The translations under genes were made by a program, and so were the position numbers. A DNA stretch of 63,174 nucleotides, the filler included, from Sphyrna mokarran (Eukaryota), in the NCBI GenBank assembly GCA_024679065.1. It is 2 parts of 2 records of this genome, joined end to end, with 100 filler letters (N's around TTAATTAATTAA, not from the genome) between each part and the next. Parts side by side here need not be neighbours in the genome. Positions count along the whole stretch, not along the records: positions 31,266 to 63,174 come from JAGIQG010000116.1; 1 more part is not named here. One strand, written 5' to 3'. Shown here in pieces: positions 1-63,174 of this stretch. The first letter of the stretch is position 1. Every line of letters starts with the position of its first letter. Below the pieces are notes generated by a model. The model saw only the letters and a program-made list of their open reading frames with translations, did no database searches and was not told the DNA's origin.

Positions 1-800
1 TACCTCCTTCTCTACTCCAACGCGGACAAATCTGTAGTGGTCCATTTTGGCAGGAATAATGGGATGAAGGAGTACAATATAAGGGGTAGAAGTATTAGCT
101 GTGTTGTAGAGCAGAAGGATCTCGGGGTCCGGGTCCATAGGATTCTTAAATCTGCATCGCAGGTGGAGGAAGTGGTCAAGAAGGCATGCGGTGTACTGGT
201 CTTCATTAATCGAGGAATAGAATTTAGGAGTCAGGAGGTAATGATGCAGCTCTATAAGACCCCTGTCAGGCCCCACTTGGAGTACTGTGCGCAGTTCTGG
301 TCGCCTCACTATAGGAAAGATGTGGAGCTATTGAGAGAATGCAGAGGAGATTTACAAGGATGCTGCCTGGATTGGGAGGCAGGCGTTATGAAGATAGGTT
401 GAGGGAGCTGGGACTCTTCTCACTGGAGAGACGTAGGTTGAGAGGCGACTTGATAGAGGTTTATAAAATGTTGAGAGGAATAGATAGGGTGGACTCTCAG
501 AGACTATTTCCCCGAGCTGAAATGGTTACTACGAGAGGACACAGATTTAAGGTGCAGGGAAGCAAATACAAAGGAGATGTCAGGGGTAGGTTTTTCACTC
601 TGAGGGTGGTGAGTGAATGGAACCGACTGCCGTCGGAGGTTGTTGAGGCAAACTCACTGGGGTCTTTTAAGAGACTTCTGGATGAGTATATGGAAAAGAA
701 TAGGATAGGGGGTTATAGATAGGTCTGGGGATTGGTAGATGTGATCGGCGCAACTCGTGGGCCGAAGGGCCTGTTTGTGCTGTATTGTTCTATGTTCTAC
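1..800 (+). mobile_element. CR1/HER1-type LINE 3' fragment (ORF2 RT C-terminus and 3' tail)
   Basis: ORFs 37..402 and 339..722 encode [16 protein letters not shown] and [11 protein letters not shown]...LFSLERRRLRGDLIEVYK; ends in the tail gggccgaagggcctgtttgtgctgtattgttctatgttcta. Confidence 0.93.
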
Positions 801-989
801 GATCACGTCTATTTCCTATGCTCCAGGATAGCTGAGGTTAGAGGGATTCGTGGGTATAATATGTAGGCATACGGGGGTAGGACCTGGGTGGGATTGTGTT
901 TGGTGCAGACTCGATGAAGCGAAGGGCCTCCTTCTGCCCTGTAGAGTTCTATGGTTCTATATTTCTATGGAAAAAGTCACAGTCGATCC

Positions 990-1880
990 AACCTCTCCTT
1001 GTAACTCAAACCATCAAGTCCCTGTGGGAGCACAGTGAACGCTTTCTGCAATCTTTCAAGTTTAGTGGTATTTTTTTCTGGATAGATTGACCAGATCTGT
1101 ATACAGTATTCCAAATGTGGCCTTAGCAATGTCTTATAGAAGTTCAGAAAGACGTCGTAACTCCTGTATTAAATGTTCTGACCTACTCTGTCCACTATAA
1201 CTACATTTCCAAGAATCTATGAACTTGTACACCTATAACTCACCCCAATATCCTACCATTAACTCAATAATTCCTGCCTTAATTCAATCTTCCAAGATGC
1301 ATCGCTACACATTTATCTAAATTAAACTTCGTTTCCCATTTGGCAGCCCACTGGCCCAATTATTCAAGATTCTTTTGCAATCCGAGGTAACCTTTACTGT
1401 CCATTATGCCACCATTCTTGGCGTCATCTGAAAACTTGCTAATGATATCTTAATATTCTCATCCAAGTCGTTAATATAAATGGCAAATAACAGCTGACCC
1501 AGTACTTGATCCCTGAGACACACTGTTGGTCATAGGCTTCCAGTTTGAGAAAAACAAAAATCCCTCTACAACCAATCTCTGGCTTCTGTCTTCAAACCAA
1601 TTTTGTATCCCTTTGGCTACCTCACCCTGCATCCTGTGAGATTTAACCTCACGCAAATATCTACTGTGCGATACCTTGTCAAAGGTCTCGCTAAACTCCA
1701 AGTAGACAACATCAACTGCACTGCCCTCATCTACTTTCTTTGTTGTACTTTCAAAAGTAAACTCAATCAAATTTGTGAGGCATGTTTTTTTCTTTTCTCA
1801 CTTAACCCTACTGCATTTCCCTAATCAGTCCCTACCTCTCTATATGGTGATAGATATTTCTCAGAACACCTTCCAACAAT
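990..1880 (-). mobile_element. Degenerate CR1 LINE ORF2 fragment
   Basis: ORF 1471..1770 (-) KVDEGSAVDVVYLEFSETFDKVSH...SVSQGS matches the CR1 RT region. Confidence 0.85.
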
Positions 1881-2999
1881 TTATGATCAGATTTCATTTG
1901 ATTCGATTTATTGTTGTCGCATGTACTGAAATACAGTAAAAAATATTTCTTCTTACGTATTTCATAACAACATAAAAAATAAGAGCAGGAGTAGGCCATC
2001 TAATCCTTCGACCCTGCCCCGCCATTCAATAAGATCATGGATGATCTGAAGTGAATCAGTTCCACTTTCCCGCTTGCTCCACATAACGCTTAATTCCCTT
2101 ATCGATCAGAAAAGGTGCAGTGGATGAAGAGAAACAGGCTCGTGAGTATGTTTAAATTTACAAAGGTATTTGATAATGCACCATCGCAAAGATAACTGAT
2201 TAAAAAAAGTACAAAACAGCATGTGGGACCAGAGGAGATAGGGTAGCATTTTGTAAAAGATTGAAGATTGGAAAGCTAACAGTTGAATTCACACCAGCAT
2301 ATAATAATCATTTCCTGTTTTGATCAAGTTCAGATTAATTTTATTAACTTCAATGAAGACAGAAAATATATTGTTGTTAAATATGTTGTTGATGCAAGGA
2401 TTAGTAAGGACATAAGCTGCAAAAAGGAATTTTGGAGAATCTAAAGTGATACAGATACTGGGAAACAACCTGGTAAATAGACTGCAAAGTGGAAAATTAT
2501 TGTCCATGTCGTTAGGAAGAGAAATAAGTAAAGAATTTATCCAGATCATGGATATTTCAGATCTTGACGTGCAGATGGATGCATTAAAACAGGTTTGCAG
2601 GTTCCAGCAAGGGATTATGAAAAGGAATAGGATGTTTTCATTTATTATGAGGGGAACTGAACACGATGGTTGCCGTTGAGTGTGAGTGGACGTTTGTGGA
2701 TGGAGTTGTAAGGAATTGAGGCTGTTTCATCCTCGGTGGTGCCGAGCCCTTGATGGTTTTGGGGTATTCCATCTCCTGACTTGTCCCTTGTTTGGAGGTT
2801 TCTCTGCTGTTAACCGCTGCAAGATACGCCGCTTCTGAAATGCTCTTGTGGCCATAATTCTGTTTCTGGTCGATGGCAAGTACACTATGTTAATAATAAG
2901 GGACTCAGGGAGGGTGATCTCATTGAATGTGAAAGGCCGATGTTAAGTTTCTCCCTTTAAAAGACGGCCATTTCCAATTTCCCTGTCGAATCATCAGAG

Positions 3000-3157
3000 A
3001 AACACTGCTGCCTCACAATGCCAGGGAGCAGGGTTTGATTCCCGGCTTGGGTCACTGTCTATACAGAATAGGGATAGATTGGCTGTGTTAAATTTTCCTC
3101 AATGCATCCTGACAAGTGCAGGAGTGTGGCGACTCGAGGGTGTTCACAATAGCTTCA
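3000..3157 (+). mobile_element. Internally deleted HE1-type SINE
   Basis: cactgctgcctcaca...gggtttgattcccggcttgggtcactgtct head and gagtgtggcgact...cacaatagcttcattg tail, shared with other copies in the window. Confidence 0.7.
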
Positions 3158-3216
3158 TTGCTCCCTCCAACCTTGGAAGAAATAGACACGGATTGGGCCA
3201 CTCTCTCTTGTTTAGC
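3158..3216 (+). pseudogene. Short duplicate fragment of the Ig light-chain constant exon (LLPPTLEEIDTDWATLSCLA)
   Basis: Near-identical to 4725-4779 (LPPFLEEIETDWATISCLV); no splice acceptor; bounded by a SINE and a (CT)n tract. Confidence 0.85.
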
Positions 3217-3221
<5 letters not shown>

Positions 3222-3276
<55 letters not shown>

Positions 3277-3292
3277 CTCTGTCTGTCTCTCT
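3222..3292. repeat. (CT)n microsatellite
   Basis: Directly visible. Confidence 0.95.
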
Positions 3293-4692
3293 TTCACTCA
3301 TAGACCCACTGATGTAAGTATTGCTTATTTATTGGCCCTTTCATTCTCCAGCAGAGAACAAATTTCAATTGAGGGTGACTTGCATCAGAAAAATAATGCA
3401 GCCAAAAATGTGGCACTGGTCAGCCTTCGAAATGAAACTCCCCAGTCAGAATAAATTAACAGCTGAACAGGATGATGTTGTTTATCAAATGATAAGAGAT
3501 TAAGTGAAGACTTCCAAAATCATATTAAGTTTGAATGAAGTAAACAAAGACAAATCCATTACATTGTCTGGTGGATAGGTTCCCATAGATAGACAGATTG
3601 AAGACAGCCGATTAAAGAACTGGACTTGGCACGAGAGATTTCAATTTTACAAAATGAGTTGTTGTGATCTGGAAGCCGCTGTCTTAAGGCGAGTGGAAGC
3701 AGATCCAAACAGCAACTTTCGAAAGTGGCAATTGGAGAAAAAGTTGTAGGCGAGCATATGGAGTCAGCCAGTGATTGAGTTATTTCAAACAGCCAGTACA
3801 AACTCCAAAGCTGAATGGCCTCTTTCCGTGCTCCAACAATCCCTCAATTAATATTTGGGCAACACGTTCAGGACGCTGCAAAATAACTGCATGATTAATG
3901 AAATATACTATAAATGCAATCAATCTTAACATGAAGCATTGTTTTTGGCTGTGAAATGTAATAACAATACAGTGGAATTTTTAAGTTAAATAAATTAACG
4001 TATTTAAAATGGAACTTGTTGTGAGCACCTTTGGCAACAAATCTGATTTCTACTCGGCGTGTTCTGTCGAGAAACTCTNNNNNNNNNNNNNNNNNNNNNN
4101 NNNNNNNNNNNNNNNNNNNNNNNNNNNNNNNNNNNNNNNNNNNNNNNNNNNNNNNNNNNNNNNNNNNNNNNNNNNNNNNNNNNNNNNNNNNNNNNNNNNN
4201 NNNNNNNNNNNNNNNNNNNNNNNNNNNNNNNNNNNNNNNNNNNNNNNNNNNGTACAATGTATCTGTATCTCCTCTCACCCTCTCTCTTTTAGGCAGAGAC
4301 CATATACTAAAAAAAAATGCTCTCTCTTTCACATACTCACCTGTTTTATTATATTATGAAATGCTCTATCTGTCACAGGCAAAGATGCATCTGGAGATTA
4401 AGGTATGTTTTTCATTAATTAATTCTTTCTATTTCTCTCCATCTCGCACACACTTATTTCAATGCACCGATTACATGTTTCTATATATTCAAAGATCTCT
4501 GTAACTCTCACCCATCTCATACTCTGTCAAACACGTAGAAGCACAAACACATACATACACACACACACACATACACACACATATAGAAACACACATACGC
4601 ACACACACACACATAAAAACACACATACGCACACACGAGTCAGAGTGTTCTATATAATAATGATTTTCTCTCATTCATTCTTGCCCACACCG

Positions 4693-5016
4693 GTAGTGAG
4701 GACGGAAGTCCATCAGTTCTACAGCTCCCTCCATTCTTGGAAGAAATAGAAACGGATTGGGCCACTATCTCTTGTTTGGTGAGTAACTTTAAGCCGGGAT
4801 CCGTGCAAGTCTTCTGGAGTGTGGATGGTAAAGAGACATGGAGTGACGTGACGACAAGCCCTGTCCCGGGAGAACGATCATACCTACAGGCTGAGAAGTC
4901 ACCTAAGAGTCCCTGCCACTGACTGGAAGGATTCCACATTTTCCTGCAGTGTCAGCCACGGCTCTCTGAGCTCACCATTTCTGGAAACTGTCAACTCCGG
5001 CGATTATTCAAACTAG
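4693..5016 (+). pseudogene. Ig light-chain constant (C1-set) exon, cartilaginous-fish sigma-cart/type I-like, pseudogene
   Basis: Reads GSEDGSPSVLQLPPFLEEIETDWATISCLVSNFKPGSVQVFWSVDGKETWSDVTTSPV, then a frameshift near 4866, then RENDHTYRLRSHLRVPATDWKDSTFSCSVSHGSLSSPFLETVNSGDYSN*. Acceptor is CG rather than AG (4691-4692) and the expected C-terminal Cys is Tyr. AATAAA near 5291. Isotype call is from recalled similarity to horn shark type I CL. Confidence 0.85.
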
Positions 5017-7349
5017 AAAGTTGTAAACCAGAAATATACGTCGATTTATTGATAATGTGTCATTTCCTGACACATATTGCTCAAAACGTATTTTTTCCCA
5101 TGCAAAGTCTGCACCAATCTTATTATTTGGCGAACAATCCGAATTTGAATAAAATCTGAAGCGAGAGAAAGAATTGTTCCACTTCGTGACTCTGAATTTT
5201 CTGTTCCTTGTCCCCAGTGTGCGTAAAATCTCGCTGCGTGTAGAATGCATTCTCTTTAGATGTTTTATTTGTGAATTTGTGTAATATATTAATAAACACC
5301 AAATGCCACTAGTAGTTTACATTATTCAATAAATAAACGACACTAAAAACATCATTGAAAGGGAAGAATTTGCAAAGCTGTCAGTATTGCATAGAATGAC
5401 ATAAAATGAGAGCACACAAAAATGATTATCTAGAATTACATGCGGCTATACTATTCATCTTCATCACTCCTGTGATGGCGACTGTCTCTAGGCAATGCTA
5501 TTTCTCATGAATTTCACGTTACATTCATTTATTTTAACAATGTTTTGGAATCCACCTCCCCCGATTAGCGAAATATGTTCACTCTCCTCACCGCCAAATC
5601 TTTAAAATACCTATCATTATATCCCCGATTTCTCCCCACTACAGGATATGTAGTCCTGCCACATAATTTAAACCTGGAATCCTGGATGCATTTAACCTAA
5701 ACCACTTCAAACAAATGTCTTCTAAGATGCGAGTTCCAGGAATATACAAACATCTTCAGATCATGGAGAGTGGAAAAGAGTGAACAGGTATCACAATTGA
5801 ATCATGAATTGCAACTGTGTACAAGAGGCCCTTTAGCCCATCGGGTCTGCACCGACGCATGACATGCTCTGATCTGTCCATCTAATCCCACTTGCCAGTT
5901 TTTTGGCCCACAGCCTTGAAAGTTATGACATGCCCAGTACTCATACAGGTAGTTTTTGAAGGATGTGAGGCATCCTGGATAATCAGGCAATAGTAGTTAG
6001 GAAGATTTCTTGTTCGGGCAAATGGAATGGTAATGTCACCAATCAGAGTTAAGCGGAGGAGAACAGAAGACGTGTTATATGCACCCGATAATTGTTTTGG
6101 TTTTAAACTTAAAATCTACCAATAGTCTGCCCTACGTGTATCAAACTTAAAATATTGAAATCGAAATTTAACTGTGAGTACATTTGGTGTTATTCTCAAA
6201 ACAATGGACCTAATTGATTCCTATAAACAATTGCGTAATGTATGCTGATTTGTCCCTCGAAGAGTTAATCAGCTCTTATTAAAGTGAAGAATGAGGGTAA
6301 TCTTGAGAACAACATATATCTTGTTGTTTCGTTTAAAAAATAACTCCACATTCCACCGAAACAGCTTCAGGCAATTCTGATGCCTTAGAGAAGCATGTCA
6401 TGGAATTCCTGTAATGCAAAAGGCCCTTTGGTTCACAGAGTCTACACTGTATTAAAAAATATATATTTCAACCAGGCCATACCCCTGTAATCCTGTGTTT
6501 TTTTTTTTAACCACACTAATCTGGTTAACCTACACAAATTGTTGGATTGTCATGTCATGTTGGATGCGTGTGATGAACATGCAACTCAGAAGCTCGTGAT
6601 ATACAAAGTAAATTGATGCAACTGGAAGTATAGACTTCTGTGAGTAATGTTGACCACGATGTCTTGCTATTGTTTCGTAAAAAGAAAACAAAAACAGTCT
6701 GTCACAATGAAATAATCCATCTGTTTTTGGTCGATACGTGACTCGCGATCCACAACCCGGCACTCTTAGTCTGAAACTGGTGTTACGAGACTTCTTACTG
6801 TCATCTCCCATCTCTGAAATGACGATACATATTTTCAGGGTAATTAAGGAGGGGCTTCAAATTAAACTTACAAACCCTGCTAGCCTTATCACCCCTCATG
6901 AAACAACCAAAATACTTGTGTAGAAAACTGGGCAACGAGACCAAAATTTAAAACGACATTCCGCGGGCCCCATTTGAACATCTCCCCATTTTCCTCTCTC
7001 AGCAGTTACGAATATGCGCAATACGTGCATTAAGGAGTGCTGTAAAATGTTTTTTTCGGTATTGTACTTCTCCCTGACCTTGTCTTTTCCAGCTTCTTCG
7101 ATCAGGAAAAAGATATAAAAATCTGGAGTCATGAATTTTTGATGCGCTTATCTTATATTAAGCTAATCTTTCTCTACATTTTAGCTGTGATTCTATCACG
7201 ACATTTTGTCCTCTTCTTCTCCACTATTTACTCTATGAATGTTATGTTAAATGCGCAAGAAACAATATTTTTTTACTGGATCTAAATCAATGTGACAATA
7301 ACAAATCAAATCAAATCAAATTAAAAGTTCATTCTTCAAGAATAAACAA

Positions 7350-7940
7350 TCAAAGAATAGTACAACAAAGGAACAGACACCAAGGCCTCCAAGCTGGTGC
7401 CAGTCATAATGCTTAACTAAAGTTAAAGATGACCCTTCTGCCATTACTGGTCTGTAACCTTCAATTCCCTCCCTATCCACGTACCCGTCCAGTGCCTCTT
7501 CAATTTTGCAAATGCGCCTGCTTCCACTACCTACTCTGGCAGCACGTTCCAAGCACTTAATACTCTCTGCGTGCAAAACCTCCCCCGCACATCTCCCATA
7601 AACGTAGCCCTCTCAGTTTGAACCTCTGCCCCGCTGTAATCGACACTTCCACTGTGGAAAAGCGCCTCGGAGTATCCAAGCTGTCTATGCCTCTTAGAAT
7701 TTGGCATATGTTGATCAGGTCTTCGATCAACCGCCTCTTTTCAATGAAAACAATCCGAGTTCATTCAATCTCTACCTCATATCCAATGCTCTTGAGACCA
7801 GGCAACATCCTGCGGAAACTTCTTTCCGCTCTCTCCACATTTCTCTAGTAGCGTGGCGACTAGAATTGTACGCAGTCCTCCAAATGCGGCCTCAAGCAGG
7901 TTTTATATGGATGAAACATGATTCATCAACACTTGTATAC
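7350..7940 (-). mobile_element. Old CR1 LINE 3' fragment
   Basis: Decayed CR1 3' motifs (ccaggcaacatcctg, gcacgttcca, aacaaaggaacag tail). Confidence 0.7.
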
Positions 7941-8491
7941 TTGAGAGGCAATATGCCCAGGCAGATAGAATCTGTTGTTTATCAAAACTTGGAGGTAACT
8001 GGGCCTTTTAAAACACCAATCGTCAACGTGGGGGATTTTCTCGGCGGTTTATGAATTCTGAAAATCTAGCCGTCGGTTCAATCATGCATTGCAGGAAACT
8101 TAAATACAATTTTGCCAGGCCGTAAAAAAAAAGCATGTTGACTGAATTTAAGGAAGAAAGACCGAGTTGGGTATCGGTTGATGGGAAGGGCGGAATGCTC
8201 CAGTTGTAGAGGTTGGTGGCCGCTTTATAACAAGAAACATTTGAAACTTCTCTATCACAGGACTATTTTCAGAGCCACCGCACAACTTCTGTTGCTGAGC
8301 AAGGCCAAGTGGCTGTTTACAGAATAAGTTACAAAATTGTCCCGTCACTCCTCACGTCACGCCCAGGACATTAGTTGCCGATTTCACAATGTCTTGATAG
8401 TTGAATATTTAGCTGCAGTTCTCAGTCAGCGTAACATCCAGAAGAACATTGCTTCACAATGTTTGCTTATTGCCCGAAACCCATTCTCCAG

Positions 8492-8522
8492 ATGGCAGCC
8501 GCCTCGAACCTGCTGCTAATCG
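8492..8522 (+). CDS. Putative leader exon 1 (MAAASNLLLI, phase 1) of the C2-type IgSF gene; in-frame upstream ATG at 8459
   Basis: ATGGCAGCCGCCTCGAACCTGCTGCTAATCG|GTAAGT has a consensus donor, lies in unique sequence and joins 24427-24471 to give a hydrophobic signal peptide; CRE-like TCACGTCA at 8352-8359. Confidence 0.5.
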
Positions 8523-10509
8523 GTAAGTCTGCATTCATTAAGACATTTGGGTATCTATCTATGTGATAGAAACGCTTTTATTCACTTTTTCTTTGGAAAT
8601 CCAAAACACGGAAGTTCAGCGTTTTTTTTTAATTAACTCTGCTCGCTCAAAATTTTTCGAAGTTTTAACATTTCATCCGAACCCTATTTCCAATGTTATT
8701 TTTTCAGCCCTAACCCTATTCTCCTCTGTTAGCCAATATTTCTTAAAGTTCGGTAGCAAGTCTGAATCCGCAATTCTACGTTTGATTGGAAATCGATCAG
8801 TTATATTGAAATACCCTCTTCATCTCTCTAACCGCCGTCAGATGCTACCATTCCACCCCCACCCCACCCCCGGCCCCTCCCCGTAGCTGAAGCCCTGCAT
8901 GGAAGTTTACCTTCCTTCCTGATCTCTGTAACACTCTATGGACCCCGTTATTCTCATTTCCATGTTCAAGTCTCTGTTCAAATCCCGTCCACAAGGACAG
9001 AGAGACATCCAATAAATTGAAGAAATTTAGACTCCTTAAGCCTGATGGCCTTTCAACACAATCATGTCTGATCTATACCAGTCTTAATCCATTTTCTGTG
9101 CTGTTTTCTCATTGGCTACAATGTTTATCCTACTATCCAAGTCGTACTATGTTACTTCACCCCTTTATTGAGTTATTTTTTATTTCTCTCACAAGTAGGC
9201 TTACATTAACACTTCAATGAAGCTACTGTGAAATTCCCATAATCGCTAAAATATGGAGCCTGTTAGAATACACTGCAAAAAAAAAATGAGTGTGGCCCGT
9301 TAGGTGCATTGTCATGATAAATTATCCCACAGTGTTCCCAAAGAGGTGCCAGAGTATGCCGACGAGAGGATTTTCACAGTGACTTCATTGCTCTGCTAAT
9401 GCAAGTCTACTTGTGGCAGTAATAAATACAATTTGAATTTAAACAATACACTTAAATAGAACATTTTTCAGACGGTGAGAGAAACTGTAGCACCGGAGGA
9501 AATCCACGCAGACAATGGGAAAATGCATAGAATCGCACAGGCAGTAAACAGAGCCGAGAATCAAACCCAGGTCGATGGCACTGTGAGGCAGACTAAAATG
9601 TGGCCATTATTTCCATAACGTAAATTGTTGTGATTTGATTTATTACTATAAAATGTGTTAGTATACGGTGAAATGCATTGCTTCTTGCATACTTCACAGA
9701 AAAAGAATACCATACATAGAGAAGGAAAGTAGAGGGCTCACAACGTCGTGTTATCCTCATAGATGCGAGTTAGAATTAAGTTTTCGAAGAATAGAACAAG
9801 AGGAAAAAATAGCATTGGGGGAGATGATGGAATTCAGAACCTTAAAGTTATACATCTCCACGCCTTCATTAATATCTCTTTTAGTGCCCATTTCTTAAAC
9901 CCGTTTTCAGCTGATTTTATGTTCCGCACCATCTCCACATAGCTAATTCTCTGAAAAGGAACTTGTCCTTTCAAATTTTCCTCCAAATGTATCTTTACCA
10001 GTATACCTTTTCTCTTCTGTCTGTAACAATATGCCTTTTGCATGGTCAACACTCTCTTTTGTAGTACGTTCAACAATACGAATAACCAATTGTCTATTAA
10101 TATGGCATCCCAAAAATATCCTTGCTCTTTCACTTGAATTGTTACTCTGTGATTGACAACAGAATTTCAGAACAAATAACAGGCGCAAGATAATGAAGCA
10201 TATTGGACAATTGTTGCGAAAGAGTGGAAGTTGTGTTGAAATTTCGGCATTGTAATATTCTGCAGATTTGTGCTTGGTGAAAGAACAACAGTAAAGTACA
10301 TCATGATCTCTGTGGTTGTTGAGAATTTGTAAGTTTTGTTGTTTGTCCTTCACACCAGAAACAAGATATACGAACAGAAGGAGCTAATCAACAAGTTTCT
10401 GAATCAGCGAGCAGTGACCTCCAATATATTTTCCTTTCTAACTCTTATAGCTCTTGATTCCATTTAGGTCAGGAAGCCATTTAGCTCTGAGTTGAATGTA
10501 TATATGGCC

Positions 10510-10775
10510 ATTGGTTAGCACTGCTGCCTTTAATGTTGCCAGGGACCTGGGTTCGATTCCCAGCTTGGGTCGATGTTATGTAAAGTTTGAACGTATTCCA
10601 TATGTCTGCATGGATTTCCTCCAGGGGCTCCAGTTTCCTCCCACGCTTCAAAAGTGTGCTGTTTAGGTCGAATGCTCCCTCGGTGTACTGGAACAGGCGC
10701 CAAAGTGTGGCGATTAGGTAATTTTAACAGTAGTTTTAGTGAAATGTTAATGTAAGCCGGTGTTTGTCAATAAAT
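10510..10775 (+). mobile_element. HE1-type tRNA-derived SINE
   Basis: tggttagcactgctgcc (A box), gggttcgattcc (B box), central ctccagtttcctcccac core, aataaa tail. Confidence 0.8.
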
Positions 10776-12049
10776 AAACTTATTTTAACAATGACCCAAA
10801 CTCACATGACATTTTTATTTGTTCTATAGACATCTATTACTTTAGTGACTGAACGATTGTCATAGTATCTTAATATAAGCCAATTTGTGACACTAATAAA
10901 TGCAGTTTAAAATGTAAACATTTAAATGTGCATTTGTGATGCCAAGAGATATAAGACTATGGACAATGTACAGGAAAATATGATCACCATTGTTGCCTGG
11001 TTTGTTGTTGATTGGCACAACATCGATGGGCCGAAGGACAGTTTCTGTGAGGAAGGCCTGTATGACTTTATGAAGCTCTGTGCATGAGAATTCCAAAGTT
11101 TTTTTTTTACATTTGTGAAAGCAAATCTCAACTGATCCATGTATAAAATAGGACATCCCTTTATTTTCCATCTCTGCCACCTCGATCTGGATTCTCCCGC
11201 AAGTACAAGCATCTTCCCCTCGTTTAACTTGTCAAGCATTGTTTCTGCATGTTTCAAATACGCTCTCATGACTTTTCTTCTCAACTACAATCTGCAGCTG
11301 CCAAACGTGCTCAGCATCCCTCTTAAAAAAAGATCCCTTTCTTGCCAAGCGCGTATCTTCCAAAGAACTTCAAATGTAAGGCGATTCCGCATCGAATATG
11401 GATAAAAGAACAGTATTCTAGCTGTGTCCTCACTAGTGCCCTGTATCATTGCAACAAGTTTTCTTTACATGTACTTACCATCCCTATAAGTTACAAGTTT
11501 GTCTTCCAAATTACTTGTCTTCCTTGCATCCTACCATGTTGTGGTCCATGTTACACACCGAATTCATTGTGAACCGCAGCATTGTTCACTCCAGCCCCCA
11601 AAGTTCGAAATCCACTCCTCCAAACTCTCATTTTCTATTTGCCCTTTTTCTGTCATATTCCTGAAGATGAACTGAGAACCACACCTTCACAGAATACCAC
11701 ACTACAGAATACGTCCTTTGGCCCATCGAACTTCAGCAATGCATGAATGTCTTGACATGCTCACCTAACCCCAATTGCGGGTCTTGGCCCATAGATCGGA
11801 ATGTTGTCGTGTGCCAAACAGTCATCCAGGCATTTTGTAAAGGGTGTTAGACAACCCACCTCCACCACTCTCCCAAGCAATGCTTTCCAGAAAGCCACCG
11901 CTCTCAAGCTAAGAAAAGTCATTTTTTTTCCCGCTGGAATTTTGCTAAATCTCCCACACCTCATATTTAAACTGATCCTCTCGTAACTGATCCTTCAACT
12001 AACATAAATAACTGCTCCCTACCCACTCTGTACATGCCCCTCATAATGC

Positions 12050-13880
12050 ATAGATCATAGAGTATTACAGTGCCGTACAGGGCATTCGGCTCTCAATGTT
12101 GTGCTGAGCTTTATCTGAAACCATGATCAAGTATCCCACTCCCTATCATTCTCGTGTGCTCCATGTGTCTATCTAATAACCGCCTGAAAGTTCCTAAACT
12201 GTCCGATGATACTATCAGAGCAGGCAGTCCATTCCACACCCCAACAACTCTCTGAGTAAAGAATTTACCGCGGACATCCCTTCTATATCTCCCACCATGA
12301 ACCTTATAGTTATGCCTCCACGTAACAACTACATCCATCCGAGGAAATAGTCTCTGAACATCCACTCTATCTATCCCCCTCATCATCTTATAAATCTCGA
12401 TTAAGTCGCGTCTTATCCTCCTCTGCTCCAAACAGAAAAGCCTCAGCTTCCTCAACCTTTCCTGATAAGACCTACCCTCCAAACCAGGCAGCATCCTGAT
12501 AAATCTCCTCTGCACTGCCTCCAATGCTTTCACATTTCTCTTATTGTGAGGTGACCAGATCTGCACACAATATTCCAAATGTGGTCTCACCAATGTCCAG
12601 TATAGTTGCAGCATAACTCCACGGTTCTTATACTCAAACCCGCTGTTAATGAACACTAACACAGTATAAACCTTCTTCGATACTCTATCCACTTGTGCAG
12701 CAACATTCAGAGATCTGTGGATATGAACCCAAGATCTCTCTGTTGCTCCACATTTCTCAGAACGTTACCGTTGGTCCTGTAATCTGCATTCAAATTTGGA
12801 CCACCAAATTGAATCACCTGACACTTATCAGGTTAAACTCCATCTGCCACTTTTCGGCCCAGCTCTGCATCCTATCAATGTCTCTTTGCAGCCTACAATA
12901 ACCCTCCACCTCATCCACTACTCCAAAAATCTTGGTGTCATTAGTAAATTTACTGACCCACTTTCAGCCCCTCCACCAGGTCATTGATAAAAATTACAAA
13001 TAACAGAGGACACAGCATTATCCCTGTGGTATACCGCTAATAACTGGTCTCCAGTCTGAAAATTTTCCATCCACCACCATCCTCTGTCTTCTATGAGATA
13101 GCCAGTTACTTATCCAATGGGCCGAATTTTCCTCTATCCCACACCACCTTACTTTCTTCATGAACCTACTATGGGGAATGTTACCAGGGTCATTCCTATT
13201 TCCTTTCTTGAACAGAGGAACAACATTTGCCACACCCCAGTCCTCTGGCACAATCCCTACGTACAGTGAGGGCCCAAAAATCAAAGCCAAAATGCCTACA
13301 GTCTCATCCCTTGCCTCCCAAAGAATCCTATGATATATCCCATCAGGCCCAAGGGACTTATCGACCCCCAGTTTTTTTTTAATTACTAATACTTCTTCCC
13401 TTAGAACATCAACATCCTCCAGCCTATCACTTGCATCAGACTCCCATCCTCAAAAACATGGCCCAACTCCTTGCTTAAAACGAATGTATTGCCTTCCCTA
13501 TCTCTTGTGACTCTATGTGTAAGTTTCCTCGACTATCCTTGGCCGGCCTAATGCACCTTGGTCATTCTTTTATTCCTCACAATACCATAAAAAAGCCTCA
13601 GGGTTTTTTTTATACTTTTGCCAAGAACTTATCGTGTCCCCTCCTAACTGTCCTAAGCCCTTTTCTAGTTCATTCCTTCCTACCTTGCGACTCTCAAGTG
13701 ATCCAATTGAACCTTGATTTCTCATTCTTACATACGCTTCCTTTATTCTTCTCGACAAGATATTCAAGCTCTTTTGTGAACTATGGTCCCTCACTTGGCC
13801 ATTTTCTCCCTACTTGAAAGGAACATACCTATTACGGACATGCCGTAGTTGTTCCTTGAATAAGCTCCAGTTTTTGTTTG
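12050..13880 (-). mobile_element. CR1 LINE fragment (ORF2 with deletions)
   Basis: ORFs 12111..12692, 13018..13290 and 13570..13794 carry CR1 motifs ([30 protein letters not shown]). Confidence 0.92.
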
Positions 13881-13959
13881 TCCAAATCTTGAACACCTTA
13901 CTCAGATTGCCACACAGCCTTCTCTACTCCACAGGTAACACCTCAAACGGTTAAAGCTT

Positions 13960-14260
13960 ATTTTTGAGTATCACGTTACACTAACATTACATTCCATTAG
14001 CATTAACACCGCAATGAAGATGCCTTGAAAATTTCGTCGTCGCCACACTACAGCGTCTTGGCGGGTACACTGAGACAGTATTTAGCATGAACAATGCACC
14101 TAAACAACACGTCTTTCCAACGGCGGAAGGAAATCCGATCACCCAGAGAAAATATCCGTAGACACAGGGAGAATATGCAAACCCCACACAGATAGCGACC
14201 CAAGCCAGGAATCGAACTCGGGGACCCGGTGTGGCTAGGCAGCATTGTGCCACTGTGCTG
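13960..14260 (-). mobile_element. HE1-type SINE
   Basis: Reverse-complement SINE head (gggaatcgaact...tgtgccactgtgc) and core. Confidence 0.8.
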
Positions 14261-15479
14261 TTTAAACAAGTTGAATGAACGGGAAAGTACATGGAAAATG
14301 CGGTGCAATGTACATAAAAACATTATTTGTAGATAAACGTAACATTATCTATGTGGCACTCAGAAACAAAACGGTAGAGAATTATCTCGATGGTGATATA
14401 ATCAATTTTAGAAAATTCAGAACTCAAATTCGTAAAAGCAAAGTATGAGATTCCAAAAGCTCAATTATTAACCCAGGATATGAAGTTGCAGACACCCATA
14501 TAGAGTGACGAAACCTTTTGATGAATCTGAAGATACACGCAAAAAATCAGCAGTGAAAGATTGTTGGTACGAAGCATTCCAGCCTTACAGTAACTTTAAA
14601 TCTTCAAAATGCACATATCCGCAATATTTGCCAAATATTTCGTCCAGTCGCAGCCCTCAATATGATCTAACTTAACATAATAATATTTTATTAGTCCGTG
14701 AAATTTAAAGCCAATTTTTGCCTTGGCTGACCCCCATCATCTAGGCTGCCCCGAAATTTAAGGTATTGAGTCCAAATTCAAGTTAGGGTCTCACGGTTTC
14801 CCTTAAAGATCACTCTCTAACCAGACAGTCTCGTGGCACTATATTTGAGCACCAGTCATTCCGTCTTAGCCCTATTCATCAAATGTGATGGGGTGTTCGA
14901 ACTGTTCTTCCATCTGAAACGTTTAACTGATAAATCTTGCATATTTCCCAGATTCAAATATTCTCTTCAAATATAGCTTCACGCTAATGGTTTTTACCAT
15001 GATTCCTCTGCCACGATGTTTTGACTGAAGTGTTCAATGTTCCTTACAGTCAATAACAACACATATAAGATATCAGAACTTACGTTTCAAAGTCACAATG
15101 ATGTATTTGAATTAATTACTGCATCTCATAAATATAAATTATCTTCGTTAACTCATTTCAAAATATTTAATTGAATGCTGGTAATTCTATCAGTACCTCA
15201 ATATACAGTGATTTTAAAAAAAACTCACGAATCGTCTTACTCAACTTTTATAATGTAGACATTTACTCTTGATTGTGTGATAAATTCACATTGAAAAAAT
15301 CGGTTTACCCACCAGCACCTTCCCATAATCACTTTGAATGAATCCCTTGTAACCATTGGTCCATTTTTACCTCAATAACACCAAACATTTTCTTCGCATT
15401 TATTCATTCCACGTAACCTCTTGCTGAAGATGCCACTCTGTCTCGCTCTCTCGCTTCCTCCCTTCTCAAAACCCGACCC

Positions 15480-15680
15480 TCTCACAATCCATCCCCCACT
15501 CCCCCTCTCTCTGTCACGCTTCTGGTTTCTCGAATCCCCTTTCTTCCTCTCTGCCTCTGTCTCTGTCTTTGTCTTTCTGGCTGTCTCTCTCTCTCTTTCC
15601 GTCCTGTGTGATGTGTATATGTGTGTGTGTGTGTGTGTGCGTGTGTGTGTGTGTCTGTGTGTGTGTCTGTGTGTATCTGT
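15480..15680. repeat. CT-rich and (GT)n microsatellite
   Basis: Directly visible. Confidence 0.9.
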
Positions 15681-16026
15681 GGGTGCACAAAAACAACGAT
15701 TGTCCCCCCACACACACTCCGATTCACTTTCTCCCACACTCCCCCTCATTCCCTTCGTTTTTCTATCTTATCTCGGACTTGTTTCTCTCTTGGAGTTGTG
15801 TCATTGCTCTCCGTCTCTTTCATATGTTAACTGTCTGTCTATGTGAATGTCACACTCTTCATTCCCTCAAATGTCCGTTTAGACTTTGTTTGTATCAACC
15901 CTTTAAAGGACTCCCAATCTTTATAAGCTTTCATAAATTATACCTCTGCCTTTGTTTCTGATCGAACATTCCATTCGTTAACACGTTTTTCTTTAAGTTA
16001 ATTTGTCAGTTGCAAAAGCAGGCATC

Positions 16027-16762
16027 ATAGAACATAGAACATAGAACAATACAGCACAGAACAGGCCCTTCGGCCTTCGATGTTGTGCCGACCAAAATAA
16101 AAAGCAATGCCCCTCCAAACTAAACCAGTCCCTTCTCTTCCATATACTTATCAATTAACCTCTTAAACGCCACCAAACTTGTCGCATCTACAACAGCTGC
16201 AGGCAGGGCATTCCACTCCCTAATCACTCTTTGAGTAAAGAACCTACCTCTGATATCCGTCCTATAACTCATACCCCTTAATTTAAAGTGGTGTCCCCTC
16301 GTGCTAGCTTTTTCCATCCTAGGAAAAAGGCTATCACTGTCCACCCTATCCAAACCTCTAATTATCTTATATGCTTCAATAAGACCCCCCCTTAGCCGCC
16401 TCCTTTCTAACGAAAACAACCTCAAATCCTTCAACCTCTCTTCATAGGACCTGCCCTCCATACCAGGCAACATCCTGGTAAACCTCCTCTGTACCCTCTC
16501 CAATGCCTCCATCTTTCTTATAATGTGGGGACCAGAACTGCACACAATACTCCAAGTGCGGCCGCACTAGAGTTTTGTACAGTTGCAACATGATGCTGCG
16601 GCTCCTAAATTCAATCCCCCTACAATAAAAGCTAAGACTCCATATGCCTTCTTAACAACTTTATCCACTTGACTGCCTACTTTCAGGGATCTATTGACAC
16701 ATACACCAAGATCCTTCTGTTCCTCAACACTATTAAGAGCCCTACCATTAGCCCTATACTCT
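16027..16762 (-). mobile_element. Young 5'-truncated CR1 LINE
   Basis: ORF 16120..16545; (atagaac)n tail; nearly identical to the 3' part of the 21365-23215 copy. Confidence 0.95.
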
Positions 16763-17079
16763 TCTACTCACGTTGAAGTTACTGTGAAAATCAATTAACT
16801 CCATTTTGGGCCTGTTCGGTTAGCATGGCCAATGCACCTAACTAGCATGCCTTTCGATGTGTGCGAGGAAACTGGGGGAAACACACGCAGATAGTGGAGA
16901 ATCCGCACAGTCAGTGACACAGGCCAGGAATTGTCTTCCACTCCCTGGCGCTATGAGGCGGCAATGCTAACCATTGTGCCACCTTGCCATACTAAGCAGA
17001 TAGTTTTGTGAGCATTGTTTGTAGTTTGTTCAATGATGCTATGATTCCGCACCCAGCTTTTGATGTTTTTGTTTTAGAG

Positions 17080-19400
17080 TCATAGAGGTTTATAGAATGG
17101 CAACACGCCCTTCAAGCTAACCTGTTCATGTCACACCATTTTTAACCCTTAAGCCAATGTTATTTTCCGGCCTTTGGCCCATATCTCTCTATACTGATCT
17201 TACCCATTTACCTGTCGAAACACATTTTTTGAAAAGGCAACACTTTACCTGCCTCCTCTGCTACCCCTGAAACATTGTTGCATGCTCTCACTGCCCTTTG
17301 TGTAAAATAAACGCCCCTTTGGATCCTTTTATGTCTCTCCCTTCTCATCTAAAACTATGCCCTCTATTTTTTTAGAACTCCCCTACGTTTGGGAAATGAT
17401 GCTCACTATCCACCGGATCAATGCCCCTCATTATTTTGCAGACCTCTATAAGATTACCCCTAAGCCTCTATGCCCCAAAGGAAAAAAAATCTATCCAATT
17501 TATCCTTATAACTCAAACCAGGTAGCATCCTAGGAAATATTCACTGCATTCTTTCTAGGTTTTTTTTCTAAAATAGGATGACACTGTACACATTATTCAA
17601 TGTGTGACCTTTCCAATGTCGTGCACAACTTCAACAAGGCGTCCCAACTCACGATCAATGTTCTGACTAATGAAATCAAGCATGCCGAATGCCTTCCTAT
17701 CAGAGTGACATCACTTTCAAGGAGTTGTGAAACTGTGTCACTAGATTTTTTTGTTCTATAACCTTCTCCACTGCCCCACTATTAACTAAGTTAATCCTGC
17801 TCTACTTCGATCTACCAAAATGCATCACCTCGCATTTATCTTTATTAAAACCATCTGCCATTCATCAACCCATTGGCCCAATGGACCAAGATTCAGTTCC
17901 GTTCCTAGATAATCTTCTTCACTGTATACTATGCTACCAATCTTGGTGTCATCTTACTAGCCACGCCTACTACCTTCTCATACAAATCATTATTATAAAT
18001 GACAAATAACAGGGGACTCAATGCCGATCCCTCAGGCACACCACTGGTCACAGGCCTTCAGTTTGACAAAACAATCATCTACAACCACGCTCTGTCATCT
18101 GTCATCAAAGAAATTTTGTAGTCATTTGGATACTTCACACTAGATTTCGTGAGATTTAACCTGATGCAACAATCTACCATGTGGTACCTGGCTTTACTAC
18201 AGTCAATGTAAACAACATCAATTGCATTGCCCTCATCTACTTTCTTCGTTACCCCTTCAAAAAAAAAACTCAATCAAATTTGTGAGACATAATGTTCCAC
18301 TCTCAAAGCCATGTTGACTGTCTCTAATCAGTCCTTAATCAGTCCTTGCATCTCTAACTGCCTGTAGAACTTGCCTTTCAAAATATCTTCAAACAATGTA
18401 TCCACAAAAGATGCAAGGCTCCCCGGCTTGCAGTTTCCTGGCTTTTCCCTGCAGCGCTTCTTAAACAAAGGCGCAACATTTGCCAACCCCTGATCTTCAG
18501 CTCCTCACCTGTGAATATCGATGATTCAAATACCTCTGCTTGGCGACCCACAATTTCCTCCGTACCGCTCACAACGTCCTGGATATACTTTATCATTTCC
18601 CGTGATTTATCAACCTTCACGCACTTTCAGACTTCCAGTACCTTTTTTTGTCATATGACCAATCCTCAAGACATTGTTCTTTATTGCTCAAGTTCCCGGA
18701 CATCAATGCCTTCCTCAACAGTGAACATTGATGAGAAATATTCATGTTGGATCTAAGTCATATTTTGGATCCTGACATACATGATCTTGTTGATTCTGAA
18801 GAGGTCCTATTCCCTCCCGAGTTACTCTTTTGTCCTTTAGGTGCTTGCAGAAACTCTGCAGATTCTCCTTTGCCTTAAGTGCCAAAAAATCTCGTTCCCC
18901 CTTTTTGTCCTCTTGATTCCTCTCTTAACTCTACTCCTAGCCATCTATGGACCCCAACAGTTTCTGCATGTCGTGTGCCTCTTTCTTCTTGTTCACCAGG
19001 ACCTTTTTTATGCCGTGTCATCCAAGCTTTTCTACTTCTACCAACCTTGCCCTTCACTCCAACTGGAATGTACTTATCCTGAACCCTAGTTAATACACGT
19101 TTGAAAGATTACCACAGACGCCACCCCCCCCCCCCAAACACCCCACGCCAATTAAATGTTGAAAGTTCCTGCCTGATACTCTGAATATTGGCCTTGTACC
19201 AATTTAGAATTGTAACATTTGGACCAGGCCTATTATTCTTCATAACTATCTGAAAAACTAATGGATTTATGGTAAGTGGTCCCAAGTAATTCCCCCACTA
19301 CTATTTCTGTCACTTGTTCTTCTTTCTGTCCCGAAAGGAGTTCACGTTTTGCCCCGTCTATAGTCAGTCATCCATATACTGAATTAAAAATCCCCCCTGA
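17080..19400 (-). mobile_element. Older, longer CR1 LINE (decayed ORF2)
   Basis: FFEGVTKKVDEGNAIDVVYID (18079..18273 -) and neighbouring broken ORFs. Confidence 0.85.
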
Positions 19401-20639
19401 ACATTTTGATCTTTTATTTCATTTACTATTGTCAGATGTATTGGGATGCAGTGAAAAGTACTGTTTCTGGTGCTCTATGCAGACAAAGCATACAGGCATT
19501 AGGAAGGAAAGGAGTGAACGCAAAATGGCGTGTTACAATCATAGTTATGGTACAGGGAGAGTATGGCCATTCAACCATCTGATCATAGCAAGGAAAAAAA
19601 AAACTGTTTTTCAATTGGTAACTATGCGATCTCAGACTCCCACATCTTTTTGCAATGAAAGCAGGTGAAAGAGAGAATGTCCGGAGAGCATGGGGTCCTT
19701 TATTATGCTGGCTGCTTTCTCGAGGCAGAAGGAAATGTAGACATTGTCAATGGATGGATGAGACTATGACTTAGATTTGGTGTGAATTTTTCTCTCCTAA
19801 CCAATTCAGGATTAGCTTTATCCTCTACACAGTCACCATTGGTTCAATTCCTCTGGTTTAAACAAGGCATCCCAATTGAATTTGATTCAATGTTCTGACC
19901 AAAGAAACCAAGCACGCCGAATGCCTTCTTATCTATTGCATGCAATTGTGACACCACATTTAAGAAGCTCTGAATCTGTACCCCTAAATATTTTGTTCTA
20001 AACTCCAAGGTTTTTTGAGAAGTTAGCCGAAATCCTTTCTTTTACTTACGATTTTTGCACGATCTATAAGGGATGTTTCACTCCACATGCGATTCAAGTG
20101 ATTCACGAGGAAGTTTTTATCAAACAAAGATAATCGAAGAACACAATTAGAATGTAAGAAAAACAGTTAGATTACTTGTGCCAAATGCAAGATTAAGACA
20201 TGACACCGCCTAAAAATTAGCTTTCTCTGTTCCAATTTAACCACAATCACCAGGATATGCATCCTTCCTCAAGTTTAGCACACAAACTAATAGATTCGCT
20301 TAATTCTGGATTTGCAGAGAACCAGATGAAATTTGCACAAACACGTGGACGTTCCTTGTGTCGATATTGTCTGTTGTGTTTAGCACCCAACTGAATTTTA
20401 GGAAAGGTGACTGAGGAAGGATTGATCTGATATTAAATAAGTATCGTTGGAAGAAGTACTTATGCACGGATGAATGCGCCACCTGCAGGGCAGCACTCCC
20501 TCATATTTTCTTATCCACCTCCATTGTGGCACGGTGTAAAACTCTCAAACAGTCTTCTTCAAACGAAGTATAATCATATTCACCGAACAACTAAGTTTCT
20601 TTAAGACGAAAAGGCACGGATCCTCTCCAAGAAAACCTC

Positions 20640-21190
20640 ACACGGCGCCATTCAAATGTTCACATTGTCAGAGGTAGATGATGGAAACTAAGTGAGGGGT
20701 TGAAGCGGAAATTGTGGACAGCTTCAGGTATCTAGGTCTCCAGAGCACCAACAATCTTTCCTGGTCCCTCCACGTCAGCTCTATAGTTAGGAGAGCTCGC
20801 CAATGCTTCTAGTTTCTCAAGAGGCGAAGAAAATTCTGCACGCCAGCTACAAACCCTCATCATTTTATACAGCTGCACGATAGAAAGCACCATTTCTAGA
20901 GACATCATTGCTTAGTATGGCTCTTGTTCTAACTGACCACTGCAAAGGGTTGTGAACGTAGCCCAGTCGATCACTTAAACCAGACTCTTGTCCCTTGAAT
21001 CCGTCTCAAATTCCCACTGCCTCAGGAAAGCAGCCAGCAAAATAAACGACCCCACGTACCCCGGAGTATTCACATCCGTCGTCTTCAGCCAAGAAAAAAA
21101 GTTTAAAAAAAAGACTGTGATCAAATACGAACTGACTCAAGAATAGTTTTTTTTTCCCTGCTGCCATCAGATTTGTGAATGAACATGTTT
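20640..21190 (+). mobile_element. Non-CR1 LINE RT C-terminal remnant (Rex1/Babar- or L2-like)
   Basis: gtggacagcttcaggtatctaggtctc...aacaatctttcctggtccctccac reads VDSFRYLGL...NNLSWSLH. Confidence 0.6.
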
Positions 21191-21364
21191 TATATTTAAT
21201 TGACAGTTATCTGATATCAAGAATAAATTATCTTTTGCTCTTAGAGCTAAATGGATCGAAGTACATGGAGGGAGAAGGGAACAGAATGTTGAATTGATGA
21301 TCAGCCATGATTAAACTGAACGACGAAGCAGGCGCGCCAAATGACCTATTCTGCCATCTATGTT

Positions 21365-23215
21365 ATAGAACAATACAGCACAGAACAGGCCCTTCGGCCT
21401 TCGATGTTGTGCCGACCAAAATAAAAAGCAATGCCCCTCCAAACTAAACCATTCCTTCTCTTCCATATACTTATCAACTAACCTCTTAAACGCCACCAAA
21501 CTTGGCGCATCTACAACTGCTGCAGGCAGGGCATTCCACTCCCGAACCACCCTTTGGGTAAAGAACCTACCTCTGACATCCGTCCTATAACTATCACCCC
21601 TTAATTTAAAGCTGTGGCCCCTCGTGCTAGCTTTTTCCATCCTAGGAAAAAGGCTATCACTGTCCACCCTATCCAAACCTCTAATTATCTTATATGTTTC
21701 AATAAGATCCCCCCCTTAGCCGCCTCCTTTCTAACGAAAACAACCTCAAATCCTTCAACCTCTCTTCATAGGACCTGCCCTCCATACCAGGCAACATCCT
21801 AGTAAACCTCCTCTGTACCCCCTCCAATGCCTCCACATCTTTCTTATAATGTGTCGACCAGAACTGCACACAATACTCCAAGTGCGGCCGCACTAGAGTT
21901 TTGTACAGTTGCAACATGATGCTGCGGCTCCTAAATTCAATCCCCCTACCAATAAAAGCTAAGACTCCATATGCCTTCTTAACAACTTTATCCACTTGAC
22001 TGCCTACTTTCAGGGATCTCTTGACACATACACCCAGATCCTTCTGTTCCTCAACACTATTAAGAGCCCTACCATTAGCCCTATACTCTACACATTTATT
22101 GTTCCTGCCAAAGTGCATTACCTCACACTTTTCCACATTAACCTCCATTTGCCACCTCTCGTCCCAGCTCTGCAACTTGTCCAAGTCACTCTGTAAACTA
22201 AAACACCCCTCTTCACTATCTACCACACCACCAACTTTAGTATCATCTGCAATTTTACTGATCCATCCCTCAATACCCTCATCCAGATCATTTATAAAAA
22301 TTACAAACAGCAGGGGCCCCAAAACAGACCCCTGTGGCACACCACTCGTCACCGAACTCCACGATGAATATCTCCCATCAACCACCACCCTCTGTCTTCT
22401 ATCTGCTAGCCAATTCCTAACCCAATTAGCTAATCACCCTCTATCCCATACATCTGCATTTTCTGCAGAAGTCTTCCATGGGCCACTTATCAAACGCCTT
22501 ACTAAAGTCCATATATACCACATCAACCGCCTTACCCCCATCCACCTCTTTGGTCACTTTTTCAAAAAACTCAATAAGGTTAGTAAGGCACGACCTACCC
22601 TTCACAAAACCATGCTGAATATCCCCAATCAATTCATTTCTCTCTAAATAACTATAAATCCTATCCCTAATAATTCTCTCCAATACCTTGCCCACAACAG
22701 AAGTAAGACTCACTGGCCTATAATTCCCCGGAAGGTCTCTCTTCCCCTTCTTAAACAATGGGACCACATTCTCCATCCTCCAGTCCTCCGGAACCACACC
22801 CGTAACCAACGAGGACCTGAAGATCAGAGCCAGAGGCTCAGCAATCCCAGAGAATCCTAGGGTAAATCCCGTCCGGCCCAGGGGACTTATCCAACTTCAA
22901 ACCCTCGAGAATTTCTAACACATCCTCCCTATCTACTACAATACTCCCCAATTTGCAACCCTGTCCCTCAGTGCTCTCCACAGCTACATTTCCAGCACTC
23001 TGCGTGAATACCGAAGAGAAATATTTATTCAGTGCCTCACCAATCTCTTCAGGCTCCACGCACAACTTCCCACTGCTGTCCATGACTGGCCCTAATCTTG
23101 CCCTAACCAACCTTCTATTCTTAACATATCGAAAGAAAGCTTTAGGATTCTCCTTAATCCTATCAGCCAACATCTTCTCGTGTCCCCTCTTAGCTCTCCT
23201 CAATTCACTTTTTAC
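21365..23215 (-). mobile_element. Young CR1 LINE, about 1.85 kb of ORF2 with a few frameshifts
   Basis: ORFs 22838..23203, 22441..22809, 21699..22388 (GVPQGSVLGPLLFVIFINDL, KIADDTK) and 21311..21676. Confidence 0.96.
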
Positions 23216-23419
23216 CTCCTTATGTTGCTATGTTTCTCTACAGGCTGGGGATAACTGGACACCTTGTTATGAATTCCTCCTTTTCTTTGCTGTGATAGGA
23301 ATACTGTATCCTTATACGTGCAAGAAACAACACTTTCCGTTCTATCTCAATACAAATGGCATCCTTACCTTCATCCGCTGGGCATGAAGTATTAAAGCTG
23401 GCAAATTGTGTTTCATTGA

Positions 23420-24010
23420 CACAAATGTTTGTAAGGCGATGTTTGGGATTCTGTATACAATTCTGGTCGCCACATTACAAGAAGAATGTGGAGGCTTTGG
23501 AGGTAGTGCATAAAGTGTTTATCAGGCTTTGGAGGTAGTGCGCAAAGTGTTTATCAGGGTTTTGCTTGGGAGGGACTATATTATTTATGAAAAGAGATTG
23601 AATAAACTGGCATTGTTCTTCTGGAAAGACGGAGACTGAGGGCTGACTTGATAGAATTATAAAATTATGAGCGTCACAGATAAGGTGATCAGTTAGAAGC
23701 ATTTCTTTCCCCAGGACAATGATGATAAGTTCAAAGGGTCTCAAATTCAAGGTAAGTGGGGAGATTCCGTAGAAGTGTGTGGGGGAAGGTTTTTACACAG
23801 AGGATGGTGGGTGCCTAGAATACACCACCAAGTGAGGTGGTTGAAGTAGACATGTTTGTGACTTTTAAGACTTATCTGGTTTGGACAAGGTGGGTGGAGG
23901 TATTATAGAGAGATAAGGCTAGTTGTTCCAGTGAGGGCAACATGAGGATACAGCCTTGTGGGCCGAAGGACCTGTTCCCTGCTATACTATTCTTTGTTAT
24001 TTTGTTCTTT
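23420..24010 (+). mobile_element. Degenerate CR1 3' fragment
   Basis: [17 protein letters not shown]; ends in a gggccgaagg...ttctttgtt tail. Confidence 0.8.
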
Positions 24011-24426
24011 GTGACAAATCAATATGTAAAAAAAGAACAATATGCTTTGTCCATATAGTGTGCACGATTGTATCCCAATACAGTAAGAAACAAAATCAAA
24101 TTAATTGTGAAGTGCTGACCTTCTGAATGGTTTAGCTAATGGATCAACTGCAATACATCACTCCCAGATCCATTTGCTTATTCTTTACCAATTCCTCCTT
24201 GAACAATCCTTTTGAATCAGCTTTCGGCTCCCTTTCACGAATCATCTTCTAGATCATAGGAACTCGCTGCAACAAAATAAAATGTTTCCTCACCATCGCT
24301 CCCCACCCAGCCCTCCAATTTAAACAGGCGTTTTGCAACTGTGTCTCAAAGCTGAACAGGAATTCTTCTACAATGATATGTGAGCTCGATATTCTAACTG
24401 AAGTCTTAACTGTTTAAATTTTTCAG

Positions 24427-24471
24427 TTTCCCTGTGGTTCATTGTGCTGAATTCAGTGGGCGTTGACAGTG
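24427..24471 (+). CDS. Putative leader mini-exon 2 (45 bp, VSLWFIVLNSVGVDS, phase 1-1)
   Basis: tttaaatttttcAG|TTTCCCTG...GACAGTG|GTGAGT; hydrophobic; in frame with the 28398 exon (..GVDS-A-GLPKPSL). Confidence 0.65.
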
Positions 24472-24719
24472 GTGAGTGGAATAAATCTTTAAATTCTGTT
24501 TGAATAAAGAAACAGAATAAAGACGAGAGTAACAATGCTGAACTACAACCTGGGCTATCATAACGCGTGGATTACTCCTCAAATTATTTTGTTGACAGTT
24601 ACCATTAACTGATACTAAATAACAGTTAACAGGATTCGACATGATCGATTCAGAAAGAATATTTACGAAAGTTGAAGAGTCCCGATATCGGTCATAAAGT
24701 GATAAACCTTTGAAGTCGG

Positions 24720-25035
24720 CACGGCACAAAAGTGGTTAGCACTGTTGCTTTACACTCCAGGGTCCTGGGTTCGATTCCTGGCTCGGGTCAATGTCTTGTG
24801 GTGTTTGCACTTTCTCCTCGTATCTGCGTGGGTTTCCTCCGGATACTCCGCTTTCCACCCACAGTGGTTAGATTGATTGGCCATGCTAAGAAATTGCCCT
24901 TTAGTGTCCAGGGATATGTATGTTAGAGGGATTAGTGGGTGTAATAATAGGGATATGGGGGTAAGGCCTAGGTGAGATTGTGTTCGGTGCAGACCCGATG
25001 GGCCAAAAGGCCTCTTTCTCCACTATAGAGTTCTA
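24720..25035 (+). mobile_element. HE1 SINE, near full length
   Basis: A/B boxes (gtggttagcact, gggttcgattcc), V-SINE-type core, CR1-like tail gggccaaaaggcctc. Confidence 0.85.
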
Positions 25036-25139
25036 TGAAGACGGAGGGGAGAGGAATTCCCTGCGCCCAAAGAGTAGTGAATAGGTGGAATTCACTACCA
25101 CAAAAATCAATTGAGGTAAAAATGTTGTTTGATTTCAAA

Positions 25140-26560
25140 ATTTGTAATATATGTATATATATGACTTGGAAGAGGGAGTAAGTGGAGTGATCAGCAAGTT
25201 TGCAGACAATACAAAGATGGCTGGACTTGCGGATAATGAGGAGCATTGTCAGGTGATGCAGCAGGGCATAGATAGGCTGGTAGATTGGACAGATAGATGG
25301 CAGATGGAATTCAATCTTGATAAATGCGAGGTGATACATTTCGGGAGAAGGAATGTAGGGGGTTTGGTATATGATAAAGGGTAGACCTATTAAGAGTAAC
25401 GAAATGCACAAGGATCTGGGGATGCAGGTGTACAAGTCTCTGAAGATAGCAGAGCAAGGGGAGAAGGTTGTGAAGAAAGCATATGGTATGCTAGCCTTTA
25501 TAGGAAGGGGTATAGAGCTGGCCTTTGATGTTGCAGTTGTATAAAACGTTGGTTAGACCTCATCTGGAATACTGCTTCCAGTTCTGGTCGCCTTACTACC
25601 GGAAGGACGTGGAGACTCTGGAGAAAGTGCAGAGGAGCTTTACCACGATGCTGCCTGGTATGGAAGGTCTGAGTTACGAGGAGAGATTAGGCACATTGGG
25701 ACTGTTTTCCTGAGAAAGACGTAGACTTACAGGAGATCTAATAGAAGTGTACAAGATTTTGAGCAGTATAGATAACGTTAACAGGGTTAAGCTTTTTCCT
25801 AGGATGGACTCGAATGACACGATGGGTCACGGGCAAAGGGTGAAGGGGGGTAAGATATAATTTGGATGCTAGAGGGAGTTTTTTCACACAGACTGTGGTG
25901 GGGTATGGAATGCGCTGCCAAATAAAGAGGTGGAGGTAGACACTCTGGAGTTATTTAAGAAATACTTAGATGGGCACATGAACAGAACGGGAATGGAGGG
26001 GTATAGAAAACTGATTTTAAAATAGGGATCATGAGCTTTGGGAGTCCCTGGGAAGTGTGTAAATAGATGATGATATTGGTATACTTGTTTTTGTCCTACA
26101 GGTGCTTTGGTCCACCTTGTTGTCTAACAAGGGACATACACGCAATGTGTCGTGGGAGGGTTGTTCTTGGATTTTTTTTTCGAGAGTATCCTAGTGCTTC
26201 ATGTCGTTAGTGTACGCTGGGACTGGAACATTTGATGGGCAACACGACAGCTCAGTGACTATCGCTGTGCTGTGCAGATACATGGATTTGGGCTTGTGTC
26301 TGTGGGAGTTTGCACATTCTCCCCGTGCTTGCGTGGGTTTTCTCCGGATGCTCCGGTTTCCTCCCACATCCCAAAGATGTGCTTTTAGGCTAATTGGCAA
26401 AACAAATTCTCCCTAAGTTGTCTCAAATTTGGTTTTTAATCTATAGATCTATAAACATAGACAGGGATCACAGGTAGAGGTGGGAACATCGGGGTGGCGG
26501 CGCGGGGTCGTTGGGCCGAAGGACATATTTCCCGTGCTGTTTTGTTCTTTGTTCTTTGTT
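25140..26560 (+). mobile_element. CR1 LINE subfamily with a long 3' UTR containing a SINE-like core
   Basis: ORFs 25151..25384 (SKFADNTK) and 25525..25713; 3' UTR matches the 61924-63174 copy; ends in (gttcttt)n. Confidence 0.9.
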
Positions 26561-27179
26561 CTTAAAAAGGAATTAGATAGAATTCCAGGATCTAAAGGGA
26601 TCAAGGATACGTGAGCAGGGTGAATTAGCATACTGATATTGATGGTCACAGCGAATGGTGGTGTAGCTCAAGGAATCAAATGGTCTCATCCTGCCAATAA
26701 TGTTTGCTTCTATCAAACATATTCATTGATATAACTGTTAATTTTACAATATCTGCAAGTGCTATTGATCAAGAATCAATCAACGGATAGCTGGTGATTT
26801 CCTCATCCTTTCCAAGGAATGATGGATATTTTCTCCCAATGTTCAATTATCCGATGACATCCACGACTTAATTGGTATCAGTTATTCATTTGACGGATGT
26901 GATCTTAGTTGGTATGAATGTTGTTTCTCGACTATTTCGAATTTCCCTTGTGAAATTGGTATTGTGCTATCTCCTTGAACGAGGACAACGGGAGCTGGAG
27001 GTGTGGTGTCTTAGCAAAGCTTCGTTGACCAGCTTGGGAAGACATTTCGGAGAATTATTGAGAGTTTGGAGGCATATTGTAGTCAGACAGTAGACAAGCA
27101 ACGAATTTCAAAACAGAATAGGTGCAAGAGGAGGTTATTCGGCCCATAGAGCCAGTTACAGATGGAGTAACAGTTAGAG

Positions 27180-27342
27180 CAGTTGTAGATGCGCCAAGTT
27201 TGGTGGCGTTTAAGAGGTTAGTTGATAAGTATATGGAAGAGAAGGGAATGGTTTAGTTTGGAGGGGCATTGCTTTTTATATTGGTCGGCGCAACATCGAA
27301 GGCCGAAGGGCCTGTTCTGTGCTGTAATGTTCTATGTTCTAT
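27180..27342 (+). mobile_element. Short 3' end of the young CR1 subfamily
   Basis: Reverse complement of about 21365-21520. Confidence 0.9.
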
Positions 27343-27549
27343 TTAACAGCCAGCTATGCCTGTTGTTGAATTGAAATTAATGCCCCATAGACATACACCC
27401 TGCTGCAGAATTAGTAAGAACTAAATCAAGTATATTCACATGATGCTGGACTTCAGCCTTCAGCACTTTTGTAAATTGAGCCTGTGAATGTTGAACAATT
27501 CTACAATGCTTCTCGGGTTGGGACATTTCAGAAAACGTCTGTGGGGAAG

Positions 27550-27670
27550 AAGAGAGAGAGATAAATAGAGATAGATAGGCAGATAGATAGATAGATAGAC
27601 AGACAGATAGACAGACAGACAGGCAGATAGACAGACAGACAGATAGATAGATGGATAGATAAAAGACAGA
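27550..27670. repeat. (GATA)n/(GACA)n microsatellite running into an assembly gap (27671-27829)
   Basis: Directly visible. Confidence 0.9.
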
Positions 27671-28397
27671 NNNNNNNNNNNNNNNNNNNNNNNNNNNNNN
27701 NNNNNNNNNNNNNNNNNNNNNNNNNNNNNNNNNNNNNNNNNNNNNNNNNNNNNNNNNNNNNNNNNNNNNNNNNNNNNNNNNNNNNNNNNNNNNNNNNNNN
27801 NNNNNNNNNNNNNNNNNNNNNNNNNNNNNTAGACACAGAGGCAGAGACTCAGGTTGAGACAGAGAATACCGTCTCCCACCAGCGTTGGCAGGAAGTAAGA
27901 AACGAAGCTAAAACTTGGAATGTTTTTCTATAACTCTCTGTCCCTAGCTACATGACAGAAAATGTCAACCACCTCCAATCAATCTCCATCCAGCAATCCA
28001 GGAGATATTGAAACCACATAATTATGCATCAGTTCAAATTAAAATCAACAATTGTTCCACAATCCTACTGCAGACAACACGATGCTGAGAAATTGCCAGG
28101 AACTGCAAAGACATCTTGCTGAAAAAAAAAACAACTAAAATATGTTTCGTAAAGACACAGTATCATCTGAGGATGGGCAATAACGTTGGCTAGGCAGCCA
28201 TGCCAAAAATTATAAATGAAATAAATTGAGACAAATAATCATGTAATCCCTCTTAATGTCAGAGCCGAGGGACAGTGAGGTAAATAGTGAGAATAGCATT
28301 AACGAGGGCAATACGATTGGACAGCTGTTTCATTCTGAAAAGGAATAAGAATGATTGTATCAAATAATTTATGTCTCATATACTGTTTATTCTCCAG

Positions 28398-28697
28398 CTG
28401 GCTTACCCAAACCTTCCTTGATTCTGGATCCACATTCCGGAATCTTTCTACCAGGAGAAGATTATTCACTCATCTGCCACTTCCCCCTCACGCGCTGCAA
28501 TGTGGAATTGTACAAAGATTTCAAGGTCAGAGTCTTGTCCTTGAATGATGCCAACTACACGGCCATCTTCAGGTTTAGTGCGATTTCTTCTTCAAAAGGC
28601 CACAACACCTACACCTGCAAATATCAAAAATTCTACGAGAACAATATGACCTGGTCTTACTCACCGATCAGTGAACCGGTACTGTTCAGCGTGATGG
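28398..28697 (+). CDS. C2-type Ig-domain exon resembling LRC (LILR/KIR/A1BG/IGSF1) and FcR-like receptors
   Basis: ttctccAG|...ATGG|GTAAGG, 300 bp, phase 1-1, open: GLPKPSLILDPHSGIFLPGEDYSLICHF...GHNTYTCKYQ...WSYSPISEPVLFSVM. Has an LPKPSL start, 46 residues between the canonical Cys, YxCxY and an SxxSEPV end. Confidence 0.85.
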
Positions 28698-29474
28698 GTA
28701 AGGCAAATTTACAGATAATCTGATTGCCAAAGCAACATTAAGAATTACTCCATGTAACCTCACAAAAGGCCATTCATCACTTTATTCCTGTGTTGACCTC
28801 AAAGAACAAAACAGCACAGGAAATCGGCCCTTCAGCCCGATAAGCCCGCGCCGCCACATCGATGTTTCCACTTCTACCCATGATCCTTGTCTATGTTTAT
28901 AGATCTATGCATGGAAACCAAATTTGAGACAATTTAGGGAGAATTTGTTCTGCCACTCAGTGAGAGTACTCTCCAATTAAGCTGAGGCAATAGACTCGTC
29001 ATTCCTCTTGTCATTTTTTTTTCTATTTTTGCATACTCATAGTGTGTGGGGTTGGTTGTGTTGTGGTGTGTTTTTTTTTTTTTTTTTTGTTGGGTTGTGG
29101 GGGGTTTTTTTTTGGTGTTTGTTGTTTTTTTTTTTGTTGTGTTGTGTGTTTTTTTGGGGTTTGTTTTTTTTTTTTGTTTTGTTTGGTGTTTGTTTTTTTT
29201 TGGTGTTGGTTGTTTTGTTGTGTTTTTTTTTGTGGGGTGTTGTGGGGTGGTTTTGTGTGTGTGTGGGTTTTTTTGTGTTGTTTTTTTTTGTGTTTTGGGT
29301 TTTGTGTTTTGTTTTTTGGTTTGTTTTTTTTTGTTTGTTCCACTCTTTGACAATATTCCTATTGGATTTGCTTCCAGCATCATTTCAGACGAGGTGTTCC
29401 AACTGGCAATGCAAGCTGTGTTAAGAAGCAATGTTTCCAAATGAATCACCCATCTTATTTAATCAGCGTGAACC

Positions 29475-30220
29475 ATAGAACCATTGAAAATTACAGCTCA
29501 GAAACAGGCGTCGTGGCCCTTCTTGTCTGTGCCGAACCATTTTTTGCCAAGTCCCACTGACGTGCACTTGAACCGGACCCTTCACACTCCTCTCATCCAT
29601 GAACCCGTTCACGTTTTTCTGAAATGTTAAAAGTGACCCCGCATTTACTATTTATCCGACAGCTCATTCCACAGTCCCACCACTCTCTGCGTGAAGAAGC
29701 ACCCCCTCCCCCAATATTCCCTTTAAACTTTTCTCCTTTCACTCAGTGGAAAAAGCCTGTTTGCATTCACTCTATCTATGCGCATCAAAACCTTATACAC
29801 TTCTATCAAATCTCCCCTCATTCTTCTACGCTCCAGGGAATAAAGTCCCAACCTATTCATTCTCTCTGTAACTCAGCTTCTCAACTCACAGTAACATCCT
29901 TGTGAACCTTCTCTGCACACTTCCAATCTTATTAACATTCCTGTAACTAGGTGACCAAAACTGTACACAATACTCTAAATTCAGCCTCACCAGTGCCTTC
30001 TATAACCGTACCATAACACTCCAACTTTTAGAGTCGATGCTCCGATTTATAAAGGCCAATGTACCAAAAGCATTCTTTATGACGCTACCAACCTGTGAGT
30101 TCATTTTTAGAGAATTCTGTACCTATCCCTTTGTTCAACTGCACTCTTCAGAGTCCTACCATTTAGCCCCTGTATGTTCTACTTTGGTTTGCCCTATCAA
30201 AATGCAGTATCTGCGTTACC
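29475..30220 (-). mobile_element. CR1 LINE 3' fragment
   Basis: Reverse-complement CR1 motifs (ggtgaccaaaactgtacacaatactc) and tail. Confidence 0.8.
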
Positions 30221-31165
30221 CTACGTACCCGTCTGTTTCCTGGCAATCGTATCACTTGTAGTGGAGCCCTCATTGCCGCCATTTTGAAAGGCTTGATTTA
30301 ATGGGGTGACACCGTGACACAGTGTCAGGGCCCCATTTTCTGTTCTCGATTAGGCACTGCCTGAGCGGAATCAGCACGCTCTCCCCGTTTTTCGCTTGTG
30401 CTTTCTCTGAGTTCTCTTGTTTGCATGTACAGTCCGAGAGATGTGCTGGTTAGATCCATTGGTCATGTTAAATATTCTCTCAAAGTAGCCAAATAGATAC
30501 TACAGTGTGAGGATTATGGGATTTTCACAAGAACTTTATTGCAGTGTTCATGTAAGTCTACTTGCCATAATAACTACTTTTTAGTTAACTTGATCCCTTC
30601 CCCACTTTTAGATGGATTCTAAGTAGGGAAACGCTATCATTTTTCATATCTCAGTTCACTGTGACCGGGGAGCAAGACAGACAGAGAGAAAACATACTTA
30701 TAAAGCAGGGGTGTATCTGTCAGCATAGGTGTAACAGGCAGTGCAATTTGCAAACCCACTATCAAAATTTGTATGGAATAGCTAATACTTTTGACAAGAT
30801 GTCAACATTTTTTGTGATCACTATTGAAGAGAAACTCAAACTGATATGTCATATAAACACATTGGCTACAGTAGTAGGATAGAGACTAGGAATACTACGG
30901 TAAGCAACTCACTCCTGAATCCACAAACACTATCGTTATCTACGAGACACAACTCAGGAATATGATGGAATACCACCCATTTGCCTGGATGGGTGCAGCT
31001 CCAACAACACTCAAGAAACATCCAGATAATAACAGACTGCTTGATTGACACCACATTCAGAAACATCCACATCTCCATCACTGAAGCACAGTAGTAGCTG
31101 TGTGCGCTATCTAAAGATGCAATGCAGTAATTCAACAAAGATCCTTAGACAGCGCCTTCCAGCCA

Positions 31166-31265
31166 NNNNNNNNNNNNNNNNNNNNNNNNNNNNNNNNNNN
31201 NNNNNNNNNTTAATTAATTAANNNNNNNNNNNNNNNNNNNNNNNNNNNNNNNNNNNNNNNNNNNN
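31166..31265. other. Artificial assembly linker: N44-TTAATTAATTAA-N44 (100 bp)
   Basis: Exactly symmetric N runs around a 12-mer that has stops in all six frames (31210-31221). Confidence 0.95.
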
Positions 31266-32814
31266 TTTGGATAAAATGCTTGTCCTTTGAGAAGGGATTG
31301 AAGACCCATTGCCTTTTTCACTTACATTAAGATTAAAGGAATAAGGAGTGAACTCAATAGAATTTATTTTATTCTCAAAGGATATGACAAGACAAACTCT
31401 GGGTGTTTGTGTTTTTCTAGAGTAGAAAGTCTGTAACTTGGGGTCAGATTTGCAGAAAACCTGTTCAGCCATTTGGACTGAGAAGGGGAGAGATTTCTTC
31501 AGTCAAGGCCATTGTGGTGAATGTGAGAATTATGTGCACCCGAGAGTTGTGGATAGTCAGTGTTGAAGGCATTCAAGATAATGTTTGACAAAGGGTCATC
31601 TGGACTCGCGATATCAGCTCTTTTCTGTCCTTAGAGATACTATCAGACCTGCTGAGATTTTCCAGCATTTTCTCTTTTGATTTCAGATACCAGCATCTGC
31701 ACTAATTTGCTTTTCCTATCAGTTGGAACTATTGAATCAATGTATGCTTTCCTTAGGGAAGAAACCAGCAACAATTCACTCTCTCTTCAAGGGGGGAACA
31801 TGGTGGGTCTTTTTTCCCCCAGAGTTTGGAGAAACACGAGAGGATAAAGTTTTTTTTTAGTCACAAGTGAGGCTTACATTAACAGTGCAATGAAATTATT
31901 GTGAAATTCCCCTAGTCTGGCGCCTATTCGGATCAATGCGCTGAACTAGCAAATCTTTCAGAATGTGGAGGAATCTGGAACACCCGGAGGAAACCCGCAC
32001 AAACAGGAGGAGACCTTACAAACTCCAACAGATAGTGACCCAAGCCAGAAATCGAATCAAACACTTCATTGTGGCTCTCTATCACACATTCTCTCTCATA
32101 CACTTTCTCTCCTCTCCCTCTCTCTCTCTGACACACACAGACTCTCTCACAAACCTCCTCTCTAAACCTTCAGTGAAATCATATTTTTTTCAATACTGAG
32201 GCTAACAGCACTGTACACAGTACTCCAGATGTGGCCTATCGAAAGCTTTGTACAGCTTTAACATAATCCTGCTGTTTTAATATTCTTTGTTTTTGCACGA
32301 CTTATAAAGACAATCGTCCCGTCTGCCCCTAGTATCATCTCCTATCGCCTTCAGGGCCTTGTGGATGAGGAGTCAAATCTTTCTGTTCATTTGAGCTTTC
32401 CATGGCTCTGTCATTCATTAAATACTCCCTTGTCTTGTTACTCCTCCCACCGTGCATCCACTCGCACTTTTCAGTGTTAAGTTCCATGAGCCATTGACCT
32501 GCCATCTGACCAAGCTGTCAATATTATCCGACAATCTTTGACTTCTTCCTCACTATTAGCCATTCTGTTAATCTTCGTTCCATGTGAAAGCTTACATACC
32601 CACCATCCTCCACACACAGACATACACACAGTGCAGTGAGAGAGTGAGGAGGGAGTCTGTTTACCCTATGAGTACTATTCAAACTAACCCACATTCTGTG
32701 GATTGGATATAAATCTGCTCCAATTTATCCCAATTACAGACATTGTTTGGGGTTTAACTCTGTTGTGTGATTTGGCTCTGACGGCCCATTAAACTCTCTG
32801 TGTTTAATTTCCAG

Positions 32815-33162
32815 AATCTTTCAGTCAGTCAGTGACACAGAGCCCAAAAGCGGTGACCAGGAAGGAGTGTCAGTCTCTCACCATCACCTGTGTTTTCAAA
32901 GCTGATTATTCTAGTTTGGAGGGCGGACATTTCTTTAGGCAAACCCAGAGCGGGAAAGAACGGGAGCGGATCTCCAGCGGAGGAAGATTTGTTGTATCGG
33001 TGAATAAAGCACAAAACACATTTTCTCTTGAAATTCAGGATGTGAGAGTTGAAGACACCGCCATCTATTACTGTAAAGCTCAGTATAAACATGGATGTGG
33101 AACTAGCGTTTCAAAAGCGGGTTATGCAGACGGACCTGGAACGGTGGTGAATGTCACAGCTG
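32815..33162 (+). CDS. Germline-joined NAR-TCR V-(D)-J exon (IgNAR-type single V domain)
   Basis: tttccAG|...ACAGCTG|GTAAGT, 348 bp, phase 1-1, open: SFSQSVTQSPKAVTRKECQSLTITCVFKADYSSLEGGHFFRQTQSGKERERISSGGRFVVSVNKAQNTFSLEIQDVRVEDTAIYYCKAQYKHGCGTSVSKAGYADGPGTVVNVTA. Shows the VNAR-type short FR2-CDR2, an FR1 extra Cys and a continuous CDR3 plus GxGT J motif with no RSS. Confidence 0.9.
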
Positions 33163-36100
33163 GTAAGTGACTCCAAGCCGAAATATCTTACAGACTTACT
33201 GGGTTCATGTCCGCACTGTGGAGTTGGTGATGTGGTGGTAATGTAATTGCGTTAGTATTTCTGTGACCCAGTGCTCAGCCTGCACACGGTCAAATCTCAC
33301 CAGGGCAGCTGGTGCAATTTAATGGAAATTTATGTGAGCAACTGGAAGTAAAGACCAGTCTCAGTATGGCGATGATAAACCCGTTACGGATGGAAATCTG
33401 CCGTTTCCACCTGGTGTAGTAAATATGGTCATCAGTATAAAGCAATATGGTTTACTTTTACATGCTGTCTGTAATGAAGCTGAGCGAGGCACTGAGTAGA
33501 AACAAATTGTTGTGGCGTCTGAAAGAGGAATATTCAGATATTGTACTTGGCTGTGACATGGCACCGGAAATGACCATGGCAAACCCAATCCTCCCATTAA
33601 TGCCCTGATTGGCCATTTAAGTTGTCAATTACTTCCAAGGCCATTCCACTAATTAAAGATTGTTTCTTTTACTTCTTTCTAAGATGAAGAATGTTCCATG
33701 ATGTCTTCCTTGCCTGTTGGTACAGCATATTGAAATCTGCTATCACAGAATTATATAACATGGAATAGGCCCTTCAGCTTATCAAGTCTGTACCAACAAA
33801 ATCTTCATGAATTCCATCTTCCAGCACTAGACCCACAGCCTTAAATGTTTCGCAAGTTCATCTACGTCCATCTCCCTTTCTAAACATATGCCACCTATTT
33901 ATTGACCCTTCAACTGTGAGGAGAATTTGATTCCCATTTACCCTGTCAATTTCTGTATAAACTTATAGATCTCAAAGTGGGTCTCTGCTCTGAAGAGCAC
34001 AATATAAGCTTATCCAGGCTCATCTTGAAGTTCAAATTCTCCTTCGCAGGCGACATTATGGTGAATCTCCTCCGCACCCTTTCAGTGAAATCATATTCTT
34101 TCAATAGTGAGGCGATAGATGTGGCCTATCGAAATCTTTGTACAGCTCTAACATAACCCGGCAGTTTTAATAATTTATGCCATGACTTATTAAAGCGATT
34201 GTCCCGTCTGCCCCAATTATCATGTCCTATCGCCTTCAGTGATTTGTGGACAAGGAATCAAATCTTTCTGTTCATTTGAGCTTTCCAGTGTCCTGCCATT
34301 TATTAAATACTCCCTTGTCTTGTTACTCCTCCCAACATGTATCCCCATGCAATTTTCAGGATTAAGTTCCATCTGCCATTGATCTGCCGTTCACCCCATC
34401 CGTTCCCCTAGATATTGAATTCCTCTGTTTTCAACACCACTTGGAAGAGGAATTGATTGTGGTGATAAGTGAAATGTGGCCCAATCTGGAAACCCAATCT
34501 GGAGCACTCTGAAACAATTTTAACACAACCATCAGGAATGGCTTATCTCTTTGAAGTAAGTGAACCAATGATTGCCACACCAGGTTCTATACTGAAAGCG
34601 ATTGCCCTATGTGAAGGTATTAAGTATCCAAATGCTACCTTCTTAAGAGTTCAGAAGCATGACAGCCAATTCAACAGAAAATATTCTCCGGAGGTTTGAC
34701 GAAACAGATTCTGGGCATGTGTCCAGGCAGGGACGCCTTTAGCTTTGGGTCACAACTTTTAAATAATTGTCAATAATTGAGAAGAAGATAAATTCTTTCG
34801 GTTATTCCCTTTTATGAGTATCTGAGAAGCGTTTATATCAGAAAACTGTGAATGCTCAGTGGTTTTGTGTATTCAAGGCAATTACAGACAAGATTTTCCA
34901 AACTAAAAGGATCTTTTTTTACTGGATAAGTTCAGGAATGTGTTGGTGATTTAGCCCCAACTTTGTTGAAAACAGGGAAGATTTTAGCGTTCCCTCTGGA
35001 AAGTAAAGAGAGAAGAGAAGAATTCATAGAAACCGTTTAAATTCTGATTGTATAATGTGTGGGTGTTGACCAGTTCTTTATTTGTATGTGAGTTTAGAAC
35101 AATTTATACATGATTGGCACTAATAAAACTAATAAACAGATTGAGAGTAATAACTGTACGGTGGATTGTCAGAACTTGGCACATAGAACTGTTGGAGAAG
35201 GTAGTTTTGTTGCATTTGTGGGGCATCTTGAGCATACGGGGGGAGAAGGTAATAGATTTACAAAGGGAGCTGGATGTAAATATCAACTGGATTTCTGGAT
35301 GGAGGAGGTAAGTTTGGATAAATTTGCAACATAAATCAGTTGGGCCAAATGGTACAATATATTTTGGCAGACTCTTAATAACGTAAAACATAGAGAAAAC
35401 CCTGCCCCAAAAACCAGGGAAAGAACATTAATGTGCAGAAGGAATTAAAATTGTCAGAGAGCCGGAAGAGACGGTTCCCTGTGTGTAACTGTAAAACCAC
35501 TGTGGAAACTGAACAAACTGAACCCAACAGACAGCTGGGAGACTTTGAGACAAGTTCTCATGATTACAAGACACCGAACAATAGAACATGAAAATATAAA
35601 TAAAATGAAACTGATTAAACAGTCCTATTTTAATAGAAATAGAAAAATAGATAAACAAATGGATGAAAAGGCAAACATAAACTCCCAGAAGTTTTAAACC
35701 AAAATAAATTAATGACATTTGACCATCGATGTGCAGCTTCGTTCAGCCCCTTTGGAGCTGATGAATCACAATAACACTCTGTTGGGTCTTGCTGTGCTTG
35801 GTGTGGAGCTTATCTGGGTTATCCTGGGACAATCATGTCTGGAAACGGATTGCTTCACTGATGATAAAATGTTCCCTAGTGCTTGTCTGTCAATAATGAA
35901 AATAGAAGCTGGATTGTACTCTCCATCGCAGGATCATGTAGGGTGGAAGAATGGCATTCGGCCCTTCTTGTAGATGTTGACCCTTTATAAATGAAATCCA
36001 ATTCTTCCTAATGCCCACGAATTTTTCCCCATTACCCTGCTTGCCTTTCCTGTGCCGGTACTTGACCATTTGGTAATGACCAACTGGTCATTCACTGTTG

Positions 36101-36339
36101 AATCTGCTCCCACAACTCATTATGACAATACATTCCAGATCAGTAGTACTTGGTGTGTAAGAGATATTGCCTCAGGCTTCACTAGTTTGTATCGTAATAA
36201 GAGTGAATATAGTTCCATCAGATTTAATATGAAATTTTATAATATTTAATTAGAATACCGCAAATGAAGACATATTCCTGTGATTCCCATGTTGCACGGT
36301 AAAAAAGTGGATAAAACATCATTTTTTTTAATCCTTCAG

Positions 36340-36645
36340 ATTCCAGTTCCCTGGTGTCCAAGAATCCGCCTCTCCAAACCTCTGCTGCAGGGAACACGGT
36401 TATTCTAAGATGTGAATATTCAGGGTTATGTCAGTACACAGTACACTGGTACAGCCAATCTCCAGGGCAGGCTCCGAAATTATTGCAACAGGCACACACT
36501 TCAGGAGGGGACAACAAAGAAAACATTGCCAGAGACAGAATTTCTGCTTCTATCGATTCTGGCGAGAAAATCAGCCGATTAACAATCTCCAAACTGCAAC
36601 TGAGCGACTCGGCTGTGTACTACTGTGCACTGAGTCAACGCACAA
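36340..36645 (+). CDS. Leaderless supporting TCR delta-type V gene segment (unrearranged)
   Basis: ccttcAG|ATTCC.., phase 1: DSSSLVSKNPPLQTSAAGNTVILRCEYSGLCQYTVHWYSQSPGQAPKLL...RLTISKLQLSDSAVYYCALSQRT. Has the CDR1 extra Cys typical of NAR-TCR supporting V, followed by an RSS. Confidence 0.92.
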
Positions 36646-36684
36646 CACAGTGATAGAGAACACGGAGAGAGCAGTACAGAAACT
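36646..36684 (+). other. 23-bp-spacer recombination signal sequence of the supporting V
   Basis: CACAGTG-(23 nt)-ACAGAAACT. Confidence 0.95.
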
Positions 36685-36706
36685 TGAACATGGTGGGCAT
36701 TATAGA

Positions 36707-36745
36707 CTCCGTGATATAGAACCCGGAGAGAGGGGTACAGAAACC
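36707..36745 (+). other. Tandem-duplicated, probably inactive 23-RSS
   Basis: CTCCGTG-(23 nt)-ACAGAAACC; second copy of a 61-bp unit, with the heptamer CAC broken. Confidence 0.8.
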
Positions 36746-37007
36746 TGAACATGGTGGGGATTATATCGTGGTACCATAATAGCTGAAACCTCCTTAAAGC
36801 GGGTCAATAACCTCCCAGCCACTCAGCAGAACACCAAGCTCTCTCAATTGTAGCCAACATTACCCACACCCCCTCCCCCTCCACAGCACTCCCCACAACT
36901 TCCTTCCATTCCCACAGTGATATTCACTGAGAGTACACCATTACTAGTCTGACCGACCCCAAGTGGGACACGACAGAGGGACAGAGAGAGGTGGACCAGA
37001 CCACAAG

Positions 37008-37035
37008 AGATCTTGTTATGGAATGAAAGATTGTG
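37008..37035 (-). other. 12-bp-spacer RSS of the J segment
   Basis: + strand AGATCTTGT-(12 nt)-GATTGTG; nonamer matches GGTTTTTGT at 6 of 9 positions and the essential GTG is retained. Confidence 0.75.
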
Positions 37036-37098
37036 TGACATATGGCGAGACTAGAAAGCTCATCTTTGGCATTGGAACCAGGCTGATAGTGGAACCCA
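37036..37098 (+). CDS. TCR alpha/delta-type J gene segment (TYGETRKLIFGIGTRLIVEP)
   Basis: KLIFGxGTxLxVEP motif, phase-1 donor CCCA|GTAAGT, upstream 12-RSS; absent from the ORF track because it is short. Confidence 0.93.
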
Positions 37099-38690
37099 GT
37101 AAGTAACTAACTCTGGATGATTGCTCAATATGTTATTTTTCCCCTATGGCTTCATTGAGACATACAGTCGCTGTGATATTTCAATTATTACTGTTTTTGT
37201 ATGGAACGGGTGAGCAGTTTTCATTGGGAATCCAAAGAACAGCTTCACTGGGCATTGAGATAGAGCAGATGAGAGCTTTATTGTTTCCACATATCAGGAT
37301 TGTTTCCTTAAAACATTTAACTGGTCTTTATCATAAAAACCCACCTGAAATGGGTTGTGTGTAATGCTTTTAAATGATACATTGATAGATAGTTAAAGCA
37401 GGCCCACCCCATTAGAGTCATAAAGTTAGGCAACACTGTAAAAGTCACTTCACCTGAATGAGGGGCAGAGATAACATAGTCAGGAAAACACCTATCCCCA
37501 TTTTAGAGGGATCAATGAGGAACGTTTTTTCTGGAGGGAAGGGTGTGGTGTAGAGGAGACATTGATTTAAGGTACAGGGTAGGAGAGTTAGAGGGAAATC
37601 TGGAACTCACTATCTGATACAGTCATAGCCACAGAGACTCTCACAACACTTGGTTATGCATTTTTGATGCCATATCATACAGAGTAATGAGCCAAGTGCT
37701 GGAAATGGGATTAGAAAAGTCAGTTGGGTTGTCTTTAGACGGCTCAGATACGAAGGGCTAATGTAGACTTCTATTTTATTCCTTGTTGGAAGAGTCTAGG
37801 ACTAGAGGTTAAAACCAAGAGTGAGGGGTTGTCGATTTAAAGAGAGAGAAGATGAAGAATTTCTTCCTTTAAATGGTATTGAATCTGTGGACTTCTTTAT
37901 CGCAGATGGTTGTATAGGGCTGCTATTAAATACTTTGAATACAGGGATGGACAGGTTTTTAATCTGCAAGAAAACAAGGCTGATGGGGATATTGTGGGAA
38001 AATGGAGTTGAGGATTATCACATCAGATCAGTCGCGATTTCATTGAATAGTGGGTGAGCCGAATGGCCTCCTTCTACTCAGGGAGAAGGAAAAAGTGTAT
38101 CAAAGAATCGCTACAGTACAGAAGGAGGCCGTTCATCCCATCGAGACTGCACTGACCCTAATTCCACACAGGCTCTAACTTCATTATGCCACATATTTAC
38201 TCAACTAATCCTCTGACATTACGGTCAATTTAGCTTGGCCAGTCAACCTAACCCGCACATCCTTGGACTCTGAGAGGAAACCGGAGCACCCGGACGAAAC
38301 CCACCGGGAGATCACACAGAGAGTGAGCCGAGGCCGGAATTGAGCCTGGGTCTTTGGCGCTGTGAGGCAATAATGCTAACTATTGTGCTACAGTGCCGCC
38401 CTCCATCAGTCTCTTGTCCAAATATTGTTCTCTTTAAAATATTAAAAAAAAAACAGTGGGAACTAAGTGTGTGTGTGAGAGAGAGAGTGAGAGAGCGGCG
38501 TCACTCCTCAGACTTCTCTCCGCCAAGGGAATAAGATTGCTAATCCATTCTCAGCATTCAGTAATCAGTGTAGAAACTTATATCGGGTTAAAGCACAGGA
38601 AAAATGCGGGTCTAATCGAATGGGATTAGAGGGTGGAAGAGGTAATCTTTTATATTCTGGTTATTTCCTTTTATTTCTTAATTTTTTCAG

Positions 38691-39002
38691 AAGTGAAAAA
38701 CCTAAAAGAACCAAAATTGAGTGTCTTTTACCCGCCAGTGCCACCGGGAGCCACCAACACCAGCACCGCTGCAGTCTGCTTGGCCTCGGACTTCTCCCCC
38801 AAGGCAATCCAGCTCTCCCTGTACACAGGATCCGGCCAGGAGGTCAATGTGACAAGATCCAGTGTCCCATTGGAGAGCGGGAATTACAGGAGTTCGGGTT
38901 TCCTCTTTTTCTCCCAATCCGGGAAATCGCCAAACATCACGTGCAAGGCATTTCACAATAATCAGATTTACTCAGTAAACACCCTACCCACAGCTGGGAT
39001 TG
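38691..39002 (+). CDS. TCR delta-like constant Ig domain exon
   Basis: ttttttcAG|AAGTG...GGGATTG|GTAAGT, 312 bp, phase 1-1: KVKNLKEPKLSVFYPP...TAAVCLASDFSPKAI...NVTRS...GNYRSSGFL...NITCKAFHN; resembles shark TCR-delta C (PKLSxFYP, AAVCLASDFxPK). Confidence 0.9.
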
Positions 39003-39429
39003 GTAAGTTTATTTTATTTCCGTTCATGTGATGTGGGTGTCATTGGCTTGACCAGCATTTATTGCCCATCCTAAATTGCCCTTCAGCAGAGGGCATTTAA
39101 GATTCACTTACCGGCCAGGCAGTGTAAGGACGGCAGATTTCCTTCCCTAAAGGATATTAGTGAACCAAATGAGTTTTAATGATAAACGGCAATAATTCCA
39201 TTGGTCATCATTAGAATTCTAATTGTATTTCTTTAACATTCAAATTTCGCATCTGTCAGTGAATTTGAACACACATTAATATTCTGGATCGTTGGATTGA
39301 CAATATCACTGCGCTCCTGCCTCCCCTGAGAGTGTTTTATGACAAGAAGAACGTCCCTAAATATTATCCATCCCCTGAACACTTTCGGCGTCATTGTCCC
39401 TCAGAATGTTGTCTTTTTGAAAGATTAGC

Positions 39430-40400
39430 TGACTAATGATTGAAGGTCAATTATTCTAGTCTCGGGACTTCACTGCAGGAGTTCCTCAGTGTCTCAGAAC
39501 CAATCAGCTTCAGCTGCTTCATCAATCACCTTCAATCCATTGTTAAGGTCAGATGTTGGGATGTTCGCTGATAACTGAACAATGTTCAGCACCATTCATG
39601 ATCCCTCAGATCATGAAGTAATGCATTACAAATGTAGCAATAGTTGGACATTATCCAGGCTTGGACTGACAAGCTGCAAATAACATTGCACCACCCACGT
39701 TCCAGACAATGACCAACTCCAACAGGAAAGAAGGTAACAATCGGTTCTTGTCATTTACTGGCGTTACCATGACTGAAACAAAGAACAAAGAAAATTACAG
39801 CGCAGGAACAGGCCCTTCGGCCCTTCAAGCCTGCACTGAACATGCTGCCCCGACTGAACTGAAATCTCCCACATTTCCGGCGCCATTTCACTCTATTCCC
39901 ATCCTATTCATGTATTTGTCCAGATGCCTCTTAAAACTCACTATCGTATCTGCTTCCACTACCATTCCTGGCAGCGAGTTCCACCATCCACCATCCTGTG
40001 TGTAAAAAATAAATGCCTCGCACATCTCCTTCAAACCTTAACTCTATGCTCCTTAATAATTGACTCTTCCATACTGAGAGAAAAAGAAGTTTCTGACTAT
40101 TCAATCTGTACATGCCTCCTTGTAGATTTCTAAATGGTCCACCCACACTATCAACAGCCTGAGGGTTAACGTTGCTCAGAAGCTGAACTGGATTAACCAT
40201 ACAAGTGCTCCGACTGCAAGAGCATGGCGGAGATTGGGAATCCTGTGCTGAATAACGTGTCTCTTAAACTCCCAAATCCTCTGCACCATCCACAAGACAT
40301 AATCATGACTGTGGTAGTGTATTAACCACTTGCTTGATGAATGCAGCTCCAGCAACACTCAGAAATTTGACTAAACAGCACAAAACAGCTCCGCTTGATT
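39430..40400 (+). mobile_element. Old CR1-clade LINE remnant with a nested minus-strand CR1 tail (about 39775-40130)
   Basis: gcaggagttcctcag...ttcagctgcttcatcaat...atgttcgctgata (GVPQ..FSCFIN..MFAD). Confidence 0.65.
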
Positions 40401-41874
40401 AAATGTTTTTTTTTAAATGTCACAAGTAGACTTAGATTAAACCAGCAATGAAGTTACTGTGAAAGTCTCCTAATCACCACACTCTGCACTTGTTCGGGGA
40501 CACTGAGGAAGAATGTAGCATGACCCAATGCATCTAATCAGCACGTCTTTCAGAGGAAACCGGACTTGGAGAATGACTGCTGTGTATCCTGTGGATCAGA
40601 CCCACGCTGACAAGAGGAAAACGTGCAGACTCTGCACCTCTGCACCGACAAACACCCAAGCCGGGAATCAAATCCAGGTCCCTGTCGCAGTGGGCACGGT
40701 GGGGGGGTGGGGGGGGTGGGGGTGGGGGGTGCGTGGGGGGAGGAAAGGGATGGAGGTGGGGGGGAGGGCAAGGGGGGTGCAACAGTACTAACCACTGTGC
40801 ACCTGTGCCGCTTTAGCATCAAGTACTTCATTCACAAACATCCACTTCTTCCACCACCAAAACACAGTGGTAGCAGAGTTTGCCATCCACAAGATACACA
40901 GCAGTGATTCTCCAAGTCTCTTTCTGCTGAACCTTCCAAACTCATGGCCGTTATCAAAGAACAAAGAACAACACAGCACAGGAAACAAGCACTTCAGCCC
41001 AACAAGCTCACGCCGTCATTTTAACATTCAGTGAACACCTCATTCCAATCCTTCTTCTACCTATGACTTTGGCCTACGCCTCTAGGATTCCATGATAAAG
41101 GTGTGCACATTTACAAAATTATATATCATCTCGGAGGACAAGGGCAGCAAATGCCTGGGAACACCATTATCACTTAACATCCTGACTTGGAAATACTTTG
41201 GCATTTCCTTCACTGTCGCTCTATGAAAATGTTGGAACTTCTTCCCTAAGAGCCCTGTGTGTATGCATACCTCACGGACTGGAGAGTTTCAATCAGGGGA
41301 CTCACAACCATCTTCTGAAGGGGGTAATTAGGGATTGACAGTAAATGCTGACCTGCCAGCGATATCCACATTCCATAAGTGAATAAAAATAATAAGAGCG
41401 AACCATTATAGTTCACGGCAGTGTCCAGGATCCGCAGCTGCTGGTGTATCACCGAATTTAGGAAAGTATTAAATACTAACCAGGGTACTGGAGAATCCCG
41501 CTCCTCTGGAGAAATGTCCTGATATCATTAATCCACTGCAGAGCTGAAATCAGACCTCGGTTTCACCACTTCTTCGGAAGACAGTGAAATACCGCCCCAA
41601 TGGAATGGTCTGGATTCTGGGGTTTAATCCCTGATAGGTAATCGAACCTACACTCTTTGAACTCAGATTTGGGCCGAACTAAATGGCAGATTTACCAATG
41701 TTTCTCCATTGTGAATAATGAACTGAACATATCCAATCGTGCTGTTTGATTCTTACTTTCTTCGTGGCTATTTGTTATGACAACAATATTATTGGAAGTG
41801 ATATTGACAACAAACATGGTCACAGTAATGGCACTTATTCACTGAATAAGTCAGTTTGTTTTGTGTCCTTCCAG

Positions 41875-41922
41875 ATCAAACTAAATGCCTTAAAAGTCGA
41901 TATGATTCCTCGACAGAAAACG
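41875..41922 (+). CDS. TCR connecting-peptide (hinge) exon with interchain Cys (DQTKCLKSRYDSSTEN)
   Basis: gtccttccAG|ATCAA...AAAACG|GTATGT, 48 bp, phase 1-1. Confidence 0.85.
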
Positions 41923-42393
41923 GTATGTGCTTTATTCAACATTTCTCAATGGAAAATACTGCAAATAGAAAGATTGATAACTGAGAGATAGGCAGGGGTA
42001 CAGACCCGGATATCGAATGATAAAGATATAATGAGATGGAGAGAAAGATAGATCGTCACACAGAGTGAGGGAGAGAGAGATATAAATCGAGGGATGCGGG
42101 GGATGGGGTGGAGGTGGGGGGCAAGAAAGAGAGAGAGAGGAGGAGACGGAGAGAGAGAGAGAGGGAGAGAGAGAGAGAGAGAGGGAGATTCAGGGTGAAA
42201 GACAGATGCAGATAGATCGACAGCAGACAGTCGGGCTGGTGGACAGAGGACAGCGGACAGGATGGACAGACGGACAAAAGTCAAGCAGTTAGATAATGGA
42301 AAAGAAACACATTAATGTTATACATTTCTTTTTCAGTTCCAAGTGATATATGTACCAAACCAGATCTATCATTTGTTCTTCTCATTGTGGCAG

Positions 42394-42503
42394 ATCGACT
42401 GAGGACAAACTTTTTGTCTTTGATGGTGATGGGGCTAAGAATTTTGTTTCTCAAGAGCATTGTCTTCAGTGTCCTGATGACGGCCAGGGTGTGGTTATTT
42501 TGA
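42394..42503 (+). CDS. TCR alpha/delta-type transmembrane exon (DRLRTNFLSLMVMGLRILFLKSIVFSVLMTARVWLF*)
   Basis: gtggcAG|ATCGA; NxLSL..GLRIL.LK...F...MT.R.W motif with the two basic TM residues (R, K); stop immediately followed by donor G|GTAAGA, as in TRAC/TRDC with an untranslated last exon. Confidence 0.93.
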
Positions 42504-43003
42504 GGTAAGATCGGTCACCTAAATGCCTGCCCAGAAAGACAAAAGTGTGATGGACACAGTCCATTGACGGGATCCCGCGAGGTCACTGTTAAGGCAGCGC
42601 TGAAGCTAACCCGTGGAGTGAACAGTAACTTGGATACATTTAGACAAACGGACTCTTCCCCCAGTGCCCCATCCTCATCGCTTTTCATCCCGTCAACCCC
42701 CGCCCCCAATCGCAACCTTAACTTCTTAAACCTCTCCAGAGTTGTGTTTAATTATGGGTGTCACTGACAGACCAGCCTTTTTACACCCATCCTCTGGTCT
42801 TGACCTGTGTGGCACTTTCAGAGAGTCAGTGCAGACTCTATGGGCCAAATTGCATCCTTCTGCACTGTAGGGATTTTTGTGCACTTGCATTGGCTTCTGA
42901 GAATATTAATGGAGCAGGTTAATGGAGACTTTAAAGATAAAATGTGTTCTTTTCTTGCTGATCTTTGATGTTCTCCCATTGTTGTTCCTTTCATTCCAAA
43001 CAG

Positions 43004-44304
43004 AACTGCGTTGGAAGATTAAATGGATTCAGATGTGAACTCATTGACTGGGACATCAAAATCCAGACACTTCCTGATCATAGATTCCACTTCAAGCAAT
43101 TCAAACTCGCTTGTTTTAAATGGCAGCTTAACTTTTAAATATCCTCATTTGGGTGACATTTTTCCACTGTTATTTTGATTTGAAACTTGTGCTTCTGCAT
43201 GAATTCTACTGCTTATGCGACACAAACATTTCAATTATGCATTTCAGCAACAGCGTGGATCTCACATTTATATGGTTTCTGCCTACATTAGTGTCGGAGA
43301 CATTTTTGAAAGCAGCATTTTCAATTTTAGGACACATAGAACTTCGATTTTTATATTCTTTGCTTAGAATAGTAGAATTCTATTACAGAAAAAAAACAGC
43401 CACTCAGCCCATAGTGACAGTCCCAGCATCTTCACAGGGCAATCTAGCTAATGACACCTCAGCTTTCCCTTTTGGCTGTTTTATTCTGGTAGTTATTGTA
43501 AACGTTGCATTTTTATTCCATATAATTTAAGAGCGTAAGATATATTTAATCAGCAAGGGTCTGATCGGATTTTCATCAAACTCAATAACTCAGTAGTTAG
43601 ATTTGAATGGTGAGGAGGGAGGCTGGTTTTAAAATGCCCCCTAGCTGATCCACTCAGTTTTAATCAGTCTCTGTTTTTTTTAGTATTTCAAGAGCTAGTG
43701 GAGGAAAGGGTGAGTTTGACAGCCTGGAGTTACTTCTCTGAATCAAAGGAATTCAATCAGAGCGAATGTCAGGCGGCTAGTGGGATGCCACCCGCTTTTA
43801 GATTGTAGCCAAGGTGATATTCTCACTCCCGTACTGAATCTTGGAATCCAGATTTTCCTCCCAGTGCCACGGAGGCACCAAACCCCAGGCTGTACATCCG
43901 GCTCCTTAGGGATAATCGAGCCCCCCTCTCCCACTGTGCAGAGCTTCATCATTACACGGCATCTCACAAATAAGATGAGCAAGAGCTTTTAAATATCTCG
44001 CCATTCGCTTAGCCTAAAATCAGGTTATTGAGCTCAGGTTATTTCACAAATGGGACATTCAGACACTTTTAAGACCGTCTGGTTAGTCAGGGGAAGAGAG
44101 AGCACTGGGGAGAAGGTGGTAAAGTGGAGTTGGGGATGATATTAAATCAGCCATGATTTCATTGAACGGCGAAGCAGAGCCGATGGGCTGAATGGTCCAC
44201 TTCAGCTGCTTCGCCTTATGCTCTTCTGGTTCGTTAATCACACTTTTGTTCATATCTGTAACCTTGTTCTTTTATCATGTGCATTGTTATTAATATTGAA
44301 TAAA
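43004..44304 (+). other. Candidate 3' untranslated terminal exon of the TCR-like gene
   Basis: Pyrimidine tract and acceptor ttcattccaaacAG at 43001-43003 (alternative acceptor at 43683); AATAAA at 44299-44304; boundaries inferred. Confidence 0.35.
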
Positions 44305-44519
44305 TCTGCAGTCTTCACTGAAGGATGTCTTCTGTCTCTTTGTTAACGCGATGGTAAGACATGCATTTGGTTTGGTCAACAGAGCGCACTTGACGTCGTG
44401 CAGCGCAAATAGAGGCCATTCGCTCCATCATGAGAATACTGGCTCCTTATGGCAGATCCCGTCAATTGAACCCTGGTCTCAGGACTGAGGTTCATTGGTT
44501 CAATAGCCATTCCAGTACA

Positions 44520-45400
44520 AAAAACAACAAAAAAAGAAAATTACAGCGCAGGAATAGGAATTTTGGCCCTCCAATCCTGCACCAACCACACTGCCCGACT
44601 GAACTAAAACCCATTACTCTTCCTGGGACCACATCCCTTTATTTCCATCCTATGCATGTATTGTTAAGGCGCCCTTTAAAAGTCTCTACTGTATCCACTT
44701 CCACCTTTTGTGTAAAAAAAAATGCCTCTTATAAACCTTGCTGCTCATACCTTAAACCTATGCCCCCTGGCAATTGATTCCTCCAGTCTGGGAAAAACCT
44801 TCTGACTATCCTTTCTGTCCATGCCTCTTATAATCTTCTAGCTAATTATCAGGCCACCCCCTCAACCTCTGTTGTTCCAGTGAGAACAATCCAAATTTCT
44901 CCAACCTTTCCTCATCGCGAATGCTCTCCACACCAGGTAACATTCTGGTAAATTGTTTGTGGACCCTCTCCAAAGTGTCCACATCTTGCTGGTAGTGTGG
45001 GCGACCAGAATTGAACACTATATTCCAAGTGCAGACTAACTAAGATTCTTTAAGTCTGCAACATGACTTGCCAATTTTTAATTTCATTGCCCCGTGTGCC
45101 TGCTTAACTACCTTCTCCAGCTGGATTGCCATTTTCAATGACCTGAGTATCTGTACACCCAGATCTCTTTGCCTATCAATACTCTTAAGGGTTCTGCCAT
45201 TTACTGTATATTTCATTTCTGTTTTAGTCCTTCCAAAATGCATTACCTCACATTTGTCCAGATTAAGCTCCATCTGCTATCCCTTCGATCAAGCTTCCAA
45301 CGGATCTATATCCTGCTGTATTCTCTGATGGTCCTCATCACTATCCACAAATGAAGAACCTTTGTGAAGTCTTCAAATTACTAATCAATTCAATTAGATG
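44520..45400 (-). mobile_element. CR1 LINE 3' fragment
   Basis: ORF 45040..45273 (-) MELNLDKCEVMHFGR. Confidence 0.85.
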
Positions 45401-46794
45401 TATATACATATATCTGCAAACAGCAATGGTGCCAGCAGTGATCCTTGAGAAAAGCCCTTGTCACAGCCCTCCATTCAGGAATGTTTGGTTTTGGTGGTCT
45501 TATCACTATTCTGCTGTCTCCACAACCCCCTTCTCCCCCACCCAGCCCCTTCCCCCCACCCACCTTAAAATATAACAACGAAAAACAATGGGAATTAAGG
45601 TAATGGGAGAGGGGAAGCTTCCTAATAGGAATGAGGGAATTGAGGAGCTAACCACACCAGGCTGGGAAAGCGAGAAGAATCCCAAAATGTTCCCAACACC
45701 CAAAGGGAAACGTTCTTCCTCTTCCTAGTTTAACTACAACTGCCAAAGTAGTAATTCGGACCGTTTGGGATGGGCTATAAATGTTGGCCAGGCCAGCGAC
45801 TCCCACACGCAAAGTATTTGTTACTTCACTCATTGGTAAGTGCATTGGGGGCAGGGCCAGAATCTATTTCCCATCCCGAATCACCATTGAACCGTGTGGT
45901 TTGCATTGACCGTGCTGTTGTACGTGAAGTGAGCCAGATGGGTTTTAACAACAAGTGACTCATGGTTCGATTGTTGAATTCCAGATTGTTTTTATTGAAT
46001 TCAGGTTTCTCTAACTGACATGGCTGGAATTCAATTCTCATGTGTGCTCAAAACATTAGCTCTGGCTTTCTGGATTAATCACCATGCCATTATAAGATGC
46101 TGTTATAACACCCCTGAAGGGGAAGGGAAGAACAATTTATCATGATGGGTTTTGTGTCCGTGTTAAAATAGAATTGTAGAAACAATACATTGCAGAAAGC
46201 GGCCATTCGTTCCAACGAGTGTGCACTGACTCTCCGAAAGAGAAATCAATCCAGACCCTCCCCTCAATCCTGGTCAATCCTGCACATCTGTGGGATATAT
46301 AGGTCCATTTTAGCATGGCCAGTACACTCAACCTGTACATCCTTGGGCTGAGGTAGGAGACTAGAGCATCCGGATAAAACCGATGCAGATACGGGGAGAA
46401 CGTGCACATTTAAGACAGGCAGCTCCTCAAGGCTGGATTCGAACCAGTGTCTCTGGCACTGCAGAGCTAAGGACTCTGGATGATTTGCCCAGAGACAGTT
46501 CTTCCCAACATCAAACTTTAGTGTGACTGCTCAACCGGTATTTGGTATTTTGAGAGGAATGATCCAGCTCTCTTACAGGAATGACACAAATTACATTCTC
46601 AGTCTCGAAGTTCACATTCTGAAAATCCTATCAGTGTTTATTTTTTTCTGTTTCTTGGCAGCAGGAGGGTTAATCGACTTTGGGTTGCTTATTTTGATAG
46701 AAACTGTTGAGATGTAATGATACATGCGCTCACTGCTGATTGGGGGAACCAGGGTTTGGTTGACAAGGCGACCAACGGCAGAAAGAAGTCCGCC

Positions 46795-47010
46795 CAGTGT
46801 GCGGTTTCACTCAACAGCTCGCTGAGCCTCTCAGTTTGTTCAAAGAGCAGAACTTGTGGTTTAATCACCCGGGACTGGAAACTCCAGCAGCGAGATGGCA
46901 GTTAGGCAGAGTGGGCTGAGTGGTGAGAGGCCAGATGTTGCCAACTGTCGACAAGCCTGAATCTTTTCAGAGACTTTCCCAGCGACTGAAGCTGCAGGAG
47001 ATTTCCGCAG
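46795..47010. promoter_or_regulatory. Candidate T-cell 3' enhancer (RUNX x2, TCF/LEF, E-box, NF-kB-like sites)
   Basis: TGCGGTT 46800, GTTCAAAG 46838, TGTGGTT 46855, CAGATG 46932, GGAGATTTCC 46997, in unique sequence 4.3 kb downstream of the TM exon. Confidence 0.35.
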
Positions 47011-50000
47011 AAGACAGTTCCAAAGGCACGCAGGCATCTGAAAGAAGAAACAATTCTTTACTTCTGTCTCTTTCCAATCTGTCCCGGAAAGTTAAACATT
47101 CCTTCAGCTTCCACTCTAACACCGCTACTCCCATCACCCCTTCGACTCCCCCCTCCCTCCAAAGGATCAGATATGTTTCAAAAAATCATCACTCAATCTT
47201 CTGTACTCCAATGGATTCTATCCGATCTTTCCTCGTATAACCCCGTCCCAAGTCCCCAATCAGGTTGAGCGGAAACACTTTCTTCCCAGCCTTAAGCTAG
47301 AAAATCTGCGGTCTTTCCACAGTCTGGCCTTCATGTGACTCCCTGATACACAGCATGTTTATTCTTTCATGGAACATGGACGTTTATTGTCCATCTCCAG
47401 TTGCTCTTAGAGGGCAGTTTACAGTCAACCACATTGATGTGGCTCCAGATTCACGTGTTGGCCAAACCAGGGAAGCACGGCAGGTTTCCTTCCCTAAAGG
47501 ACACAGTGACCCAGATGGTTTTTTTTTCTCTGACAAATGACAAAGATTTCACTCTCATCGGTAGATTCGACGTTTCAGATATTTTTATTGAATTGGGTTT
47601 CAAACAGGGGAACCCAGAAGATTGGCTGAGTTTATGAATTGATACTCTAGCGATAATACCACCACACCGTTCCCTTCCCTGTTTGACTGTAAACTATCAT
47701 CTGAGATGGTGATTAGCAAACTACACTGTTCAAATGCAATTAGCAAGAGCCAAAACAAAACCAGAAAATGCTGGAAAAGTTCTGCAGCTCGAACATCATC
47801 TGTGAAGACAGAATATATTAGCTTTCGAGTTCAGATGCCCTGACAAATTCTCATCCGGACTCTAAACATTGGTTCTATTCTCTCTCCGCAGATACTGTCA
47901 GACCCACTGAGATGTTCCAGAATGTTCTGGTTTTGTTTTGCATTAAGGATTCCGCCATAATTTGCATTTCGGATCAGCAACAATTTTTGGCCCTGCGAAC
48001 AACACTCCTAGACAAATGAATGAAAATTATTGAGAAAGAATCTAAGAATTAACAAGTTCCTGTTTAGCCGATTATTCAGGGAACAACCATTAATGAATCA
48101 AATGAAAGTGTTACACTCCAGTCAATCCTGTTACTCGTCTGGTTTATATATTCAGAAACGAGGCAAATTGGCCTAACGAGCACTATTGCTATCTCTTTGA
48201 GCCAAAAAAAACTGTATTTGCTGTTGGGACATGTCTCTCTGCATGTTATATTTTCCAATTTGTAATCATTCTCTTTTGAAATTCACCGCAGAAAATGTTT
48301 ACTCTGGTCTTTGAGACAATGAATCATAGAGCCTAACAGTTGGCAATGTAAACCCAACTTGCTCATTATCGATTTCAGGAACAGTTTTTGTTACGTCTGT
48401 TACACGTGCACCTTACTAAGCCGCTATGAAATTTTGATATGTATACAGTAACATACAGACTACTGAGAAATAGCAGTTTGTCACTTGGCCTCTTTCTCCC
48501 TGCTCTGCCGGTAAACAAGATTATGGCTGATCTTATTATAAGCTTCTGCCAACCCTGAGCACATTTCCCCCTTCTTGTTTACTAAGAATCCAGCTCGTTC
48601 TGCCTTTAGAAATATTGAAAGTCTGCTTCCACTGCCTTCTGAGGGAGGGACTTCCAGGGACACATGACCCTCTGAGAGGAAAACCTTCCCATGCTTCTCT
48701 CTCCCAAATGTGCCACCCCATTTTTTCTAAAGACTGTCCTTGGGACTTCACTGGAGCATTGGAGCAGACTAAGGAGGGACTCGTAGACAGGGAGAGCGAG
48801 GATGAAAACAGGCTGAGTTGGAATTCTAAAAAATGAGCCCCACATTTCTTTTCAGGGAAGAAACCAGCATAGGCCAAAGTGCAGCATTTCAGACAAAAAC
48901 AGGAAACGCTGCCTGCATTAAACCAGCCAGTAACTGTGCAAGTGAGAAACCGAGTTCAGGTTTCAGATTAACGTATTTGCATGAGGGTTGGAAGATGTAA
49001 GAGATGAACAGTTTATTTTTAATTTTTCTACACCATATGGTTGCTGCAGCCTCTCGCCTCTTGTGTAACTGGATGTTTCAGAAGATAGGTAAATGTTGGC
49101 CACATTTCTCTAGGTCTTGTCTCACACACAGTCCAGGTTGTAGGCAGATTTCCTTTCTGAAAGAACAGAAAAACTGGAAGCAGGAATAGGCCTGATGCCT
49201 TTCAATAAAAACATAGCTGATCTTTTTGTAGACTCAACTCCACTTACTCTCCTGCTTACCATAACCCTGAATCCCTTTACTGCTCAAAAATCTATCTTTA
49301 CCTTAAAACTGTTTAACGATGTAGCCACAGCTATTTCACTGGGCAGGAATTTATACAGAGTCACAGCCATTTAGGTGATGAGGTTCCTCCTCAACACAAT
49401 CCAAAATCACTTCGCCTTTATTTTGAAGTCTTGTCCCTTAGTTCTAATTTCATCTGCCAGTGGAAACAGCATCCTTGCTTCTCTCCTATTTATTCCCTTG
49501 TTTATATAAGACCACCCTCACCCCAATTTTCTTCCAAACCCCAATGAGTATTGGTGCAGAACTGGTGCACAGAAAGTGCTATTGCAACAATAGATGACAA
49601 TTTTCTTAAGGTATCTAATATTCAGCCGAATTTTCAATTCTACATTTTTATTAATTAAATTTAAGTTACATTTTGTCACCGTTGGTGGGATTTGAATTCG
49701 TGGGCCCAGAGCGCTAGACAATACTTTCTCAAGACACAGCCATTACCACGATAAAATCATAAGGTCAGCAGATACCTGGGAACATCATCAAAAGGAGATT
49801 CACTCTCCAAGTCACTCACCATCCTGACTTGAAAATATAGCGGCCGTTCCTTCGGTACTATTGGGTCCTAATCCCGGAATTGTCGGAATTTTATATCTTT
49901 CAATAAGACCTCCTATTCTTCCGAATTTCATTGAATGCACGTCTCAATCTCTCTTCAAAAGACATGTATCAGTCTGGTGAACTATTGGTGCACCCCATCT

Positions 50001-50049
50001 ATCCCAAGCATATTCTTTCTCACCTTCCTGTGTATACCTGGATTGACGG

Positions 50050-50340
50050 CGCACTGACATATTGGTTAGAACTATTGTATCATAGCATCAGGAACCCAGG
50101 TTCGATTCCAGGCTTCGGTCGTTGTCCGTGCGGAGTCCGCATGTTGTCCCCGTAGGTTTTCTTTGAGTGTTCTGGTTTCCTCCCACAGTTTGAAAGATGT
50201 ACTGGTTGGGAACATTGGCAATGCTAAATTCTACACCAATGTACTTGAACAGGTGCCAGATTGTGACCAATAGAGGATTATCACAGTGACATTATTGCGG
50301 TATTAATGTAAGCCTGCCTATGACACAAATAAATAAACTT
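50050..50340 (+). mobile_element. HE1-type SINE
   Basis: ggttcgattcc B box, ctggtttcctcccacag core, aataaataaac tail. Confidence 0.8.
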
Positions 50341-50942
50341 AAAAGAGATTTTTGAATTCAAAAATTCAAATTGCATTCGGTGCACTGAGGGTGCTATGTG
50401 GGGAAATGAATCGAACCCGTATGCCCATAATATTAGTTTGGGACAGTTCAGTGACATGGTCACTGTCCTACCATCTCTACCTTCCAAATATGCTATTCAG
50501 TTTTGAATGAATGATTGAACAACCTATATGAATGCATGAACATTTCTGTTTCAGTGTCCAGATGTGCCCTACGTCCGCCCCCTGCTGACTATCCTTTGCA
50601 CAGCGGGAGCAGGCGGATGTCACGATTCTCTCCGTTTTTTTCTGCCTCTGGATGATCAGAAATGCAGAAATTAATACAACTCAAACATTCAGCTGCAGAC
50701 AGCCAGAACCAAAATTACAGCTACAGAGTCCAAAAGCAGAGCTCCAAAGGCATATATTGGGCTGTTTCGATAGTTTCAGGACATGGAAATTAATCTGTTC
50801 TCATGTATGCTGTATATATGAACTCACGGCTCAGCGCTGAAAGAGTTAATGGAAAAGTGAACATGCGCTAAGCAAGAGCTACTATAAATGTTTCAGTGCA
50901 AGTAAGAGCAGAAGCTTTGCAGCCATGAAGTATAGTGAGCAA

Positions 50943-63174: not shown

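What the first reader, a model, noticed from the sequence alone, without database searches (positions are those of the whole stretch)
32815..42504. Self-contained mini NAR-TCR locus: pre-joined NAR V, one V, one J and its own C-delta-like gene in under 10 kb
Seen: five open exons plus a J segment, all phase 1, give NAR-V / supporting V / J / C / hinge Cys / TM with R and K, with a compatible 23/12 RSS pair and no gaps inside the unit. Established: shark NAR-TCR is described as a doubly rearranging TCR-delta chain whose NARV-D-J cassettes and supporting V use the shared D, J and C of the TCR alpha/delta translocon. Inference: this is instead an Ig-cluster-style TCR unit with private J and C, flanked by a GPCR and tRNAs rather than V-alpha/J-alpha arrays. 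It mirrors marsupial TCR-mu, where the distal V rearranges and the proximal V is pre-joined. It would encode a near-invariant, innate-like three-domain TCR chain. I do not know of this arrangement being described.
Basis: partly seen in the sequence, partly recalled or inferred. Interest (0 to 1): 0.93.

Follow-up and report, generated by a model that had tools for sequence, protein, structure and literature searches.

The report
Shark double-V T-cell receptor mini-locus
A shark genome piece holds a compact T-cell receptor delta-type gene whose outer antibody-like (NAR) domain is already assembled in the germline and which has its own joining and constant segments, but its start-signal exon is broken, so it is probably part of a larger unit rather than a self-contained gene.

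Summary
On the + strand of 32815-42504 there are five open phase-1 exons plus a J. They are a germline-joined NAR V(D)J exon, a leaderless supporting V-delta with a canonical 23-RSS, one J with a weak but conserved 12-RSS, and a TCR-delta-type C (Ig, hinge-Cys and TM R/K exons). There are no gaps.

The private J and C are real. The nearest relatives are Mustelus asterias RefSeq models: eight of 14 carry C plus TM, on eight contigs, and five of those read leader-NAR V-supporting V-C. Notes from this scan (unchecked) report more such clusters on other DNA of this genome. The joined CDR3, with its extra Cys, aligns without gaps with Carcharodon and Cetorhinus models.

The unit is not self-contained. 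No usable leader exists in the piece, and a leader-like remnant 217 bp upstream lacks ATG. The exon must therefore be fed by an upstream exon outside my piece, or be skipped. A "near-invariant three-domain chain" is unproven. A three-V chain or a relic exon are live alternatives.

No RNA evidence could be obtained. No held paper describes this layout, but the primary NAR-TCR papers and the supplements could not be read. I rate it a new variant of a known kind.

The parts
32556..32597 (+). Probable remnant of the NAR V leader exon (LAILLIFVPCESLH), with TTA in place of the start codon and no usable phase-1 donor at the expected place
   Evidence: It is the best local match to 18 shark NAR-TCR leaders, about 217 bp upstream of the V exon. 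The score is 37 against a shuffle mean of 30.1 (sd 3.1), and 3 of 60 shuffles reach it, so the match is suggestive only. The lead came from note s1-887126.
32815..33162 (+). Germline-joined NAR-type V(D)J exon, phase 1 at both ends, with FR4 and a splice donor and a Cys in CDR3
   Evidence: full-length matches to VNAR structures, E about 1e-20. Searches show 75-76% gapless identity to Carcharodon and Cetorhinus models, including the CDR3.
36340..36645 (+). Leaderless supporting V-delta gene segment (splice acceptor, CDR1 Cys, ends YYCALSQRT)
   Evidence: One search gives 82% identity to Mustelus P0040 and 80% to P0035.
36646..36684 (+). 23-RSS of the supporting V: CACAGTG, 23-base spacer, ACAGAAACT
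   Evidence: The spacer and flank are conserved in read-through translations of Mustelus P0081, Rhincodon P0095 and Pristiophorus P0069.
36706..36765 (+). Second copy of the 61-bp RSS-containing unit. The heptamer has decayed to CTCCGTG (no CAC); the nonamer is ACAGAAACC
   Evidence: 1.9 copies, 87-89% identity.
37008..37035 (+). 12-RSS of J: AGATCTTGT, 12-base spacer, GATTGTG (nonamer 6/9, heptamer 5/7, CAC end kept)
   Evidence: Read; it fell below the threshold of the scan. Its translation SCYGMKDC matches SCYGIKLC in Mustelus P0081 and SCYGIKPC in Scyliorhinus P0007.
37036..37098 (+). Single J segment (TYGETRKLIFGIGTRLIVEP) with a GTAAGT donor, phase 1
   Evidence: One search found one other FGxG-type match in the piece (59195, - strand), which I did not take for a J segment.
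38691..39002 (+). TCR-delta-type constant Ig-domain exon
   Evidence: C1-set. Searches give 76-83% identity to Mustelus C regions. Searches show that the named relatives are T cell receptor delta constant of Hypanus and Leucoraja and the mouse TCR delta chain 1ypz_E.
41875..41922 (+). Hinge / connecting-peptide exon with the interchain Cys (DQTKCLKSRYDSSTEN)
   Evidence: It is collinear with the Mustelus D(K/E)PKCPT...TEN stretch.
42337..42504 (+). Transmembrane exon (…DRLRTNFLSLMVMGLRILFLKSIVFSVLMTARVWLF, stop). An alternative in-frame acceptor lies at 42394. The stop TGA (42501-03) sits 2 nt before a GT donor, so an untranslated last exon is expected further downstream
   Evidence: The Mustelus models join TEN directly to DRLRVNFLSL.

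Best explanation
This is a real, intact-looking member of a multi-copy family of cluster-type NAR-TCR (TCR-delta) genes in a shark whose nearest available relative is Mustelus asterias.

Shown by the sequence:
- a germline-joined NAR V(D)J exon;
- 3.2 kb further on, a leaderless supporting V-delta with a 23-RSS;
- 390 bp further on, one J with a 12-RSS and no D in between;
- then the unit's own C-delta gene (Ig, hinge and TM exons), all in phase 1.

Inferred mechanism: one RAG-mediated V-to-J deletion builds the supporting V exon. An ACA microhomology at the two coding ends would give an in-frame join. Splicing then links [upstream exon] - NAR V - V-delta/J - C. The chain pairs with TCR-gamma through the hinge Cys and assembles with CD3 through the TM Arg and Lys.

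The NAR exon's own leader looks disabled in place. The signal peptide must therefore come from an exon upstream of the piece. An unchecked note of this scan places a rearranging L-NAR V-D-J cassette there. The 9.7-kb stretch is thus the 3' body of a larger unit, not a self-contained gene.

The joined NAR domain belongs to a conserved subfamily with a fixed, Cys-bearing CDR3.
For: - Anatomy and phases.
- NAR-type V including FR4.
- Delta-type C.
- Family hallmarks invariant or nearly so in 44 aligned sequences (a-b loop Cys C18, Phe in place of Trp, CDR1 Cys of the supporting V). The hallmarks are as described in the passages of PMC1845163.
- Multi-copy C in a relative: eight of 14 Mustelus models among the 77 hits carry C plus TM, on eight contigs. 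Five of them read L-NAR V-supporting V-C. There are also two C fragments, one of them on a further contig. At least three C sequence types exist.
- Conserved joined CDR3: gapless alignment with Carcharodon P0054, P0055 and P0044 and Cetorhinus P0057.
- No leader in the piece.
- Leader remnant without ATG.
- Splice-compatible tandem NAR exons in RefSeq models: Carcharodon P0044 and Heterodontus P0043.
- No other V in the 32-kb piece, and no other convincing J (one further FGxG-type match at 59195 on the - strand, not taken for a J); a GPCR and two tRNAs lie downstream.
- Unchecked notes of the same scan report further such clusters on other pieces.
Against: - No RNA evidence. No run was listed, so no splice junction or V-J joint has been seen.
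- The region upstream of 31266 is outside my piece, so the source of a leader is unverified.
- The leader-remnant match is weak (3 of 60 shuffles reach it).
- The J RSS is only 5/7 and 6/9.
- RefSeq models are predictions. At least some bridge unrearranged V and J with pseudo-introns (for example P0035, ALK|TRKLIFG), so "joined" NAR V in other species is certain only where the CDR3 matches the contiguous window sequence.
- The Mustelus contigs could include haplotigs.
- The C tree does not resolve whether the duplications predate the species split.
- The species is not identified.
Confidence: 0.62

Rival explanations
1. This is a fully self-contained mini-locus whose own leader feeds the pre-joined NAR V. 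It gives a near-invariant three-domain chain (NAR V - V-delta - C-delta), innate-like, with only V-J junctional diversity.
For: - Lamniform relatives of this NAR subfamily do have a leader directly in front (P0054, P0055, P0057). Five Mustelus models read L-NAR V-supporting V-C.
- The V-J coding ends share an in-frame ACA microhomology (read).
Against: - No ATG-initiated, hydrophobic phase-1 exon resembling the 18 known leaders occurs anywhere in the piece.
- The only leader-like stretch has TTA at the start position and extra CA-rich sequence before any donor.
- A LINE fragment sits directly upstream of it.
Confidence: 0.1
2. Relic exon. The pre-joined NAR V lost its leader and is a decaying duplicate that is skipped or unused. 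The working product, if there is one, is a conventional chain made from upstream segments spliced or rearranged to the supporting V, J and C. Alternatively the whole cluster is a non-functional copy.
For: - Leader lesions and a LINE insertion lie just upstream.
- Many copies exist, so redundancy is likely.
- No expression evidence.
Against: - The exon is open over 115 codons with intact acceptor and donor.
- It keeps every invariant or near-invariant family residue.
- It shares the Cys-bearing CDR3 with the lamniform models.
- The supporting V, both RSSs, the J and three C exons are all intact.
Confidence: 0.2
3. This is simply the 3' end of the canonical TCR alpha/delta translocon. On this view it is the last NAR V / supporting V pair, followed by the species' ordinary J-delta and C-delta, which are shared by all upstream V segments.
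For: - Held papers describe NAR-TCR as part of the TCR-delta locus, in translocon arrangement (passages).
- Upstream V segments, if present, could also reach this J.
Against: - No D segment and no convincing J-alpha-like segment occur in the 20.7 kb after C (one FGxG-type match at 59195 on the - strand, not taken for a J). A GPR139-like GPCR and two tRNA genes lie there instead.
- Mustelus has C plus TM in eight of 14 models on eight contigs, and two C-bearing models on one 20.4-Mb contig.
- Unchecked notes list several C-bearing clusters in this genome.
Confidence: 0.06
4. Assembly artefact, or a somatically rearranged allele captured in the assembly.
For: The stretch lies in a duplicated, repeat-rich region. 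I found nothing else in its favour.
Against: - There are no gaps.
- The order and phases of the exons match natural RefSeq models from another species.
- The joined CDR3 is shared with two other species, which a somatic joint would not be.
Confidence: 0.02

Closest known systems
Shark NAR-TCR (doubly rearranging TCR-delta; Criscitiello et al. 2006, known to me only through passages in PMC1845163, PMC12227049, PMC6795676, PMC5931798 and PMC3457774)
   Same: - An N-terminal NAR-type V with an a-b loop Cys and no Trp in the WYRK position.
- A dedicated leaderless supporting V-delta with a CDR1 Cys.
- A TCR-delta-type C with a hinge Cys and TM Arg/Lys.
- All junctions are phase 1.
   Different: - The NAR V is already joined in the germline instead of being assembled from V, D and J.
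- The supporting V has no D and a single J 390 bp away.
- The unit carries its own C instead of the shared C of a translocon.
- The NAR leader appears disabled.
Marsupial and monotreme TCR-mu (passages of PMC3457774, PMC2275272, PMC7615758)
   Same: - Tandem cluster organisation with private C genes.
- Two V domains per chain.
- One V germline-joined (marsupials).
- A supporting V without D segments (platypus).
   Different: - The polarity is opposite. In TCR-mu the membrane-proximal supporting V is pre-joined and the outer V rearranges.
- The TCR-mu V genes are VH-related, not NAR-related.
- The papers themselves treat the two receptors as convergent, not homologous.
Cartilaginous-fish Ig miniclusters, including germline-joined clusters (passages of PMC3149040, PMC1845163; listing of PMC2192082)
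   Same: A (V-(D)-J-C)n layout with V and J a few hundred bases apart, and germline joining of segments.
   Different: The C here is a TCR-delta-type membrane C with CD3-assembly residues, and there are two V exons in series.
Germline-joined TRD V-J gene of the newt Pleurodeles waltl, and the separate TCR-delta2 clusters of birds (passage of PMC12698447; abstract of PMC5278385)
   Same: - A TRD V region fixed in the germline. In the newt it is used in about a third of clonotypes.
- A TRD-type C outside the main alpha/delta arrangement.
   Different: These are single-V chains with no NAR domain, in unrelated lineages.

Membership tests
NAR-TCR (TCR-delta chain with an extra NAR V domain) | N-terminal V of NAR type: a Cys in the a-b loop and no Trp in the WYRK motif | tested here: met
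   The exon reads TRKECQSLTITC and HFFRQ. C18 is invariant and F39 nearly invariant in 44 aligned sequences. There are full-length matches to VNAR structures. The feature definition comes from the passages of PMC1845163.
NAR-TCR (TCR-delta chain with an extra NAR V domain) | A dedicated supporting V-delta without a leader, entered by a splice acceptor, with a Cys in CDR1 | tested here: met
   The acceptor is at 36338-39 and the exon starts at 36340. CDR1 reads CEYSGLCQYTVHWY. Identity to Mustelus supporting V is 80-82%.
NAR-TCR (TCR-delta chain with an extra NAR V domain) | The NAR V is assembled somatically from its own V, D and J ("doubly rearranging") | tested here: not met
   The exon is contiguous from FR1 to FR4 plus donor, with no RSS inside. 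Unrearranged relatives end at YYC.AQY followed by the RSS (P0003, P0005).
NAR-TCR (TCR-delta chain with an extra NAR V domain) | The NAR V has a typical leader peptide | tested here: not met
   No leader was found in the piece. The remnant at 32556-32597 has no ATG.
NAR-TCR (TCR-delta chain with an extra NAR V domain) | Uses a TCR-delta constant region | tested here: met
   Named relatives of the C exon are T cell receptor delta constant of Hypanus sabinus and Leucoraja erinacea. The only alpha/delta-class PDB chain among the 60 rows shown is mouse TCR delta, 1ypz_E.
NAR-TCR (TCR-delta chain with an extra NAR V domain) | Expressed as a spliced NAR V - V-delta - C transcript in T cells | not testable with these tools
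   No sequencing run was listed, so read laying could not be used.
Canonical TCR alpha/delta translocon | D-delta and J-delta segments and one shared C-delta, followed by the J-alpha array and C-alpha | tested here: not met
   There is no D between V and J. No convincing J-like segment occurs in the 20.7 kb after C (one FGxG-type match at 59195 on the - strand, not taken for a J). A GPCR and tRNAs lie there instead. Only 20.7 kb is visible, so a more distant array cannot be excluded.
Cluster (minilocus) organisation, as in shark Ig and in TCR-mu | V, J and C of one unit lie within a few kb, and the unit is repeated in the genome | tested here: inconclusive
   Within one unit the feature is met: V to the end of C spans 6.2 kb. 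Repetition in this genome rests on unchecked notes. Repetition in Mustelus asterias rests on RefSeq models on eight contigs.
TCR-mu | VH-related V genes and a C-mu of mammalian descent | tested here: not met
   The V domains here are NAR-type and V-delta-type, and the C groups with shark C-delta. The resemblance is an analogy only.

The most novel reading that the evidence does not exclude
The pre-joined, leader-less NAR exon is a middle domain. An upstream rearranging L-NAR V-D-J cassette would splice through its phase-1 J donor onto 32815. That gives a four-domain delta chain with three V domains in series: a diverse NAR V, an invariant NAR V, V-delta, then C-delta.

On this reading the conserved extra Cys in the joined CDR3 plays, for the domain above it, the role that the CDR1 Cys of the supporting V-delta is thought to play for the NAR V, namely an interdomain disulfide to the a-b loop Cys.

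Whole units of this kind, each with its own C, would have multiplied in this shark lineage, a TCR locus organised like shark Ig clusters.
Probability: 0.3. Interest if true: 0.9.

Novelty: new variant of a known kind. Interest (0 to 1): 0.66.

Why it matters
In the papers I could read, TCR genes of cartilaginous fish are presented as translocons and NAR-TCR as a doubly rearranging delta chain that uses the shared C-delta. Three things would follow if this finding holds.

- A NAR-TCR unit with a private J and C, repeated in the genome, would show that Ig-style cluster duplication also reshaped a TCR locus in sharks. That would be convergent with mammalian TCR-mu.
- A germline-fixed NAR domain whose CDR3 is shared among three shark genera points to an innate-like, possibly ligand-specific, single-domain binder on gamma/delta-type T cells.
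- If the exon is an internal domain, it would be the first antigen-receptor chain with three V domains.

All of this can be tested directly with thymus or spleen long-read RNA and a genome census.

Tried and rejected
- **Leader search.** I scanned 31266-32814 for an ATG followed by 10-30 codons and a phase-1 GT. This gave three candidates. None is leader-like, and one lies in a repeated LINE fragment. A six-frame identity scan with 18 known leaders found no + strand match of at least 8/14. A gapped local alignment found only the ATG-less remnant.
- **D segments and further V or J.** None was found, apart from one FGxG-type match at 59195 on the - strand, which I did not take for a J segment.
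- **Tandem duplication of the NAR unit.** The 1.89-kb direct repeats that flank the NAR exon are only LINE fragments, so I rejected this idea.
- **Tree of C domains.** The aim was to date the duplications. The result was unresolved (6 of 11 inner branches open). Hypanus P0016, Leucoraja P0027 and P0103 were dropped because my motif did not find their start.
- **PDB search with the supporting V.** The list was swamped by multi-domain scFv entries and was uninformative.
- **Regex census of joined NAR V.** It counted 35 of 77 models. This undercounts: P0075, P0080, P0090 and P0094 are also continuous. It also cannot tell true joining from pseudo-introns.
- **Literature.** Eight searches found no held paper that describes germline-joined NAR-TCR V genes, NAR-TCR clusters with a private C, or three-V chains.
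  - Criscitiello 2006 and 2010, Deiss 2019 and Ott 2021 are not held.
  - Supplements are closed, including Supplementary Note XI of PMC3964593 and table S1 of PMC12227049. Any of these may already cover this.
- **Joined model.** I did not build or search a joined spliced model. Each exon was searched on its own. Whole-chain comparison used the natural Mustelus protein P0006.

Full report
**What is there**

- **NAR V exon, 32815-33162.** It follows a pyrimidine tract and an AG. It is open throughout and ends in GCT G|GTAAGT, so it is phase 1 at both ends. It encodes a complete V domain including FR4: ...YYCKAQYKHGCGTSVSKAGYADGPGTVVNVTA.
- **Supporting V, 36340-36645.** It also begins at an acceptor in phase 1 and has no leader. 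It ends YYCALSQRT and is followed by CACAGTG, a 23-base spacer and ACAGAAACT (7/7 and 7/9).
- **J, 37036-37098.** It lies 390 bp further on and reads TYGETRKLIFGIGTRLIVEP with a GTAAGT donor. Its RSS has a 12-base spacer and is weak (nonamer 6/9, heptamer 5/7, CAC end kept). It fell below my scan threshold, so I read it.
- **C gene.** This comprises an Ig exon (38691-39002), a hinge exon with a Cys (41875-41922) and a TM exon (42337-42504) with Arg and Lys five residues apart. The stop lies 2 nt before a GT donor.

Pfam calls the three Ig exons V-set, V-set and C1-set. No D-like RSS pair lies between V and J. The piece holds no other V, and one other FGxG-type match (59195, - strand) that I did not take for a J segment.

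I made two small corrections. The Mustelus models join the hinge to DRLRVNFLSL, which corresponds to an internal in-frame acceptor at 42394. The RSS sits in a 61-bp unit present 1.9 times, and the second heptamer has decayed.

**What kind of gene it is**

- The first exon matches solved VNAR domains over its whole length, FR4 included (for example 7fbk_C, residues 3-113, E=1.8e-20).
- It has the two hallmarks given for NAR-TCR V in the passages of PMC1845163: a Cys in the a-b loop (KEC) and no Trp in the WYRK position (HFFRQ).
- The second V has the hallmarks of the NAR-associated V-delta: no leader and a CDR1 Cys.
- In an alignment of 44 sequences, the a-b loop Cys is invariant. The Phe and the CDR1 Cys are nearly invariant.
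- The C exon's named relatives are "T cell receptor delta constant" of Hypanus sabinus and Leucoraja erinacea.
- Among the 60 PDB rows shown, the only alpha/delta-class chain is mouse TCR delta.

This is a NAR-TCR-type delta gene.

**Relatives**

The C exon's best full-length relative is Mustelus asterias XP_078058183.1 (P0006, 385 aa). It reads leader, NAR V, supporting V, C, hinge and TM in the same order as the window.

A search with P0006 gave 77 proteins, of which 14 are from Mustelus asterias.
- Eight of those 14 carry C plus TM.
- Five of them read L-NAR V-supporting V-C.
- Two further C fragments exist, P0001 and P0002. One lies on a ninth contig and one on the same 20.4-Mb contig as P0037.
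- At least three C sequence types are present. The window's C is 76-83% identical to them, against 54% to a Scyliorhinus canicula model and 45% to a Cetorhinus model.

By contrast, all 6 Carcharodon models lie on one 20.4-Mb scaffold, all 6 Heterodontus models on one 59.5-Mb scaffold, and all 5 Pristis models on one 57.8-Mb scaffold. None of them includes C+TM by my motif test. That fits arrays of V pairs in a translocon, but it could also reflect truncated models.

So C-bearing NAR-TCR units are multiple in at least one related shark. Unchecked first-stage notes of this scan report several more such clusters on other pieces of this same genome. I could not examine those pieces. The species was not identified.

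**The pre-joined NAR V**

Unrearranged relatives end at YYC.AQY followed by an RSS-like read-through (P0003, P0005). The window exon continues without any RSS through 14 further residues into a J-like FR4 with a splice donor, so it is joined in the germline.

Its CDR3 aligns without gaps to four RefSeq models from two other species:
- Carcharodon P0054 (KAQYRYRCGSTVSKDAYEDGSGT);
- Cetorhinus P0057, which has the same CDR3;
- Carcharodon P0055;
- both NAR domains of Carcharodon P0044.

Overall identity is 74-76%.

A somatic joint or an assembly accident would not be shared between species. This is a conserved germline-joined subfamily with a fixed extra Cys in CDR3.

For the many other models that look continuous through FR4 (at least 35 of 77 by my regex, which undercounts) I am less sure. 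Gene predictors do bridge unrearranged segments with pseudo-introns, as P0035 shows for V-delta to J.

**Signals are conserved**

Read-through translations that cover the 23-RSS and its flank are shared between the window (NTERAVQKLEHGG), Mustelus P0081, Rhincodon P0095 and, in another frame, Pristiophorus P0069. The stretch in front of J (SCYGMKDC) is shared with Mustelus P0081 and Scyliorhinus P0007. This argues that the weak-looking J RSS is under constraint.

The V coding end (...CGC ACA A) and the J coding start (TG ACA TAT...) share an ACA that would give an in-frame join. I read this. It agrees with note s1-886836.

**The missing leader**

Every full relative starts MG(I/L)LL.F..C.CLP(R)SFSQSV. 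The window exon starts xSFSQSV, so it expects an upstream phase-1 exon.
- None is present in the 1.55 kb to the piece edge. Three ATG candidates were examined and none is leader-like.
- No + strand match of at least 8/14 to 18 known leaders occurs anywhere in the piece.
- Following note s1-887126, I found LAILLIFVPCESLH at 32556-32597, about 217 bp upstream. This is a normal leader-intron distance. The stretch is collinear with the leader but has TTA at the Met position and extra CA-rich sequence before any donor.
- The match is only suggestive: score 37 against 30.1 ± 3.1, reached by 3 of 60 shuffles.
- A LINE fragment abuts it.

The unit is therefore not self-contained. Either an exon beyond the piece edge supplies the signal peptide, or the NAR exon is not used. 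Note s1-887012, which I could not check, says that a rearranging NAR V-D-J cassette lies just upstream.

Joined NAR exons are symmetric (phase 1-1), so they can be concatenated by splicing. RefSeq models Carcharodon P0044 and Heterodontus P0043 do exactly that (…TVTAG|SFSQSV…, then the supporting V). Those are predictions, and P0044 lacks a leader.

**Surroundings**

Downstream of C there is no convincing J-alpha-like segment for 20.7 kb (one FGxG-type match at 59195 on the - strand, not taken for a J). The following lie there instead:
- an intact 319-aa rhodopsin-family GPCR on the - strand, whose best solved relative is GPR139 (E=1e-6);
- tRNA-Gln and tRNA-Arg.

This argues against the canonical C-delta/J-alpha junction, but not strongly against proximity to the alpha/delta region. 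An unchecked note (s1-887455) places GPR139-like arrays beside TCR V clusters elsewhere in this genome.

**How it most likely works**

The anatomy above is shown by the sequence. The following steps are inferred.
1. One 12/23 V-to-J deletion of 390 bp builds the supporting V exon.
2. Transcription starts from a promoter upstream of the piece.
3. Phase-1 splicing links the upstream exon(s), the invariant NAR V, V-delta/J and C.
4. The chain pairs with TCR-gamma through the hinge Cys and assembles with CD3 through the TM Arg and Lys.

Diversity would be limited to the V-J junction, plus whatever an upstream rearranging NAR cassette adds.

They are weighed in their own sections.

**What could not be done**
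- No sequencing run was listed, so there is no evidence for or against expression, and read laying was not used.
There is therefore no orthologous DNA, no dN/dS and no structure.
- The C tree is unresolved.

**Comparison with what is in print**

From the passages I read, NAR-TCR is described as a doubly rearranging delta chain of the TCR-delta locus, and shark TCR loci as translocons. These passages are in:
- PMC1845163;
- PMC12227049 (passages and section 6);
- PMC6795676;
- PMC3964593;
- PMC3457774;
- PMC5931798;
- PMC2275272;
- PMC7615758;
- PMC3149040.

PMC3149040 does speak of "V-NAR gene clusters ... in the TCR-delta loci". Germline-joined TRD V-J genes are reported in a newt (PMC12698447), and germline-joined V in marsupial TCR-mu.

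Eight searches found no held text that describes germline-joined NAR-TCR V genes, private-C NAR-TCR clusters or three-V chains. The primary papers (Criscitiello 2006 and 2010, Deiss 2019, Ott 2021) are not held, and supplements are closed. Prior description cannot be excluded.

**Verdict**

This is a new variant of a known kind (NAR-TCR). Its notable features are a conserved germline-fixed NAR domain, a D-less V-J pair with a private C, and an open question about what sits in front of it.

Noticed in passing
window 36645-36765: A 61-bp unit that contains the 23-RSS of the supporting V is tandemly duplicated (1.9 copies, 87-89% identity). The second heptamer is CTCCGTG and has lost the CAC. The second nonamer (ACAGAAACC) is closer to consensus than the first. 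Unchecked notes (s1-887384, s1-886788) report similar RSS arrays behind other supporting V genes of this genome.
   Followed up: partly
window 54706-55665 (- strand): An intact intronless 319-aa rhodopsin-family GPCR (7tm_1, E=1.5e-19). Its best solved relative is GPR139 (E=1e-6). An unchecked note says GPR139-like arrays abut TCR alpha/delta V clusters elsewhere in this genome.
   Followed up: partly
window 60501-60573 (+) and 61538-61612 (-): tRNA-Gln(TTG) and tRNA-Arg(ACG) genes lie about 18-19 kb downstream of the C gene.
   Followed up: no
window 32227-32503 and 34117-34388: Two same-orientation copies (84-87% identity) of a LINE fragment bracket the NAR exon. Reverse-transcriptase-like ORFs lie on the - strand. 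The first copy ends about 50 bp before the leader remnant.
   Followed up: partly
proteins P0044 (Carcharodon carcharias) and P0043 (Heterodontus francisci): These RefSeq models splice one germline-joined NAR V exon onto a second one (…TVTAG|SFSQSV…) and then onto a supporting V. Tandem, splice-compatible NAR exons therefore exist in two other shark orders.
   Followed up: partly
protein P0004 (ENA contig, 116 aa): This NAR-type V ORF continues past YYCEAQY into WYYTHGTPQ, which matches the CDR3 of Mustelus P0065, and then diverges. It is possibly a partially (V-D) joined germline gene.
   Followed up: no
window 42037-42206 and 40680-40790: GA-rich and G-rich low-complexity tracts lie in the C-gene introns, between the hinge and TM exons and between the Ig and hinge exons.
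   Followed up: no

Follow-up and report, generated by a model that had tools for sequence, protein, structure and literature searches.

A candidate D-less NAR-TCR-type delta gene block with its own constant exon, and a broken leader, in Sphyrna mokarran

Introduction

The NAR-TCR of sharks is a doubly rearranging TCR-delta (PMC1845163, PMC12227049, PMC5931798). It is marked by a NAR-type V that has a cysteine in the a-b loop and lacks the tryptophan of the WYRK motif, and by a leaderless supporting V with a cysteine in CDR1; the supporting V segments of both nurse shark and elephant shark are leaderless (PMC1845163). In the literature examined here, shark TCR genes are organised as translocons and NAR-TCR rearranges twice by V(D)J recombination. 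A NAR-TCR chain is also expected to come from a spliced V1-V2-J-C-delta transcript, to pair with TCR-gamma and to have an inter-domain disulphide. The D segments of TCR-delta are flanked by a 5' 12-RSS and a 3' 23-RSS (PMC3457774). The TCR-mu cluster of the platypus has the order V1-Dn-J1-V2-J2-C, with V2-J2 joints of limited diversity, and TCR-mu and NAR-TCR have been called convergent (PMC7615758, PMC3457774).

The window analysed here is a stretch of 63,174 nucleotides, filler included, made up of parts of two records of the Sphyrna mokarran assembly GCA_024679065.1. Within 10 kb it contains, in this order, a V exon already joined in the germline (V1), a second V segment (V2), a J segment and a constant exon (C), then hinge and transmembrane (TM) exons, and everything from V1 to TM is open. 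On balance, we read this block as a self-contained, D-less delta gene of the shark NAR-TCR type, whose supporting V is likely to be joined by RAG straight to J with short, variable junctions. With the leader of its first V broken, the present copy has likely been disabled.

Like NAR-TCR, the block has a VNAR-like first V, a leaderless supporting V-delta with a CDR1 cysteine, a J and a delta-type C. Whereas the NAR-type V of NAR-TCR typically carries a leader, the block retains a four-codon remnant with a mutated donor and no ATG; whereas NAR-TCR needs two V(D)J rearrangements, the block could use one at most, as V1 is pre-joined and V2 is without a D; and whereas NAR-TCR shares the D, J and C of a translocon, the block appears to have a single J and C of its own. 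Compared with TCR-delta at large, the constant exon is of the delta type but an RSS-flanked D is missing. We class the block as a derived NAR-TCR variant, built from NAR-TCR parts but departing from two defining properties, double rearrangement and an intact leader.

The nearest layout is that of platypus TCR-mu, although which domain is fixed and which is variable is partly the other way round. Both are clusters with their own C, in which a D-less supporting V is, or in the block would be, joined directly to J. However, the V domains of TCR-mu are VH-like, its V1 is somatically diverse and it belongs to non-placental mammals, whereas V1 here is NAR-type, fixed and elasmobranch. Marsupial TCR-mu fixes V2, the reverse of the block, which fixes V1. 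A D-less block that has its own C, and that seems to have multiplied in one shark genus or more, would imply that a common cluster design was arrived at twice, once in sharks and once in monotremes. No description of a D-less NAR-TCR cluster with its own C was found in the literature searched, a search that fell short of the main primary papers.

Organisation of the block and its constant region

The order of the parts, their open frames and phase-1 matches, a 23/12 signal pair 390 bp apart, the lack of a D and the lesions of the leader can all be read directly in the DNA. Splice sites across the exons from V1 to TM are canonical, in phase 1 and matching. The C exon (38691-39002, plus strand, as are the exons and segments that follow in the text) is a C1-set domain of delta type. 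The hinge exon, which encodes the connecting peptide (41875-41922), is open, in phase 1 and contains a cysteine. The TM exon (42394-42504) carries the arginine and lysine of TCR alpha/delta chains, then a stop and, beyond it, a donor; as an alpha/delta-type segment it does not discriminate alpha from delta. A second free J, or any further V or C, was not found in the 63-kb window.

An earlier note on this DNA had taken the chain to be of delta type, and the constant exon agrees. It is 54% identical to a catshark model labelled TCRD (P0053), and its profile also matches proteins of stingray and skate that carry the name 'T cell receptor delta constant', an assignment by comparison with delta-labelled sequences. 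In a search of representative proteins, the matches listed (150 of 197) were mostly unrelated C1 domains, and they included no expressed supporting-V junction.

In Mustelus asterias, 12 records on 12 contigs of different length carry this C (eight found directly, at 76-83% identity), although haplotype copies may account for some of these contigs. In three of the 12, a supporting V runs directly into a C subtype nearest to this C by tree path, and one of those three does so through a J with the same ending as the J here; the homologues are automated gene models without DNA, in which the D content of the Mustelus blocks is not visible. Other species yielded one model each, apart from Heptranchias with two, in searches that were word-based or clustered and whose low counts are weak evidence. 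The C tree contains no supported clade that includes this C, and its support is too poor for statements on orthology or the order of events.

The germline-joined first V and its leader

V1 (32815-33162) lies 3.2 kb upstream of V2 and holds V and J fused in one exon with phase-1 ends and a GTAAGT donor. It bears the a-b loop cysteine and lacks the WYRK tryptophan. Among solved structures, VNAR domains make up most of its full-length matches, and all 45 of its protein matches are elasmobranch gene models, nearly all of which pair such a V with a supporting V. A reading of V2 as a stand-alone V-delta was rejected, given the NAR-type V exon upstream and the NAR-TCR marks. A 277-bp repeat fragment flanks V1 on either side (32227-32503 and 34117-34388, 83% identical).

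The top match, P0001 (75% identity), corresponds by name and species to the white-shark gene LOC121270133, for which Table S1 of Flajnik et al. (PMC12227049) gives the label 'NARTCR V(gj)V(gi)V'. Like the block, this gene places a germline-joined NAR-TCR V with a similar cysteine-bearing CDR3 before a supporting V, but its model includes no J or C, and its joined state is known from the table label alone. In P0001, two tandem NAR-type V precede the supporting V.

The germline-joined CDR3 of V1 (33075-33130) has a Cys-Gly pattern. The cysteine pattern is common to four of the 45 matches, three from white shark (P0001, P0004 and P0005) and one from basking shark (P0003), a hint that a NAR-TCR subfamily was pre-joined long ago. 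In a tree of V1 frameworks the group with this CDR3 does not form one clade (three changes), a topology still compatible with one origin, and the tree is too poorly supported for orthology or event order. The fused CDR3s of most homologous models were not accepted as germline joins, because several read through a heptamer and look stitched together by the gene predictor.

The leader of V1 is badly damaged. Among 34 homologues it comprises 14 residues, mostly ending in CLP. Comparison with these leaders identified a remnant at 32655-32673 (plus strand), 147 nt before the V1 acceptor, in which the final four codons (VCLP) survive and the first ten are missing. There is no in-frame ATG, a stop stands at 32637-39, five codons upstream of the remnant, the donor reads ATGAGT in place of GTGAGT, and the split codon would read TAA. 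Searches of the window with a profile, a degenerate DNA pattern and an ATG-GT scan found neither a displaced 5' half nor a better ATG-bearing candidate. In the intron between V1 and V2, the ATG-GT candidates were all weak. Since V2 lacks a leader too, no surface chain can be produced from the block in its assembled form. The copy is likely dead, except if there is a leader on the far side of the N gap at 31166-31265, upstream of V1, which could conceal a leader or a V. The exons from V1 to TM, on the other hand, are intact, which would be unexpected in an old pseudogene.

A working gene is unlikely but deserves consideration. A leader, or a leader-bearing NAR-type V, in or beyond the gap would be spliced onto V1. 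The product would be a near-invariant, innate-like receptor whose antigen-binding domain is fixed and whose supporting domain varies a little. Every downstream exon is intact, splicing from an upstream V with a final G would keep the frame of V1 and create no stop, and the white shark model offers a precedent in its tandem NAR-type V pair. The shared cysteine pattern in CDR3 also speaks for this reading, as do the germline-joined Ig genes of sharks that are expressed early in life (PMC2193156). However, the 32 kb upstream hold no further V or family-type leader, the remnant of the native leader is where one would expect it but has three lesions, and the V1 tree does not unite the sequences that share the CDR3 pattern.

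It is very improbable that the block instead encodes an ordinary two-domain delta chain that dispenses with V1 and takes its leader from an ATG-started hydrophobic frame at 35761. This frame meets a phase-1 GT after 13 codons, in frame with the V2 acceptor, and the stretch has a similar counterpart in Mustelus P0046 (70.6% over 17 aa, E 0.009). Its donor (GTGTGG) is nevertheless far from consensus, its hydrophobic core is short and contains an aspartate in the Mustelus copy, the CDR1 cysteine of V2 would be left without its presumed partner, and the supporting V of nurse and elephant shark does without a leader, as noted above. The stretch at 35746-35810, about 550 bp upstream of V2, which holds this mildly hydrophobic frame, may be the vestige of a V2 leader or promoter. 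A derived, D-less NAR-TCR block with a disabled leader remains our preferred reading.

The supporting V, its J and the recombination signals

V2 (36340-36645) is an open supporting V-delta segment with an extra cysteine in CDR1 and without a family-type leader. In the eight best shark models, the supporting V shows 77-82% identity to it. Against metagenome contigs, the V2 query returned 51 loci, none of them supporting-V-like (best full-length identity 41%, and one 18-residue match at 89%).

The coordinates that had been proposed for the V-23RSS and the 12RSS-J pair were all correct, at 390 bp from heptamer to heptamer. V2 ends at 36645 and is followed by a 23-RSS (36646-36684) with a perfect heptamer and 2/9 nonamer mismatches. 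J (37036-37098) is 63 nt long, with an FGxG motif and a GTAAGT donor, and is preceded by a 12-RSS on the minus strand (37008-37035) whose heptamer keeps CAC but has two mismatches and whose nonamer has 3/9, a total of five in 16; these values are mismatch counts against the RSS consensus. At three mismatches or fewer, the 23-RSS pattern matched twice in 63 kb, against 1.1 expected, while the 12-RSS pattern had no match at the same cut-off, outside which the signal of J itself falls. By themselves, then, the RSS patterns are not above chance in the window. We regard the two signals as real because they are placed at the coding ends of V and J and because read-through of the J signal occurs in two other sharks: it matches before J in catshark P0053 and Mustelus P0048, so the J signal is native.

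A two-strand scan with spacers of 11-13 and 22-24 found no RSS-flanked D between V2 and J, in agreement with the earlier note. Two features of the interval were considered as D remnants and rejected. The first, at 36707-36745 (plus strand), is a decayed tandem copy of the 23-RSS that shares 51 of 61 bases with the first unit; its heptamer (CTCCGTG) has lost CAC and it has no 5' 12-RSS. The second is an orphan perfect heptamer at 36913-36919 (plus strand), which has no usable nonamer (5/9 mismatches at spacer 12, 6/9 at spacer 23) and no partner 12-RSS on its 5' side. The tandem units span 36646-36767 with a 61-bp period, each with a 23-RSS, and comparable stacks can be seen where epaulette shark and Mustelus models read through (P0043, P0048).

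A direct join of V2 to J is consistent with the 12/23 rule. Shark Ig miniloci recombine across approximately 400 bp (PMC2435157) and 500 bp (PMC2193156), and with its 23/12 pair inside this range the block would likely be joined directly if the locus is open. RAG would then join V2 to J in a single step.

A cryptic phase-1 GT in the end of V2 (36633-36639), in frame to the C exon, would skip J. The Mustelus models P0023 and P0046 are drawn with such a J-skipping splice; the site departs widely from consensus, and the gene predictor may have introduced it as an artefact.

The V2-J junction

Canonical joints of fetal mouse gamma-delta T cells are reportedly also D-less V-J joins with short end homologies. 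The earlier note drew on the ends of V2 and J to propose that an ACA homology predicts one canonical V2-J junction and that rearrangement may serve mainly as a RAG-dependent on-switch. Its reading of the letters was accurate. A precise join is in frame, with the peptide predicted; an in-frame ACA stands at both coding ends (36642-44 and 37038-40), and the join that it would guide is likewise in frame, gives the peptide predicted and requires trims of just 1 and 2 nt; and unjoined V2 runs into TGA at 36651-53. This TGA results from reading the heptamer in the register that is usual for it.

In fishes and sharks, D-less joints do genuinely show joining guided by microhomology (PMC10322711). Homology guides most teleost TCR-alpha joints and fetal joints poor in TdT (PMC10322711), the platypus V2-J2 joints described above are limited in diversity, and the J of Mustelus P0048 likewise has threonine at the position of the ACA codon.

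A single canonical junction fixed by ACA is improbable all the same. In 100,000 draws of random J ends per setting, an in-frame 3-nt match arose in 5.5% at trims of up to 2 nt, in 12% at up to 4 nt and in 25% at up to 6 nt, so that the ACA homology only marginally exceeds chance. It also has competitors: of 20 homologies of at least 2 nt found at the ends of V2 and J, eight are in frame, among them a 3-nt TGA (36631-33 and 37036-38, with a V trim of 12) and a 2-nt GC. The loop would measure 14 residues for ACA and 11 each for TGA and GC, against 16 for the precise join. The V tail extends 22 nt from the cysteine codon, V2 has TG at positions 8-9 from that codon and J begins with TG. This V8-9/J1-2 TG pattern is termed primordial in PMC10322711, and the TGA match contains it.

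Nor are the two ends special to this pair. A threonine codon stands at that V position in 23 of 44 supporting-V rows, and the same heptamer-derived stop terminates 19 of them, in a set that includes spliced models without a visible V end and from which the search pattern missed two models. Both features are family-wide and neither is peculiar to this V2-J pair. On the J side, the catshark J has glycine where the ACA codon stands. The idea of an on-switch fares no better, as the stop at the V end is shared across the family and every split V needs RAG for its expression; in the present copy, moreover, the leader is broken.

Joints of another D-less shark chain are mostly diversified and point the same way. 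In bamboo shark TCR-alpha, 45.7% of joints are without insertions and 54% have them (PMC10322711, Supplementary Table 1), microhomology is seen in 28.3%, and trimming averages 2.98 and 3.99 nt, figures that describe TCR-alpha of another shark species and not delta chains. The share of microhomology joints is 46-66% in teleosts against 28% in the shark, whose joints are much less predictable (PMC10322711), and probable N regions have been described in shark light-chain joints (PMC2193156). The block resembles the TCR-alpha system of PMC10322711 in being D-less and having short end homologies, but differs in its delta-type C and its long V tail. The V2-J junction is likely to be short and narrowed, yet variable rather than fixed; the joint would be trimmed and N-extended, and the ACA join would be frequent among the outcomes but in the minority. 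Because it pairs one V with one J whose end homologies are known, the block offers a clean test of microhomology against TdT in cartilaginous fish, even if the broken leader restricts what this copy itself can show.

Possible origin and surroundings of the block

The block may have arisen when a NAR-TCR cassette was duplicated together with J and C-delta and the D region was lost. The second V would have a mainly structural role, as has been proposed for TCR-mu. A broader scenario, which we hold to be rather unlikely, is that some sharks multiplied TCR-delta into TCR-mu-like miniclusters. One kind would combine a fixed NAR-type domain with a conserved CDR3 and a D-less supporting V, and a single short RAG join would license a near-invariant, innate-like three-domain receptor, the mirror of marsupial TCR-mu. 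A NAR-type domain fixed in this way would provide a defined probe with which to seek the ligand of NAR-TCR.

The condition of the assembly bears on whether D segments were collapsed out of the interval, or whether the block is an inert orphon that is never opened to RAG; we consider either quite improbable. The window contains four N runs (4079-4251, 27671-27829, 31166-31209 and 31222-31265) and a T/G low-complexity tract at about 29040-29340 that looks unpolished, the V2-J interval itself includes the tandem RSS repeat, and the neighbours are a GPCR, tRNAs and a retroelement, with no other TCR segment. Yet the sequence is free of N from 31266 through the end of the window, and the Mustelus models link a supporting V to a similar J and C. 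A 12-base AT palindrome separates the last two N runs, which together resemble a single scaffold joint 1.5 kb upstream of V1.

Upstream of that joint, an isolated open exon at 28355-28723 (plus strand) has the look of an Ig-type domain and a phase-1 donor, with no Pfam match at E 0.001. On the far side of the block, an open class A GPCR frame occupies 54706-55689 on the minus strand (7tm_1, E 7e-19), and a second frame on that strand (58955-59269) resembles a GPCR N-terminus and has no Pfam match. A tRNA-Gln at 60501-60573 (plus strand) and a tRNA-Arg at 61538-61612 (minus strand) lie beyond them.
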